Made by a program: the position numbers and the translations under genes. This document shows, piece by piece, positions 1 to 64,000 of a stretch of DNA of 64,000 nt; within the stretch, counting starts at the first letter, position 1, and every line of letters starts with the position of its first letter. The notes under the pieces were generated by a model that had not been told where the DNA came from, made no database searches, and saw only the letters and a program-made list of their open reading frames with translations. Source of the DNA: Planctomycetota bacterium. Lineage in GTDB: Bacteria > Planctomycetota > B15-G4 > SIAN01. Where the stretch lies: contig JANNXA010000055.1 of the NCBI GenBank assembly GCA_031409275.1, positions 96,001-160,000 on the forward strand, read 5' to 3'.

Positions 1-34
1 GCATCTCCTTCTTGCGGAAACGCATCCAGGCCAT
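1..34 (-). CDS. 5' end of a gene running off the window (MAWMRFRKKEM...), possibly acetyl-CoA carboxylase beta subunit
   Basis: ATG at 34-32 preceded by SD-like GGAGAGG, directly downstream of rpe. The product guess rests only on the short basic N-terminus. Confidence 0.35.
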   Translation of the reverse strand, partial: MAWMRFRKKEM

Positions 35-70
35 GTGGTTCCTCTCCCTGCGGCTTGGCCGCGTTGCGCT

Positions 71-751
71 CTAGCGTCCACCGGCCGCGGCCGGTGCCGC
101 CGCCGACTGCGCCGCGCGCCGCAATTCGCCGATGCGACCCGCGAGGTCCGGCGCGCCGAAGATGGCGCTACCGGCCACGAAAACGTTGGCGCCAGCCTGC
201 GCTGCCGCCGCGATCGTCGACGGCCCGATGCCGCCGTCGATCTCCAGATCGCCGGTGAAGCCGGCCGCCCGCAACGCCGCAAGCTTCGGCAGCACTTCCG
301 GCATGAACTTCTGCCCGCCGAAACCTGGGTAGACGCTCATCACCAGCACCATCGCGACGGCATCGAGGCACGGCTTCACCCGCTCGACGGGCGTGTTGGG
401 GTTGATCGCCAGCGCCGGCTTGCCGCCCGCCGCCCGGATCACGTCGATCACGGCGCGCGGCTCGGCGCACGCTTCGACGTGGAACGTCAGCACGTCGGCC
501 CCCGCCTCGACGTAGCGGCGCGCGTAGTCGAGCGGATTGCTGATCATGATGTGGACGTCGAGCGGCCGTCGGGCGACCTTCTTCAGCGCCTCCACCACCG
601 GTAGGCCGATGGTCAAGTTCGGCACGAAGTGGCCGTCCATCACATCGACGTGGAGCCAGTCGGCGCCGGCGTCTTCAACACGCCGCACCTCTTCCGCGAG
701 GCGGACGAAATCGGCCGAGAGCAGCGAGGGGGCGATGCGGACGGGTGGCAT
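71..751 (-). CDS. rpe: ribulose-phosphate 3-epimerase
   Basis: IAPSLLSADF, HVDVMDGHFVPN, MSVYPGFGGQ, IDGGI motifs. Confidence 0.97.
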   Translation of the reverse strand: MPPVRIAPSLLSADFVRLAEEVRRVEDAGADWLHVDVMDGHFVPNLTIGLPVVEALKKVARRPLDVHIMISNPLDYARRYVEAGADVLTFHVEACAEPRAVIDVIRAAGGKPALAINPNTPVERVKPCLDAVAMVLVMSVYPGFGGQKFMPEVLPKLAALRAAGFTGDLEIDGGIGPSTIAAAAQAGANVFVAGSAIFGAPDLAGRIGELRRAAQSAAAPAAAGGR

Positions 752-754
752 GGG

Positions 755-1828
755 TCAGGAGTATAGGCCCGGCACGGCGCGCGCCCGCGCCTCGAGGTCG
801 GCCTTCGACAAGAGGCCTGGGAGGCGCTCTGCCAGCCGCTCGCGCGCGAGGGCGAGCGCGTCGTGCTCGCCGGTCGCAGCGGCCAGCGTCCCGAGCTCGA
901 GCGCGAACTCCGCTTCCAGCCGCTCGGTCCCAAGGCCGCTCACGGCAGCGAGCGCCGCCGACCAGGCCGCGAGCTCCCGGCGCGCGTCGCCGCCGGCGCG
1001 CGCGATGGCCGCCTCCGCGCTGGCCAGCTCCCAACACAACATCGGGTCGCGCACCGGCCCAAGCTCGGCGCGCACGCCCTCCAGACGCTTCGATGCGCTC
1101 GCGCTCGCGCCGCACCACGCTTCGTGGCGCGCCAGTTCCACCTCGAGGTAGTGGCGCCAGCTGTCGCCCGCCGAATCGAGCTCCGAACGATCGGCCAGCA
1201 ACCCTTCCAGCAGCGCCACCGCATCTTCCGGCGCGCCTTCCAGCCCGCGCTCGCGAGCGTGCCAGTAGCAGGACGAGAAGCGCAGCGCGCGCGGCAGCGC
1301 TTCCGCGAGGCGCCGCGTCTCCTTCATCAACGCGACGTCGCGGCACCACCAGCCGGTGCGCCACAGCACATCGAGCAGTTCCGTGCACGGTCCGAGGTCC
1401 TCCCGCAGCCGCGGCCACAACGCGCGACCGCCCGCGACCAGCGCGGTGCGATACCCGGGCGCGTCGATCTTGTGGCAGGCTCGCAGCAGCTCGAGTTCGA
1501 CCAGCGCCGCGAGCGTGCTGCCGCGCTGCGATCCCGCTTGCAGCTCCGCCAGCAACTCGATGACGATTGGCAGCGCCTCCTGCGGTCGATCGAGCGGAAA
1601 GGCCAGCGTGCGGCCGATGAAGTAGCGCAGGACCGCCGCCAACCAGCTCGCGCCACGCTCCTGCGCCTGGCGAGCGACTCGCCGGCACCCTTCGAGGTAG
1701 CTCTCGAGACGCGCGAAGTCGCCGCCATGGTCGAGTTCGAGGAACGCCTCGACCAGCTCGCGCTCGCCCAGCAGGTGCAACCGCGGCAGTTCACGCTCGA
1801 GCTGCTCGCGCAACGTCGCGCTCGTCAC
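755..1828 (-). CDS. hypothetical alpha-helical (TPR-like) protein, partner of the Hsp90-family gene
   Basis: 357-aa Leu/Ala/Glu-rich ORF with host-like codon bias, 10 nt downstream of the Hsp90-like gene. Confidence 0.7.
   Translation of the reverse strand: MTSATLREQLERELPRLHLLGERELVEAFLELDHGGDFARLESYLEGCRRVARQAQERGASWLAAVLRYFIGRTLAFPLDRPQEALPIVIELLAELQAGSQRGSTLAALVELELLRACHKIDAPGYRTALVAGGRALWPRLREDLGPCTELLDVLWRTGWWCRDVALMKETRRLAEALPRALRFSSCYWHARERGLEGAPEDAVALLEGLLADRSELDSAGDSWRHYLEVELARHEAWCGASASASKRLEGVRAELGPVRDPMLCWELASAEAAIARAGGDARRELAAWSAALAAVSGLGTERLEAEFALELGTLAAATGEHDALALARERLAERLPGLLSKADLEARARAVPGLYS
760..765 (-). promoter_or_regulatory. candidate -10 box (TATACT) 8 nt upstream of the rpe ATG
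   Basis: Minus strand reads TATACT-cctgaccc-ATG with no SD. Confidence 0.45.
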
Positions 1829-1838
1829 GGCGCGCGAC

Positions 1839-3695
1839 TCATCGCTGCAGCAGCGCGGTCAAGGACGCCATCGCGCTGGTGAACGCGGCGCGCGATTCGT
1901 CGGGGTTCATGCGCTTGCCGGCGAAGAAGCGCGCGGTCTGCAAGATGACGTCGAGCGCCGGAGCGAATGCCGGGTCGTCGCTTCCGCGTCGCTCGAGCTC
2001 GCGCAGCAGCACGCTGCCCGCGTTCAGATGGAGCACCGGCGCCGCTTCGCCACGCCCCGGCGTCCGACGCGCGAGGAAGTCGCGCATCAAGTCGGCGATC
2101 GCACCGCCGACGTGGTCGTGATCGAGCGCGTCCTGCACCCGCTTCACTCGATCGTGCGCCGGCGGGTAGATCCACAGCGCCGGGAGGTCGGTCGGCTCGA
2201 AGGTGACCGTTCGCACCCGGAAGCCGAGTTGCTCGCACCGGGCGCGCAGTTGCGGCAGCGCCCCTTCGGCGAGCGTGAAGAGGTTGCCCGCGCCCGGCCG
2301 CAACTGATCGAGACGCACGTCGGCGCGCTCGCTCGCGTAGCGCTTGAGGAACGACTCCTCGGCGAAACGCGACGCGTCGATCACCACCAGTCCCTGCGCC
2401 TCGAAGAGGAGGCGCTCCTGATTGAGCCCCGACTCGTCGCTGAAGTAGTGGATCGTGTCGCCGGCGGCGGTACGGATCTCCGGCAACGTCAACCGTCCGC
2501 GCGAGGTGTCGAACTGCACGAGGTCGGCCACGGCCCGAAACAGCGGCGGCGATTGCAGCGCCCAGCCCTTGATGAGGTCGTTGTGGGCGAAGACGATCTC
2601 GCGCCACGCGGACGGCTCTTCGCGCGCGAGGCGCTCGAAGAATGCGGTCAGCTGCAGCTCGAGCCCCGCCCGCGCCTGGCGGAAGAGATCGTCCTGCCGC
2701 AGCGCTTCGCGACTCACGGTGGGACGCAGACGTGGCGATTCGACGACGCCGCGCACGAACCTCGCCCACGGCGGCAACAGGTCGCGCTCGCGCTCGCAGA
2801 TGAACATGCGCCGCACGTAGACGGCGACGTCGCCCCACTCCTGCAGCGAGGTGACCGATCCTGGCGGCACGAAGAGCACCCCCGCCAGCGGCAGCGTGAA
2901 GCGGTCGTCGCCGACCGCGATCACGACGTCCTCGAGTGGCAGCAGCGCGAGCGGCTCGACGTCGAATCGCTCGCGCACGAAGTCGAGGTAGGCCGGCGCC
3001 CCCGCGCCGACGTGCCATGGCGCCTCGCCGGCGTTCACGGCCTCCGGGTCGGGTTCGGCGTTCTCCTCGGCGACGTGAATCGGCGTGGCGAGGAAGCCGG
3101 CATAGAGACGAATCGCGCGCGTGAGCGTCTCGACGTCGAGCAGCGCCTGCGCGCTCGCCTTCAGTTCCATGCGCAGCGTGGTGCCGACCTCGCGGGCCGC
3201 GGGCGCGGGCTCGAGCTCATAGCTCTGACCGCCGCTCGAAGTGAAGCGCAGGGTCGGCGCGCCGGGACGATACGAGCGAGTCGTCAAGACGACCCGTTTG
3301 GCGAGCAAGAACGCCGAAAGGAAACCGAGCCCGAACTGGCCGACGAGCTGCTCGGCTGCGGCGACCTCCGCCGACTCCCCGACTTCGAGGCGCGCGCGCA
3401 GCTCGCCGGTGTAGGAGCGGCCGATCGTCGCGAGGAACTCGCCGATCTCCGACTCGGTGAGGCCGCTGCCATCGTCCTCGAGTTCGAGCCAGCGACCGCG
3501 CCGCGAGAAGCGAACGACGACCCGCGGCGCGTAGCCTGGGGCGCGCTCCTCGGCGCGGCGGCGTTCGCACGAGTCGTGCGCGTTCTGCAGGGCTTCGCGC
3601 AACGCGACGGTCGGATCGGAGTAGAGATGCTCACCGAGGATCGTGAGGAGACCGGGAAGGTGGAGCCCCATCGGCAGCGTGCGCGGCGTCGCCAT
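1839..3695 (-). CDS. HSP90/HtpG-family GHKL ATPase (divergent paralog)
   Basis: LYSDPTVALREALQNAHDS, DDGSGLT, GQFGLGFLSAF, LLPPWARFVRGVVES, TVSRE motifs. Start set at MATPRTL. Confidence 0.9.
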   Translation of the reverse strand: MATPRTLPMGLHLPGLLTILGEHLYSDPTVALREALQNAHDSCERRRAEERAPGYAPRVVVRFSRRGRWLELEDDGSGLTESEIGEFLATIGRSYTGELRARLEVGESAEVAAAEQLVGQFGLGFLSAFLLAKRVVLTTRSYRPGAPTLRFTSSGGQSYELEPAPAAREVGTTLRMELKASAQALLDVETLTRAIRLYAGFLATPIHVAEENAEPDPEAVNAGEAPWHVGAGAPAYLDFVRERFDVEPLALLPLEDVVIAVGDDRFTLPLAGVLFVPPGSVTSLQEWGDVAVYVRRMFICERERDLLPPWARFVRGVVESPRLRPTVSREALRQDDLFRQARAGLELQLTAFFERLAREEPSAWREIVFAHNDLIKGWALQSPPLFRAVADLVQFDTSRGRLTLPEIRTAAGDTIHYFSDESGLNQERLLFEAQGLVVIDASRFAEESFLKRYASERADVRLDQLRPGAGNLFTLAEGALPQLRARCEQLGFRVRTVTFEPTDLPALWIYPPAHDRVKRVQDALDHDHVGGAIADLMRDFLARRTPGRGEAAPVLHLNAGSVLLRELERRGSDDPAFAPALDVILQTARFFAGKRMNPDESRAAFTSAMASLTALLQR

Positions 3696-4481
3696 AGCGA
3701 GGGCGGACTCTATCCGCCGCCGCTCGCGCCGCTGCCACCGACGTTCTACGCACGCCCCGTGCTGACCGTCGCGCGCGCGCTGATCGGCAAGCTGCTGGTG
3801 CGGCGGATCGAAGCGGCGCCGGACGCGCCGCCGCGCTTCCTCGTGGCTCGGCTCGTCGAGGTCGAGGCGTATGGCGGCAAGCTCGACCGCGCGAGCCATA
3901 GCTTCCGCGGCCCGACGCCGCGTTGCGCCGCGATGTTCGGGCCGAGCGGGCGCCTCTACGTCTACTTCACCTACGGCGCCCACTTCTGCGTCAACGTCGT
4001 CGCCGGCTCGCGCCGCGAGGCCGCCGCGGTGCTGCTGCGCGCGGCCGAACCGTGGCGCACCGATGACGAAGACCTTGCCTGGTTGCGCGCGGGCCGGATG
4101 GCGCGCGCCCGCCCCGGCGCGACGGCGCAGCGGCTCGCGGCCGGCACGCTCGATCACGTGCTGCTGCGCGGTCCGGGCAATCTCGCGGCCGGGCTGCGCC
4201 TCGATCGGCAGCACGACGGGATGCAATTGACGAGGGGTGACGGGCCGCTGTGGATCGCCGCAGGCAACGCGGTCCGCCGCGTCGCCTGGACGCCGCGCAT
4301 CGGACTCGGCGACTACCCGGCCGCCCGCTGGAACTGGCGCGTGATCGACGGCGACAGCGACGCGACCACGCCGACCCCGTCGAACTGGCCTAGCCACCGC
4401 TCGCCACGTCCGACGCTGGCCCGCGTTCGCGCCGCCGCCACGCGAGCGCAGGCCGCGATCAATCGAGCAGCAGCGCCTTGA
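3660..4481 (+). CDS. DNA-3-methyladenine glycosylase (MPG/AAG family); start uncertain
   Basis: FYARPVLTVARALIGKLL, VEVEAY, MFGPSGRLYVYFTYGAHFCVNVV, AVLLRAAEP, GPGNL, PRIG motifs. Confidence 0.9.
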   Translation: MEPHRQRARRRHSEGGLYPPPLAPLPPTFYARPVLTVARALIGKLLVRRIEAAPDAPPRFLVARLVEVEAYGGKLDRASHSFRGPTPRCAAMFGPSGRLYVYFTYGAHFCVNVVAGSRREAAAVLLRAAEPWRTDDEDLAWLRAGRMARARPGATAQRLAAGTLDHVLLRGPGNLAAGLRLDRQHDGMQLTRGDGPLWIAAGNAVRRVAWTPRIGLGDYPAARWNWRVIDGDSDATTPTPSNWPSHRSPRPTLARVRAAATRAQAAINRAAAP

Positions 4482-5676
4482 TGCCGGGCAGAACGCCGCC
4501 CTCGAGCGCTTCGAGGAACGCGCCGCCACCGGTGGAGATGTGGCTGTAGTGGCCCTGCAACTTGAACTGCTCGATCACCGCGACCGAATCGCCGCCGCCC
4601 ACCACCGTCGTTGCGCCGGCTCGGGTCGCCAACGCGATCGCCTCGGCCACCGCCTTGCTGCCGCGCTCGAACTGCTTCCATTCGAAGACGCCGACCGGAC
4701 CGTTCCACACCACCGTCTTCGCCTCTTCGAGCTCTTTCTGGAATAGCGCGATCGTCTTCGGCCCGATGTCGAGCCCCATGAGCCCATCGGGCACGTCGAC
4801 GCCCGCCACGGCTTGCGCGGGGAGCTTCTCGTCGAACGCTGTCGCGGCAACGTGGTCGATCGGAAGGACGATTCGCACGCGCATCGCCGCCGCCTTGGAG
4901 AGGGCCGCCTTGGCGATATCGAGCTTGTCCTTCTCGCACTTGCTGGCACCGATGCGGTGGCCCTGCGCGGCGAGGAAGGTGTAGGCCATGCCGCCGCCGA
5001 TCAGCAGCGCGTCGACCTTTTCGAGCAGGTGGTCGACCACCTTGATCTTGTCGGAGACCTTGGCGCCGCCGAGCACGGCCACGAACGGGCGCTTGATGTC
5101 GGCGAGCAGGCGCGCGAGCGCCGTCATCTCCGCCTCCATCAGTCGCCCCGCCGCGCGCGCCTTCGGTGGCACCAGGGATGCCACGCCGGTGACGCTGGCA
5201 TGCGCTCGATGCGCCGTGCCGAAGGCGTCGTTGACGTAGAGCTCGCAGCCGTTGCGCAGTTTCGCCGCAAAGGCCGCATCGCCCGCTTCCTCCTCGGGAT
5301 GGAAGCGCACGTTCTCCAGCAGGACGACGTCGCCTGGCTTCTGCGCCGCGAGCGCCGCATCGACGTCGGGGCCGATGCAGCTCTTCAGCGCCGCGACCGG
5401 CTTCCCCAACAATTCGGCAAGCCGCGCTGCGCACGGCGCGAGTCGCAACTCCTCGGACGCCCCCTTCTTCGGCCGGCCGAGATGCGACGCCAAGACCACT
5501 TTCGCGCCGCGCTCCGCAAGCTCCCGGACGGTCGGCACTGCCGCCCGGATCCGACTCTCCTCGGTGATGCGCTGCCGCCCGTCGGGCCCGACCTCCATCG
5601 GCACGTTGAAGTCGACGCGCACGAAGACGCGTCGGCCTTTCACGTCGAGATCGTCGATCCGCTGGAAGTGCATCAC
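4459..5676 (-). CDS. pgk: phosphoglycerate kinase
   Basis: RVDFNVP, SHLGRP, LLENVRF, DAFGTAHRAHAS, GGAKVSDKI, HISTGGGA. Confidence 0.98.
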   Translation of the reverse strand: MMHFQRIDDLDVKGRRVFVRVDFNVPMEVGPDGRQRITEESRIRAAVPTVRELAERGAKVVLASHLGRPKKGASEELRLAPCAARLAELLGKPVAALKSCIGPDVDAALAAQKPGDVVLLENVRFHPEEEAGDAAFAAKLRNGCELYVNDAFGTAHRAHASVTGVASLVPPKARAAGRLMEAEMTALARLLADIKRPFVAVLGGAKVSDKIKVVDHLLEKVDALLIGGGMAYTFLAAQGHRIGASKCEKDKLDIAKAALSKAAAMRVRIVLPIDHVAATAFDEKLPAQAVAGVDVPDGLMGLDIGPKTIALFQKELEEAKTVVWNGPVGVFEWKQFERGSKAVAEAIALATRAGATTVVGGGDSVAVIEQFKLQGHYSHISTGGGAFLEALEGGVLPGIKALLLD

Positions 5677-5686
5677 CGTCGCCCTC

Positions 5687-6694
5687 TCACTCCTTCGACG
5701 CGGCGAGCTTGACGAGGTCGCACACGCGGGTCGAGTAGCCGAACTCGTTGTCGTACCAGGCGAAAACCTTCACCGAACGCTTGCCGAGCATCATGGTCGA
5801 CTTGGCGTCGAACACCGCCGAGTGGCTGTTGCCGATGATGTCGCTCGAGACGATCTCATCCTCGGTGTATTCGAGGATCCCCTTCATCGGGCCGGCGGCC
5901 GCTTCCTTGAACGCGGCATTCACCTGCTCGACGGTGGCGTCGCTCTTCAGCTCGGCGACGAGGTCGACGATCGAGCCGTCCGGCACCGGCACTCGCAGCG
6001 ACGTGCCGTCGAGCTTGCCCTTCAGCTCCGGCAGCACCTTGCCGACCGCGCGCGCCGCACCGGTCGTGGTCGGGATGATGTTGACGGCCGCCGCACGCGC
6101 GCGGCGCAGGTCCTTGTGGATCAGGTCGGAGACGCGCTGGTCGTTGGTGTAGGCGTGCACCGTGGTCATGAAGCCATGCTCGATGCCGAACTTCTGGTGC
6201 AGCACCTTGGCGACCGGCCCGATGCAGTTCGTCGTGCAGGAGGCGTTGGAGATGATCTTGTCGGCGGCGGTGAGCTCCGCGTCGTTCACCCCCATCACTA
6301 CCATCCGGTCGACGTCATCCTTCGGCGGGACGGTCAGCAGCACCTTCTTCGCGCCGGCATCGATGTGCTTCTGGCAGTCGGCCTTGCTGGTGAAGATGCC
6401 GGTCGACTCGATGGCGAAGTCGATGTTCAGCTCCTTCCACGGGAGCTTCGCCGGATCTTTCTCCGCGATCACCTTGATCGACTTGCCGTTCACCTTGAGT
6501 TCGCCCGGCGCCGCGGTGACCGTGCCGTCGAAGCGACCGAAGACCGAGTCGTACTTGAGCAGGTGGGCCATGCCCGCCGGATCGGTGAGGTCGTTGATGG
6601 CGACGATCTCGAAGTCTTGCGGCCGCGACCACATGATGCGGAAGACGTTGCGACCGATGCGTCCGAAGCCGTTGATGCCGATCCGAATCGCCAT
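5687..6694 (-). CDS. gap: type I glyceraldehyde-3-phosphate dehydrogenase
   Basis: [33 protein letters not shown]. Confidence 0.98.
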
Positions 6695-6829
6695 GACCCA
6701 CCTTCTCCGGGAACCCGAGGTCGCCGACGACGTCCGATCGCCGCCGGCTTGGAAGGCGCGCGAGCCTAACCGCCGCCCCTCCGAAATGGCGCGGCGACGA
6801 AGCGCTACCCAACGGGAATGGAGGTGCCG

Positions 6830-8116
6830 ATGACCCCTCCCGCCGAAGGCGCCGTCATCGTGGCCGCGTCGGCCGGGGCCGACTCGACCGCGCTCGCCCT
6901 CCTGCTCGCCGACGCCGGGATCGGGCCGCTCCATCTCGTGCGCGTCGACCATGGCTGGCGACCGGCGGCGCGCGCCGCCGAGGAGGCGCAGGTCGCAGCC
7001 CTGGCGCAACGGATCGGGGCGAGCTTCGAGGCGATCGCGCTGGCGCCGCCGCCCGCTCGTCGCTTCGACGAGGCGTGGGCCCGCGCCGCTCGCTACGCAG
7101 CGCTGCTCGACGTCGCGCGCCGCCGCGACGCGCCGCTCATCGCCACCGGCCACCACGCCGCCGATCGGCGCGAGACGCAACTCCTGCTGCTGGCACGCGG
7201 CAGCGATCTTGCGGCATTGCGCGGGATGGCGGCGGTGCGCCCGTTCGCCGAGAGGCTGTTGTGGCGGCCGCTGCTCGATCGCGAGCCGGCGGCGTTGCGC
7301 GCACTCCTGCGCGAGCGCGGCGTCGCGTGGCTCGACGACCCCAGCAACCGCGACTTCCGCTTCGCGCGCAATCGCATGCGCCATCACGTGCTGCCGCTGC
7401 TCGCGCGCAACGGCGACCCGCTGCTCGCACGGCTCGATGCGCTGCACGAACGAACGTCGCGTCTGCTCGTACGCCTCGCGAGTCGCGCCGACGTGGCGCT
7501 GCACCACGCGACACCGGGCGCGGCGAGCGGATTGCTCCTGCTCGACTTCACGACGCTGCAGCGCTGGCCGACCGCCCTGCTCGCCCCGCTGCTCGACGCG
7601 ATGGCGCGCCGCCTCCACGCGTCGCGCCCTCCCCGCCATCGCAGAAGCGAACTGCGCGAATTCTCCGCCTGGCTGCGCGAGGGCGCCGCGCGCGGCACCT
7701 TCCACCTCGACCACCTCGATTGGTTTCGCGCCGGGGCGCGGATTGGCGTCGCGCAGCGCGGCGCACTCCCGCCGCCCGTCGAACCGACCGCGTTGACGCT
7801 CGGACACAACGAGCGGGCGGGCTACTCCTTCGCGATCGAGGTGACCGCGGCAGACGACGTCGCCGGCGACGATCGCGATCTCTTCGTGGCGCGCTTCACC
7901 GACCGTGCGCGCCTCTCGTGGCGCACGCTGCGCGCCGGCGACCGGCTGAAGCAGGTCGCCGCAGATCGCCCATGGTTCGAGCGGCCGTTCTGGCCGGCCA
8001 TCGAAGAGGATGGCGCGCTGGCGTGGATCCCGGGGCTTGGCGCGCCTCCGCGGCTCACGCCCGGCACGCGTACCGCTGTCTCGCTACGAGTCGTCGGCCT
8101 GCCGGCGTCGGAGTGA
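6830..8116 (+). CDS. tilS: tRNA(Ile)-lysidine synthetase
   Basis: PP-loop variant [50 protein letters not shown] precedes the ATG at 6830. Confidence 0.88.
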
Positions 8117-8124
8117 AATGAACC

Positions 8125-8153
8125 GCGGCCGCCCCGAAGCTCGGAGCGGCCGC
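8125..8153. terminator. GC-rich hairpin between convergent tilS and beta-propeller genes
   Basis: GCGGCCGC-CCCGA-AGC-TCGGA-GCGGCCGC inverted repeat. Confidence 0.6.
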
Positions 8154-8186
8154 CGTGAAGCAGATCCTTGATTCAACGGGCCGGGA

Positions 8187-9344
8187 TTACTGCAGTGCGA
8201 AGACGTTGGTCCCGTCGCAACCGATCAGCATGCCGCCGCCCTGCACGGTCGGCAGCGTCAGGTCGCCGTGCGAGAAGCGCGAGAGCACGGCGCCGGTCGC
8301 CGCCGCAACGACGGCGACTTCGCCATTGCCGACGTCCGCGTAGACGCGATCGCCGATGCGAGTGATCACCCGGGTCGCGCCCGGAAGCGTCCACAACACA
8401 TGGCCGCTGCCGAGCTCGATCGCCATCACGCCGCCATCGACGCGCTGATAGGCGGCTTCCTTGGTCAGCGTCGCCTCCTGGCTGCCGAAGTTGCCGTCGC
8501 AAGCGACCTTGAAGCGAACGACGCCGTTGCGCACATCGACGTCGTAGAGGAAGCCATTCGCCGCACCGAAGACGAGATGGTCGTCCAGCAGCGCGAGCGG
8601 CGTCGCCGCGCGCGTTCCGGCGAGTCGGCGGTACCAATTCTCCTTCGGCGCCCACGCGCTCTCGCTCGCACTGCGCGGAGGCATGGAGAAGAGCAGTCCA
8701 TCTTCGGTGATCGAGACGATCTGAGCGATCGGGCCATCGCCGTAGACGACCGAGTCGATGATCGGGCTCGACGTCGCGTAGGACCAGCCGGCATGCCCCG
8801 CCGCGAGGTCGATCGACTGCAGCGACATCGGCGCAAGGCGTCCGACGTAGAGCGAATCGCCGACCGTCACCGCGCGTCCGGAAGGGAAGAACTCCAGATG
8901 CTCGCTGTTCAGCGGCGCCTTGGCGCTGCCCATCAACCGCGAGCCGCGGCTGCGCGACACACTGCTGACCTCATCGGTGCAGACGAAGCTGACGGTCGAC
9001 GCCGTGCCACCCACGACCTGGGTCGTGCCTTCGGCCAGGTTGAGCAGCCAGAGATGGGCACCCCGCTCGCGATCGATGGCGTGGATGGTGGAGTCGTGGT
9101 CTTCGACGAGGAGCAGGTCGCCGTCGACGGTGACGCGGCTCGCCTGCACCGGCGCGCCGAGGCGCTCGGAGAGGTTCATCCGCCAGAGTTCGCCGCCGAA
9201 GCGGCCACCGGCCACCATGGCGTCGATCGTCGCCGTCATCGCTTCCCGCGAGCGGGAAGAGGTCATGCGAGCCTCGGTCGGCCCGGCGGCGCATGCGGAG
9301 ACGAGGGCGAGCAGGGTCAGAGCTGCGGGGCGCGCAAGTGACAT
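8187..9344 (-). CDS. PQQ-like beta-propeller lipoprotein (BamB-like)
   Basis: Hydrophobic signal ending in lipobox-like LVSAC; repeated AID..G..LW, SID..G..GW and DV..G.VRF blade motifs. Confidence 0.75.
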   Translation of the reverse strand: MSLARPAALTLLALVSACAAGPTEARMTSSRSREAMTATIDAMVAGGRFGGELWRMNLSERLGAPVQASRVTVDGDLLLVEDHDSTIHAIDRERGAHLWLLNLAEGTTQVVGGTASTVSFVCTDEVSSVSRSRGSRLMGSAKAPLNSEHLEFFPSGRAVTVGDSLYVGRLAPMSLQSIDLAAGHAGWSYATSSPIIDSVVYGDGPIAQIVSITEDGLLFSMPPRSASESAWAPKENWYRRLAGTRAATPLALLDDHLVFGAANGFLYDVDVRNGVVRFKVACDGNFGSQEATLTKEAAYQRVDGGVMAIELGSGHVLWTLPGATRVITRIGDRVYADVGNGEVAVVAAATGAVLSRFSHGDLTLPTVQGGGMLIGCDGTNVFALQ

Positions 9345-9450
9345 GGAGAGCCTCGGAGCCATATGGTGAAGAAGCGCTGCAGGAGCGCGCCGCACTTACC
9401 CCCATCGCAGGGAGGGGGTAACGGGGGCGCGGAAAGCGCAGGATGATCCA

Positions 9451-10170
9451 GTGGATCGCTCGCCGAATCAAGACTCGAGGATGGCTCTCGCCGGGCGGCT
9501 GGCGCAGGTGCAGGCCCGCATCGCCGGCGCGGCGGCCCGTTCTGGCCGTCCCGCAAGCGCCATCCAGCTGGTGGCGGTCACCAAGCAGACGGAGGATCAG
9601 GCCGTGGTCGACGCGCTGGCGCTCGGGCTGCGCGACTTCGCCGAGAACCGCGTCCAGCTGCTGCTCGGTCGCGGGCCCGAGCTGTTGGCCCAGGGGCGCT
9701 GGCACCTGATCGGTCCGCTGCAGTCGAACAAGGTCAAGGCGGCGGTCGCCGTGATCGCCGAGTTCCACGCCCTCGACCGCGTCGAGCTGCTCCCGCTGCT
9801 CGCGCGCGCCGCGGCGGCGCGCGGGCGGCCACTTCCGGTCTGGCTCCAGATCAACGTCGCCGCCGAGCCGCAGAAGCACGGCAGCGCGCCCGCCGCCGCC
9901 GCTGCGCTCGCGCAGGCCGCCGCGGCGCTGCCCGAACTCGAGCTGCGCGGGCTGATGGCGATGGCGCCGTTGGCCGACCCCGCCGGCGAGGCGCGCCGCT
10001 GGTTCGCCGCGCTGCGGGAACTCTCGCTCGATCTGCGGCGCACGGGAGCACTGCCGGAACATGCCGCCGGACTGTCGATGGGCATGTCGGGCGACTTCGA
10101 GTGCGCCATCGAGGAGGGGGCGACCGTCGTCCGCGTCGGTTCGGCGCTCTTCCGCGACGAGACCGCTTGA
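9451..10170 (+). CDS. yggS: YggS/PLPBP pyridoxal-phosphate homeostasis protein (alternative start 9481)
   Basis: LVAVTK, FAENRVQ, WHLIGPLQSNKV, LSMGMSGDF, GATVVRVGSALF. Confidence 0.95.
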   Translation: MDRSPNQDSRMALAGRLAQVQARIAGAAARSGRPASAIQLVAVTKQTEDQAVVDALALGLRDFAENRVQLLLGRGPELLAQGRWHLIGPLQSNKVKAAVAVIAEFHALDRVELLPLLARAAAARGRPLPVWLQINVAAEPQKHGSAPAAAAALAQAAAALPELELRGLMAMAPLADPAGEARRWFAALRELSLDLRRTGALPEHAAGLSMGMSGDFECAIEEGATVVRVGSALFRDETA

Positions 10171-10230
10171 TAGCTTCCCGGACACCTTGAGGCAGCGTTC
10201 GCACCGACCCCGTGACGGAGTCCTGATCGC

Positions 10231-12960
10231 GTGGCGACCTTGCTGATCGAGAACGGACCGAACAAGGGCACTGGCTTCGAGCTCAAGCCGGGGGGCCTCT
10301 ACACGCTCGGTCGCGATCCTCAATGCGACCTCGTCCTGCACGGCGAGCTCGTCTCGCGCCAACACTGCCGCGTCAAGGAGTTCAAGGGCGCCTACTACGC
10401 CAAGGACCTCGACAGCCTGAACGGGATCTTCCTCAACGACCAGCGCGTCACGCAGGTCGAGCTCAAGCCCGGCGACAAGCTGCAGCTCGGCGACGCGGTG
10501 CTGACCTTCCTCGACGAGAGCCTCGCGAAGGCGAAGCAGGAGAAGACGCTCGGCGGCTATCGATTGCTCGAGCGCGTCGGGCGCGGCGGCATGGGCACCG
10601 TCTACCGCGCGATCCAGATCTCGCTCGACCGCGAAGTCGCGTTCAAGGTCCTCTCGCCCGAGCTGGTGAAGGACAAGAGCTTCGTCGAGCAGTTCTTCCG
10701 CGAGGCGCGCGCGGCCGGCCAGCTGAACCACCCGCACATCGTCCAAGTCTATGACGTCGGCCAGGAAGGCGACACCTTCTACTACTCGATGGAGTTCGTC
10801 CGCGGCGGCAGCCTCGAGGATCGGCTGCGTGAACAGGGCCGGCTGAGCGTCGAAGAGTCGTTGCGAGTCGCCCACGAAACGGCCACCGCGCTCGAGTACG
10901 CCGAGTTGCGCGGCATCGTGCACCGCGACATCAAGCCCGACAACTTGATGCTCGCCGAAGATGGGCGCGTGCGCGTCGCCGACCTCGGGCTCGCCTTGTC
11001 GCTGAAGAGCAGCGCCGACACCAAGGGCCAGCCGATCCTCGGTACGCCCCACTTCATCTCGCCCGAGCAGGCGCTGCGGCGCGACATCGACATCCGCTCC
11101 GACATCTACTCCCTCGGCGCGACGCTCTACCGGATGCTCGCCGGCCGGACGGTGTTCACCGGCGCTTCCGCGGAAGAGATCATCCGCAAGGCCGTGCGCG
11201 ACGAGCCGCAGCCGCTGCGCGAGCTGAATCCGGAGGTGCCGGAGAAGGTCGCCGCGCTCGTCCATCGCATGCTGAAGAAGAATCCCGACGAGCGCTTCGC
11301 GAGCGCCCGGGAACTGCGCGAGGCGCTCGACCACCTGCTGCGACGCCCGGTGCGGACCAAGGCGCTCGTCGCCGCGATCGCCGTGGCGGTCATCGCCGTG
11401 GTGGTCGCCATCGTCATCGCGCTGCGCGAGCCGCCGCCGCGGATCGTGGAGGCCGATCCGACCGACGCGCAGGCGCAGCGACTCAAGATCTTCGAGATGA
11501 GCTCGGAGGTCGACAAGCGTCGCATCGAGCTCGAAGCCGTGCGCAAGTACCTGCAGCTGTTCGAGACGCCGCGGGATCGCGGCGCGCTGCGCGAATCGCT
11601 CGCGGCCTGGCTCGCCGAGTACGACTACCTCAGCATGCCGGAGCGCGACCGGGCGCGCAGCCGCGCCGCCGAGATCGACGAGGCGGTGGCGCGATCGGCC
11701 GCGGCCGAACTCGAAGCCGCGGCGGCGCGCGCGGCGCGCGTCGCTGGCTTCGGTGACGAAGTCACGGCGGGGCTCGCGCAAGGCGACCTGCTGCGAGCGC
11801 TGGTGACGGCGTGGAAACTCGACCCCGACGCCGAACCGGACGAGAGCGCTCGCCCGTTGCTGGCCGCGGAGAAGCAGCGCCTCCTCGCACTGGTGCGGGA
11901 GAAGTGCACCGCCGAAGTCGGGACCATCGATGCCGCGATCGATGCCGCCGTCGCTGCCGGCGATCTGCCGCAGGCCGCCGCGCTGTGCCGCAACGGGAGC
12001 GCCCGCTTCAGCGCGTCTCCTGAAATCGCGATGCCGGCGGAGCTCGCCGCCGAGTTCGAGCCGCTCGCGCAGCGCTTCGAATCGCGCCGGCGCGACCTCT
12101 CGGTCCGCGTCGACGAAACGACACGAGCCGCCCAGTTGCGTGAACGGGAGCGACTGCTGCGCGCCCTCGCCGCGCCGACGCGGCAAGCGGTGCTCGCGCT
12201 CGACTTCGGCGCCGGTGCTGCCGCGATCGAGGCGGTGATCGCCGAACTCGAAACCGACTCGGCCAAGGCGCGCATCGCCCCGCTGGCCGCGACGCTGCGA
12301 ACCGGGCAGGCGCTGCTCGAACGCTTCTTCGCGGAGCTCGGCGCGCAGAAACTCCCGGCGACGCCGCCGCTCAAGGTGGCCGGCGCCGAGCGAGGTGGCG
12401 ACCTCGTCGACCTCGATCTCGAGAAGCGCCTCTTCAAGCTCCGCACCCAGGTCGGCCGCGCCACTTCCTCGACGACGGTCGCCTTCAACGAGTTCGCCAA
12501 TGCGGACGGGCTTCGCCAGTTGCTGGTCGGGCGCCTTCCGATGACGGCGCAGGAAAGCCTCGACCTCGCCGAGCTGATGACGGTGGTCGAAGTGCTGCGC
12601 TGGGTCGAAGAGATCGCCCCGCTGGCCAAGCGCCTCGACCGCTACGACCCGCGGGTCGGTTGGGGTGACGAGGCTCGTGAAGGGCTGGTCGCGCCGAGCG
12701 CCGCGCTGCTCGCCGATCCGGTCGACGCCGCACTGAAAGAGGTCAGCGCCGATCAGTCGGCGCGCGTCCTGGCCGTGCGCACCCGCGCCCGCGCCGAGCA
12801 GCTCGCGCATGACGAGCTGGCTGGCGCACTCGACCCGTTCTACCAGCGCGACTCGACGGTCGGCTGGACGGCCAGCGTCTCTGCGCTGCGCCAGCTGCTC
12901 GGCGATCACATGGGCACGATGCTGGTGCAGGCCGTGCGACCGTGGATCGAAGGCGAATGA
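10231..12960 (+). CDS. FHA-domain Ser/Thr protein kinase with one TM segment and a large C-terminal helical region
   Basis: FHA (LGRD..VSRQHC..DLDSLNG); Hanks kinase (GRGGMG, VAFK, HRDIKPDN, DLGLA, GTPHFISPEQ); TM ALVAAIAVAVIAVVVAIVIAL. Confidence 0.92.
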   Translation: MATLLIENGPNKGTGFELKPGGLYTLGRDPQCDLVLHGELVSRQHCRVKEFKGAYYAKDLDSLNGIFLNDQRVTQVELKPGDKLQLGDAVLTFLDESLAKAKQEKTLGGYRLLERVGRGGMGTVYRAIQISLDREVAFKVLSPELVKDKSFVEQFFREARAAGQLNHPHIVQVYDVGQEGDTFYYSMEFVRGGSLEDRLREQGRLSVEESLRVAHETATALEYAELRGIVHRDIKPDNLMLAEDGRVRVADLGLALSLKSSADTKGQPILGTPHFISPEQALRRDIDIRSDIYSLGATLYRMLAGRTVFTGASAEEIIRKAVRDEPQPLRELNPEVPEKVAALVHRMLKKNPDERFASARELREALDHLLRRPVRTKALVAAIAVAVIAVVVAIVIALREPPPRIVEADPTDAQAQRLKIFEMSSEVDKRRIELEAVRKYLQLFETPRDRGALRESLAAWLAEYDYLSMPERDRARSRAAEIDEAVARSAAAELEAAAARAARVAGFGDEVTAGLAQGDLLRALVTAWKLDPDAEPDESARPLLAAEKQRLLALVREKCTAEVGTIDAAIDAAVAAGDLPQAAALCRNGSARFSASPEIAMPAELAAEFEPLAQRFESRRRDLSVRVDETTRAAQLRERERLLRALAAPTRQAVLALDFGAGAAAIEAVIAELETDSAKARIAPLAATLRTGQALLERFFAELGAQKLPATPPLKVAGAERGGDLVDLDLEKRLFKLRTQVGRATSSTTVAFNEFANADGLRQLLVGRLPMTAQESLDLAELMTVVEVLRWVEEIAPLAKRLDRYDPRVGWGDEAREGLVAPSAALLADPVDAALKEVSADQSARVLAVRTRARAEQLAHDELAGALDPFYQRDSTVGWTASVSALRQLLGDHMGTMLVQAVRPWIEGE

Positions 12961-13274
12961 GCGACACGCTGCTCGCGCTGGTGGCGAGCCGCGATGGGGT
13001 GATCGTGCCGGTCACCGCGCGACCGCGCGGCCGGCGGGACGCATTGATCGGCGCTCGCCATGGCAGCCTGCTGATCGAGACGACCGCGGCACCTGAAGAT
13101 GGCGCAGCGAACGACGCGATCGGGAAGCTGCTGGCGCGGAGTCTCGCGGTGGCGCGCGGATCGGTCACGCTGACCAGCGGCTCCGCTGCGCGACGCAAGC
13201 GCTTCTGCATCGCGCAGCTCAGCCTCGACGTCGTCGGCGCGCGCTTGACGGCAGCTCTGCAGAAGGAGCTCTGA
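12957..13274 (+). CDS. DUF167/YggU family protein
   Basis: V.ARPRGRRD, TAAPEDGAAN, GSAARRK motifs; ATGA overlap with the kinase stop. Confidence 0.85.
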   Translation: MSDTLLALVASRDGVIVPVTARPRGRRDALIGARHGSLLIETTAAPEDGAANDAIGKLLARSLAVARGSVTLTSGSAARRKRFCIAQLSLDVVGARLTAALQKEL

Positions 13275-14095
13275 TGGACGCCCACAGCGAACTCGTGCGC
13301 GCGGCGGCGGCGACGTTGCGACGCGAACTGCCGCGCCCGCTGCCGCGCTGGCTACTCTCCTCGCGCTTCGGCAGCGACTTCCTGATGGGCAGCGGCCCGC
13401 GCGCCCCGGTCGACGAGATCGCTTTGGCGAACGGAGCGGGACGAATGCTGGCTCGAATCGTCCGCATTGGCGCCGAGCCCCTGCTCGCGCTCGAACTCGA
13501 CGATCCGGCTGGACGGCTGCCGCCATCACTGGCGGACGCGTTGCCGCTGCTGATTGCCGGACAGCTCTCGATGCGCGGCGCGCTCCATCTCCTGTCAGGG
13601 GCGGGCCTCGCGAGCTTCCGCTCCGCGCCGAACCTCGCGCTGATCAGCGACTGGCTACGCCTGTGCGACGAAGATCCGCTGCGCCACCTCGATCCCGGCG
13701 ACCTTGGGGCCCGCTTCCCCGAGTTGCGGCGCGCCGCGGCGAGCGACGAGTGGCTGGCAGCGCGGCTGCTGCTCTCGCAGTCCGGAGCGAACCCGCCGGT
13801 GATCGCAGCCTCGCGGCGCGGCCCGAGCGGCGCCACCGACGCCGAGCTGCAAGCGATGGCGCGGCTCGGCGCCGACATCGTCGTCGAAGGATGCGCGGCG
13901 GAATGGGTCGCGGCGCGCCATCAGGGCCTCGCGTTCCTTGCGATCGCGCTGGTCCTCGATCACGTGGAAGACGCCACGATCTGCGATCCGGGCGCGCTGG
14001 CGACCCGCGCCTCGGCCCTGCTTCCGCGGCTCGCCGATCTCTTGCCGCGACTGTTCGCGACGCTCGCCGTCCCGCCCACGGAGTCCTCCGCATGA
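13274..14095 (+). CDS. degenerate purine-nucleoside phosphorylase-like protein
   Basis: GPSGATDAELQAMARLGAD..E..AARHQGL resembles PNP GPxYETxAE..LGAD..E..ARH. Confidence 0.65.
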   Translation: MDAHSELVRAAAATLRRELPRPLPRWLLSSRFGSDFLMGSGPRAPVDEIALANGAGRMLARIVRIGAEPLLALELDDPAGRLPPSLADALPLLIAGQLSMRGALHLLSGAGLASFRSAPNLALISDWLRLCDEDPLRHLDPGDLGARFPELRRAAASDEWLAARLLLSQSGANPPVIAASRRGPSGATDAELQAMARLGADIVVEGCAAEWVAARHQGLAFLAIALVLDHVEDATICDPGALATRASALLPRLADLLPRLFATLAVPPTESSA

Positions 14096-14712
14096 GTTCC
14101 CGTTTGCGCGTCGCCGTGCTCCTTTCCGGCACCGGCCGCAGCTTCGACTCCCTGTTGGCCCGCTGCCGCAGCGGCGAACTCGCTGCCGAGATCATCGGCG
14201 TCATCAGCTCCCGTGGCGACGTGCGAGGTCTGGCTCAAGCGCGCGCCGCCGGCGTCCCCACGGCCGTGCTGCGACGCAAGGCGCATCCCGATGTCGCTTC
14301 GTATGGCATGGCGATCGGGACGCAGCTGCGCGCATGGAAGAGCGAGCTCGCCGCCATGGCCGGCTTCCTCCATCTGTGGAGCGTGCCGAGCGACTTCACG
14401 GGCCGCGTGATGAACATCCATCCGTCGCTGCTGCCGGCATTTGGCGGCGCGGGAATGCACGGCCACCACGTGCATGAAGCGGTGATCCGGTCCGGCGCGA
14501 AGGTCTCGGGCTGCACCGTCCACTTCGCCGACGACGCCTACGATTCCGGACCGATCATCGTGCAGCGCTGCGTGCCGGTCCACTTCGAGGACAGCGCCGA
14601 CACGCTCGCCGCTCGCGTCTTCGAGCAGGAGTGCCTCGCCTATCCCGAAGCGATCGGCGCCTTCGCCGCTGGCCGGCTGCGCATCATCGACGGCCGCGTC
14701 GAGGTCAGCTGA
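14092..14712 (+). CDS. purN: phosphoribosylglycinamide formyltransferase
   Basis: VLLSGTG, MAGFL, NIHPSLLPAFGG, SGCTVHF, YDSGPII. Confidence 0.96.
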   Translation: MSSRLRVAVLLSGTGRSFDSLLARCRSGELAAEIIGVISSRGDVRGLAQARAAGVPTAVLRRKAHPDVASYGMAIGTQLRAWKSELAAMAGFLHLWSVPSDFTGRVMNIHPSLLPAFGGAGMHGHHVHEAVIRSGAKVSGCTVHFADDAYDSGPIIVQRCVPVHFEDSADTLAARVFEQECLAYPEAIGAFAAGRLRIIDGRVEVS

Positions 14713-14730
14713 CGTCGGCGTGGCGCGCAC

Positions 14731-15192
14731 TCAACGCGAAGCGACGCGCGTGTTCGCGTGGAAGCGTCCCGACGGCGGATGGAAGATCCAGCCGCCGCTG
14801 CCGTCGGCCGCCGGCACGCTGCCGACGGTCACCACGCGAATCTCGTCGATGCCATCGAGCGGGTTCGGCGGGATGCCGGCGCGCAAGTAGGGGCCGCACC
14901 CCCCGCCTTCATGGATCGCGCCGTCGGGCGAAGTCGGAAGGGTGAGCTGCTGCACCAGCAGTTCGGCGCGAACGATCAGCCCGTCACTGCCCGGGAGCTG
15001 GCCCGCGTGGTCCTTCTGATAGGCCTCGACCGCCAGCTGCAACGCGGACAGGTCGGTCGCCAAGGCGAGTTCGCGCGATTCGCGTTGCGCCTCGCGGAAG
15101 CTCGGCACCAGGATGCCCGCCGTGGCCCCGACCACGCCCAACGCGACCACCAACGCGAGCCGACGGACGAAAACCGGCGATCGATTCACCAT
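14731..15192 (-). CDS. GspG-like pseudopilin domain protein lacking the canonical prepilin cleavage site
   Basis: N-terminal hydrophobic helix ending in VPSF, L..LQLAVEAY..DH.G.LP, GPYLRAGIPPNP, GWIFHPPSGRFHAN. Confidence 0.7.
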   Translation of the reverse strand: MVNRSPVFVRRLALVVALGVVGATAGILVPSFREAQRESRELALATDLSALQLAVEAYQKDHAGQLPGSDGLIVRAELLVQQLTLPTSPDGAIHEGGGCGPYLRAGIPPNPLDGIDEIRVVTVGSVPAADGSGGWIFHPPSGRFHANTRVASR

Positions 15193-15281
15193 CGGAGAAC
15201 CACCTCGGGGATGCGACGAAGCGTCTCTCCACGGATCGGCCGCGCGACCGGCCGCGCTTGAGAGTTCGCCCGGGGGGCGGC

Positions 15282-16043
15282 TCACACCGGAGCCGGAGAG
15301 GTCCGGTTGCGTCGGACGGCGAGGGCGATCGCGCCTTCGGTGCGCGGCAGCGCCAGGCCGAATCCCCCCTCCGCCTCCGCACCCTGCCAGCACTCGCCGC
15401 CGAGTCGACCGAGCAGCGCGCGTGCGCGCGTGAACGCCTCGCTCGCCGAGCGCGGCCCGATCGCCGCCGGCGCGCGGACGTCGATGCGCGCGACGCCGTG
15501 GACGTCGCGCACTCGCAACTCCATCTGACCTCCGGCCGGCACCCGCTCCAGCAGCTCGCCGAGCAGGGCGAACAGGCACGCAATCAACGCATCACGGTCG
15601 CCGCGGACCGTGCAGTCCTGCGATCCATCGAGCACCCGAAGGCGAATCTGGTGCGCCTCGATCCAGACCCGTTGACCGGCGACCGCCTTCTCGACGACCT
15701 CGGCCAGGACGGCATGGCCGTCCGGCGTGGTGGATTCGTTGACGAGCCCGAGCTCGAGCGCGTTGGTGACCAGCACATCGAGCCGCTGGCATTCGCGCGC
15801 CAGCGCCCGGCCGAAGGCCGCGAGGCTTTGCGCGTCACCGCCCGCCGCCATCCGCGCTCCGAGCCGGGCCATGGCGGCGAGAGGAAGGCGCAACTCGTGG
15901 GCGAGGAAGCGCTCGACCTCGCGCCCCGGTCGCTGCGGCGCCATCGGGGCACTCGAGGTGGCGACTCCCCGCTCGACGCGATCGGCGACGCCGAGCACTT
16001 CGAGCACACGCGTCCGCAGACCTTTGCGATCGCCGTCGGCCAT
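15282..16043 (-). CDS. histidine-kinase-like protein (HisKA with degenerate ATPase domain, no sensor); alternative start 16088
   Basis: H-box FLAHELRLPL, ECQRLDVLV, VRGDRDAL, LGGEC..GGFGLALP. Confidence 0.7.
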   Translation of the reverse strand: MADGDRKGLRTRVLEVLGVADRVERGVATSSAPMAPQRPGREVERFLAHELRLPLAAMARLGARMAAGGDAQSLAAFGRALARECQRLDVLVTNALELGLVNESTTPDGHAVLAEVVEKAVAGQRVWIEAHQIRLRVLDGSQDCTVRGDRDALIACLFALLGELLERVPAGGQMELRVRDVHGVARIDVRAPAAIGPRSASEAFTRARALLGRLGGECWQGAEAEGGFGLALPRTEGAIALAVRRNRTSPAPV

Positions 16044-16199
16044 CCCGCTCCCCACTGGCGCCGGCGCGGCGCAGAGACCGTGCTTCATTCGCCGCCCGCT
16101 TGTCGGCAACCTGTGGCCGTTCTTGCGGTCGCGAGGCGCCGGCCCCGAGCGGAAAAGCGTTCGGCACGCCACTGCTCGGGCCGCGCGAGGAGCCGCCAG

Positions 16200-17783
16200 A
16201 TGAACTTCCGACGCGTCGGCACGATCTTCCGCAAGGAACTGCTCGACACGCTGCGCGATCGAAAGACGCTGCTGTTCATGGTGGCGCTCCCGACGTTGCT
16301 CGCGCCGGGCTTGAGCGCCGTCATGGCGCGCGTGACGCAACGCGAGGCGCAGAAGACCCAGGAGCGGCGGCTCACCGTTCAGGCGGAGCCCGAGGCGCGC
16401 GATCGCCTGATCAACTTCCTGCGCGGTCGCCTCTCGGTGCTCGAAGCGCAGGCGGCACCACTGTTGGCGATGTTCGGCGAGTCGGTCCGGGCACCGCTCG
16501 CCGCGATCGCGAAGGACCTCGGGACCACGCCGTTCGAAGCGCTGCTGCGCGCCGCGAGCGACCCCGCCGTGCGCGGCCACGCCCGTTTCGCCGACTTGAA
16601 GGCGGCCTTCACCGGGGCGGGCCAGGAGGCGCTGAAGCAGGCGGCGGGCGCGAACAGCGGCTCCGACGCGGCCGGTAGCGAGTCAGGCCTCGGCGCGATG
16701 CAGAAGATCGCCGACCTCATGAACCCGTTGGTCACCATCGATTTCGTCGCGCAGGCCGAGCTGGCCGGTCGCCCCGCCACCCACGCGCCGACGCCGATCG
16801 AGGAGCTGCCCGCGCGCGTGCGCAAGGATCCGGTACTGCTCGCTGCCGCCCAGGCGATCGCGCAGCGCCAGACACAGGCCTACCTGACCGTCCCGCGCGC
16901 GCTCGACGGCGAGATCGTCGAGCGTGACGACCAGGTGAAAGTCGAGATCCTCTTCGACTCGACCGTCGACCTCAGCAACGAGGCGCAACGTCGACTGCAG
17001 GCAGCGCTGAACGCCGCGAGCACGCTGACCGTCGACGCACGCCTCGCTCGCGAGCAGCTCCCCGCGACCTTCGTGAAACCGGTCGATGTGGCCGCGCTCA
17101 ACACGGCCGGCAAATCGAAGCAGGTGCTCAAGGTGATCGCCGGCTTGCTCCCCTACCTGCTCATCCTGATGAGCTTCATCGGCGCGCTCTACCCCGCGAC
17201 CGATCTCGGCGCCGGCGAGAAGGAGCGGCTCACCTTGGAGACGCTGCTGGTGAGTCCGGCCGCGCGCAGCGAGATCGCGATCGGCAAGTTCGGCGTCGTC
17301 TTCCTCGCCGCGATGGTCGCAAGCCTGCTCGCGACGGCGTCGATGGCCTACACCTTCACGTCCGGCCTCATCAGCAAGGAGATCGGCGAGCTGCTCCAGT
17401 TCAAGCTCTCGCCCCTGCAGGTGGCGGTCTGCGTCTCCTTGATCGCGCCGCTCGCCGCCACGCTCGCGTCGCTGATGCTCGCGCTTTCGCTCTACGCGAA
17501 GTCCCAGAAGGAAGCGCAGTCGCTGATGATGCCGCTGCAGTTCCTGATCATCGTCCCCGCGATGCTGTCGATGATCCCGACCATCGAGCTCAACACCTCC
17601 TTCGCATGGATCCCGGTGATGAACGTCGCGCTGGGGTTGCGCTCGGTGCTGACCGCCGGTGGCGCCGCGCTGCCGTGGCCGGAGCTCGCCATCATCTTCG
17701 GCTCGACGACCCTGCTGGCGGTGTTGGCCCTCGCGGTGTGCAGCTGGCAGTTCGGGCGCGAGAAGGTCATCTTCCGCAGCTGA
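16200..17783 (+). CDS. ABC-2 type permease, NatB-like
   Basis: IFRKELLDTLRDRKTL, DLGAGEKERLTLETLLVSP, GKF, AKSQKEAQ; multiple TMs. Confidence 0.88.
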   Translation: MNFRRVGTIFRKELLDTLRDRKTLLFMVALPTLLAPGLSAVMARVTQREAQKTQERRLTVQAEPEARDRLINFLRGRLSVLEAQAAPLLAMFGESVRAPLAAIAKDLGTTPFEALLRAASDPAVRGHARFADLKAAFTGAGQEALKQAAGANSGSDAAGSESGLGAMQKIADLMNPLVTIDFVAQAELAGRPATHAPTPIEELPARVRKDPVLLAAAQAIAQRQTQAYLTVPRALDGEIVERDDQVKVEILFDSTVDLSNEAQRRLQAALNAASTLTVDARLAREQLPATFVKPVDVAALNTAGKSKQVLKVIAGLLPYLLILMSFIGALYPATDLGAGEKERLTLETLLVSPAARSEIAIGKFGVVFLAAMVASLLATASMAYTFTSGLISKEIGELLQFKLSPLQVAVCVSLIAPLAATLASLMLALSLYAKSQKEAQSLMMPLQFLIIVPAMLSMIPTIELNTSFAWIPVMNVALGLRSVLTAGGAALPWPELAIIFGSTTLLAVLALAVCSWQFGREKVIFRS

Positions 17784-17792
17784 GCGCAGCGA

Positions 17793-18689
17793 TTAGCCGG
17801 GCGGTTTCGGGGCCGGCGGAGCGCGCACGCGCAACGGTCGCGCATCCAGAGATGCCACGACCTCGCCTCCAGGCGCGGGATCGCCGTCGAGCTGAAGCGC
17901 GGTGACGCCCTGCAGCTCGACCCGGCGCACCGCCCTCAGCGTGGCGTCGGGGAGACGGTCGAGCTGTCCGCGCCACGCCGCGGCGACGACCTTGAGCCAG
18001 CGCGGCCGCACCGGCTCGCGCAATACCAGCAGCTGCAGCCAGCCGTCGTCGAAGCACGCGGACGGACAGACCCGAAACGAGCCGGCGTAGAGGCCGCAAT
18101 TGAACAGCGCTGCGAAGCGGACCTTGCCGAGATCCTCGCCGTCGGCCCGGACGCGCAACGGCTCCTCGCGCGAGTAGCGCGGCACCCGCAGCGCCGCCTT
18201 GATCCAGTCGCTCTTTCGCATCGGTCCGCGTCGGATCGCAGCGACCTCGGCGGCGATCTCGGCATCGATGCCGGCGCTGGCCATGAACGTGAAGACGCGA
18301 TCGCCGCAGTGACCGAGGTCGAACGCACGCTCGGGCGCGCTCCATGCGACTTCGAGCGCGGGGCGCAGACGCAGCGGGATCCGCAGCGACCGCGCCACCA
18401 CGTTGCCGGTGCCGGTCGGGACGATGGCGAGCAGCGGCCGCGCGCCTGGAGGGAACGCGGCGACCGCCACCCCGAGGGTGCCGTCGCCACCGAAGACCCA
18501 GAGCTCGCACCGCTCCGCCGACGCTGCGGCGAGTCGCTCGCGCAGCTCCCCGCGGTCGGTGACGATGGTCGCGGTCGCACCCCGCGCCACCGCGACGACC
18601 CGTGCCCGTGCGGCCGCTTCGCCGCTTCGGCCGCGGCCCGACAGCGGGTTGGCGAAAAGGAGCAATTCGCGCGGGGGCGGTGCGTTCAT
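17793..18689 (-). CDS. diacylglycerol/lipid kinase family protein
   Basis: NPLSGRG, GGDGT, PTGTGNVVAR, FNCGLYAG, QLDGD. Confidence 0.9.
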   Translation of the reverse strand: MNAPPPRELLLFANPLSGRGRSGEAAARARVVAVARGATATIVTDRGELRERLAAASAERCELWVFGGDGTLGVAVAAFPPGARPLLAIVPTGTGNVVARSLRIPLRLRPALEVAWSAPERAFDLGHCGDRVFTFMASAGIDAEIAAEVAAIRRGPMRKSDWIKAALRVPRYSREEPLRVRADGEDLGKVRFAALFNCGLYAGSFRVCPSACFDDGWLQLLVLREPVRPRWLKVVAAAWRGQLDRLPDATLRAVRRVELQGVTALQLDGDPAPGGEVVASLDARPLRVRAPPAPKPPG

Positions 18690-18840
18690 CGCGACGGCGC
18701 AGTCTACGCCTCGCCCCTCGGCACGCACGCGGCTCCGGGAGTGAGCACGTCGAATCCAACCGCGGCGCCTTCGGTGCGTTAGAAGGGCGATCCCGAGGCC
18801 GGATCGGACGGCCTCGCACTTCGACGAAGGGAGCTCCTCG

Positions 18841-20796
18841 ATGTCGCTGCGCCTGATGCTCTGTCGTACCTGGTTCGCCCTCGCTGCCTTGACGGCGACC
18901 ACGCCGCTTGCCATCGCTCAGGCGGGCGGTCTGAAGAGCGTCATCGACGACGGCCTCGCCGAGCTCGCGCGCCGGCAAGCGCCGGACGGCTCTTACGGCG
19001 ACGCGGTGACGACCGCGGATGCCGTGCTGGCGTTCTGCGAATCCCCGCGACGCTACGGCGAAGCGGATGGCCCGTTCGTCCGCCGGGCGATCGATTGGCT
19101 GACGAGCCAGGTCGATCCGCAAGGGCGCCCGCTCGGCGGCGGGTCGATCCACGAGCAGGTCGCGATCGCGGGCTGGATCACCGAAGCGCTCGCCCGCTCG
19201 AAGCGCCCGGAAGCGGTCGCGGCGCGCGAACGGCTGGCCCGCTTCCTCGACAGCGCCGAGGTGAAAGGGCGCGAAGCGGCGCCGATTCCCGCGGCCGAGT
19301 TCGAGCGGACCTTCGTGCTGCCCGCGGCAGCGGACGCGCTGAAGCAGGGGCTCTCCCCCATCACGCAGGTGCTTTCCAGCGTTCGCGGAGTCCAACCCAG
19401 CGAGTTCGATCGCTGGCTGCGCGCCTCCCCGTCGATCCTGCGCGGCATCGCCAGGAACGCGCCCGATCTCCTGCTGCAGACCACGCTCAGCGAGGGCGAG
19501 CACTGGAGCAAGGTGCTGGGGGACGTGATCCTGCGCGCGAGTCATGCGCCGGCGGGATTCGAGGAACTGCCGCCGCGCGATCTCGCTGCGTCCGCGCGCG
19601 CGCTCACCGTATGCCTCGAGCATGAACCGAAGGTCGCCGGTGGTTCGGGCAGCGGCGGACCGCCCAAGCCGGTCGGCACTCCGCGCGTCGTGAAAGGCGA
19701 GCTCGACGCCGCCTGGCGCGAAGCGGCCACCGGCGCGCTCGCCTATCTCGCAACGCAGCAGAAGGAGGGGCGCTTCGGGTTCATGGGACGCGAAGACGCC
19801 GGCATCACCGCACTCGCCCTCGCGTCCGTCCTGCGCACCGGCAAGCGGCTCGGCCAGGAGCCGCCGGCTTGGTGCGCGACCGGCCTCGACTACCTCGTCT
19901 CGCTGCAGAAGGAGAATGGCTCGATCCACTCCGGCGGGCTCGCCGTCTACACGACGTCGGCCGCGATGATGGCGCTGTCGCAAAGCGGTCGCGCCTCCGA
20001 TCAGGCGGTGCTCGAACGCGGCGCCCTCTTCCTCAAGGTGGTCCAGCGCGACGAAGGCGAAGGCTACGACCGCGACTCGGACTGGGGCTACGGCGGCATC
20101 GGCTACGGCAACGAGCTGCGCCCCGACCTGTCGAACACGCAGTTCGGACTCGAAGGGATGAAGGCGGCCGGCGTACCCGCCGACGACCCGGCGATGCAGC
20201 GCGCGATCCTCTTCCTGCAGCGCTGCCAGAACAGCGTCGAGGCCAACCCGGTCGCGATCGAGCGCGCCGATGGCCGCGTGGTCGTCGCCGGCAACGACGG
20301 CGGCGCCGGTTACCACCCCGGCGAAAGCAAGGCGGGGCTCGTGGCGAACCCCGACGGGACGTTCACGACGCGCAGCTACGGGTCGATGACGTACGCGCTG
20401 CTCAAGTGCTACCTCTTCGCCGGATTGCCGCGCGACGACGCGCGCGTCCAGGCGGCGCTTTCGTGGATCGCGAAGAACTGGACGGTCGAGCTCAACCCCG
20501 GCTTCGATCCAGCGAGCGCACAGGGAGCGGAATACCAGGGGCTCTTCTACTACTGGTTCACGATGGCCAAGGCGCTCGACGCGAGCGGCCTCGAGACGTT
20601 GACGACGCCCGATGGCAAGGAGCACCACTGGCGCGACGAGTTGCTGGCGAAGCTGCTCTCCATCTCCTACCAGGAGGGCTTCTGGACCAACCAGAAGTCG
20701 AGCCGCTGGATGGAGGAGTTCCCGGTGCTGGCGACGAGCTACGCGCTGGCGGCGATGGACCACTGCCTGCCGCCGGATCGCGCAACGCAGCGCTGA
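18841..20796 (+). CDS. exported prenyltransferase/squalene-oxidase-repeat (alpha/alpha toroid) protein
   Basis: Signal peptide; QW-like repeats LARRQAPDGSY, YLVSLQKENGSI, FLQRCQN, GGIGYG..PDLSNT, YGSMT. Confidence 0.8.
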   Translation: MSLRLMLCRTWFALAALTATTPLAIAQAGGLKSVIDDGLAELARRQAPDGSYGDAVTTADAVLAFCESPRRYGEADGPFVRRAIDWLTSQVDPQGRPLGGGSIHEQVAIAGWITEALARSKRPEAVAARERLARFLDSAEVKGREAAPIPAAEFERTFVLPAAADALKQGLSPITQVLSSVRGVQPSEFDRWLRASPSILRGIARNAPDLLLQTTLSEGEHWSKVLGDVILRASHAPAGFEELPPRDLAASARALTVCLEHEPKVAGGSGSGGPPKPVGTPRVVKGELDAAWREAATGALAYLATQQKEGRFGFMGREDAGITALALASVLRTGKRLGQEPPAWCATGLDYLVSLQKENGSIHSGGLAVYTTSAAMMALSQSGRASDQAVLERGALFLKVVQRDEGEGYDRDSDWGYGGIGYGNELRPDLSNTQFGLEGMKAAGVPADDPAMQRAILFLQRCQNSVEANPVAIERADGRVVVAGNDGGAGYHPGESKAGLVANPDGTFTTRSYGSMTYALLKCYLFAGLPRDDARVQAALSWIAKNWTVELNPGFDPASAQGAEYQGLFYYWFTMAKALDASGLETLTTPDGKEHHWRDELLAKLLSISYQEGFWTNQKSSRWMEEFPVLATSYALAAMDHCLPPDRATQR

Positions 20797-20826
20797 AGCG
20801 CTTCGGCCGCCACTGACCCGAACGAA

Positions 20827-20861
20827 GCGCGCGGGCGCCGCTGACAGCGACGCCCGCGCGC
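20827..20861. terminator. long hairpin, probable bidirectional terminator between convergent genes
   Basis: GCGCGCGGGCG-C-CGCT-GAC-AGCG-A-CGCCCGCGCGC. Confidence 0.7.
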
Positions 20862-20912
20862 ATTTCGATTCCGTTCGAGCGGGAGTTCAGCCCTTGCTCG
20901 AAGCGCCTGCGC

Positions 20913-22772
20913 TCACGCGCCCTGCGCCCCCTGGGCCCCCTCCGCGATCTCGTTGTAGTTGTTCTTGGCGCGCTTGCGCTCCTTCTCATCGAGGAGGATC
21001 TTGCGCATGCGCAACGACTTCGGCGTGACCTCGACGAGTTCGTCGTCGTCGATGTACTCGAGGCACTCCTCGAGCGAGAGGCGCTTCGACGGCGCGACGA
21101 CCAGTTTGCGGTCGGCGCCCGACGAGCGCATGTTGGAGAGCTTCTTCGTCTTGGTGACGTTGACCACGATGTCGACGCCGCGGCAGTGCTCGCCGACCAG
21201 CTGCCCGACGTAGATCTGATCGCCGTTCTCGACGAAGAAGTCGCCGCGATCCTGCAACGCGTCGAGCGAGTAGGCGGCGACCGTGCCGCCCTCGACCGCG
21301 ACCTGCACGCCACCCTGGCGCTCGCCGATCGGCCCCTTCCACGGCTGGTAGCCGAAGAAGCTCGAGTGGAGCACTGCCTCGCCGGTCGTCGCCGAGAGCA
21401 GCTTGGTGCGCAGCCCGACGATGCCGCGCGACGGGATCGCGATCTCGAGATGGGTCATCATCTCGCCCGCCGATTCCATCTTCTGCACCTCGCCGCGACG
21501 GCCGCCGACGAGTTCGATCACCTTGCCCGCCCACGGCGTGCGCACATCGACGATCAGGAGCTCGATCGGCTCGTTCTTGACGCCGTCGATGTCGCGCGTG
21601 ATCACGCGCGGTTTGCCGACCTGGAACTCGTAGCCCTCGCGCCGCATCGTCTCGAGGAAGACGCCGAGGTGGAGCACGCCGCGGCCGGCGATCCGCCAGC
21701 TCTCGGAACTCTCCCCGCGCTCGACGCGCAGCGAGACGTTACTGCGCAGCTCGCGCTCGAGGCGCTCGCGCAGGTGGCGGGAGGTGACGAACTGCCCCTC
21801 CTGGCCCGCGAACGGCGAATCGTTCACGTAGAGGATCATCGACATCGTCGGCTCCTCCACGGCGATGGCGGGCATCGCCTGTGGGTTGGCCGGGTCAGCG
21901 ATCGTGTCGGAGATCTCGAGGTCGTAGTCCGCGGCGACCAGGGCGGCGATGTCGCCGCACTGGATCCGATCGGCGCGCACCCGCTCCATGCTCTCGAAGG
22001 TGAAGAGCTCCTGGATTCGCGTCCGCACGATCTTCCCGTCGCGCTTCACGATGACGATCGGCTGGTTCAGCGCGAGCGTGCCGGTGTAGACGCGGCCGAC
22101 GCCGATGCGGCCGACGTACTCGCTGTGGTCGAGCAGCGTGACCTGGAAGCGCGGCGGCTCGTCATCGCGCGCCGGCGGCGGCGGAATGCGTTCCAAGATC
22201 GACTGGAACAGCGGCGTCATGTCCATGTTCCCGTCGTCGGGCTCGTTGCGCGCGTAGCCGGCGCGGCCCGAGGCGTAGATCACCGGGAAGTCGAGCAGTC
22301 CGTCGTCGTGCGTGAGCTCGCAGAAGAGGTCGAACACCTCGTCGAGCACCTTGCGGCAGCGCTGATCGGGCCGGTCGATCTTGTTGATGACGACGATCGG
22401 CTTGAGCTTCTTCTCGAGCGCCTTCGAAAGGACGAAGCGCGTCTGCGGCATCGGCCCTTCGGCCGCATCGACGAGCAGCAGGCAGCCGTCGGCCATCGAC
22501 AGCACGCGCTCGACCTCGCCTCCGAAGTCGGAGTGGCCTGGCGTGTCGATGTTGTTGATCTTGGTGCCGCCCCACTGGATGGCGGTGTTCTTCGCGAGGA
22601 TCGTGATGCCGCGCTCACGTTCCTGGTCGTTGCTGTCGAGCAGCCGTTCGGTGGGCCCGCCTTTGCGGACCTTGAACGATCCGGCCGCCTGCAGGAGACG
22701 ATCGACGAGGGTCGTCTTGCCGTGGTCGACGTGGGCGATGATCGCGATGTTGCGGATGCGTGCGTAGCTCAT
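20913..22772 (-). CDS. typA: translational GTPase TypA/BipA
   Basis: [46 protein letters not shown]. Confidence 0.97.
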
Positions 22773-22789
22773 CTCGTATCCAAACGGGA

Positions 22790-22820
22790 GGCCCGAAGAC
22801 GGGAATTCCGTCCTCGGGCC
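22790..22820 (-). terminator. 13-bp stem-loop between gdhA and typA
   Basis: Minus strand GGCCCGAGGACGG-AATTC-CCGTCTTCGGGCC followed by TCCCGTTT. Confidence 0.55.
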
Positions 22821-22858
22821 AACCGGACTCCATCAGGGGCGGGCGGAAGGCGACTCGG

Positions 22859-24115
22859 TCAGGCGTAGATCCCGCGCAGCTTGTAGACCTGCGCGACGCG
22901 ATCGACCGAGAGCATGTAGGCGCCGATGCGCAACGAAGTCTTGTGCTTCGCGGCGGTGTCGGCGACCTCGTGGAACGAACGGTGCATGACCTCGTCGAGG
23001 CGCTGGTTCACTTCGGCCTCGGGCCAGAAGAAGCCCATGCGGTCCTGCACCCACTCGAAGTAGGAGACCGTGACGCCGCCAGCGTTGGCGAGGATGTCGG
23101 GGACGACCTGGACGCCCTTCGACTCGAGGATCTTGTCGGCCTCGTCGGTGGTCGGGCCGTTGGCCCCCTCGATGATCAGCTTGGCCTGGATCTTGGGCGC
23201 GTTGACCTCGGTGATCTGGTTCTCGATCGCGGCCGGCACCAGCACGTCGCACGGAAGGGTGAGGAGATCGGACGGATCGATGGCCTGCGCTTCGGGATAG
23301 CCGACCACGAACTTGTTCTTCGCGACCCAGTCGCGCAGCTTGGTGATGTCGATGCCGTTGGCGTTGTAGACCGCGCCGCGCACGTCGCTGATGCCGACGA
23401 CCTTGATGCCGGCCTCATGGAAGTAGCGCGCCGAGGTCGCGCCGACGTTTCCGAAGCCCTGCACGACGACGCGGGCGGTGCGCAGGTCGAGGCCGAAGCG
23501 ATTGGCCGCGTGCTGCAGGATGTCGAAGACGCCGCGCCCGGTCGCATCGGCGCGACCACGCGAGCCACCCAGCAGCAACGGCTTGCCGGTGACCACCGCC
23601 GTCGAGTTCTCCCCCTTGCGCATGGAGTAGGTGTCCATCACCCACGCCATGACCTTGTCATTGGTGCCGACGTCGGGAGCGGGGACGTCGCGATCGGGGC
23701 CGATGATGTCGGCGATCGCCGCGGTGTAGCGGCGCGTCAGCATCTCGAGCTCGCGCATCGAGAGGCGCGTCGGGTCGACGATGATGCCGCCCTTGCCGCC
23801 ACCGAAGGGCAGGTTCACCACCGAGCACTTCCAGGTCATCCAGGCGGCGAGCGCCTTCACTTCCTGCAAGTTGACGTTGATGTCGTAGCGAATGCCGCCC
23901 TTGCACGGCCCCATGGCTCGACTGTGCTGAACGCGGTAACCGGTGAAGACCTCGACCTTCCCGTTGTCCATCACGACCGGGATCGACACCTTCAGCTCGA
24001 GGTCAGGCTCGGCCAGGATCTTCCAGACGTTCTCGTCGAGGCTCAGCCGACGCGCCGCTTCGTTGAAGCGCTTCAGCATCTCCTGCCAAGGATCCTTCGC
24101 GTTCGTCTGGCTCAT
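22859..24115 (-). CDS. gdhA: Glu/Leu/Phe/Val dehydrogenase (glutamate dehydrogenase)
   Basis: GPCKGGIRY, MTWKC, PFGGGKGG, DVPAPD, QGFGNVG, EGANGP, NAGGVTVSYFEWVQ. Confidence 0.93.
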   Translation of the reverse strand: MSQTNAKDPWQEMLKRFNEAARRLSLDENVWKILAEPDLELKVSIPVVMDNGKVEVFTGYRVQHSRAMGPCKGGIRYDINVNLQEVKALAAWMTWKCSVVNLPFGGGKGGIIVDPTRLSMRELEMLTRRYTAAIADIIGPDRDVPAPDVGTNDKVMAWVMDTYSMRKGENSTAVVTGKPLLLGGSRGRADATGRGVFDILQHAANRFGLDLRTARVVVQGFGNVGATSARYFHEAGIKVVGISDVRGAVYNANGIDITKLRDWVAKNKFVVGYPEAQAIDPSDLLTLPCDVLVPAAIENQITEVNAPKIQAKLIIEGANGPTTDEADKILESKGVQVVPDILANAGGVTVSYFEWVQDRMGFFWPEAEVNQRLDEVMHRSFHEVADTAAKHKTSLRIGAYMLSVDRVAQVYKLRGIYA

Positions 24116-24287
24116 GGGCTTGGGTTGCGTCCAAGGGGCATGGAAGGCGGTGCAGCGCAGGCGCGCCGCTCCCGGCCGGTGGAAAAGGGCCGGAAGGACT
24201 ACCAAGTGCGCCCCGGGGCGGCAAGGGCGCAGGGGACGCGCCGGGCGCGGAACGGTCAGAAGCTTCTGCGCCTTCGCGTGCGCGGAG

Positions 24288-24373
24288 TGAGGGAGGCGGG
24301 GATCGAACCCGCACGACCGATGAAGGTCGCCGGATTTTAAGTCCGGCGCGTCTGCCAGTTCCGCCACTCCCCC
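24288..24373 (-). tRNA. tRNA-Leu (anticodon UAA), long variable arm, CCA not encoded
   Basis: GGGGGAGTGGCGGAACTGGCAGACGCG-CCGGA-CTTAAAA-TCCGG-...GGTTCGATCC..CTCCCTCA folds as a cloverleaf. Confidence 0.95.
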
Positions 24374-24433
24374 GCGACCGCTCTGCCGCTCGTCGCCATC
24401 GGCCAGCGCCGCCGGCCACGCCACGGCCACCGC

Positions 24434-24440
24434 TACCATA
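24434..24440. promoter_or_regulatory. overlapping divergent -10 elements (TACCAT on +, TATGGT on -)
   Basis: TACCATA lies 5-6 nt upstream of the radical SAM ATG and about 60 nt upstream of tRNA-Leu on the other strand. Confidence 0.45.
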
Positions 24441-24445
24441 CTTCG

Positions 24446-26347
24446 ATGATCACCTCGCCGAGTTCCGCGCCGCGTCTTTCCGGAGAGCGGCTGTTCGCGC
24501 GCATTCGTCCGTTGCTGGCCGGCGTCCAGACCCCGGCGTGGTACGTCGGCGGCGAAGTGAACGAGGTCGTGAAGGATCCCGAGACGCTCGCTGGCCGCGT
24601 CGCGCTCATCTATCCCGACAACTACCAGATCGGGATGAGCCACTACGGCCTGAAGCTGCTCTACCACGTCGTCAACCTCGAGCAGGACCTCGCGGCCGAA
24701 CGCTGCTTCACGCCGTTCCCCGACTTCGCCGATCGGCTCCGCCGCGCAGGGATCCCGCTCCACTCGCTCGAAACCAAGACGCCGCTCGCCGACTTCGACC
24801 TGCTCGCCTTCACGCTGCAGGCGGAACTCACGCTCACCAACGTCCTCGAGACGCTCTCGCTCGCAGGTATCCCGCTGCGCGCGAGCGAACGCGCGCCCGA
24901 TTCGCCGCTGATCGTCGCGGGCGGCGCCGGCGCGTGGAACCCGCAGACGTTGGCCGAAGTCGTCGACCTCTATGTCGTCGGCGACGGCGAAGAGGTGATC
25001 GTCCCGCTGCTGCGACTCGCCGCGCAACTGCGACGCGCCGGCGTCTCGCGCAACGAGGCGATCGTGCAGATGGTGGCCCGTTTCGCCAACGTCTACGCCC
25101 CGTCGCTCTACGAAGAGCAGTACCGTCCCGACGGCCGGCTTGCCGGCTACAAGCCGCTGCGCGCCGAACTTCCGGAACGCGTCCGCGGCGCCTACGTCTT
25201 CGACCTCGACGCCACACCGTTCCCGACCGCGCCGATCGTTCCGCACACGCGCGTGATCCACGATCGCGTCTCGCTCGAGGTGATGCGCGGCTGCGTCCAC
25301 GGCTGTCGCTTCTGCCAGGCCGGGATGATCACCCGGCCGTGGCGCATCCGCAGTCCGCAGAAGCTCCTCGAACTGGCGCGCGCGAGCTACCGCGCGACCG
25401 GCGTCGACGAGATCGGACTGCTCTCGCTCTCCACGTCCGACTATCCCTACCTGCAGCAGACGATCGCGCTGCTGCGCGAGGAGTTCGCCGGCAAGGAGGT
25501 CCACCTCTCCCTGCCCTCGTTGCGCGTGAACGAGCAGCTGCGGCTGCTTCCGTTCGAGAATGGCGAAGGGCGCAAGGGCGGCCTCACGCTGGCGCCCGAA
25601 GTGGCCACCGACCGCCTGCGTCAGATGGTCAACAAGCCGATCAAGAACGAGGACCTCTACGCTGGCGTGCGCGAGGCATTCAAGAACGGCTGGGACCACG
25701 TGAAGCTCTACTTCATGATCGGCGTCCCCGGCGAGATCGAGTCGGACGTCGACGGCATCGTCGAGATGGCCGAGACCTGCGCGCGCATCGGCAAGGAGAT
25801 CCATGGCCGGTACGCCGAGGTGCATGCCGCCGTCTCGACCTTCGTGCCCAAGCCCTTCGTTCCGTACCAGTGGGACGCGATCCTCCCGCTCGACGAGATC
25901 CGCGCGCGCCAGCGCTACCTGATCAGCCTGAAGCGCATCAAGAGCGTGCGCATCGATTGCCACCGACCCGAGCAGTCGTTCCTCGAAGCGATCCTCGCGC
26001 GCGGCGATCGCCGCATCGGCCGCGTCGTGCTGCGCGCCCACGAGCTCGGCGCGCGCTTCGACGAATGGGGCGAGCACTTCGACGCGACGCGCTGGCATCA
26101 GGCCTTCGCGGATTGCGGCATCGACTGGGCGGCCGAGGCGACGCGACCGCTCGAGTTCGACGACGCGCTGCCCTGGGACATGCTCGACGCCGGACCGAGC
26201 AAGGAGTACCTGATCGAGGAGGCGAAGAAGTCTCGCGCCGAGCGCAGCACGCAGAACTGCTTCGGCGCCGCGTGCAACAAGTGCGGCGTCGATGCGAAGG
26301 ACTGCTTCGACTTGAAGCACGCGATGCCGCTGCTCTTGCAGCGCTGA
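24446..26347 (+). CDS. uncharacterised B12-binding-like radical SAM protein (TIGR03960-like)
   Basis: PAWYVGGEVN, YPDNYQIGMSH, RGCVHGCRFCQAG (CxxxCxxC), LKLYFMIG-like segment, C-terminal Cys cluster CFGAACNKCG. Confidence 0.88.
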   Translation: MITSPSSAPRLSGERLFARIRPLLAGVQTPAWYVGGEVNEVVKDPETLAGRVALIYPDNYQIGMSHYGLKLLYHVVNLEQDLAAERCFTPFPDFADRLRRAGIPLHSLETKTPLADFDLLAFTLQAELTLTNVLETLSLAGIPLRASERAPDSPLIVAGGAGAWNPQTLAEVVDLYVVGDGEEVIVPLLRLAAQLRRAGVSRNEAIVQMVARFANVYAPSLYEEQYRPDGRLAGYKPLRAELPERVRGAYVFDLDATPFPTAPIVPHTRVIHDRVSLEVMRGCVHGCRFCQAGMITRPWRIRSPQKLLELARASYRATGVDEIGLLSLSTSDYPYLQQTIALLREEFAGKEVHLSLPSLRVNEQLRLLPFENGEGRKGGLTLAPEVATDRLRQMVNKPIKNEDLYAGVREAFKNGWDHVKLYFMIGVPGEIESDVDGIVEMAETCARIGKEIHGRYAEVHAAVSTFVPKPFVPYQWDAILPLDEIRARQRYLISLKRIKSVRIDCHRPEQSFLEAILARGDRRIGRVVLRAHELGARFDEWGEHFDATRWHQAFADCGIDWAAEATRPLEFDDALPWDMLDAGPSKEYLIEEAKKSRAERSTQNCFGAACNKCGVDAKDCFDLKHAMPLLLQR

Positions 26348-26361
26348 ATCGCTCGCCGACC

Positions 26362-28122
26362 GTGCCTTCCCGCCGCGCCTCGCTCGCGCCGTTCCGCCAT
26401 GCATGGCCGCACTTGTGGCGACATCGCCGCAGCCTCCTGGTCGGAGCGGCGTGCCTGCTGCCGTCGACCGGGTTCGACCTGCTGATCCCCTGGATCTGGA
26501 AGCAGGGACTCGACAGCGCCATCGCCCGCACCGCGACGGGCGGCCGCCTGCTTGCCGTCGGAGTTGGCGCCGTCGGCCTCGGGCTCGCGTCGGGGTCGCT
26601 CAAGTACCTGATGCGCAAACGGCTGGTCGGCGCGAGCCGCGACTTCGAGCGCGACCTGCGCCTCGCCCTCCACGAGAAGCTGCTCACGCTGCCGGCGCGT
26701 TGGTTCGCCCGCTCGACCGTCGGCGACATCACCTCCCGCCTCTCGCAGGACATCGAAGCGGTCCGCATGGCGCTCGGGCCCGGCTCGATGTACGTGCTTT
26801 CTGCGGTCGTCACCGTGATCGCGTCGTTCACCGCGATGGTGCTGGTCGATCCGTGGCTGACACTCTGCCTCGCGACCCCGTTGGTGCTGCTCGGCAGCGC
26901 CGCGCTGTGGATCGCTCCGCGGCTCGGACACGCCTCCGACGCCGTGCAGGAAGCGATCGGCAAGATCTCTTCGGCCTCGACGGAGAGCTTCGCCGGCGTG
27001 CGGGTGCTCAAGGCATTCTGCGGCGAAGAGCGGCAGCTTGGCCGCATGGAGCAGCTGTCGCGCCGCTACTTCGATGCCCAGCTCAAGCTGGCGCGAGCGC
27101 GCGGCGGAATGATGGCGCTGCTCTACCTGGTGAAGGACGCGTCGCTCTTCGTCATCCTGCTGGTGGGCGGCCTCTCGATCGGCGCCGGCCACGCCACGGT
27201 CGGCGACCTCATCCTGTTTCGCGATTGGCTGCTCTCGTGCTTCTGGCCGCTGGTCACGTTCGGCTGGATCGTCTCGATGGTCCAGCGCGCCGCGGCCGGG
27301 ATGCGCCGCATCGCCGACGTCTTCGAGGCGCCGACGCTGCCCGCGCCAGCGCACCCGCGCGAGCTCCCGGCCGATGGTCCGCTCGCGCTCGAGTGGAGCC
27401 ACGTCACCGTCGAGGGCGAAGGTCGCCGGCTGCTCGACGACGTCTCGCTGGCGGTCCCCGCCGGCGGATCGCTCGGCATCACTGGACGCACCGGCGCCGG
27501 CAAGAGCCTGTTGCTGCAGCTGGTGCCGCGCCTCTTCGACCCCGACGGCGGCGCCATCCTGGTCGGCGGCATCGATGCGCGCGAACTCGACGTCAACGCA
27601 CTGCGCGGCCGGCTCGCGGCGGTCACGCAGGAGCCATTCCTGTTCGCCGAGTCGCTGCGCGACAACCTCCGCTTCGGCCGCCCCGACGCCGACGACACCG
27701 CGATCGATGCGGCCACTCGGCGCGCCGGGCTCGCCGACGAGATCGCGAGCTTTCCGGCAGGCCTTGACACGCGGATCGGCGAGCGCGGGGTCACGCTTTC
27801 CGGCGGTCAGCGACAGCGCGCCACGCTCGCGCGCGCGCTGCTGCGCGGCGGAGCGCTCCTGCTCATCGATGACGGCTTCTCGGCGGTCGATGCGGAGACC
27901 GAGGCGAAGGTCCTGTCGGAACTGCGGGTCGCAAGCGGCGGCGCCACCACGGTCGTCGTGTCGCATCGAGTCGCGGCGCTGCGCGGCCAGGATCGCGTCG
28001 CGGTGATCGAGGATGGTCGCCTCGTCGAATACGGTCCGCCCGCCGAACTGCTCGCGCGTGGAGGCGCCTACGCGCGACTCGCGCGCGACCAGCAGCTCCT
28101 CGAGGAGCTCGAGACGCTGTGA
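26362..28122 (+). CDS. ABC exporter, fused TMD-NBD (MdlA-like half)
   Basis: TM region; GRTGAGKS, LSGGQRQR, Walker B LLIDD (non-canonical). Confidence 0.9.
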   Translation: MPSRRASLAPFRHAWPHLWRHRRSLLVGAACLLPSTGFDLLIPWIWKQGLDSAIARTATGGRLLAVGVGAVGLGLASGSLKYLMRKRLVGASRDFERDLRLALHEKLLTLPARWFARSTVGDITSRLSQDIEAVRMALGPGSMYVLSAVVTVIASFTAMVLVDPWLTLCLATPLVLLGSAALWIAPRLGHASDAVQEAIGKISSASTESFAGVRVLKAFCGEERQLGRMEQLSRRYFDAQLKLARARGGMMALLYLVKDASLFVILLVGGLSIGAGHATVGDLILFRDWLLSCFWPLVTFGWIVSMVQRAAAGMRRIADVFEAPTLPAPAHPRELPADGPLALEWSHVTVEGEGRRLLDDVSLAVPAGGSLGITGRTGAGKSLLLQLVPRLFDPDGGAILVGGIDARELDVNALRGRLAAVTQEPFLFAESLRDNLRFGRPDADDTAIDAATRRAGLADEIASFPAGLDTRIGERGVTLSGGQRQRATLARALLRGGALLLIDDGFSAVDAETEAKVLSELRVASGGATTVVVSHRVAALRGQDRVAVIEDGRLVEYGPPAELLARGGAYARLARDQQLLEELETL

Positions 28123-29906
28123 CGTCATCCGACGACGACGCCCCACCGCCGCCCGGACTCGATCGCCGCCTGCTGGCGCGACTGTGGTCGATCCTGCGGC
28201 CGCATCGACGTCAGCTCGCGATCGGCATCGCCCTGCTCCTGCTCGGTCGCGCCTGCGACTGGGTCGGACCGTTGCTGATCGAGCGCGCCATCGACGGCCC
28301 GCTGGCGGGCGGGACGGCCGCGCGCGAAGGTCTCTTCGCCGGCGCTGCCGCGCGCGCGCTGTGGCTGCTCGCCGCTGCCTATCTCGGGGCGGCGCTGCTC
28401 GGCGCGTTGGTGCGCTACCTGCAGGCGATCGTGCTCACTCGACTCGGCCAGGCCACGACCTCCGACGTGCGTCGCGACCTGTTCGGCCACCTGCTGCGGT
28501 TGCCGCTGCCGTGGTTCGACAAGAAGCCGGTGGGCGAGCTCGTCACGCGGATGACCGCCGACGTCGAGAACCTCGTCGAACTCTTCTCCACCGGCGCCGC
28601 TGCGTTGCTGCTCGATCCGCTCTGGATCGTCGTCGTGATCACCACGCTCTTCACCCTCGATTGGCGGCTCGCGGCGATCACGCTGGCGGGTCTGCCGCTC
28701 TTCGTGTTCGCATCGATCCGTTTCCGCCAGAAGGCGCGCGCGGCCTATCGCGACACGCGGCGCGCGATCGCGCAGAACGCCGCGTTCCTGCAGGAGTCGA
28801 TCGCTGGCGTGCGCGTCACGCAGCTCTTCGTGCAACAGGAACGGATGCAGGCGCGCGCGGCGACCGTCGCTGCCACGCTGCGCGATGCGTGGCAGGTCAC
28901 GGTCCACCAGTTCGCGCTCTTCTTCGCCGGCGTCGACTGGCTGGCGCTGCTGGTGCGCGCGCTGCTCTTTGCAGCCGGCGCGGCCTGGGTCGCCGACGGG
29001 TCGCTTTCACCCGGGACGCTCGTGCGCGCGTGGATCTGCCTCGGATTCCTGTTCGAGCCGCTGCGCGAACTCGCCGAGCGCTGGAACGTGCTGCAGTCGG
29101 CGCTGGTCGCCACCGAGCGCATCGCGCGAATCCTCGATGAGCCGGTCGAGGCAACGGGCACGCAGCCGCATCTCCATCGCGGCGGGATCGAGTTCGATGG
29201 CGTCAGCTTCGGCTACGGCGACGGCCCGCCGGTGCTGCACGACGTCTCGTTCACGGTCGCCCCCGGCCAGCTCGTCGCGTTCGTTGGCGCGACGGGAGCG
29301 GGCAAGAGCACGCTCATGAACCTGCTGCTGCGTGCGTACCCGCGCCGTGAGGGCGCGATTCGGATCGACGGCATCGATCAGGATCTGCTGACGCTGCACG
29401 CGCTGCGCAGCGGCATCGGAGTCGTCCCTCAAGACGTCTTCCTGTTCGCCGACACCATCCTCGAGAACGTGCGGCTGTTCGACCCAACCATCGACGAGGC
29501 GGCGGTGCAGCGCGCCTGCGTCGCCGTCGGCGCCGACCGCTTCATCGAGCGGCTCCCCCTGCGCTACGCGACGCCGCTGGCGGAACGTGGACACAACCTG
29601 AGCGCCGGCGAGCGCCAGTTGCTGGCGTTCGCGCGCGCGCTGGTCCGCGACCCGCGCGTGATGATCCTCGACGAAGCGACGAGCTCCGTCGACACGCAGA
29701 CGGAGCGGCAACTGCAGGACGCGCTCGAGCGGATGCTGGCCGGGCGCACCGCGCTGGTGATCGCGCACCGTCTTTCGACGATTCGCCGGGCCGACCGCAT
29801 CATCGTGCTGCACCACGGGCGCATTCGCGAGAGCGGCACGCACGCCGAACTGCTGGCGCAGAACGGCATCTACGCGCGGCTGCACCTGCTGCACCACTCG
29901 GCGTGA
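28119..29906 (+). CDS. ABC exporter, fused TMD-NBD (MdlB-like half)
   Basis: GATGAGKST, LSAGERQ, ILDEATSSVD, IAHRLS; GTGA overlap with the previous gene. Confidence 0.92.
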   Translation: MTSSDDDAPPPPGLDRRLLARLWSILRPHRRQLAIGIALLLLGRACDWVGPLLIERAIDGPLAGGTAAREGLFAGAAARALWLLAAAYLGAALLGALVRYLQAIVLTRLGQATTSDVRRDLFGHLLRLPLPWFDKKPVGELVTRMTADVENLVELFSTGAAALLLDPLWIVVVITTLFTLDWRLAAITLAGLPLFVFASIRFRQKARAAYRDTRRAIAQNAAFLQESIAGVRVTQLFVQQERMQARAATVAATLRDAWQVTVHQFALFFAGVDWLALLVRALLFAAGAAWVADGSLSPGTLVRAWICLGFLFEPLRELAERWNVLQSALVATERIARILDEPVEATGTQPHLHRGGIEFDGVSFGYGDGPPVLHDVSFTVAPGQLVAFVGATGAGKSTLMNLLLRAYPRREGAIRIDGIDQDLLTLHALRSGIGVVPQDVFLFADTILENVRLFDPTIDEAAVQRACVAVGADRFIERLPLRYATPLAERGHNLSAGERQLLAFARALVRDPRVMILDEATSSVDTQTERQLQDALERMLAGRTALVIAHRLSTIRRADRIIVLHHGRIRESGTHAELLAQNGIYARLHLLHHSA

Positions 29907-29955
29907 TCGCCGGGTGCGAGGTCGGCATCGGACTGCCGTGCGCGACCCGAGCGGA

Positions 29956-30032
29956 TGGTGACCCCAACGGGATTTGAACCCGTGTTACCGCCTTGAAAGG
30001 GCGATGTCCTAGCCAGGCTGGACGATGGGGCC
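29956..30032 (-). tRNA. tRNA-Glu (UUC)
   Basis: GGCCCCATCGTCCAGCCTGGCTAGGACA-TCGCC-CTTTCAA-GGCGG..GGTTCAAATCC..GGGGTCACCA. Confidence 0.96.
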
Positions 30033-30144
30033 ATTTGCGTGCGTTCGAACGATCCGAAGCGGGGCGGGATTGTAGCGCGGCCGTGACCGACGCGTCGCGA
30101 TTGCCTTCGAGCGCCGCGATCGGTCGATCACCCCCGGCCGAAGA

Positions 30145-30220
30145 TGGTGGGGGCGCCGGGGATCGAACCCGGGACCTCCGGATTAAAAATCCGCTGCTCT
30201 ACCAGCTGAGCTACGCCCCC
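30145..30220 (-). tRNA. tRNA-Lys (UUU)
   Basis: GGGGGCGTAGCTCAGCTGGTAGAGCA-GCGGA-TTTTTAA-TCCGG..GGTTCGATCC..CCCCCACCA. Confidence 0.95.
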
Positions 30221-30259
30221 ATCTCCGGATGCGCGGCCCGCCGAACCGGCCCGCGTACG

Positions 30260-30808
30260 TCAAGTTTCCATGATCTCTTTGGTCTTCGCGGCGAGCGACT
30301 TCTCGACGTCGCCTTCGTGCTGTTTGAGGAGGCTCTGGACGACCTCCTTGGCTTTCGCGCGCTGGTCGTCCGTCAGCTCTTTCGCCTCGTCGAGGTGCTT
30401 GTTGGCGTCGCGGCGGCTGTTGCGCAGCGCGATCTTGGTCACCTCGGCCATCTCCTTCAGCCGCGCGCCGAGCTTCTTGCGCTGCTCTTCGGAGAGCATC
30501 GGAACCGTCAGTCGCAGCAGCTTGCCGTCGTTCTGCGGGTTGATTCCGAGGTTGCTGGCCTGGATCGCCTTCTCGATCTCCTTCAGCGCGGAGGCATCGA
30601 ACGGCTTGATCGCGATCTGACGCGGCTCGGGGATCTGGATCTGCGCGAGCTGCGAGATGGGCGTCGGATTGCCGTAGTAGTCGACGCGGATGTTCTCGAC
30701 GAGGGCCGCCGAGGCGCGGCCCGACCGCAAGCCGCGGAACTCGCCGGCGAGGTGATCGACCGAGGCCTTCATCTTGGTGCGGGCGTCGACGACGCTCTTG
30801 TGGTCCAT
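30260..30808 (-). CDS. frr: ribosome recycling factor
   Basis: LRSGRAS, VDYYG, LGINPQNDG, LSEEQRK, RNSRRD. Confidence 0.96.
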   Translation of the reverse strand: MDHKSVVDARTKMKASVDHLAGEFRGLRSGRASAALVENIRVDYYGNPTPISQLAQIQIPEPRQIAIKPFDASALKEIEKAIQASNLGINPQNDGKLLRLTVPMLSEEQRKKLGARLKEMAEVTKIALRNSRRDANKHLDEAKELTDDQRAKAKEVVQSLLKQHEGDVEKSLAAKTKEIMET

Positions 30809-30866
30809 CGTGCATCCTCCCCAGCGCGGCGCAAGGCCACGCCCCGTGAAACGGCGCGCTACCTGA

Positions 30867-31580
30867 TCAGTGGATGAGCGTCCCGATCCGCTCCCCCTGC
30901 AGCACGCGCATCAAGTTGCCGCGCACGTGCAGGTCGAACACGCAGATCGGGATGCGCTTCTCCTCGCAGAGCACGACCGCCGCCGTGTCCATGACCTTCA
31001 GATTGCGCTCGACCACCTCGCGATAGCCGATCTGCTCGAACCGCACGGCGGATTTGTCGGCCTTCGGATCGGCCGAGTAGACGCCGTCGACCTGCGTCGC
31101 CTTCAACAAGATGTCGGCGCCGATCTCGCAGGCGCGCAAAGCGGCCGCGGTGTCGGTGCTGAAGAACGGGTTGCCGGTGCCGGCGACCAGGATCACCACG
31201 CGCTGCTTCTCGAGGTGTCGCAGGCAGCGTCGACGAATGAACGGTTCGCAGAAGTCGGCGATGGTCACCGCCGACTGCACCCGCGTATCGATCCCCTTCT
31301 GTTCGAGCGTGTCCTGGAGCGCCAGCCCGTTCATGGCCGTCGCGAGCATCCCCATCTGATCGGCGACGGCCCGATTGATGCCCGACAGCTTGCTGCCGCG
31401 CAGGTAGTTGCCGCCGCCGACGACGATCGCGATCTGCTTGCCAAGCGCGAGCAGTTCGCGCAGGTCGTTCGCCAGCGCGTCCACGATGGCGGGATCGAGC
31501 TTGCCGTCCTTGCCGGCAAGCCCTTCCCCGGAGAGCTTCAGCAGCGCGCGGCCGTAGCCGCCCGTCGCGTTTGCCGTCAC
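30867..31580 (-). CDS. pyrH: UMP kinase
   Basis: LLKLSGE, VGGGN, DQMGMLAT, GTGNPFFSTD, DGVYSADP. Confidence 0.97.
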   Translation of the reverse strand: MTANATGGYGRALLKLSGEGLAGKDGKLDPAIVDALANDLRELLALGKQIAIVVGGGNYLRGSKLSGINRAVADQMGMLATAMNGLALQDTLEQKGIDTRVQSAVTIADFCEPFIRRRCLRHLEKQRVVILVAGTGNPFFSTDTAAALRACEIGADILLKATQVDGVYSADPKADKSAVRFEQIGYREVVERNLKVMDTAAVVLCEEKRIPICVFDLHVRGNLMRVLQGERIGTLIH

Positions 31581-32182
31581 TCGCCGACCTCGATGCGCGC
31601 GAAGCGGCGAATCGTGATGTTCTCGCCCGTCGACGAGATCAGGTCCTTGCGCAGGTCCTCGACCCGGCGCTTGTCATCCATGATCCACGGCTGCTCGAGC
31701 AGGCAGTGCTGCGCGTAGAACTTCTGCAGGCGCCCCTCGATGATCTTGGCGCGCGCCGCTTCCGGCTTCTTCGCCATCTCCTCGGAGCTCTCGGCGAGGA
31801 TCATCGCCTTCTCCTTCTCCACCGCCTCGGCCGGCACGTCCTCCTTGCGGACCCACTGCGGCTTGGAGGCCGCGACGTGCATCGCCAGCGAGCGCGCGAA
31901 CTCCTTGAACTTGTCATTGCGCGCGACGAAGTCGGTCTCGCAGTTGACCTCCACGATGACGGCCTTGCGCCCATCGTGATGGAGGTAGTGACCGATGCCG
32001 CCCTGATTGGCCGCTCGATCGGCCTTCTTGTCCGCGGTCTTCAGCCCCTTGATCCGGAGCAGGTCCTTCGCCTTCTCAAAGTCGCCGCCACCCTCTTCAA
32101 GGGCGCGCTTGCAATCCATCAGCGCCGCGCCCGTCGATTCGCGAAGCTTCTGCACCAGGGCAGCGGAAATCGGGGTCGCCAT
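31577..32182 (-). CDS. tsf: elongation factor Ts (short form, 201 aa)
   Basis: KLRESTGAALMDCKRAL, EVNCETDFVA, IRRFAR. Confidence 0.96.
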   Translation of the reverse strand: MATPISAALVQKLRESTGAALMDCKRALEEGGGDFEKAKDLLRIKGLKTADKKADRAANQGGIGHYLHHDGRKAVIVEVNCETDFVARNDKFKEFARSLAMHVAASKPQWVRKEDVPAEAVEKEKAMILAESSEEMAKKPEAARAKIIEGRLQKFYAQHCLLEQPWIMDDKRRVEDLRKDLISSTGENITIRRFARIEVGE

Positions 32183-32309
32183 GTCACACTCCGTTCCAGT
32201 TCCTTGCGGCGCGCATCGCGCAGCCGCATCCCATGCGCCAACCGCCCGGCGCATCGCCGGGGGTTGGACGCGGAAGTTCTTCGTTCCAGGCGCGCGCGAG
32301 CGCGCCGGT

Positions 32310-33248
32310 TCACTCGGCCTTCGGCGCCTCGCCTGCGGCCGCGGCTGCCGGGGCGGCTGCCCCTTCCGCTGCCGGCTCCGGCCCCATGCCATCGTCACGC
32401 TTCGGCGGCGCCTTGCGCGGCGGCTGACGCTTCTCGAGGCTGGTCCCGGCGCTGTAGCGCTTGGAGCGAATGTCGGGGTCGACGCTGGTCATCGCTGGAT
32501 CGGCCGGGGTGCCGCGCTGATTCGCTTTGCCCTCGACGATGGCGTCGACGAGACGCGCGAGCAGGACCTGCACCGAGCGCATCGCGTCGTCATTGCCCGG
32601 CACCGGGAAGTCGACCTGCGTCGGATCGCAATCGGTGTCGAGGATCCCGATGATCGGAATCCCGAGCCGGTTGGCTTCCTTGACGGCGATGTACTCCTTG
32701 CGAACGTCGACGACCACGAGCGCGCCCGGAAGGCGGTCGAGGTGACGGATGCCTTCGAGGTTGCGGCGGATTCGCAGCAGGTCGCGGGTGATGAAGGACT
32801 GCTGCTTCTTCGGCATCTGCGCGAGACGCCCCGAGGTCTCGAGGTGCTCGAGCTGCTCGAGGTGGTTCAAGCGATTGCGGACCGTCGTGTAGTTGGTGAG
32901 CGTGCCGCCGAGCCAGCGCTCGTTGACGTACGGCATGCCGCCGCGCGTCGCTTCGGACTGGATGACGCTCTTCACCTGGCGCTTGGTGCCGACGAGGACG
33001 ACCTTGTGGCCCGCTGAGACGAGGTTGCGCAGGAAGCGCTGTGCGCGGAAGAGGCCGCGCACCGTCTGCACGAGGTCGATGATGTGGATGTAGTTGCGCT
33101 TGCCGTAGATGTACGGCTTCATCTTCGGGTTCCACCGGCTGACCCGGTGGCCGAAGTGGACGCCCGCTTCCACGAGCTCGTCGATCTGGATCGGTTGTGC
33201 CTGCGTCCCTTGACCGGGCGGCGTACCTTGCTGCGTACCTTGCTGCAC
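32310..33248 (-). CDS. rpsB: 30S ribosomal protein S2
   Basis: AGVHFGH..WNPKM, GTKRQ, RWLGGTLTN, DTDCDP, PGNDD; GTG start with AGAGG upstream. Confidence 0.96.
   Translation of the reverse strand: MQQGTQQGTPPGQGTQAQPIQIDELVEAGVHFGHRVSRWNPKMKPYIYGKRNYIHIIDLVQTVRGLFRAQRFLRNLVSAGHKVVLVGTKRQVKSVIQSEATRGGMPYVNERWLGGTLTNYTTVRNRLNHLEQLEHLETSGRLAQMPKKQQSFITRDLLRIRRNLEGIRHLDRLPGALVVVDVRKEYIAVKEANRLGIPIIGILDTDCDPTQVDFPVPGNDDAMRSVQVLLARLVDAIVEGKANQRGTPADPAMTSVDPDIRSKRYSAGTSLEKRQPPRKAPPKRDDGMGPEPAAEGAAAPAAAAAGEAPKAE
33221..33246. repeat. perfect 12-nt tandem repeat (GCGTACCTTGCT x2) in the rpsB 5' end, encoding QQGT-QQGT
   Basis: Read directly; a degenerate third copy lies near 33203-33214. Confidence 0.8.
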
Positions 33249-33249
33249 G

Positions 33250-33412
33250 AAGTGAATCCTCTGGACTCCTGCGGAGCCCGTTGCGCCAGTTCGCCACGAG
33301 GAACCGACCTGCACCACGAAGGCGAAGGTCAAGCTCCCACCAGCACGGAAGGAGAAACGATTGACGGCACCGACCCCATGTCGGCAGCCCGAGGGTTTCT
33401 CCGGCGTTTGAA
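33250..33412 (-). promoter_or_regulatory. probable S2 autoregulatory leader of rpsB-tsf
   Basis: Long UTR containing CGGGCTGCC..TGGGGTCGGT, similar to the rpsB leader motif as I recall it from E. coli. Confidence 0.5.
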
Positions 33413-33419
33413 GCGGAGG

Positions 33420-33447
33420 AGTCTAGTCGGCGCCTGAGGTCGATCAA
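33420..33447 (-). promoter_or_regulatory. sigma70-like promoter of rpsB (TTGATC-16-TAGACT)
   Basis: Read on the minus strand. Confidence 0.6.
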
Positions 33448-33554
33448 GGGGCGCTTTTCGCGCGAGCGGCGCCTCCCGCACCCCTTCCCACTCTGCAGCC
33501 GACCTGCGAAAGTGCCCCGCCACATCAGGGTTGATCCTCGGATCTTGGGTAGTC

Positions 33555-34493
33555 ATGGAAGACCGTCCGCGACGCGCCTTGCTCGCCTGCCACTCGGCCC
33601 CCCTGTGGCCGTCCCTCGAGCGGCAGCTCGCCACGCGCGGGTTCGAGGTCGTCGTCACCCGAGACGTCGTCGGGACCGCCAGCGCCCTGGAGGCGGGCCG
33701 TTTCGACCTCGTGATCCTGCGTCCGGTGGCCGACAGCGCGGCCACTTTCGAGCTCGACGCCGTGCTCTCGCCGCGCGACGACGACTCGAATCACGCGCTG
33801 CTCCTCGTGCTCGAGGCCGGGGTCGATGGGGCCGCCTTGCTCGCCAGGCTCTCCGCCGGCGACGACTACCATCGCGGCGACGACGAACGCGGGTTGTCGC
33901 AACGTCTCGAGCTCGTGCTGCGACGGCGCGAGCAATTGCGCCGCCTCGAAGCGGAGACGATCACCGACTTCAAGACCGGTCTCTTCAACGACCGCTACTT
34001 CTATCGGCGCCTGCTCGAGGAAGTCGAGCGCACACGCCGCCATCGCCTCGCGCTGGCGCTGGTGCTGATCGACTTCGACGACTTCAAGCGCGTCAACGAC
34101 GAGTTCGACCACGCCTTCGGAAACTTCGTGCTCGGCGCATTCGGCCGCAAGCTGCGCGCGAGCAGCCGCGCCATCGATCTGCCGGCTCGCATCGGTGGCG
34201 ATGAGTTCGCGCTGCTGCTGCCGAGCACCGCGCTCGATGAAGCCGCGCTCGTCGCCTCGCGCCTGCAAGCCACCGTCGCCGAGTGTCGCTTCGAGGCGGG
34301 CGGCGCGACCTTGCGAATCAGCATCTCGATGGGCATCGACGCGATCCACGGCGAAGATCACGTCGCCCCGGATGCGTTCCTGCGTCGCGCCGATGCGGCG
34401 CTGTTCGAGGCGAAGCGGCGCGGCAAGGGCCGCTTCGTCCTCTATCCGGAACTCGGCCCAGAAGACGCGCGCGGGAACGTTGCGAGTCGCTGA
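33555..34493 (+). CDS. diguanylate cyclase (pseudo-REC + GGDEF)
   Basis: TDFKTGLFN, DFDDFKRVND, RAID I-site, RIGGDEF; N-terminal REC-like fold. Confidence 0.92.
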   Translation: MEDRPRRALLACHSAPLWPSLERQLATRGFEVVVTRDVVGTASALEAGRFDLVILRPVADSAATFELDAVLSPRDDDSNHALLLVLEAGVDGAALLARLSAGDDYHRGDDERGLSQRLELVLRRREQLRRLEAETITDFKTGLFNDRYFYRRLLEEVERTRRHRLALALVLIDFDDFKRVNDEFDHAFGNFVLGAFGRKLRASSRAIDLPARIGGDEFALLLPSTALDEAALVASRLQATVAECRFEAGGATLRISISMGIDAIHGEDHVAPDAFLRRADAALFEAKRRGKGRFVLYPELGPEDARGNVASR

Positions 34494-34509
34494 CGCGCGG
34501 TTCGAGGCG

Positions 34510-37500
34510 TCAGTCGCCCGCTTTGCGCAGCGTCACGACCAGCGCCTCGCTCACGACTTCCCACGGGAAGGAGCGCCACTCGCCGCCACGCGGCGCCTCC
34601 CCATCGAAACTCAGCGAGGTTGCCAGCGTGTCATCGCCGATGCGTTGGCGCGCCGCCAACGCCGCCGCGAGCAGCGCCTCCGCGCCCGCCAGGTGCAGTT
34701 CGATGCGATCGGCCACGCGCAGCCCCGCCTCACGCCGCGAGTGGTTCACCCGATTCACGATCTCGCGAACCCGACCGGCCGCGACCAGTTCGGGCGTCAA
34801 CGTCGGGTCGAGCGCCACCAGCGTCTTGCCATCGGTCTCGACGCACACGCCGGTCTTGCCCTGCACCACCACCTCGATCTCCGCCGAGGTGAACGCGACC
34901 GCGGCGCCGCCGACCTCGAGCGTCAACGCTTCGCCGCGCAACAACGTGTCGATCTGAGCGCTCGTCAGGAGTTCGAGCGCCTGCTTGGCCGCGCCGAGTT
35001 TCGGACCAAGCTTCGGCCCGAGCAGCTTGAAGTTGGGCTTCACCTTGAGCGTGCGCAGATCGTCGAGCCGCGCCGTGTCGGCGATGGCGACCAGTCCGAC
35101 GTTCAACTCGTCGGCCAGCAACGCTGCGTAGCGACCGCCAAGCTTCGCGTCGGCAGCCGCGTCTCGTCCCTTCACCCACAGCGTCCCGAGCGGCTGGCGG
35201 AGATTGATCCCCGCGGCGTTGCGCGCGCGGCGGGCCAGCGCCACGACGTCGAGCACCGCCTCCATGTCGCGCTCGAGTTCCGGAGCGCGCCGGTCGCTCC
35301 GCGCCGTCGGGAAGGGCTCGAGGTGGATCGATGCGGCGCCTGGCCGCAGCCACGACCAAAGCGCCTCGGCCCAGAACGGCGCGATCGGCGCGAGCACCAA
35401 CGCGACCCGCTCGAGTGCTTCGAGCAGCGTCGTGTAAGCGGCGAGCTTGTCGGCGGTGAGGCCGCGGCCCCAGAAACGGTCGCGTGAACGGCGGATGTAC
35501 CAGTTCGAGAGCTTGCGATCGACGAAGGCGCCGATCTGCTGCGCGGCGCGCGTGAGGTCGTAGCGGCCAAGCGCGCCATCGACCTCCTCGACGAGGCGCT
35601 CCACCTCGGCGAGCAGCCATTGATCGAGTTCGGTCCGCGCCGACGGCGCCGGCGCCGCCTGCTGCGCCGGATCGAATCCGTCGATCTCCGCATAGGTCGC
35701 GAAGAACGACCAGCAGTTCCACAGCGTGCCGAACAGTTCGCGCCCGGCAACGCCGACCGCGGTCGGGTCATAGGTCTTGGGCAGCCACGGCTGGCTTTGC
35801 GAGAGCAGGTAGTAGCGCACGGCATCGACCCCGTGCGCCCCGATCTCCTGCCACGGATCGACGGTGTTGCCGCGCGACTTCGACATCTTCTGCTTCTTCG
35901 CGTCGAGCAGGAGATTGCCCACCAGGATGCGCTTCGCCGCCGGCTTGCCGGTGAGGAAGGTCGACAGGACGTGCAGCGTGTAGAACCAGCCGCGCGTCTG
36001 ATCGAGCCCTTCCGAGATGTAGTCGGCGGGATGTTCAACGGGCGGAGCCTTGCCCTTCTCCGCGATCCAGCCGTGCTGCGCGAACGGCATCGCGCCCGAG
36101 TCGAACCAGCAATCGACGACTTCGGGAGTGCGGTGCGCGACACCGCCGCAACCGGATCGAGTGCACGCCAGCGTGACACCATCGATGTGCGGTCGGTGCA
36201 GGTCGAAGCCGGCCGGCAGCGCCGGAACCAGCTGCCGCAGATGCGCCTCGCTGCGAACCACCTGCAGCGTCTTGCAGCCGTCGCACGCCCACACGTTCAG
36301 CGGCGTGCCCCAGTAGCGCTCGCGTGAAACGGCCCAGTCGACGTTGTTGTCGAGCCACTCGCCGAAACGGCCGGTTCCGATGTCGGCCGGGAACCACTCG
36401 ATCTGGCGGTTGAGCGCGACCATCTGCTCCTTCAGTCGGGTCGTGCGCAGGTACCAGCTTGGCCGCAGCCAATAGAGCAGCGGAGTCTTGCAGCGCCAGC
36501 AATGCGGGTAGGAGTGGGTGAAGTTGTCGCGGCGAAAGAGCTTTCCGCGCCGCTCGAGTTCGCGCACCAGTTCGGCGTTGGCATCGCGCGCGAATTGTCC
36601 CGCCACCGGAACGACGCGCGCCTCGAAGCGCCCCTGCGCATCGATCGGGTTGAGGATCGCAAGGCCTTCGCGCACGCCGACGGCGTGGTCGTCCTCGCCG
36701 AACGCCGGGGCGAGATGGACGATGCCGGTTCCGTCGTCCGCCGACACGAAATCGGCGCCGACCAGCACTTCGTGGCGCCCCGTTTCGAAGGGGAGCCAAT
36801 CGAACGGCCGCTCGCAACGCTCGCCGACCAAGGTGGCGCCCGCGATGGTTTCGACGACCTCCACCTTCTCCTTCCCGAAGACCTTCTGCAGCAACGCCGC
36901 GGCGAGGATCAGCTCCTCGCTGCCCCCCTCCTTGGTCACTCGCTTGACCCGGACGTAGTCGAGCTTCGGCGATACCGCCAGTGCGACGTTGCTTGGCAAC
37001 GTCCACGGCGTCGTGGTCCAGACCAGGAACGACTGGCCGGCGTGGCCCACACGAGGGAAGCGCACGAACACGGAGGGGTCCTGCACCTCCTGGTAGCCCT
37101 GGGCCACCTCATGCGAAGAGAGGCCGGTGCCGCACTTGGGGCACCACGGCAGGATGCGATGGCCCCGTTCGAGCAGCCCTTCGTCGAAGAAGCGCGCGAG
37201 GATGGACCACAACGAGGAGATGTAGGCGTTGTCGCACGTGATGTACGGATGCTCGTAGTCGAGCCAGTAGCCCATGCGCGCGGAGAGCCGCTCCCACTCC
37301 TCCTTGTATTTGAAGACGCTCTCGCGGCAGCGCTCGTTGAACGGACCGATGCCGAACTTCTCGATCTCCGGCTTGATCGAGATCCCGAGCTCCTTCTGCA
37401 CCTCGATCTCGACGGGCAGTCCGTGCGTGTCCCAGCCCGCTTTGCGCGGAACGAAGTGCCCCTTCATGGTCCAGTAGCGGCAGACGACGTCCTTCAGCGT

Positions 37501-37701
37501 GCGCGCGAAGACGTGATGGACCCCGGGGCGCCCGTTGGCCGTCGGCGGCCCTTCGTAGAAGACGTAGGTCGGTCGACCTTCGCGCCGAGCGAGGACCTGC
37601 TCGGGGATGCGCTCGGCACGCCAGCGCGCGAGCACTTCCTCCTCGAAAGCGGGCAGGTCGAATTCGCGGTCAGGCTTGATGAAACGGGGCGACGCGCTCA
37701 A
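34510..37701 (-). CDS. ileS: isoleucine--tRNA ligase, type 2
   Basis: EGPPTANGRPGVHH, GWDTHGLPVE, WTTTPWTLPSN, DWAVSRERYWGTP, EGLDQTRGWF, KMSKS; TTG start after GGAGGA. Confidence 0.96.
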   Translation of the reverse strand: MSASPRFIKPDREFDLPAFEEEVLARWRAERIPEQVLARREGRPTYVFYEGPPTANGRPGVHHVFARTLKDVVCRYWTMKGHFVPRKAGWDTHGLPVEIEVQKELGISIKPEIEKFGIGPFNERCRESVFKYKEEWERLSARMGYWLDYEHPYITCDNAYISSLWSILARFFDEGLLERGHRILPWCPKCGTGLSSHEVAQGYQEVQDPSVFVRFPRVGHAGQSFLVWTTTPWTLPSNVALAVSPKLDYVRVKRVTKEGGSEELILAAALLQKVFGKEKVEVVETIAGATLVGERCERPFDWLPFETGRHEVLVGADFVSADDGTGIVHLAPAFGEDDHAVGVREGLAILNPIDAQGRFEARVVPVAGQFARDANAELVRELERRGKLFRRDNFTHSYPHCWRCKTPLLYWLRPSWYLRTTRLKEQMVALNRQIEWFPADIGTGRFGEWLDNNVDWAVSRERYWGTPLNVWACDGCKTLQVVRSEAHLRQLVPALPAGFDLHRPHIDGVTLACTRSGCGGVAHRTPEVVDCWFDSGAMPFAQHGWIAEKGKAPPVEHPADYISEGLDQTRGWFYTLHVLSTFLTGKPAAKRILVGNLLLDAKKQKMSKSRGNTVDPWQEIGAHGVDAVRYYLLSQSQPWLPKTYDPTAVGVAGRELFGTLWNCWSFFATYAEIDGFDPAQQAAPAPSARTELDQWLLAEVERLVEEVDGALGRYDLTRAAQQIGAFVDRKLSNWYIRRSRDRFWGRGLTADKLAAYTTLLEALERVALVLAPIAPFWAEALWSWLRPGAASIHLEPFPTARSDRRAPELERDMEAVLDVVALARRARNAAGINLRQPLGTLWVKGRDAAADAKLGGRYAALLADELNVGLVAIADTARLDDLRTLKVKPNFKLLGPKLGPKLGAAKQALELLTSAQIDTLLRGEALTLEVGGAAVAFTSAEIEVVVQGKTGVCVETDGKTLVALDPTLTPELVAAGRVREIVNRVNHSRREAGLRVADRIELHLAGAEALLAAALAARQRIGDDTLATSLSFDGEAPRGGEWRSFPWEVVSEALVVTLRKAGD

Positions 37702-37818
37702 GGCCGATCCTCCCGCGCCGCGCGAGGGCGCAGCGCAATGGCGGGCCAACTTACCAGCGCCGCTCGCCGATCCCGGTGACGACGCGGACGCAACCGCGCC
37801 GACGACCGCAAGGCGCTC

Positions 37819-38646
37819 TCACTCGCGCGGCGGCACCGGCGGGCGATCGGTTCGGAACTGCTCGAGGAAGCGGCCGGCAGGCGCGCTGGTCCATTCACGG
37901 ACGAACTGGATCAGCTCGGCCGCCAACGATCCCGCTTCCGCTTCGACCGTCGCCACCGCCGCGGCCAGCGCGGCCTGCTTGCGGAACAGGTGGCTGTAGA
38001 CCCGCTTCAGCTCTTCGATCTGCTCTTCGGGAATGGCGGCGCGCTGCAGCCCGACGACGTTGAGCGCGCGCACCCGCACCCGCTCGCCCGCCACCTTCGT
38101 GAACGGCGGCACGTCGTGCACGACGCGGCTCATGCCGCCGACGTACGCCATGCGACCGATGCGCGCGAAGTGGTGGCACGCGACCGCGCCGGCGAGCACG
38201 GCTCGATCGCCGATGTGGACGTGGCCCGCGATGAGCACGGCGTTGGCGAGGATGATCTCGTTGCCGAGCACGCAGTCGTGGCCGATGTGCGAACACGCCA
38301 TCAGCAGGTTCTTGTCGCCGACGATCGTGTTGCCGCCGCCCTTCACGGTGCCGCGGTTGATGGTCACGCACTCACGGACGACGTTGCCGTTGCCGATCGT
38401 CAGCGTGGTCGCCTCGCCGCGATAGGTCTTGTCCTGCGGCGTGCCGCCAAGCACCGCGCCGGGATGGACGACGTTGTCGCTCCCGACCACGGTGTGATTG
38501 CAAACGACGACGTGCGACAGCAGTCGCGTGCGCGCGCCGATCCGAGCACCGGCGTGCACATGGCAGAAGGGGCCGACGATGACCCCTTCGCCGAGCTCGG
38601 CGCCCGACTCGACCACCGAGAGCGGGTGGACGACCGCCGCGCTCAC
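37819..38646 (-). CDS. lpxA: UDP-N-acetylglucosamine acyltransferase
   Basis: Hexapeptide repeats, PQDKTY.GE, RECVTINRGT, HIGHDC, DVPPF. Confidence 0.95.
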   Translation of the reverse strand: MSAAVVHPLSVVESGAELGEGVIVGPFCHVHAGARIGARTRLLSHVVVCNHTVVGSDNVVHPGAVLGGTPQDKTYRGEATTLTIGNGNVVRECVTINRGTVKGGGNTIVGDKNLLMACSHIGHDCVLGNEIILANAVLIAGHVHIGDRAVLAGAVACHHFARIGRMAYVGGMSRVVHDVPPFTKVAGERVRVRALNVVGLQRAAIPEEQIEELKRVYSHLFRKQAALAAAVATVEAEAGSLAAELIQFVREWTSAPAGRFLEQFRTDRPPVPPRE

Positions 38647-39947
38647 GAGGCGTCCACGAGAGTGAACGTGAGCAGCGCCTCCGCGACGCGCTGCGAGCCG
38701 ACCTTCGCGATCGCCGCGCCCTGTCCCATCTTGCTGCGGACCTTGGTCGCCTCGATCTCGATGCGAAGCTGGTCGCCCGGAACGACCGCCCGCCGCAACT
38801 TGACCTCGTCGATCGACCACAGCACGGCGAGCTTGCCCGTGTTCTCGAGACGACGCAGCAGCAGCAGGCCGGCGAGCTGCGCCATCGCCTCTAGGATCAT
38901 CACGCCGGGCATGATCGGCTGCCCCGGCCAGTGGCCCTGGAAGAACGGCTCGTTGATCGTGACGTTCTTGATGCCGACGGCGCGCCGATAGCCCTCGAGC
39001 TCGATGACCCGGTCGATCAGCAGGAACGGGTAGCGATGCGGCAGGAGATTCAGGATCTCCTTGATGTCCATGCCGGTCGGCGATGGCAGCGAACCGGCGA
39101 GTTCTTCGGCCTCGAGTGTCTCGATCAGCTTCCCGACCAGCTTGCGATTGGCGGCGTGCCCCGTCTTGGTCGCCATGACCCGCCCGCGCAGGTCGGCGCC
39201 GAGCAGGAACAGGTCGCCCAGCAGATCGAGCATCTTGTGGCGCGCGATCTCGTCGGGGAAACGCATCGGCGGCGCCCCCTCCTGCGAACCGCCGACGACG
39301 ATCGTGTTCTCCGGGGTCGCCCCCTTGCCGAGCCCCCGCTTGCGCAGCTCCTCGACCTCTTCCGCGAAGCAGAAGGTCCGCGCCGGGGCGATCTTGTCGC
39401 GAAAGGTCTCGGGCGAGATGTCGAGCGCGACGTACTGGCTGCCCCCAGTCCGCCCCTGGAAGTCGAGCGTGTAGGCCAGCATCAGCCCGTCCTGGTCATT
39501 CGGGACTGCGGTGATGAAGGAGTCGCCGACGGTGACCGCGATCGGCTCGCGGACTTCGAGGCACTTGCGCGGCGACTTCTGCTCGACGAGGACGGCGCGC
39601 TGCAACTGCTCGACCCACTGCAGCGAACTGCCGTCGAGCCCGGGCATCTCCGGCCCCGAAATCTCGACGCGCAGGTTGTCGATCCCGAGGCCGGCGAGCG
39701 CCGCGCAGAGGTGCTCGACGGTGTGAACCTCCGCCTCGTCGTTCTTCAGCGTCGTGCGACGCGGGTTGTCGACGATGTAGCGGTAGGACGCTGGAACGAT
39801 CGGCGCGTCCGGCAGATCGGTCCGCACGAACACAACGCCGCTGTCCGCTTCGGCGGGGACCACTCGCACGCGCACTTCCGCACCGCTGTGCAGGCCGACG
39901 CCGGACAGCTCGAAGGGGTTCTTGATCGTGCGTTGGTTGCGTCGCAT
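38643..39947 (-). CDS. lpxC-fabZ: bifunctional LpxC deacetylase / FabZ dehydratase fusion
   Basis: GVGLHSG, TVEHL, APARTF, RHKMLD (LpxC), then LPHRYPFLLIDR, GHWPGQPIMPGV..EAMAQ (FabZ). Confidence 0.95.
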   Translation of the reverse strand: MRRNQRTIKNPFELSGVGLHSGAEVRVRVVPAEADSGVVFVRTDLPDAPIVPASYRYIVDNPRRTTLKNDEAEVHTVEHLCAALAGLGIDNLRVEISGPEMPGLDGSSLQWVEQLQRAVLVEQKSPRKCLEVREPIAVTVGDSFITAVPNDQDGLMLAYTLDFQGRTGGSQYVALDISPETFRDKIAPARTFCFAEEVEELRKRGLGKGATPENTIVVGGSQEGAPPMRFPDEIARHKMLDLLGDLFLLGADLRGRVMATKTGHAANRKLVGKLIETLEAEELAGSLPSPTGMDIKEILNLLPHRYPFLLIDRVIELEGYRRAVGIKNVTINEPFFQGHWPGQPIMPGVMILEAMAQLAGLLLLRRLENTGKLAVLWSIDEVKLRRAVVPGDQLRIEIEATKVRSKMGQGAAIAKVGSQRVAEALLTFTLVDAS

Positions 39948-39961
39948 GGACGGTTCGGACG

Positions 39962-40525
39962 CTACTTGCCGGCGTCGAGGATCGCAAGCACGGCATCGGT
40001 CGCGTCGATGGTGCCGCGGTACGCCACCACCGTTCGCACGACGATCTCCGGGATCACGTCGCTGCTCTTGGTCCCTTTGACCGGCGACGCCGCGTACTGC
40101 AGCACCGCGTCGAGATCCCGCGACTCGAGGAACGTCTTGCAGGCCGCGGCGACGCGCGCGTGCCCGTCCGACAGGGAGCGCGCCACCTTGCGCTCGAAGT
40201 CGTCCTGCAGAGAGTCCTGCTCCGCTTCGAGCTCGAACTTCTTGACGCGCAGCTCCTTGCTCTTCTTCAAGTAGCCGTCGCTGCCGGGCTTGAGCTGGTC
40301 GAGCTCGGCGAGCTGCGCGCGGTACTCCTTCGCTCGCTCGTCGAGGAGCGTCTGGTTGGCCGTGCGCCACTGGTCGATCAGCGACTGCTCGTCGCGCGAC
40401 TGCTTGTGCGTGCTGACCAGGCGCGACATGTCGACGACCGCGATGCGCGGCCCCTCGAATCGCGCGGCCGCGCCGGCGACCACCACCACCGCCACGAGGG
40501 CAGCACCGATCAGCCACTGCTTCAT
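39962..40525 (-). CDS. skp: OmpH/Skp periplasmic chaperone
   Basis: Signal, IAVVDM, coiled coil, IDATDAVL; lies directly after bamA. Confidence 0.8.
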   Translation of the reverse strand: MKQWLIGAALVAVVVVAGAAARFEGPRIAVVDMSRLVSTHKQSRDEQSLIDQWRTANQTLLDERAKEYRAQLAELDQLKPGSDGYLKKSKELRVKKFELEAEQDSLQDDFERKVARSLSDGHARVAAACKTFLESRDLDAVLQYAASPVKGTKSSDVIPEIVVRTVVAYRGTIDATDAVLAILDAGK

Positions 40526-40558
40526 TGCTTCGATCCTCCAAGCTCCTGCCGCATGCGG

Positions 40559-43018
40559 TCAGAAGCGCGTGCTGAAATTGATCTGGAAACTCTCGCGCTC
40601 GTCCTCGGGCGCGCGCTGCACCGGGATGCCGTAGTAGATCTCGAGCGGGGCCGAGAAGAGCTGGAACGGGATCTTCAAGCGCAAGCCGGCGCCGACGCTC
40701 ATGCGCCAGCGTCCGCTCTCGAGATCCCCCCAGTCGCGCTCGAGCATGCCCTGGTCGATGAAGAGCAGGCCACGCAGGAACGGCTGGTTCTCCCGCAGTC
40801 TTGCGTCGTAGATGTCGACCAGCGGAAAGACGTACTCGGTGTTCACGGTCCAGCCGGCGCTTCCGCCGATCGGGAAGTTGCCGTCGTGCGGTCCGAGGCC
40901 ACGAAACTCGAACCCGCGGCCCTGCAGGAAGCCGCCCGGACCGCCAGCGAAGTAGCGTTCGAACAAGGGCACGTCGCGGCTGTCGCCGTAGCCCCGCGCA
41001 TACGCCGCCGAGCCACGGAAGGAGAGCACATGGCGCTGCTCCTCTTCGTTCTCGAAGATCGGCACGAGCAGCTCCGCGCTCGTGGTCGCCTTCCATGCGT
41101 CGACCTGCGCGCCGAGCGCACCGCCCAACCACTCGCCGGTCGCGTCGAGCCGATACCCGTCGGTCGGGTTTCGCAACGAGTCGAGCTGGCGGAACTCCCA
41201 GTCCGCGATCAGCGCGCGCACCGAGTTGCCGCCCTCGACCGCGAGCAGATCCTCGAGCGGATCGGCGCGCGCCTCGATGTTCGAGATGTCGATCCGGTCC
41301 TGACGAATCCCGAGCGAGACCGCCTGCCGACGCGAAAGCCGCTTGCCCAGCGAGACCTGACCACCGAAGGTGTCCTGGTCGTAGTAGCGCGACGTGAACT
41401 CGCGCAGATGGATGTTGGCGTCGAGGTAGACCGGATTCGACAACGGGCCGGTGAGGTAGGGCTCGGTGAACTGGATCAGGTAGTTCGAGTAGCGATTGCC
41501 CGGATTGGCGCGGAAGCGCAGCCGCTGGCCGCCGCCATGCAACGCCCGCTGGTCGAGGAACTCCTCGAACAGCGTCGCGGGTGAATCGGGCAGATCGGTG
41601 AGGTCGAAGTTGTCGATGGTCAGGTCGGTGCCGAGGAAGAAGCCCTGGCCCGAAGCCACGCCGCCGAACAGGGTGAAGAGGCCGGCGGTGCCGTCCTCGA
41701 CGCGCATCACGATGTCCTCGCCGTCCGGGTCGGCCGTCGCTTCGTTCTCGACCCAGGCGAGCGGAGTGCCGCGTTCGTCGGCGAAGAACCCGCTGGCGCG
41801 CAGCCGATCCTCGGCGGCCAGCACCTCGTCGCCGTCGAACAGTTCTCCGGGATGGAGATCGAGCTCGCGGCGGATCACTTCGTCCTTGGTGTTCTGGTTG
41901 CCGACGACGCGCACGTCGCGCACGCGCTTGGGAGTGTCCTCGCGAACCCGGTAGGTCACGTCGATCTCGGCGCTTCCCGTGGCGTAGCTCTCGACCGGAC
42001 GCGCGTCGATCGCCGCGCGCGCATAGCCGAGGTGTCGGTAGAGCTTCAGGATGCGCGCGCGATCCTTGCGGTAGATCGTCTGGCGATAGGGCTGCCCCGG
42101 CGCGAGGCGCGTCAACGCGGCGAGCTCCGCCTCCGAGAACTGCTCGTTGCCGGAATACTTGACCGAACGAACGGTGTAGCGCGAACCCTGCTCGATCCGG
42201 ATCGTGATGTCGACCTCTTCGCCGTCGAGATCGGGCGTCACCGACTCGACCGCGACCCGCGCATCGAGGTACCCCTCGTCGCGCAGGAACTGCTCGATCA
42301 GGACGACGTCGTCCTCGAGCACCTTCGGCTTGTAGGCCTGCGTGAAGATCCAGAACGAGCGGCTGGTCTTCATCAACGAACGCAGGTGGCGTGGCGCGAA
42401 CTGCTCGAGGCCGACGAACACGAGTTCGTCGACGGAGACCTCGGGGCCTTCGAGGATCTCGAAGAGGAGCACGTGCTCGTCGCCCTGCTTCTCGATGCGC
42501 GGTTCGATCTCCGCGTAGAGGAAGCCCTCCTCCTGGTACTTCTCTTCGAGCTGGCGCACGAGGACGGCGAGCCCGCTGCCGCGAACCGTGCTCTCGGGCA
42601 GCGCGTTGTTCTCCGAAAGGCCGAGCGCCTCGCGGAGGTCGTCCTCATCGAGTTCGCTGTTGCCCTTGAAGAGGACGCGGCTCACCGCGGGCACCTGCTC
42701 GAGCCGGAAGACGACTTCGACCGAGCCGTCGTCGCGCCGATGCGCCCGCACGTCGCCCCACACCTGGAATCGCGCCGCCAGCGTCTTCAGGTCCTCGTCC
42801 GCGATCCGCGGCGAATAGGCCGATCCGACCTTCGTCCGCACCTGGAGCGCCAGCAGCTCCGGCGTGAGCCGGGTCTCGCCTTCGAACTTGACGCTGGCGA
42901 CCACGCCATCGACGGCGTCGAGCGCGACGGCGGCCGCCGCCGGCGGCGCGTCCTGGACCGGCGCTGCGACCGCGAACGCGACCGAGTGGATCAAGCATGC
43001 TGCGACGATGAAGCGCAT
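40559..43018 (-). CDS. bamA: outer membrane protein assembly factor BamA
   Basis: Signal peptide, POTRA repeats (GN..D..IRREL), FTEPYL, ERYFAGG..RGF..GP, terminal Phe. Confidence 0.92.
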   Translation of the reverse strand: MRFIVAACLIHSVAFAVAAPVQDAPPAAAAVALDAVDGVVASVKFEGETRLTPELLALQVRTKVGSAYSPRIADEDLKTLAARFQVWGDVRAHRRDDGSVEVVFRLEQVPAVSRVLFKGNSELDEDDLREALGLSENNALPESTVRGSGLAVLVRQLEEKYQEEGFLYAEIEPRIEKQGDEHVLLFEILEGPEVSVDELVFVGLEQFAPRHLRSLMKTSRSFWIFTQAYKPKVLEDDVVLIEQFLRDEGYLDARVAVESVTPDLDGEEVDITIRIEQGSRYTVRSVKYSGNEQFSEAELAALTRLAPGQPYRQTIYRKDRARILKLYRHLGYARAAIDARPVESYATGSAEIDVTYRVREDTPKRVRDVRVVGNQNTKDEVIRRELDLHPGELFDGDEVLAAEDRLRASGFFADERGTPLAWVENEATADPDGEDIVMRVEDGTAGLFTLFGGVASGQGFFLGTDLTIDNFDLTDLPDSPATLFEEFLDQRALHGGGQRLRFRANPGNRYSNYLIQFTEPYLTGPLSNPVYLDANIHLREFTSRYYDQDTFGGQVSLGKRLSRRQAVSLGIRQDRIDISNIEARADPLEDLLAVEGGNSVRALIADWEFRQLDSLRNPTDGYRLDATGEWLGGALGAQVDAWKATTSAELLVPIFENEEEQRHVLSFRGSAAYARGYGDSRDVPLFERYFAGGPGGFLQGRGFEFRGLGPHDGNFPIGGSAGWTVNTEYVFPLVDIYDARLRENQPFLRGLLFIDQGMLERDWGDLESGRWRMSVGAGLRLKIPFQLFSAPLEIYYGIPVQRAPEDERESFQINFSTRF

Positions 43019-43019
43019 C

Positions 43020-44390
43020 TCAGCCCCGGAAGTCGAGGTCAGAGAACGGCTCGAAGCGAACGTTCTCCGGGAAGAACGACAGCTTCACGTCGCCAATCGG
43101 CCCGTTTCGATTCTTCGCGATGATCAAGGTCGCCTGGTTCTGCGTCTGCGGATTCTTGCCGCCGTCGTAGTAGTCCTCCCGGAAGAGGAACATCACGACG
43201 TCCGCATCCTGCTCGATCGACCCCGACTCGCGCAGGTCCGACATGCGCGGCCGATGGTCCTCGCGATTGTCGACCGCCCGGTTGAGCTGCGAGAGCGCGA
43301 TCACGGGCACGTCGATCTCGCGCGCGAGCCCCTTCAGCGCGATCGAGATCTGCGAGATCTCCTGCTGGCGACTGTCGACTTCGCGCGGCGACGCGATCAG
43401 CTGCATGTAGTCGATGATGACGAGGCCGATCCCATGCGAGGCCTTCATGCGGCGCGCCTTCGCGCGAATCTGCAGGCTGGTCATGCCGGGCGTGTCGTCG
43501 ATGAATACCGGCGCGTACTCGAGCGACGCCGCGGCCTGCGCGACGCGCTGGTAGGCGTCGTGGTCGAGCATCCCCTTGCGCAACAGGTGCGAATCGACCT
43601 GGGCGTGGCACGCCAGGAGGTTCTGGGCGATCTGCTGGCGCGGCATCTCGAGGCTGAAGATGAGCACGGGCGTCGGCGGCTCGTTGCGCGTCGCGGCACG
43701 CAGCCCAATATTGAGCGCGTAGCTCGTCTTGCCCATCGACGGGCGCGCTGCGAGCACGATCATCTGCCCGCCTTGCATGCCGGAGAGGCGCTCGTCGAGG
43801 TCGGGGTAGTGCGAGCGGATGCCCGCAAGTTCGCCCGCGCTGCGCTGGTCGAGGGCGAGCAGCACTTCCTTGACGATCGTGCGCAGCGGCGCGGCTTCGC
43901 CCTTGATGTTGCGGCGGGCGACGTCGAAGACCACCTGCTCGGCGCCGTCGACGATCTGCTCGATCGAGCGACCGGCCACGCGAGCATCTTCCAGGATTCG
44001 TCGCGCCGCCTCGATCAATCCGCGACGCAGCGCCCGCTCGCGAACGATGCCGGCGTGATAGGCCACATTCGCGCTGGAGGGAACCCGCTCGACGAGCCGC
44101 GCGAGCTCGAGCGGTCCGCCGATGCGGTCGAGGTGGCCGCTCTTCAGCAACGCCTCGCCCACCAGCGTCAGGTCGATTCCGGAACCGCCCTCGAAGAGGT
44201 CGACGAGCGTCTGGAACAAGATCTGATGGCCGAGGACGTAGAAGTCCTCCGACTTGAGGAACTGGGCGACTTCGCTGACCGCTTCACGGTCCTGCAACAG
44301 CGCCCCGAGCACCGCTTCCTCGGCCTCCCGATGGTGCGGCAACGTCTTCGCCGTCAGCTCATCGAGAATGCTCGGATCGACCGAAACCAT
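43020..44390 (-). CDS. dnaB: replicative DNA helicase
   Basis: AEEAVLG, AARPSMGKT, FSLEM, IIDYMQL, LSQLNR, DLRESGSIEQDAD, KNRNGP. Confidence 0.97.
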   Translation of the reverse strand: MVSVDPSILDELTAKTLPHHREAEEAVLGALLQDREAVSEVAQFLKSEDFYVLGHQILFQTLVDLFEGGSGIDLTLVGEALLKSGHLDRIGGPLELARLVERVPSSANVAYHAGIVRERALRRGLIEAARRILEDARVAGRSIEQIVDGAEQVVFDVARRNIKGEAAPLRTIVKEVLLALDQRSAGELAGIRSHYPDLDERLSGMQGGQMIVLAARPSMGKTSYALNIGLRAATRNEPPTPVLIFSLEMPRQQIAQNLLACHAQVDSHLLRKGMLDHDAYQRVAQAAASLEYAPVFIDDTPGMTSLQIRAKARRMKASHGIGLVIIDYMQLIASPREVDSRQQEISQISIALKGLAREIDVPVIALSQLNRAVDNREDHRPRMSDLRESGSIEQDADVVMFLFREDYYDGGKNPQTQNQATLIIAKNRNGPIGDVKLSFFPENVRFEPFSDLDFRG

Positions 44391-44428
44391 GCGGCCGCCC
44401 TCCCCAGGGCGCGCCAACGCCCTGCATC

Positions 44429-44471
44429 AAAAAGCGCGGGCGCGGCCGAGCGACACCCGGCCGCGCCCTGC
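44429..44471 (-). terminator. intrinsic terminator after rplI
   Basis: Minus strand GGGCGCGGCCGGG-TGTCG-CTCGGCCGCGCCC then GCGCTTTTT. Confidence 0.7.
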
Positions 44472-44485
44472 TCGATCGGACGATA

Positions 44486-45019
44486 TCAGCTGGCCGGCGC
44501 CGCCGGGGTAGCTGCCGCGGCCGCAGCTTCCTTCATCGCAGCTTCCGCCGCCGCCAGCGCGGCAGCGGCCGCCGCGCCTTCGGCTTCGACCACGACCGTG
44601 ATGCCGACCTTCACGTCAGCATGGAGGTGGATCGCGACCTCGTAGGTCCCGACGGTCTTGATCGGTTCCTTGATGCGGACGTCGCGCTCGGCGACCTGGT
44701 GCCCCTTCTCGCGCAACGCTGCCGCGAGGACATGCGCGTTGACCGAGCCGAAGAGGTGGCCTTCCTGAGTCGCGCGCATGGTCAGCTCGAGCTTCAAGCC
44801 CTCGAGCTTCCCGGCGACGCCCTTCAATTCGGCGACGAGAGTCGCCTCTTCGACGGCGAACTGCTTCTTCATGGTGACCAGACGCGAGAGCGCGTCTGCC
44901 GTCGCCAGGATCGCCTTGCGCTGCGGCAGCAGGTGGTTGCGGCCGAAGCCGTCACGGACGTTGACCTGGTCGCCCTTGCGACCGAGGCTCTCGATGTTCT
45001 CGAGGAGGATGACTTCCAT
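44486..45019 (-). CDS. rplI: 50S ribosomal protein L9
   Basis: MEVILL..LG..GD.V.V.DGFGRN.LLP, LFGSV, PIKTVG; Ala-rich tail. Confidence 0.96.
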   Translation of the reverse strand: MEVILLENIESLGRKGDQVNVRDGFGRNHLLPQRKAILATADALSRLVTMKKQFAVEEATLVAELKGVAGKLEGLKLELTMRATQEGHLFGSVNAHVLAAALREKGHQVAERDVRIKEPIKTVGTYEVAIHLHADVKVGITVVVEAEGAAAAAALAAAEAAMKEAAAAAATPAAPAS

Positions 45020-45034
45020 GTGGTTCTCCTGAGC

Positions 45035-45334
45035 TCAGCCGACGAACGGCAGCAGGCCGAGATAGCGCGCCTGCTTGACCGCGACCTTGAGCTGACTCTG
45101 GAACTTCGCGCTATTGCCCGAGCGCTTGCGCGAAAAGAGCTTGCCCTGCTGTGAGCAGAGCCGCTCGAGGGTGTTGAGATCTTTGTAGCTGATGGTCAGC
45201 CCGTCGGGGAGGACACCTTCCTTCTCGAGGATCCCTTCCTTCTTGCTGAACCGGCACGGCCCGCGATCGACGAACTTGCGGTAGCGCCGCTGACGGGCAC
45301 GGGCGAGCGCGATACGCGATTTCTTCTTCGGCAT
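45035..45334 (-). CDS. rpsR: 30S ribosomal protein S18
   Basis: ISYKD..L, GKLFSRKRSG, VKQARYLGLLPF. Confidence 0.93.
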   Translation of the reverse strand: MPKKKSRIALARARQRRYRKFVDRGPCRFSKKEGILEKEGVLPDGLTISYKDLNTLERLCSQQGKLFSRKRSGNSAKFQSQLKVAVKQARYLGLLPFVG

Positions 45335-45351
45335 GGTGTTGTTCACTCCGT

Positions 45352-45852
45352 TCAAACGGCCGACGCGTCGCCGGCCGGATCGGCCGCGGGCGCCATCGAA
45401 TCGCCACGGGGGCCACGACCACGACGACGTTCACCGCCGCCGCGCTCGCCACCGCCATCAAATCCGCCCTCGCCGCGCTGCTCTTCGCCTTCGCGCAGGG
45501 CTTCCTCGACGGACGTCGCGCGTCGACGCTCTTCGTCCTCAGTCGGAATACGATCAAGCGCAAGGACGAGCATGCGCAGGACGAGCTCCGAGAGCTCGGC
45601 TTCGCGCTTCAGCGTCCCGATCACCGCCGGGTTCGCTTCGAAGTAGGTGAGGAAGAAGATCCCCTCACGCTGCCCCTTGATCTCGTACGCCAGCGATCGC
45701 TGCTCCCACTTGTTGAAGCGGGAGACGGTCGCTCCGACCTTCTCGAGCAGCGACTTGATGTGCTCCTCGAGATAGTCGTGGCTCTTGCGCGCCTCCTTGT
45801 TGAACACGAGGAACATGGCCTCGTAGGGGCGCATCCGGACTTCGCTGCTCAA
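45352..45852 (-). CDS. rpsF: 30S ribosomal protein S6 with C-terminal extension
   Basis: RPYEAMF, W..RSLAYEIK, VLRML; TTG start 8 nt after GGAGG. Confidence 0.93.
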   Translation of the reverse strand: MSSEVRMRPYEAMFLVFNKEARKSHDYLEEHIKSLLEKVGATVSRFNKWEQRSLAYEIKGQREGIFFLTYFEANPAVIGTLKREAELSELVLRMLVLALDRIPTEDEERRRATSVEEALREGEEQRGEGGFDGGGERGGGERRRGRGPRGDSMAPAADPAGDASAV

Positions 45853-45870
45853 AACACGATCCTCCATCGG

Positions 45871-45889
45871 GTGCCGGCGTTGCCGGCAC
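45871..45889 (-). promoter_or_regulatory. hairpin immediately upstream of the rpsF SD (possible S6:S18 leader element)
   Basis: GTGCCGGC-AAC-GCCGGCAC perfect stem, 5 nt before GGAGG. Confidence 0.35.
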
Positions 45890-45930
45890 GTCTGCCATAC
45901 GCCGCGACGCGACCCTGCGTCGTGACTGGG

Positions 45931-46617
45931 TCAGGCTCGGTGGTGGTCCCCATCGCCACACGGCGACGGCGGCTCCTCGGGCGCAGATCGCGTGGTCGTT
46001 GGCGGCTTCACCGCCTTTTCAGGCGATGGGTCGCGGTTCAACCGGTTCATCAGGGTCACGATCGGCGTCGAGTCGAGCCACGCTACCACGGCGTGCACCG
46101 CTTCGGCAACGGCTCGATCGAGCAGTGCTCGCTCCTCGCTGCTCGGCCGCTGCAGCACGTAGTCGGCCGTCCCCTGGCCCGCAGGGGCGCTTCCGATGCC
46201 GATCCGGAGGCGCGGGTAGGCCGCGCTTCCGAGCTGCCGCTCGATCGACTTGAGGCCGTTGTGGCCGCCGTCGCTGCCGCTCAAGCGAAGTCGCAGCCGC
46301 CCGGGCGCCAGCGCCAGGTCGTCGCAGACCACGAGCACGTCCGCAGGCGCGGCAAGCCTCGTAGGGTCGAGGCGGGCGAGGGCCTCGCCCGAGACGTTCA
46401 TGTAGGTCAGCGGGCAGATCAGCAGCGCTTCGTCGCTGCCGCGGCCGACCCGCGCGGACAAGGCCGGCCCGCGCCCTTCCTTCAGGTGCACCTTGAGGCG
46501 CGCTGCGACCTTGCGCACGACCTCGAATCCGAGATTGTGGCGCGTCCCGTCGTATTCGGGACCGGGGTTGCCAAGGCCGACCAGGATGCGCATGCACGGC
46601 TCGCTGGGCTTCGACAC
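45931..46617 (-). CDS. pth: peptidyl-tRNA hydrolase
   Basis: VGLGNPG.EY..TRHNLGF, PLTYMN.SG, GGHNGLKS, RLRIGIG. Confidence 0.96.
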   Translation of the reverse strand: MSKPSEPCMRILVGLGNPGPEYDGTRHNLGFEVVRKVAARLKVHLKEGRGPALSARVGRGSDEALLICPLTYMNVSGEALARLDPTRLAAPADVLVVCDDLALAPGRLRLRLSGSDGGHNGLKSIERQLGSAAYPRLRIGIGSAPAGQGTADYVLQRPSSEERALLDRAVAEAVHAVVAWLDSTPIVTLMNRLNRDPSPEKAVKPPTTTRSAPEEPPSPCGDGDHHRA

Positions 46618-46701
46618 CGCCGGCCGGCCGACGCCGCCGAATGCGACGCTCGACCGGCCGGTGGTTCACGGCAACGCGGGCAAGAGCCCGCGCTTCTGCG
46701 A

Positions 46702-47391
46702 TCACTTCTTCTCGGGCTTCTTGTCCTTGCCTGCCGCCGGTGCGGCCTCGGCCGCCTCGCCATCCGCCGCCGGCGCCTTCTTGATCAGCTCGGGTTCGGC
46801 CGCTGCAGCGACATCCGCCGCATTCGCCGCCGCTACCACGACTTCCTTCTTCTCGACGATCGACAGCACGAGCGCGTCAGCGTCCTCGACTGCCTCGACA
46901 CCGGCCGGAAGGCGCAGTTCCTTCACGTGAACCGTGCCGTGCAGATCGAGATTGCGGACGTCGATCTCGATCGAATCGGGAATCTCGAGCGGAAGGCAGC
47001 GCACCTTCACCTGGTCGAGCTGGAGCAGGAGGATGCCGCCAGCGATCTCGCCCTTCGCCGGGCCCTTCACCTTGACGGTGACGTCGATCTCGATCTTCTC
47101 GCTCATGTTGACGCGCTGGAAGTCGACGTGCAGCGGCTGCTGCGACATCGTGTCCCAGTCGACACCGTGGACGACTGCCGCTTCCGACTTCCCGTCGAGC
47201 TGCAACATCACGATGCGCGCGTGCGCCTTGCGGGCCGCCTCGAAGTCCTTCACCGCGACGTGCAGCGAAAGCGACTCCGTGCCCTTGCCGCAAAGGACGC
47301 CGGGAAGGCGGCCGTCGAGGCGGAGGTTGCGGCTGGTGCGGCTGCCAACGCTGGTGCGCCGATCGGCCTTCATGTCGAACGTCTTCATCAT
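46702..47391 (-). CDS. rplY: 50S ribosomal protein L25 / CTC
   Basis: LR..GRLPGV, HVDFQR, IPDSIEID; long CTC form. Confidence 0.93.
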   Translation of the reverse strand: MMKTFDMKADRRTSVGSRTSRNLRLDGRLPGVLCGKGTESLSLHVAVKDFEAARKAHARIVMLQLDGKSEAAVVHGVDWDTMSQQPLHVDFQRVNMSEKIEIDVTVKVKGPAKGEIAGGILLLQLDQVKVRCLPLEIPDSIEIDVRNLDLHGTVHVKELRLPAGVEAVEDADALVLSIVEKKEVVVAAANAADVAAAAEPELIKKAPAADGEAAEAAPAAGKDKKPEKK

Positions 47392-47440
47392 TTCGCTCCA
47401 AGCGCGGCGCCAGGCGCCGCGTGGCCCCGTCGAAGGGGCT

Positions 47441-48385
47441 CTAGACCTTGTCGAACAGCGCGCTCACCGACTCGCTTTGGTGGATCGCCTTGATCGCACG
47501 CGCAAGAAGCGGAGCCACTGAACGGTATTGGAATCGCTCCGGAAGGGGCTCGTGCACAGGAACCGTGTCGGTGATCACGATGCCGTCTGCCCCGCAATGG
47601 GCCAGCTTGTGCACGGCGTCCCCGCAGAATACCGCATGGGTCGCACCAACGTACACCGTGCGTGCACCGTGCTCCCGAACGATGCGGACTGCCTGCACCA
47701 TCGAACCGCCCGTGGCGATCATGTCGTCGATGATCAGGGCGTCCTTGCCCTTGACCTCTCCGATGATGTGCTCCCAGTCGACCTTGTCGGCCGAGATGCG
47801 GCGTTTGTCGACGATCGCGACCTGGGCGCCGAGCGACTCGGCATAGGCGCGCGCCCGCTTGAGCCCCCCCATGTCGGGGGCGACGATGATCGGGTCCTTG
47901 GGGCCGAGCCCCTGGAAGTACTCGATCAGGACCGGCTTGGCGTAGAGGTGGTCGACCGGGATATCGAAGAAGCCCTGGATCTGCGCGGCGTGCAGGTCGA
48001 TCGTCAGGACGCGATCGGCGCCGGCCGTGCTGATCATGTTCGCGATGAGCTTCGCCGAGATCGGCACGCGCCCCTCGTCCTTCCGATCCTTCCGCGCGTA
48101 GCCGAAATACGGGATCACGGCGGTCATCCGGCCAGCGCTCGCGCGCTTGCAGGTGTCGAGGAGGAGCAGCAGCTCCACCAGATGGTCGTTCACCGGCGGA
48201 CTCGTCGGCTGGACGATGAAGACGTCCGATCCGCGCAGGTCGTCGTAGATCTTGACGTCGATCTCGCCATCCGGAAAACGACCGACCGTGAGGCGGCAAA
48301 GATCGATGCCGATCGAGTCGGCAATCGCTCGCGCGAGGTGTGGATGGGCGTTGCCCGAAAGCACCGCGATCTTGTCGCGCGTCAT
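47441..48385 (-). CDS. prs: ribose-phosphate pyrophosphokinase
   Basis: FPDGE, PYFGYARKDRK, DLHAAQIQGFF, IDDMIATGGS. Confidence 0.97.
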   Translation of the reverse strand: MTRDKIAVLSGNAHPHLARAIADSIGIDLCRLTVGRFPDGEIDVKIYDDLRGSDVFIVQPTSPPVNDHLVELLLLLDTCKRASAGRMTAVIPYFGYARKDRKDEGRVPISAKLIANMISTAGADRVLTIDLHAAQIQGFFDIPVDHLYAKPVLIEYFQGLGPKDPIIVAPDMGGLKRARAYAESLGAQVAIVDKRRISADKVDWEHIIGEVKGKDALIIDDMIATGGSMVQAVRIVREHGARTVYVGATHAVFCGDAVHKLAHCGADGIVITDTVPVHEPLPERFQYRSVAPLLARAIKAIHQSESVSALFDKV

Positions 48386-49677
48386 GTGGTCCCTTCCCGA
48401 GTTGGCTTCGGCGCACCGTCGTCGCGTGGCTTGGCGCCGACGGCTCGCGCCGGAACCCCCACCCACGTGGTCCCGGCCGGTACGTTCTGTCCGCGCGTCA
48501 CGACGGCACCGGCGCCGGTGGTCGCGTTGTCGCCGATCTCGACCGGCGCGATCAACACGGTACCGCTGCCGATGAACGCCTTGGCACCGATCTTCGTGCG
48601 GTGCTTCGCCTTGCCGTCGTAGTTCGCGGTGATCGTGCCGGCGCCGATGTTGGTCCCGGCCCCGATCGTCGCGTCGCCCAGATAGGTCAGGTGCTTGGCC
48701 TTCACGTGAGCGCCAAGATGGCTGGCCTTCACTTCGACGAAGTTGCCGACCTCCGCCCCATCGGAGAGCACCGCTCCGGCGCGCAGGTGCGAGAAGGGGC
48801 CCACTTCGCAATCGGCCCCGATCTCGACGCCGGCGCGAATCACGGTGAAAGGGAGGATTCGCGTACGTGCGCCGATCCGCACCTCGTGATCGATGAACAC
48901 CGAGTCGGGATCCTCGATCTCGACGCCCGCCGCTTGATGCCGCGCGAGGATCCGGCGTCGCATCCGGCGCCGGCACTCGAGGAGGTCGGCCGGCGTATTG
49001 AAGCCGAGCGCTTCCTCAGCATCCGACAGCGGCTGCAGGGCGATCGTGTGGCCCGCCTCGCGGAGCAGTCGATAGGCGTCAGTGAGGTAGTACTCCGACT
49101 GCGCATTGTCGGTCCGCACGCTGCGCAGCGCCGCGAACAGGTCGCGCGCGCGAAAAATGGCGAGACCGCAGTGGACCTCGCGCAGGCTGCGCACCGCGTG
49201 GTCCGCGTCCTTCTCTTCGACGATTCGATCGAACGCTCCGTCCTCGGTTCGAACGACGCGACCGTAGCCAGTCGGATCGTCGAGCCGCGCTGGCGCCATC
49301 GTGCACGCATGGCCTTGCGCGCGGTGCGTTGCGAGCAGCGCCTGCAGCGTCGACGCGCGCAGCAGCGGACTGTCGCCGAACAGCACGACGAGATCGCCGT
49401 CGAACTCTGCGAGCGCCGGCGCGGCGGCGAGGACGGCATGTCCGGTCCCGCGCGGCGTGACCTGATCGACCCACTCAACGCCGGGAAACCGGCGCACGTA
49501 GTCGGCGATGAGTTCCTTGCGGTAGCACGCAACGACGATGGTGCGTACGGGCTGCAGCTCGAGGGCGGCTTCGATCACGAAGCCCAACGCCGGCGTGCCG
49601 CACAACGGTTCGAGCACCTTCGGCCGATTGCCGCCGAGACGCTTGCCTTGTCCGCCAGCGAGCACCACCACTGCCAA
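48382..49677 (-). CDS. glmU: bifunctional GlmU (start uncertain)
   Basis: VLAGGQGKR, PKVL, GTGHAV, GYGRV, EYYLTD, GNFVEVK, HLTYLGD, NYDG. Confidence 0.95.
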   Translation of the reverse strand: MAVVVLAGGQGKRLGGNRPKVLEPLCGTPALGFVIEAALELQPVRTIVVACYRKELIADYVRRFPGVEWVDQVTPRGTGHAVLAAAPALAEFDGDLVVLFGDSPLLRASTLQALLATHRAQGHACTMAPARLDDPTGYGRVVRTEDGAFDRIVEEKDADHAVRSLREVHCGLAIFRARDLFAALRSVRTDNAQSEYYLTDAYRLLREAGHTIALQPLSDAEEALGFNTPADLLECRRRMRRRILARHQAAGVEIEDPDSVFIDHEVRIGARTRILPFTVIRAGVEIGADCEVGPFSHLRAGAVLSDGAEVGNFVEVKASHLGAHVKAKHLTYLGDATIGAGTNIGAGTITANYDGKAKHRTKIGAKAFIGSGTVLIAPVEIGDNATTGAGAVVTRGQNVPAGTTWVGVPARAVGAKPRDDGAPKPTREGTT

Positions 49678-49867
49678 CGGCGGGGACGAGGGCCCTTTGG
49701 CGCCAGATTGCGTCGCAGCCTGCGCGATGACCGGTCTCCGCCAAACCTCGGGGGCGGGCGCCGTCCTGGCGCTCCGTCCGTTCCGGGAAAAAAGGCGAAG
49801 GTTCTTAACCGGCACGCTCGATGCGGTCAATTCCGCCGCCCGATGAACCAGCTCCCCCCCGGCCGAT

Positions 49868-49942
49868 TGGTTCCCCGATCAGGATTCGAACCTGGACTGA
49901 GGGATTCAAAGTCCCGCGTGCTACCGATTACACCATCGGGGA
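49868..49942 (-). tRNA. tRNA-Gln (UUG)
   Basis: TCCCCGATGGTGTAATCGGTAGCACG-CGGGA-CTTTGAA-TCCCT..GGTTCGAATCC..GGGGAACCA; U1-A72 pair; sits upstream of glmU-prs. Confidence 0.95.
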
Positions 49943-50150
49943 ATGGGCCGACGAAGCGGCGCATCATGGCACCCGCCGAGGCGGACGACAACGCGCAGGC
50001 GGCCGTCGATTCGGCGAGTTCGCCTGATTCTCGCTGCCCGTCGCGCGGTGCCGAGGCACTGGCTCCGGCCGGGGATCGGAAGCTCCGATTCGGCGACGCG
50101 GGTCGCCCTGCCCGCCAACGTCACCGCGCCATCGGAGGGCAGAGGACCGC

Positions 50151-51410
50151 TCAAGAGCCTCGCAGCTGCCGCCGCCAAAGATCGAGCGCCGCGATCACCG
50201 CGAACTGCTGGACGGAGTCGCGATCGCCCGGAAACTGGCGCCGCAACGAGGCGGTGCCGCGCGGGCCCGCGACCGCCAGGTGGACGCACCCGACCGGCGT
50301 CGCTTCGCTGCCACCTCCAGGTCCGGCGACGCCGGTCGTCGCGATCCCATAGGTGGCGCCCGATCGAGTTCGGATGCCCTCCGCCATCGCCCTCGCGACG
50401 GCGTCGCTGACGACGCCGTGCTCCGCGACGAGTTCGAGCGCCACTCCGAGCGCACGATGCTTGGCCGCCGCGGTGTAGGTCACCGCCGCCTCGAGGAAGA
50501 CATCCGAGGCACCCGCAACCGAAGTCAGCGCGGCCGCAAGGCGCCCGCCCGTGCATGACTCCGCCACTGCCACCGTCGCCGGTGCCGCTCGAGCCATTTC
50601 GAGGAGCGTCGCTGCAAGCGAGCGATCCCCTTCCGCGAAGACATGTTCCGCAAGCGCTTGGCGCATGCCGAGCACGCACGCGTCGAGGCGCGCGCGCCCC
50701 GCTTCGTCATCGCGATCCGCCGCGCAGATGGAGATCACGCCGTGACGCACGGTGTCCGAGACACGCGGTGGCTCCGGGGATTCCATCCATCGCGCGATCC
50801 GTTCGCCCACCACCGACTCGGGCAGACCGACGACCTGCAAGAGGACTTCGCGAAACGGCGCGGCGCCGAGCCGCTCGCGGATCCAAGGCAGCACCGATTG
50901 CTCGATCATCGGTCGCAGCTCGCCGGGGACGCCTGGCAGCGCGAAGAGCGTCGCTCGCTGCAGCGCCAGCATGATCCCCGGCGCCGACCCGCGCGGATTG
51001 GCGATCGGTCGCGCGCCGAGCGGCACCATCGATTGCCGCTCATTGCTCGGCGACGGCGCTCGACCGAGCTTCTTGAAGTACTCCCCGACCTGCCGGCCCG
51101 CCTCCGCATCGACGATCAACGGAACTCCGGCCGCCTGCGCGATGGCGTCGCGCGTGCGATCATCCGCGGTCGGCCCGAGTCCACCACCGATGATCAGCAG
51201 ATCGACCCGCTCGGTCAGCTCGCGCACGGCGGACGCGATCGCGGTCAGTTGATCACCGACGATGCGAATCTCGGCGAGTTCCACGCCGAGCGCGCGCAGC
51301 TGCCGCGCGATCCATGCCGAGTTGGTGTCGACCACGGCGCCGCAGACAAGCTCTTCACCCGTCGCGAGCAGCGCGGCCGTGCGAACCGTCGCCGAGCGAT
51401 CGGCGGTCAC
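50151..51410 (-). CDS. cinA: CinA family (MocF-like + PncC NMN deamidase)
   Basis: GEEL..G..VDTNS, GGLGPTADDRT, LPGVPGE, AESCTGG, TGVAGPGG. Confidence 0.94.
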   Translation of the reverse strand: MTADRSATVRTAALLATGEELVCGAVVDTNSAWIARQLRALGVELAEIRIVGDQLTAIASAVRELTERVDLLIIGGGLGPTADDRTRDAIAQAAGVPLIVDAEAGRQVGEYFKKLGRAPSPSNERQSMVPLGARPIANPRGSAPGIMLALQRATLFALPGVPGELRPMIEQSVLPWIRERLGAAPFREVLLQVVGLPESVVGERIARWMESPEPPRVSDTVRHGVISICAADRDDEAGRARLDACVLGMRQALAEHVFAEGDRSLAATLLEMARAAPATVAVAESCTGGRLAAALTSVAGASDVFLEAAVTYTAAAKHRALGVALELVAEHGVVSDAVARAMAEGIRTRSGATYGIATTGVAGPGGGSEATPVGCVHLAVAGPRGTASLRRQFPGDRDSVQQFAVIAALDLWRRQLRGS

Positions 51411-52342
51411 GACGCGCTCTCTCGCTGCCGGACCGCGCGCAACCGCGCGGCGCTCTTGGCGAGCAGCAGTCCGATCTCGAACAAGACGAGCATCGGCACC
51501 GCGACGAGCATCTGCGAGACGTAGTCCGGCGGCGTGATCACCGCCGCGATGATGAAGATCGCGAGGATGCAGTGGCGCCGTTTGCCGCGATAGAACTCCG
51601 GCCCGACCAGCCCCGTGCTCGAAAGCACCCACATCACCAACGGGATCTGGAAGACGAGCCCCATCACCAGCAAGAGCAGGAACAGCAGGCCGAGGTACGA
51701 GCCGATCGCCACCTGCGGCCGCACGAACGTCGGATCGCCGTAGCCCACCAGGAAGCGCACCGAGAGCTCGGCCAGGACGAAGTAGCCGAACGCGAGACCG
51801 ACGAAGAAAAAGAGCAGCGAGACCGGGAGCACCCTCCCGACCATGCGCTTCTCGGCGTCGTAGAGCCCCTCGGCAACGAACCGCCACAGCTCGTAGAGCA
51901 ACACCGGCGCCGACACGATCAAGGCCGCCAGCAGGCACTCGAGCATGTAGGCGCTGAACGCCTCGAGCGTTCCGACCGCCTGCAGTTGCGAGAGCGACGG
52001 CGGCGGCTCGCGCCACTCGACCGCCTGGAGCGTGCTCAGTTCCGCGAAGTCGGTGTCATCGAGCAGGCTCTTGCGATGGAGTCGCTCGATCAGCAGGTCG
52101 ACCGTACGTTTGATCGGGTGCTCTGGCGCCGGTCGCGCCAGCCACTTCTCGGCGAACTCCGCATTCAACGAGGCCCGCGCGCGCTCGTAAGGGCGCGTGA
52201 AGAACTCCATGAGCGATTCCTGAAACGCGAACGCGGCGGCAAATGCCACCGCGAACGCGAGGATTCCTCTCATGAGACGCCGGCGCAGCTCCTCGAGGTG
52301 CTCGCCGAACGTCATCCGGACGTCGTCAGGGGCGAGACTCAC
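51407..52342 (-). CDS. tatC: twin-arginine translocase subunit TatC
   Basis: MTFGEHLEELRRRL, YELWRFVAEGL, FQIP, AAVITPPD. Confidence 0.94.
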   Translation of the reverse strand: MSLAPDDVRMTFGEHLEELRRRLMRGILAFAVAFAAAFAFQESLMEFFTRPYERARASLNAEFAEKWLARPAPEHPIKRTVDLLIERLHRKSLLDDTDFAELSTLQAVEWREPPPSLSQLQAVGTLEAFSAYMLECLLAALIVSAPVLLYELWRFVAEGLYDAEKRMVGRVLPVSLLFFFVGLAFGYFVLAELSVRFLVGYGDPTFVRPQVAIGSYLGLLFLLLLVMGLVFQIPLVMWVLSSTGLVGPEFYRGKRRHCILAIFIIAAVITPPDYVSQMLVAVPMLVLFEIGLLLAKSAARLRAVRQRESAS

Positions 52343-53607
52343 TCGTACTTGAGGAACTCAAGGATCTCGCGCACCGGGAGCACCTGAACGCGATAGAGCT
52401 GCGCGAGCTGCATCTCGGCCGATTCGGAAGAACCGGCATCGGAGCCATCGCCTTCCGCCGCCGCGTCCGCCTCGCCGCTCGCCGCAGCCGGCTCGGCGTC
52501 ACCCATCACCAGGAAGTCCGTGGTCGGACCCACCTTCTCGGAGACGTTGGCGCCCAGAGCGCGGAGCCGGTCGGCGACCATGGCACGCGAGTAGCCCGAC
52601 GGGAAGCGACCGGTGAGGACGAACTCGCGCGGCATCTCCGGGTCGTAGTTCGGAGCCGAGATCTTGTCGCCGCGAGAAATCGGGTCGAAGCGATCCTTCA
52701 GATCGACCACGGTGCACTCGGCCATCGCCTCGTTCACCGAGGAGACCTCGACCATCCCCTTCTCGCGCATCGCGCCGTTCTTGCCGTAGGTGAAGACCTT
52801 GAAGCGCGTTCCGCGACGCAGCAACTGCTTGCTGCCGAGATCGATGTAGCAGGTGTTCGCGGTGCTGACCGCGACGACGGAGCCGTCCGGCTCATCCGGA
52901 AGGCGGATCACTTCGAGCTTCTTCGACATCTCCGCGATGCGGCCCTCGCGCTTGCGGACATCGTCATTCAGCGCGGCGACCTGCTTCTCGAGCTCTTCCT
53001 TCTCGGCGCGGGCGCGCGCTTCGGCAGCGTTCAGGCGCCCGTTGAGCTCTTCGATGCGGGTTTTGTCCGACGTCTCCTGCGCGCCATTGCGATCGCGCTC
53101 GTCGGAGAGCTGGCGCTGCACTGCCGCCGTCGCTTCATCCTTCTGGCGCGTCATGTCGCGCAGGTTCTGTTCGGTCGACGCGCGCGACGCTTCGGCCGTC
53201 GTTTGCGCCTGCTTGGCTTCGGCGAGCTGACGCGTCAGGTCATTGACCTGCGCCTCGAATCGCTCGACCACGCGAGCGAGGTTCGACGCGTCCTTGCCGA
53301 CGAAACCGTAGCTCTCCTGGAGCGCGGTCAGGCGGCCTTTGATCTCGTCCGGACGCGCATCCGAGTTCGGATCGGTCTCGTCACGGAAGCCGACGTGCTG
53401 GGCGAGGGCGCGGACCTTGCCGGCCGACTCCTCGTACTTGGCACGCGCCTGCGCTTCGAGAGTCTGCGCGTCCTTGACCTTCTTCTCGTTGTCCGCCTTC
53501 TCAGAGGCGAGCACGTAGATGCCGGCGCCGGCAAAGAGCACGAGCGCGAGCAACACGATGACCCAAATGACGCCAACAGTCGCGGCCCCGCGGATTCGGC
53601 GGTTCAT
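52339..53607 (-). CDS. membrane-anchored coiled-coil protein with a beta-rich domain and C-terminal BRCT-like domain
   Basis: N-terminal TM, about 200-aa heptad region, YIDLG..LRRG..F.V segment, FVLTGRF..SR..RALGANV...V...TDFLVMG (BRCT signature). Confidence 0.75.
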   Translation of the reverse strand: MNRRIRGAATVGVIWVIVLLALVLFAGAGIYVLASEKADNEKKVKDAQTLEAQARAKYEESAGKVRALAQHVGFRDETDPNSDARPDEIKGRLTALQESYGFVGKDASNLARVVERFEAQVNDLTRQLAEAKQAQTTAEASRASTEQNLRDMTRQKDEATAAVQRQLSDERDRNGAQETSDKTRIEELNGRLNAAEARARAEKEELEKQVAALNDDVRKREGRIAEMSKKLEVIRLPDEPDGSVVAVSTANTCYIDLGSKQLLRRGTRFKVFTYGKNGAMREKGMVEVSSVNEAMAECTVVDLKDRFDPISRGDKISAPNYDPEMPREFVLTGRFPSGYSRAMVADRLRALGANVSEKVGPTTDFLVMGDAEPAAASGEADAAAEGDGSDAGSSESAEMQLAQLYRVQVLPVREILEFLKYE

Positions 53608-53835
53608 TCAGAAGCTCCAGGCGGTTCAAGACGCAAGCTACGAGTCCGACGAACAGGCTGCCCGCAGAGCTGCGGGCCTGGGAGCGCGCTCTAGGTGACC
53701 AGCAGCCGCGCGGCAACGCCGCAGCGACCGATGCCCCTCCCGGAACGTCGTCCCGACGCCTCTTCCAGGCGACCTCCAATCGCACGCAAACCGTTACTGC
53801 AGCGTAGGATCGGCGGGCCGCCGCGGAAGCGCGGG

Positions 53836-53864
53836 ATTAAACGGCTGTCGTTCTGGGGTGTCAA
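53836..53864 (-). promoter_or_regulatory. near-consensus sigma70 promoter TTGACA-17-TTTAAT for the BRCT-tatC-cinA operon
   Basis: Read directly on the minus strand; the spacer is exactly 17 nt. Confidence 0.8.
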
Positions 53865-53879
53865 GCGGGAGAGCCGGGA

Positions 53880-54560
53880 GTGTCGACGCCGCCGTCCGCC
53901 GCTCCGAATCCCGCGCCGTCCCGGCGACCGATCGTGATCGGCCTCCTCGGCGGCATCGGCAGCGGCAAGAGCAGCGTGGCGCGGATGCTCGCGGCGTTGG
54001 GAGCCGAGTGGCTCGACGCCGACGCCATCGCCCACTCCGTGCTCGACGAGCCGGAGATCGTCGCGGCCGTTTGCAAGCGGCACGGCGCCGCCACGCTGCT
54101 GCCCGGAACTCCGGCGCGCGTCGATCGCGCCGCGCTCGGCCGTCGGGTCTTTGACGACCGCGACGCACTGCGCCACCTCGAAGCGCTGCTCCACCCCCGC
54201 GTGCTGGAACTACTCGAGCAGCGACTCGACTCGTTGCGCCAGCGCGGCGAAGTACCGGCGATCCTCCTCGACGTCCCGCTCCTGCTCGAAACGGGGCAAC
54301 TCGCGGCGCGCTGCGACCTGCTGCTCTTCGTCGACAGTCCCGCCGAGGAGCGTCTGCAGCGCGTCGTCGAGCGTCGCCGCTGGTCCCCCGCGGAACTCGC
54401 GCGGCGCGAGGCGCTGCAGCTGCCGCTCGCGCAGAAGCGCGCCGCCGCGGACCAGGTTCTGGTGAACGACGGCAACGAGGCAGGCCTTTCAGAGCGCGTC
54501 CGAGCGTGGCTGTCGGGCGCGGGCGGATTCGAGGGGCTGCCGCGCCGCAAGAGGGGCTGA
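53880..54560 (+). CDS. coaE: dephospho-CoA kinase
   Basis: IGLLGGIGSGKS, DAD, LEALLHP.V, DVPLLLE, AD.VL.ND. Confidence 0.95.
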   Translation: MSTPPSAAPNPAPSRRPIVIGLLGGIGSGKSSVARMLAALGAEWLDADAIAHSVLDEPEIVAAVCKRHGAATLLPGTPARVDRAALGRRVFDDRDALRHLEALLHPRVLELLEQRLDSLRQRGEVPAILLDVPLLLETGQLAARCDLLLFVDSPAEERLQRVVERRRWSPAELARREALQLPLAQKRAAADQVLVNDGNEAGLSERVRAWLSGAGGFEGLPRRKRG

Positions 54561-54696
54561 ACCGCGCGCGATCGTGACATCCGCGGCCCTCGTCAACGAG
54601 CGAGGCACGGCTACCATCGCTCGCGGACGTCCGGCCCAACTTCGGCCCAAGTCCCAACCCGTGTCCCGAATCGATCTCCCCGGATGGAGCTTGTCG

Positions 54697-55443
54697 ATGC
54701 AACGAAGTCACGCGCTCAAGCTCGGCGCGATCCTGCTTGGATCGTGCCTTGCCCTGATGCCGGAGTCGTTTGGCTACGGCTGAGGTCCTGGATGCGGCTC
54801 CGGAGGAGCTGGCGGTTCGTCGGGTGGCGCGAGCGGAGGCGGAGGACCCTCGGCCGGATCAGGAGGCGCTGGCGTGCGCTCCGGCGGAGGCGGCTTTGGC
54901 CGACGCAAGCCCTCCTCGACGGGCAGCGGAGATGGCGGCGGATCGGGCGATCTCTTCACGCCGGGGCAGGACGGCAACCTGTCGTGGAACGGGACGCAGC
55001 CGATCGCCAACAAGCCGATCCTCGTCTACGTCTTCGATGGCCACATCTACGACGGCAGCGTCTTCGACTTCAGCAAGCGGATCGAGACCGAACTGCTGAA
55101 AGACCCGCAGGTCATCAAGGAAGCACGCGACTTCGTGTGCGAGAAGGTCTGCGTCGGAGATCACGAGTTCCTGCGCAAGGTGAAGGGGCGCGAAGCTCTC
55201 ACCGCGTATCTCACCGCGAACCTCGCCAAGCCCGAACAGCGCAAAGTGCAGCTCTTCTTCCTCGATTCGACCGGACAGTGGATCTCGACCTTCAACGACC
55301 CGAAGGCGATCAAGGAAGGCGCGCCAGCGCTGTTGCGTGAGATGCGCAAGGCGAAGGAAGAAAACGCCAAGCGACTCGCCGCTCTCGCGGCGAAGGCCGC
55401 CGCACCGGCCGCCGGAAAAGGGACGGGCGCCAAGAAAGAGTGA
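54697..55443 (+). CDS. candidate exported selenoprotein (in-frame TGA at codon 29): signal peptide, YG-U-GPG-C, Gly/Ser linker, thioredoxin-like fold
   Basis: ORFs 54574-54783 and 54874-55443 are in the same frame with only one TGA between them; GGAG lies 7 nt before ATG 54697; hairpin after the TGA; KPILVYVF, FVCEKV and LFFLDSTGQ Trx-like strands. Confidence 0.65.
54795..54811 (+). promoter_or_regulatory. candidate bacterial SECIS element
   Basis: CGGCTCC-GGA-GGAGCTG 7-bp stem with a G-initiated loop, after an 11-nt spacer from the TGA. Confidence 0.55.
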
Positions 55444-55458
55444 GCCGATTCAGCGAAT

Positions 55459-55495
55459 CTGCGCCCCGGGTCGCCGCGCGCGATCCGGGGCGCAG
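55459..55495. terminator. 16-bp hairpin between the two convergent thioredoxin-like genes
   Basis: CTGCGCCCCGGGTCGC-CGCGC-GCGATCCGGGGCGCAG then TCGTTT. Confidence 0.7.
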
Positions 55496-55506
55496 TCGTT
55501 TGATGG

Positions 55507-56517
55507 CTAGCCCCCGCCCTTGCGTGGTGGCGATTTCGGGTCGTCGGCCGGCAGCTTGTCGAGCTGCTTCTGCGCATCGGCTGCGACTGGCAGTCCCTTC
55601 ATCCCGCGCACGACGTTCGCGAGCCGCTTCCTCGCGGCGGCGCGATCGCCCGCGCGCGCGACTTCGAGCGCTTCCTCGATCTGCCCCTCCGCCTCCTCGA
55701 TCAACGCGGCCTGCAACTCCCCGATCCACTGCGCCAACGCGGCGGTCTTGAGCGGCCGCGGCAGCGACGCGTCCTTGATCCCCTTCTGCTCGGCGATCAG
55801 GAGCTTCCCAAGCTCGCGATGAACGAAGCTGCCGCCACGCTTCTCGCGTTGATCGATCAATGCGCGGACCGAAGCGAGCAGCGCCGCGTACTCGCCGTAG
55901 CTGAAGCTTGGGTGTGCCCGATCCTTGTTGGCGTGAGCCAGTTCCTCCTCCAAGCGCTCGATCGTGAGCTGATGGCCCTCCGCTCGCGCGCGCTCCAAGC
56001 CATCGGCGCCGACGAAGACATGCAGCGGATTCCAATACTCGCGCTGCGCGAACTCGTCGCGAACCTTCACGTAGCTCGCGCGATGCTCGTCGCACGCGCA
56101 GTCGAAGAGGTCGCACCAGTCGATGGAAGCGTTCGCCGCGACGCGAGGCTTCGATGGATGTGCCTTGCCATCGAATGCCGCGAGCAGCACCACTTTCTGC
56201 GACAAAGCGCCGAATCCAGGCTTCGAGTAGACCGCGCTGCTCATCGACTTGAAGCCCGAGCTTTGATCGTCGCTGAGCACGGCGAGCACCGGCACGTTGC
56301 GCCGCGTCGCCTCATCGAGCGCGCCGTACCAATCGCCCGTCCAACGCACCTCGTCGGCCTTGCGCTCGCGCGGCACCTCGAACTCGAGTCGGCGCCGCGC
56401 GCTCTGGGTCAGCGGGCTGATGAAGTCGTCGATACTGCGGCTCGGACACGGCGACGCGAGCGGGGCGAACGCGAGAGTGGCGGCAGCGAAGCCCCACCGG
56501 AGTCGATTGACGGCCAT
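55507..56517 (-). CDS. exported thioredoxin-like fold protein without CxxC
   Basis: Signal-like N-terminus; W...WYGALDEA.RRNVPVL, cis-Pro-like NPLHVFVGADG; Cys cluster CDLFDCACDEH. Confidence 0.65.
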   Translation of the reverse strand: MAVNRLRWGFAAATLAFAPLASPCPSRSIDDFISPLTQSARRRLEFEVPRERKADEVRWTGDWYGALDEATRRNVPVLAVLSDDQSSGFKSMSSAVYSKPGFGALSQKVVLLAAFDGKAHPSKPRVAANASIDWCDLFDCACDEHRASYVKVRDEFAQREYWNPLHVFVGADGLERARAEGHQLTIERLEEELAHANKDRAHPSFSYGEYAALLASVRALIDQREKRGGSFVHRELGKLLIAEQKGIKDASLPRPLKTAALAQWIGELQAALIEEAEGQIEEALEVARAGDRAAARKRLANVVRGMKGLPVAADAQKQLDKLPADDPKSPPRKGGG

Positions 56518-56555
56518 GGCAGCTCCAGTCGACGGCGAGTTCGGATGGACACTAG

Positions 56556-57314
56556 CTAGTGGCGCCGGCCCGGCGCGCGCTCCAACGCCGCCTCCGCACG
56601 GCGCGCGTCCGCAGCCCGTTGCTCGGAACGCACCTGCTCGAGCTGCTCTGCGACTTTTTCGCGCATCGCCACGTCGGTTGCGCCGCCTCGCAGTGCGCGC
56701 TCGCCCCCCGGGGCGCCGCCGCCCTCGTCCTCGCCGCTGCTCGAACCACCGGTCTTGCCTGGCGCGCCTACCGCCGCCCGCGCCGCCGCTGCGCCGGGCT
56801 TGAGCGGGCCGCGCGCTCCGCTGCGAGCGGCCGCCGCCGCCGCCGCTGCAGCCTCGCCCGCCCGCTCCCACGCCTTGTCGCCCTCCTCGGCAGCGCGCAG
56901 ACCGGCAACGACCCCCGCCAGGCTCGCCATCACTCCGGAGTCGCTCGAACGCTCGATCGCCAACTCCGCGAGCGCCGCACGGGCAAGTCGCAGGTCGGCC
57001 GCGATCGCGCCCCACTGAGCGCGCGCGTCGGCGACGGCTTTGGTGGTCGGCCGTCTCGGCGGCTCGCCAGGACGCGGCCGAACGCGCGCTCGCTCGAATC
57101 GCGTGCGCGCGAAATCGAAGGTCGCGGCCCGCGCCAGCGAACGATCGGGCGCGTCGCAAAGCGGCGCGAATCGATCCGCGGCCTGATCCCATTCGCCCGC
57201 CTCGGCCAGCGCCAACGCCTGCTCGAAGGCGTTCGAAAGCGACCCGGCGACTTCCTCACCCGGAGTTCCCGATCGCATCAGGAACACGCACAGCGACGTC
57301 AGCAGCGACCTCAT
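56556..57314 (-). CDS. TPR-containing protein (BatC-like)
   Basis: FEQALAL..AGEWDQA..RF, ATFDFA helical repeat, low-complexity tail; overlaps the upstream VWA gene. Confidence 0.6.
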   Translation of the reverse strand: MRSLLTSLCVFLMRSGTPGEEVAGSLSNAFEQALALAEAGEWDQAADRFAPLCDAPDRSLARAATFDFARTRFERARVRPRPGEPPRRPTTKAVADARAQWGAIAADLRLARAALAELAIERSSDSGVMASLAGVVAGLRAAEEGDKAWERAGEAAAAAAAAARSGARGPLKPGAAAARAAVGAPGKTGGSSSGEDEGGGAPGGERALRGGATDVAMREKVAEQLEQVRSEQRAADARRAEAALERAPGRRH

Positions 57315-58096
57315 GGCTCGCGACCTCCGAGGAAGTGGGCGGCCACGGCCAGCGCGAAGGCGAGCCAGGCGCAACCCGTGACCCACCGCTCTTTCGTCGT
57401 CGCCGATCCGGACCGCGTGCCCGCCGCCGCCAGCGCGCTGACTCGCTCCGGTCGCGCCTCGCTCCACTCGACGGCGTCGCCTCCCGAAGCAGGATCGGCC
57501 CGCGGCAATGCCGCCGGCGTCGACCGACCCAGAGGCGTCGCATCGATCCGATGTCCTTTCGCGCTCGCCTCGGCCAACAGCGGCGCGGGATCGCTTCCCT
57601 CCCACTCGCCATCGCTCAACAACCACAGCTCCTCGCCGCTGACCATCGTGGCCAGCGCCAGCGTCACGCCGGCTCCCGCGTCGCTGCCGGCGTCTGCGAT
57701 GCGCAGCGGGTCGAGTTCACCGACGAGTTCGAGCAGTGCGGCATGGTCCGCCGTCGGTGGCGCCACGGTCCACGCCGTTCCAGCGAACGCGACCACGCCG
57801 ACGCGGCGCCCCGCTTCACGCACGAGACGCGTCTTCAGGCATTCGATCGCTCGCTGCCAGCGCGTCGGCACTTCATCGGCGGCGAGCATGCTGCGCGACA
57901 GATCGAGCACGACCCGCAACGCCGGCGGCGCCGCGCCGCCCGCTGACGGCTGCGCCGAGCGCGGTCCCGCCAACGCGATGACGAGGAACGCGAGCGCCAG
58001 CGCCTCGCACCACGCCCGCGCTCCCCGCGCGCGCCACGCCAGCAGCGCGATCACCGCGAACAGCGCCCAGAACCAATGCGGTGCAGCGAAGCTCAT
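57311..58096 (-). CDS. VWA domain membrane protein (BatB-like, short)
   Basis: MSFAAP.W, ALAGPR, VLDLSRSM, VGVVAFAG, LLSDGE. Confidence 0.85.
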   Translation of the reverse strand: MSFAAPHWFWALFAVIALLAWRARGARAWCEALALAFLVIALAGPRSAQPSAGGAAPPALRVVLDLSRSMLAADEVPTRWQRAIECLKTRLVREAGRRVGVVAFAGTAWTVAPPTADHAALLELVGELDPLRIADAGSDAGAGVTLALATMVSGEELWLLSDGEWEGSDPAPLLAEASAKGHRIDATPLGRSTPAALPRADPASGGDAVEWSEARPERVSALAAAGTRSGSATTKERWVTGCAWLAFALAVAAHFLGGREP

Positions 58097-59061
58097 GGCA
58101 AGCTCCGCAGCCAGCGTCGCTCGACCGTGACCAGCAGGCACCAGCCGATCAACACGGCGACCCACAGGCCGTTGCCGAGCGGCTGCTCGATCACTCCTTC
58201 GCGGCGTTGCGTCGGTCGCTGCTCGAGCGCATCGATCGTCGCCCACGCGGATTGCAACGCGCTGGCATCGCGAGCGACGAACGCCGTCCCGCCGGTCGTG
58301 CTGGCGATCGATTCGAGCAGCTGCGTATCGACCGCCGGCCGGCCGCTGCCGAACTCCTCGCCGGCGCCCAGAGCGATGGGATAGACCCGTACCTGCTCGG
58401 CGCGACAGAAGTCGGCGCCTTCGAGCGGCTCGATCGGGCCGACGTTGTTGGCGCCATCCGTGACCAGGATCAGGACGCGCGTGCGGCCGCTGCCCGCGGC
58501 GAGGCGCGCAGCGCCGTCCGCCAGCGCCACACCGATTCCGGTGCGATCCTCCTCGCCAGCGGCCGCGACGGGCGCGGTCTGCGCGAGCATCGCCTCGAAC
58601 AGCGCATGGTCCCAGGTGAGCGGACAGCGCAGTCGTGGGTAGCGGGCGAAGGTGATCAAGCCGAGTCGATCACCGGGGCGACGTCCGGCGAAGGTACGCG
58701 CCGCTTCGCGCGCCGCGTCGAAGCGCCGGCTCGCAAACGACCCTGCGAGCGTCGCAGTCATCGACGACGAAGCGTCGAGCGCCACGAGCAGGTCGACGCC
58801 CGGGCGCTCGTCGGTCAGCGCGCGCCGAGCAAGTCGCGGATTCGCCAGCGCCAGCGCAAACAGGACGAGCAGCAGCGCGCGCAACGCGGGCCATGCGGCG
58901 GCGAGGCGGTCGAGCCGCGTGACGGGCAACCCGCCGAGCCACCCAAAATCGGCGAACGCCTCGCCTTTGGTCTGGCGCCGGCGGCGCGCGAACTCGGCGA
59001 CCAGCAGCAAGGGGAGCGTCGCAACGAAGAGCCACGGATCGGCGAAATCGAGCGCGCTCAT
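58093..59061 (-). CDS. VWA domain membrane protein (BatA-like)
   Basis: FADPW, ALANPR, LDASSSM, DRLGLITFA, PLTWD, TGIGVAL, VTDGANN. Confidence 0.88.
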   Translation of the reverse strand: MSALDFADPWLFVATLPLLLVAEFARRRRQTKGEAFADFGWLGGLPVTRLDRLAAAWPALRALLLVLFALALANPRLARRALTDERPGVDLLVALDASSSMTATLAGSFASRRFDAAREAARTFAGRRPGDRLGLITFARYPRLRCPLTWDHALFEAMLAQTAPVAAAGEEDRTGIGVALADGAARLAAGSGRTRVLILVTDGANNVGPIEPLEGADFCRAEQVRVYPIALGAGEEFGSGRPAVDTQLLESIASTTGGTAFVARDASALQSAWATIDALEQRPTQRREGVIEQPLGNGLWVAVLIGWCLLVTVERRWLRSLP

Positions 59062-59942
59062 CGATCGCCCTCGTCGAGCGCGTTGGCGAGGCGAACGCCG
59101 AGATCCGCCGCGAGGCGCGCGGCCCCGTCGGCGGCGAAGCGCGCGTGCTCGAGTTCGTCGAGCAGCTGCGACCAGCGCCCCTGCTGAGCGAGCGGCCACG
59201 CGCCAGCGCCGCTCGCTGCGAGCAGCTCCGGCAGCGTCCAGGCGTAGTCGCAGCGCTCGCTGCGCGTCATGAACTCGACGCGCAGCAACGCTTCCACGCG
59301 CGCGCCCCACACCCGGCGCGCTTCGAAGTCGGACGGCAGTGGCTCACGCAGCAGCGCTCGATCGCGGCCGGCTTCCGACGGCTCCGGTCGCGGCGCGCCC
59401 TGCGTGTGATCGCCGCGCCGCCGGCGAACGCCGTACACCCACGCGCTCACGACGGCGAGGAGGATCGCTCCGATCACGATCCGCTGGCGCCCCTTCGTTG
59501 GAGTCGGAGGCTCCCGCTCCGGGCGCCGCCATTCGGCAAACGGCGGCGGCGCAAAGCCTTCCGCCCACGGCGACTGCACGTCGACCTGGAACACTTCGCT
59601 TTCGAGGCGTTGCTCCGCGCCGTCCGCCATTCGCAGCACGAACGCGAAAGGCCCCGGATCGAAGCGACCCGGCGCGCATGCCTGCAGTCGCCAGATCAGC
59701 CGCGCGGTCCGGTCGGTTGCGTCAGCCGGAGAACTTGCCTGATCGAGCAGAACGAAGGCGGGATCGAGGTCGAGGCGTCCGCCCAGGCGCAGCGCCGCGC
59801 CGATCTCCGCTTCCGTTTCGAAGGTCCACTCGAGCTTCGCGCCGAGCGCGACGAGCGGAGGGTCGACCACCACGCGCGCCGTTCCCACCGAGCTCGCTTG
59901 CGCGGCGAACGCCAACACGACGGCGACGGTCGCGCCGCTCAT
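59058..59942 (-). CDS. hypothetical membrane protein of the Bat operon
   Basis: Signal, beta-rich domain, TM, helical tail; 4-nt overlaps with both neighbours. Confidence 0.65.
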   Translation of the reverse strand: MSGATVAVVLAFAAQASSVGTARVVVDPPLVALGAKLEWTFETEAEIGAALRLGGRLDLDPAFVLLDQASSPADATDRTARLIWRLQACAPGRFDPGPFAFVLRMADGAEQRLESEVFQVDVQSPWAEGFAPPPFAEWRRPEREPPTPTKGRQRIVIGAILLAVVSAWVYGVRRRRGDHTQGAPRPEPSEAGRDRALLREPLPSDFEARRVWGARVEALLRVEFMTRSERCDYAWTLPELLAASGAGAWPLAQQGRWSQLLDELEHARFAADGAARLAADLGVRLANALDEGDR

Positions 59943-60832
59943 CGCCGCCTCCGGATGGCGCGCCGGCGCGCCCACGCCAACACCGGCGCCAGCAGATCAC
60001 CGTCCGCGTCGAGTTCGACCCAGTCGGCGCCCAGCCGGCGCGCTCGCGCCGCCGCCGCCGCTCGCTCCGACTCGATCCGCTGCAGGAGAGCGGCGCGCAC
60101 GCGCGGGTTTCCCAGATCGACGACCCGCCGCGCGCCCCCTTCGGGGTCGTCGAAGCGCCAGCGACCGCTCGTCGGCAATCGCGCCACGAGCCCGGCTCGC
60201 AACGCCAGGAAGACGAGGTCGTGGCGCTTCGCGACGCGCGCCAGCGTGGCATCGCTCGCCGCGGCGTGCGCGTCGCTGACCACGAAGAGCAGGAGCGGGC
60301 GGCCACGAATGCGCATCACGCTGGCCAAGGTCGCATCGAGGTCGGTGGCGGGCGGAGCATCGTCGTACGCGAGCCACTGCGCCACCCACGCCAGCCACGC
60401 GGTCAATCCATGGCGCGGCGCGACCCATCGCAGCAGGTCGCCCGCGAAGATCCCGGCGCCGACCCGGTCGCCCGCCTGCGCCGCCGACCAGCCGATCACG
60501 GTCAGCAGCTCCGCCGCTGCAGCGCGCCACGGTCGCGTGCCGGCGGCCACCGCGGTGCTGCGCGATCCGTCGAGCAGCATCACGACCGACTGCTCGCGCT
60601 CCTCGTCGTATCGCTTCACCTGCAGACGGCCGCTGCGTGCCGTCACGTTCCAATCGATCGTGCGCGCATCGTCGCCGACGACATAGTCGCGCACCTCGGC
60701 GAACTCGACCCCGGCGCCGCGCACGGCGCTCGTCCATGCCCCGCCGAGTCCAGCGCGCACGGCTTCACGCGCACGCAGCTCCAGCGCGCGCACGGCGGCG
60801 ACCACGCGCGGATCGGGGGACGGCAGCGCCAT
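59939..60832 (-). CDS. DUF58 domain protein
   Basis: GVEFAEVRDY..GDD.R.IDWNVTAR, YDEERE, LDGSRS, VVSD. Confidence 0.92.
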   Translation of the reverse strand: MALPSPDPRVVAAVRALELRAREAVRAGLGGAWTSAVRGAGVEFAEVRDYVVGDDARTIDWNVTARSGRLQVKRYDEEREQSVVMLLDGSRSTAVAAGTRPWRAAAAELLTVIGWSAAQAGDRVGAGIFAGDLLRWVAPRHGLTAWLAWVAQWLAYDDAPPATDLDATLASVMRIRGRPLLLFVVSDAHAAASDATLARVAKRHDLVFLALRAGLVARLPTSGRWRFDDPEGGARRVVDLGNPRVRAALLQRIESERAAAAARARRLGADWVELDADGDLLAPVLAWARRRAIRRRR

Positions 60833-60844
60833 GGCCAACTCGGC

Positions 60845-61813
60845 TCAGGGCGCCGGCACGGTGCGCAACAGGTCGGCGAGCAGCTCGTCGACCGTGCGAC
60901 CCGCCGCTTCCGCCTCGAAGCTGAGCAACAGGCGATGGCGAAGCACGTCGGGCGCGAGTTCCTTGACGTCGCTTGGCGCCACGAACGCGCGACCGCGCAG
61001 CAACGCCAGCGCCTTCGCCGCCACCAACAGCGCCAGCGAGGCGCGCGGTGAGGCGCCCAGCCGCAATTCGCGGCGCGTCGGCTCGCGCGTCGCGGCGACG
61101 ATGCGCAGGACGTAGTCGTGGATCTCCGGCGCCGCGTGGATGCGATCGAGGAGCGCGCGCGCCGACAGCAGTTCCGCGCGCGTCGCCACCGCCTGCAGCG
61201 GGCGCGTCGCCGCGCCCCGTCCATGACGGCGCAGGATCTCCTCCTCTTCGCTGCGCTGCGGGTAGCCGAGCCGGACCTGGAACAGGAAGCGGTCGAGTTC
61301 CGCCTCCGGCAGCGGATAGGTCCCTTCGTGCTCGAGCGGGTTCTGCGTGGCGAACACGACGAACGGCACCGGCAGCGGCAGCGACTGCTCGCCGATGGTC
61401 ACTTGCCGCTCCTGCATCGCTTCGAGCAGAGCGCTCTGCACCTTGGGCGGCGCGCGGTTGATCTCGTCGGCGAGGACGAGCTCCGCGAAGAGCGGTCCGC
61501 GCCGCACGGTGAAGTCGCCGCTGCCCGGTCGGAACAGCTGCGTGCCGATGACGTCGGCCGGCAGCAGGTCGGGAGTGAACTGGATGCGCTTGAAGGCGAG
61601 TCCGCTGGCCTGCGCCAACGCCGCGACCGCGAGGCTCTTGCCGAGACCGGGGACTCCCTCGATCAGCGCGTGACCGTCGGCGAGCAGCGCGACGAGCAGT
61701 CGGCGCACGAGCAGCTGCTGCCCGACCAGCACCGTCCCCACTTCCGCCTCGATGTGGGCGAAGAGCTCTCCGGCGATCTCGATCTCGTGTTGCGCTGCGC
61801 TCTCTGCCGCCAC
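60845..61813 (-). CDS. MoxR family AAA+ ATPase
   Basis: EGVPGLGKS, RIQFTPDLLPAD, LADEINRAPPKVQSALLEAMQE, TQNP.E.EGTYPLPEA.LDRF, GASPR. Confidence 0.96.
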   Translation of the reverse strand: MAAESAAQHEIEIAGELFAHIEAEVGTVLVGQQLLVRRLLVALLADGHALIEGVPGLGKSLAVAALAQASGLAFKRIQFTPDLLPADVIGTQLFRPGSGDFTVRRGPLFAELVLADEINRAPPKVQSALLEAMQERQVTIGEQSLPLPVPFVVFATQNPLEHEGTYPLPEAELDRFLFQVRLGYPQRSEEEEILRRHGRGAATRPLQAVATRAELLSARALLDRIHAAPEIHDYVLRIVAATREPTRRELRLGASPRASLALLVAAKALALLRGRAFVAPSDVKELAPDVLRHRLLLSFEAEAAGRTVDELLADLLRTVPAP

Positions 61814-61817
61814 TCGT

Positions 61818-64000
61818 TCAGTGTCCGTTTCCAGCCCCGCCACCCGCGGCCTGAACCGACGTCGCCTCGCGCCAGCGCGCGGCGAGCGCCGCAATCACCG
61901 CAGGCTCGGCCTCGGTCGCCAGGCTGCCGAGCGAACGGCCGTGGATGGCTTCGAGCAGTTCGAGCGCGCTGCGTCGAACGAACCAGCGCGGATCCTCGAT
62001 GGCCGCGACGAACAAGCGCTGGAACGCCGCGTCGCGGTAGTCGCTGCCCGCAGGAACCACTGCCCCCGCCTCCTTCAACGCTGACAGGAAGTGGTCGAGG
62101 TGGCTCGCGCTCGGAGCGGCTTCATGCAGGGAACGAAACTTCCACGTCTCGGTTCCCGGATCGTGGCAGAAAAGGTAGGTCAGCAGCGTCTGCGCACGTC
62201 GGTGGGAGCGCTCCTCCTCGAGGTCGGCGAGCAGGACCGGAACGGCATCCATCTCGCCGAGGTCCGCGAGTCCATAGGCGGCTTCTCGCGCCAGGGCGCC
62301 CTGCTCTTCGGTGAGCAGTCGGCGCAATCGAGCGACCGCCAACGATCGCGGCAGCGCCTTGATCCCGGCCAGCGCCAGGCGGCCGATCGCTGCCGTGGTG
62401 CCGACCTCGCGCGCGATCCCTTCGAGCGCGGCCGCCGCCGCTTCGTCGCCACGCTTGGTGAGTCCTTCGAGCGCTGCCGCTGCCAGCGAGGTGTCGTCGC
62501 CGCGCACGGTCGCCACCAGCATCGCCAACGCGTCGTCGCGATGGGAGAGGCCGAGCCACCGCAGCGCTTCGGCACGGACCGCCATCGGCGCCGACTGCGC
62601 CTGCTCGAGCAGCAGTGCAACGCCCGCCTCGCCCCCTTGGCGCGCCAAGAGCGACAACGCCTTGCTGCGTACGCGCTCCTCGGCATCCGTGCGCGCGACG
62701 GCAACGAGCCGCTCGTCGTCGAAGCGAACCCCGTCGCGCTCGGCGATCGTCAACGCCGCAAGGCGCACGAGCGGTCGCGGGTCGTCGAGCGAACGCTCGA
62801 TCCGATTCATCCGCGTCACGGCGCTCACGATCAGGTCGAGCGCGGCGCCACCGCGAGGCGCGATCGCATCGACGACGCGATCGAACGCGTCGTCGCGATT
62901 CGTGGAGATCAGCAGTTCGATCACCTTCTGCGTCCGCGCGTCACCGAACGGGAGCTTGGCGAGCAATGCGGCCAGGCTGTCGATCTGCGTCGCACGGACG
63001 CTGCCACCGAGATCATCGATGCGCGCGAGCACGACGAAGGCCTGCCGCGCCGCCACCGGATCGTCCGAGGCCATCTGGGCCAGTGCCAGGTCGAGCAGTC
63101 GCGAGCGCCGCGCCGCCGCGTCCTCGTGCGTCGAGAACCACGCCTGCTCCTCCGCGAAGCGCGACGGGAAGGTGCCATCGAGCGGCAGCAGCAGCTGCCA
63201 GAGCGACGGCTCGACGGCGCGCCGAATCAGTCGTTCGAACTCGATGCCGCGCGCCTCTTCGGCCCGCAGCGCGACGACTCGCTCCTTGCCGCGCGACGTC
63301 AGTCGGAGCATTCGGTCGCCCGCGGCGGCAGGTTGCAGCTGGCGCGGCAGCTCCGCGTCGAGCAGGCCGGCGTCCTGCAGATGCGAGAGCAGGTCCCGCA
63401 TCGGTTCGGCCCCGAGGTAGATCGCGCCGGGACGCTGGCCCGACGCGATCGCGGTGCGCTGGTGCTCACCGCACACGATGACGTCGGTCTGCAGTTGCCC
63501 GGTCGCGTCCGCGCTCTGCACGGTCACGACCGCATCCTGCGCATCTTCATCGAGGACGAGCATTTGCAGCTCGCGACGCCCCTCGAAGCGCGCGGTCGGA
63601 TGGGCCGCGAACCACTCGCGCCAAGCCGGCACGCTCGGCCCGAGCCGCTCGCCCGTCAGCACCTCGAGGCAGGTGACGGCGGTCTTGAAGCAGAGTTCGA
63701 AGTCACCGAAGAAGCGGCCATTCACCACGACGTCGACGAGCGCCGGGACCACCTGTTCCTGCGTCACCGGGCCGTACGACTCGCTGCGGTAGCCGATCGT
63801 GCCGCAAACGACGCACGCCGTGGCCTGCAACAACGGGTCGCTCGTGCGCACCATCGGCAGGAATCGATCGAACAGCGCTTCCGGAAGCAGAGCGGTCGCG
63901 GTGCGCTGCTCATGTAGCACCAGCGCGAGCGCCGCGTGGAGGTTGCGCCGCTCCCGTTCACCGCCGGCGAGCCGAGCGAGCTCGGCCACGACCGCGGGGT
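61818..64000 (-). CDS. HEAT/PBS-repeat protein, 5' part outside the window
   Basis: Frame is open to the window edge; repeated DP..VR..AL, LL..E....REAA..L motifs. Confidence 0.8.
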   Translation of the reverse strand, partial: PAVVAELARLAGGERERRNLHAALALVLHEQRTATALLPEALFDRFLPMVRTSDPLLQATACVVCGTIGYRSESYGPVTQEQVVPALVDVVVNGRFFGDFELCFKTAVTCLEVLTGERLGPSVPAWREWFAAHPTARFEGRRELQMLVLDEDAQDAVVTVQSADATGQLQTDVIVCGEHQRTAIASGQRPGAIYLGAEPMRDLLSHLQDAGLLDAELPRQLQPAAAGDRMLRLTSRGKERVVALRAEEARGIEFERLIRRAVEPSLWQLLLPLDGTFPSRFAEEQAWFSTHEDAAARRSRLLDLALAQMASDDPVAARQAFVVLARIDDLGGSVRATQIDSLAALLAKLPFGDARTQKVIELLISTNRDDAFDRVVDAIAPRGGAALDLIVSAVTRMNRIERSLDDPRPLVRLAALTIAERDGVRFDDERLVAVARTDAEERVRSKALSLLARQGGEAGVALLLEQAQSAPMAVRAEALRWLGLSHRDDALAMLVATVRGDDTSLAAAALEGLTKRGDEAAAAALEGIAREVGTTAAIGRLALAGIKALPRSLAVARLRRLLTEEQGALAREAAYGLADLGEMDAVPVLLADLEEERSHRRAQTLLTYLFCHDPGTETWKFRSLHEAAPSASHLDHFLSALKEAGAVVPAGSDYRDAAFQRLFVAAIEDPRWFVRRSALELLEAIHGRSLGSLATEAEPAVIAALAARWREATSVQAAGGGAGNGH

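Follow-up and report, generated by a model that had tools for sequence, protein, structure and literature searches.

An in-frame TGA followed by a likely ordinary bacterial SECIS hairpin in a predicted exported selenoprotein of a Planctomycetota bacterium

The window analyzed here is a stretch of 64,000 nucleotides from a Planctomycetota bacterium (assembly GCA_031409275.1, contig JANNXA010000055.1, positions 96,001 to 160,000), and positions are those of the window unless another contig is named. On the plus strand, a gene can be read from 54697 to 55443, with its final stop TGA at 55441-55443. Codon 29 is an in-frame TGA (54781..54783), and the gene encodes 248 amino acids when this codon is read as selenocysteine (Sec, U). 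The stop-free homolog P0050 aligns continuously across the position of this TGA, which supports the reading of the gene as a whole. A Shine-Dalgarno-like GGAG was found at 54686..54689, 7 nt 5' of the ATG, and a similar purine-rich run also stands ahead of the ATG in the 22 homologs described below. The first 26 codons (54697..54774) encode a predicted signal peptide with a hydrophobic core. By the -3/-1 rule of general knowledge, cleavage would probably occur after S-F-G and give Y-G-U-G-P-G-C as the mature start. Sec would then be mature residue 3 here, and by the same rule residue 2 or 3 across the family.

The TGA is followed by a Gly/Ser-rich linker of about 57 codons (54784..54954), which is expected to be disordered, and by a thioredoxin-fold domain without CxxC (54955..55440). 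Within this domain, a conserved C-E-K-x-C motif (Cys148, Cys152) lies on a strand and precedes a long helix. Cys33 (54793..54795), four residues past U, is a possible partner of Sec, and a Cys is found 1, 4, or 5 residues past U in 19 of the 22 homologs. Directly upstream on the plus strand is coaE, for dephospho-CoA kinase (53880-54560), which is kept in five close loci; the gene neighbors are otherwise mixed (36 of 95 called neighbors scanned). The convergent neighbor on the minus strand (55507-56559) matches Thioredoxin_7 weakly (E 0.0025) and starts with a signal-like peptide; close relatives carry a gene of about this size at a similar position.

At the RNA level, an 11-nt spacer (54784..54794) separates the UGA from a 7-bp hairpin at 54795..54811 with a predicted energy of -9.3 kcal/mol. 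Its arms are CGGCUCC (54795-54801) and GGAGCUG (54805-54811), and the GGA loop (54802-54804) lies 18 nt from the UGA. This geometry between 54781 and 54811 had been reported in a preliminary description of the locus and was confirmed, as was the small apical loop with an early G, the G being first in the GGA triloop. The likeness to the Escherichia coli fdhF element claimed there also held, since the hairpin spans +12..+28, as does the fdhF upper stem when folded here.

The folding of this copy taken by itself gave a weaker picture. In the 33-mer, the 7-bp hairpin with the GGA loop is the minimum free energy (MFE) structure (-10.7 kcal/mol), and 82 of 200 shuffles folded as well (z -0.14), which is at chance level. 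The pairing probability of the conserved stem was at most 0.11 in all five longer windows of this copy, where an overlapping fold wins. MFE and ensemble folding of windows of 60-110 nt both preferred a competing 5-bp hairpin with a GGC loop, 27 nt from the UGA (54806..54818), which shares nucleotides with the 3' arm of the conserved one. The hairpin from this one sequence alone is not beyond chance. An Rfam search over 54500-55000 returned no match up to E 5. A promoter and terminator scan gave nothing informative, and no terminator-like site was found at the hairpin.

The genome holds the machinery for Sec. The genes selA, selB, and selD and the tRNA-Sec (selC) were all found over curated cut-offs, and the SelD gene has an in-frame TGA of its own. 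TGA is also the main stop codon, ending 3481 of 4170 called genes. A genome-wide reassignment of UGA was considered and rejected on these grounds, TGA being the main stop and a tRNA-Sec being present. Among ten other homolog-bearing genomes searched, selA was over the cut-off in nine. In the tenth, the distant planctomycete G102 (90% complete, 410 contigs), selB and selD were matched, with no selA over the cut-off and no tRNA-Sec match. The homolog in G102 (L122:2227-5223, contig C294) adjoins a selB-type gene in divergent orientation, and the contig ends inside selD. Another selB, together with selD, is found on this contig at a distance of 11 kb; both arrangements were seen in this one genome.

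Homologs were collected from 8 genomes of the family, 42 genomes of the class, and one metagenome scan, and 31 loci were examined. Nine loci were dropped: five duplicates or near-duplicates (L046, L047, and L052-L054), a locus cut before the UGA (L051), a false hit (L063), and the stop-free paralogs L027 and L028. This left 22 distinct genes with an intact N-terminus, the present gene included. All 22 have TGA at this place and never TAA or TAG. Each has an ATG 24-28 codons ahead of the TGA, a hydrophobic stretch, and a Gly codon adjoining the TGA on its 5' side. The frame is kept across the UGA, and a Gly-rich linker of 47-65 codons stays open beyond it. Conservation of TGA alone is weak evidence, because TGA is the stop of most called genes in this genome. 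In a search of the phylum, 15 of 401 genomes had a match, and four of the five more distant matches examined have the same TGA design.

The hairpin was then measured against a fixed test, which asked for a stem of at least 6 bp and a loop of 3-5 nt with G in one of the first two places, 16-37 nt from the UGA. The test was passed by 18 of the 22 UGA-bearing homologs. Under synonymous-codon resampling, 3.9 of 22 were expected to pass with genome codon usage and 3.5 with linker usage, and elsewhere in these linkers 8 of 98 windows passed. In the four homologs that failed, the loop is of 6 nt, the stem has a mismatch, or several of the pairs are G-U. The hairpin is thus conserved among TGA-bearing homologs, and the preliminary description had named its absence there as a ground for giving up the reading. 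In 16 of the 22 homologs the hairpin is the dominant fold, and this copy is among the six in which it is not. The loops of the family are GGU in seven, GGA in four, GGC in four, and others in seven, in a sample where the picker required an early G.

Covariation was found as well. In an ungapped, UGA-anchored alignment of nine sequences, both partners vary at six of ten pairs. The covariation score was 0.458, reached by none of 500 shuffles, and slid controls gave at most 0.228; with 12 sequences, three of them in shifted rows, the score was 0.345 and one of 500 shuffles reached it. These numbers are not probabilities, as the genes are related, and the nine sequences had been picked for the 18-nt spacer, with the structure derived from two of them. 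The amino acids under the stem vary between homologs while the pairing stays. Compensatory changes across homologs, which had been proposed as a check, were therefore seen. The stem is encoded almost free of protein constraint because the arm is Gly/Ser-rich, and an in-frame Gly codon usually forms the loop.

The codons after the UGA had also been read as a sign of an RNA-level constraint, as they end in A or T in a window dominated by C/G endings. This claim stood in part. Six of the first ten codons after the UGA end in A or T (P=0.0017 against genome usage), and the excess is reduced when the comparison is made with the Gly-rich linkers of the same family (P=0.057). The next 21 linker codons of this gene contain nine such endings. 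Across the 22 homologs, 97 of 259 codons end in A or T within the first 12 codons, and the corresponding figure for the more distal linker is 213 of 934. The bias is partly an effect of the Gly-rich linker and only partly one of RNA constraint.

The conserved hairpin is the better candidate for the insertion signal in this copy, and the strongest competitor is the hairpin at 54806-54818. In that reading the UGA still encodes Sec, the 7-bp hairpin is a degenerate remnant in this copy, and the GGC-loop hairpin is the SECIS. The folding preference in the 60-110 nt windows speaks for it, and in the GGC-loop hairpin, too, a G stands early in the loop, at a distance of 16-37 nt from the UGA. However, it has only five pairs, some of them G-U, and it is the hairpin 18 nt from the UGA that is common to the close relatives and covaries. 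A hairpin of low predicted stability may still function, because the proven E. coli fdhF stem folded on its own reaches -4.2 kcal/mol, less than the -9.3 kcal/mol of the present one. The GGC-loop hairpin is therefore regarded as an improbable SECIS.

The hairpin can be compared with the general bacterial element. The consensus in the Fig. 2A legend of PMC13188914 gives a loop of 3-9 nt, a stem of 4-16 bp, an early G (often G[G/U]), a distance of 16-37 nt from UGA to loop, and an MFE of at most -7.5 kcal/mol. The present hairpin, with its 3-nt GGA loop, 7 bp, 18 nt, and -9.3 kcal/mol, falls within that published description on all four counts, and it likewise lies within the coding region just past the UGA. 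On these points of the legend no difference was found, and the sole oddity is the predicted competing fold in this copy. The minimal SECIS of E. coli fdhF shares with it the 17-nt upper stem-loop, the 11 nt from the UGA, and a G at the G23 position. By the description of fdhF given in PMC8659212, the bulged U17 is missing from the present stem and U24 is replaced by A, and the closest ortholog of this gene does have U24. Here the 7-bp stem is unbulged with a triloop, and no lower stem is predicted confidently.

The preliminary description had proposed that the hairpin defines a minimal, lineage-specific SECIS that could serve as a search pattern for other hidden selenoproteins. In its full form, this reading holds that an 11-nt spacer, an unbulged stem, and a GGN triloop make up a class of their own, read by an adapted SelB. 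The missing bulged U would suit it, as would the GGA or GGC loops in 8 of the 22 homologs, and the 87.4% of canonical elements that PMC13326102 reports for BSepDB leaves room for variants. Other elements of the genome were surveyed at 34 further candidate Sec codons, which were chosen by protein motif before folding, by hand and without HMM verification. The general hairpin test was passed by 25 of these 34 candidates, and the rate at ordinary TGA stops was 9.2% (284 of 3089). Such hairpins are thus not equally common after true TGA stops; equal frequency there had been named as a result that would count against the reading. The narrow pattern with a 10-12 nt spacer fared poorly on the same candidates, finding 6 of the 34 and 1 of 19 of familiar types, and it missed SelD. 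Among 616 coding-like TGAs, the narrow pattern picked out 15 and a G[G/U]-loop rule 38; the 35-item candidate list includes 7 of the former and 26 of the latter.

The 10-12 nt spacer is not general, because stems start anywhere from +12 to +25 in this genome and from +9 to +21 in the family. Most loops of the genome hold GU (GGUC, GUU, AGUU), whereas this copy has GGA and is a weak example; in its closest ortholog the stem extends to 10 bp and the loop is GGU. Elsewhere in this genome the elements show longer spacers and GU loops, and a single SelB must read them all. Since the published bacterial consensus already describes this hairpin, it is not a new SECIS class; it is likely an ordinary bacterial SECIS and a new instance of it. 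The lineage-specific class is quite improbable, and its use as a search pattern was not supported.

The candidate sites in this genome (G000) make up a large putative selenoproteome and include SelD, two peroxiredoxin types, MsrA, four ResA-like proteins, and DsbD, together with deiodinase-like, Rdx, glutaredoxin-like, FG-GAP, and several unnamed proteins, all picked by motif. A likely Sec codon at C34 64177 on the minus strand lies in an FG-GAP-like gene, a paralog of that at C14 295797, and was recovered by the hairpin rules. Three further loci, L042 (C50 93369, minus), L043 (C7 114593), and L044 (C18 86342), have a TGA soon after a signal-like peptide together with a G-loop hairpin. At two other in-frame TGAs (C45 21671, plus; C27 736, minus), the flanks suggest Trp by motifs of general knowledge, and these may be broken genes or assembly errors.

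Could the UGA at 54781 instead be a true stop? It would then end a 28-aa peptide, the downstream gene would begin at GTG 54874, and the hairpin would be a by-product of Ser-Gly-Gly codons. Gene callers annotate the locus in this way (P0002, 189 aa). Ser-Gly-Gly codons form such stems easily, with a null expectation of up to 0.5 for some sequences, and a hairpin of this kind follows 9% of true stops. The hairpins of the family are nevertheless four- to five-fold above the synonymous null. The internal start is not conserved, being Ile or Ala in L022 and L024, and the unbroken frame across the UGA in every one of the 22 homologs also counts against a stop. Stop-free homologs are single open reading frames with signal peptide, linker, and domain. 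Termination at this UGA is very unlikely, and its reading as Sec is retained.

The fold of the downstream domain was predicted with good confidence. The alignment-based model of the domain reached a pLDDT of 86.6, and a full-length single-sequence model reached 43.7 and is uninformative on the linker. The best Foldseek matches were DsbH, DsbD-gamma, and ERp19/AGR2 (E about 5e-4), and the Atlas Thioredoxin_2/_7 clusters scored 0.92 for the domain. The thioredoxin fold is shared with these three proteins at a TM-score of about 0.4-0.5 of the query and an identity of 14-20%. The present domain differs from them in the lack of CxxC, an inserted helix, and the long C-terminal helix. Neither CxxC nor UxxC was found after the first strand in the alignment or the model, and the C-E-K-x-C strand is conserved in the domain alignment.

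No Pfam or NCBIfam family was matched by the protein, and the best values among 21 family members were E 0.028-0.036. None of the entries in Table 1 of PMC13188914, which covers 119 bacterial selenoprotein families, describes this family, and a literature search found no description of it; the BSepDB supplement or the groundwater candidates cited in PMC13188914 may hold it. The host family is apparently uncatalogued and of unusual layout. Like the thioredoxin-fold selenoproteins of that Table 1, it combines Sec with a thioredoxin-like fold, often has a nearby Cys, and is hidden by a truncated annotation. Unlike them, it has its Sec not in a UxxC or CxxU that starts the active-site helix but about 58 residues upstream of the fold on a Gly-rich arm, the fold lacks CxxC, and the stop-free homologs carry His rather than Cys.

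The stop-free relatives were obtained by a profile search of 1.84 billion representatives, which gave 56 matches, six of them close and full-length without a stop. In the Sec column of these six, four have His, one has Cys one column off, and one has neither, and there is no clean Sec/Cys pair. The four His homologs are single-member proteins without DNA context. P0050 aligns ungapped with the present protein from the signal peptide onward, F-F-H-G-P against Y-G-U-G-P, and this alignment with His in the U column supports read-through. Selenoprotein cataloguing relies on Sec/Cys searches, as set out in section 6 of PMC13188914, and such searches would miss this family because its stop-free homologs carry His. 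PMC4807772 shows that other families are already known to include planctomycete selenoproteins and to have Gly as a non-Cys counterpart of Sec.

One further alternative, a seleno-lipoprotein in which Sec replaces the lipidated Cys and the Gly/Ser stretch serves as a tether, would fit the Gly before U in all 22 homologs and the typical lipoprotein anatomy of a tether followed by a domain, but it was rejected as extremely unlikely, since none of the 22 fits a PROSITE-style lipobox as generally known with U taken as Cys, Pro and charged residues stand just before U, A-x-A type sites lie one or two residues upstream, and the His-bearing homologs cannot be lipidated there.

Taken together, the hairpin is likely a standard SECIS and the UGA at 54781 a Sec codon within a 248-aa protein that is predicted to be exported. 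On the parts of this reading, Sec is very probably inserted at the UGA, and, with slightly less assurance, this hairpin is probably the signal for its insertion. In the proposed mechanism, SelB would bind the G-containing loop 18 nt from the UGA and bring in Sec-tRNA. Signal peptidase I would then leave the mature start given above, and the protein would carry a Sec tip on a flexible arm of about 57 residues joined to the thioredoxin fold. The fold, having lost its own CxxC, may serve as a docking body.

Two roles were considered for the Sec tip. N-terminal metal-binding motifs are known in the form of the ATCUN motif (X-X-His) and the Ni-SOD hook. The ligand residue here is likewise at predicted mature position 1-3, with U and C four residues apart, and one homolog starts with C-N-H after its predicted cleavage site. 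The differences are that Sec stands in place of His and that the position and the partner Cys vary. By analogy with these motifs, the tip might bind a soft metal (Cu, Ni, or similar), a role to which we give somewhat less than an even chance. A redox swinging arm that works with the nearby Cys or the cysteines of the domain is possible but less probable. The metal role is favored because His, and not Cys, replaces Sec in the stop-free relatives. No metal-handling genes were found among the 36 of 95 called neighbors scanned, and the neighbors do not decide the job of the tip.

A tandem pair of the same design lies on the minus strand elsewhere in the genome (L041:2594 and L041:1539, at C14 124093 and 123038). 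Each member has a signal peptide, G-U-[C/G], a Gly-rich stretch, and a thioredoxin-like domain without CxxC. Homologs of the pair occur in 27 of 42 class genomes, with TGA at the same place in 30 of 31 genes examined and a conserved AGU-loop hairpin in many. The pair matched no NCBIfam family, and among 90 proteins there was no clear stop-free match bearing a signal peptide. A comparison of this domain with that of the present gene by hhalign gave a probability of 0.9%, and only a shared design is claimed. As a tentative and rather doubtful proposal, at least two families may form a planctomycete class of exported proteins. These would carry Sec at mature residue 2-3 on a long Gly-rich arm, interchangeable with His and not Cys, as a selenium version of an N-terminal Cu/Ni site delivered to partners by a CxxC-less thioredoxin body.

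As an RNA element the hairpin is ordinary, and the SECIS model gains nothing from it. The family provides a set of natural SECIS elements that are almost free of protein constraint, which is useful for testing the rules of spacing and loop. A gene annotated as a truncated hypothetical protein likely encodes a predicted exported selenoprotein. If the replacement of Sec by His holds, a class is missing from selenoprotein catalogues that rest on Sec/Cys pairs, and if the metal role is true, Sec may serve as a metal ligand at the N-terminus.
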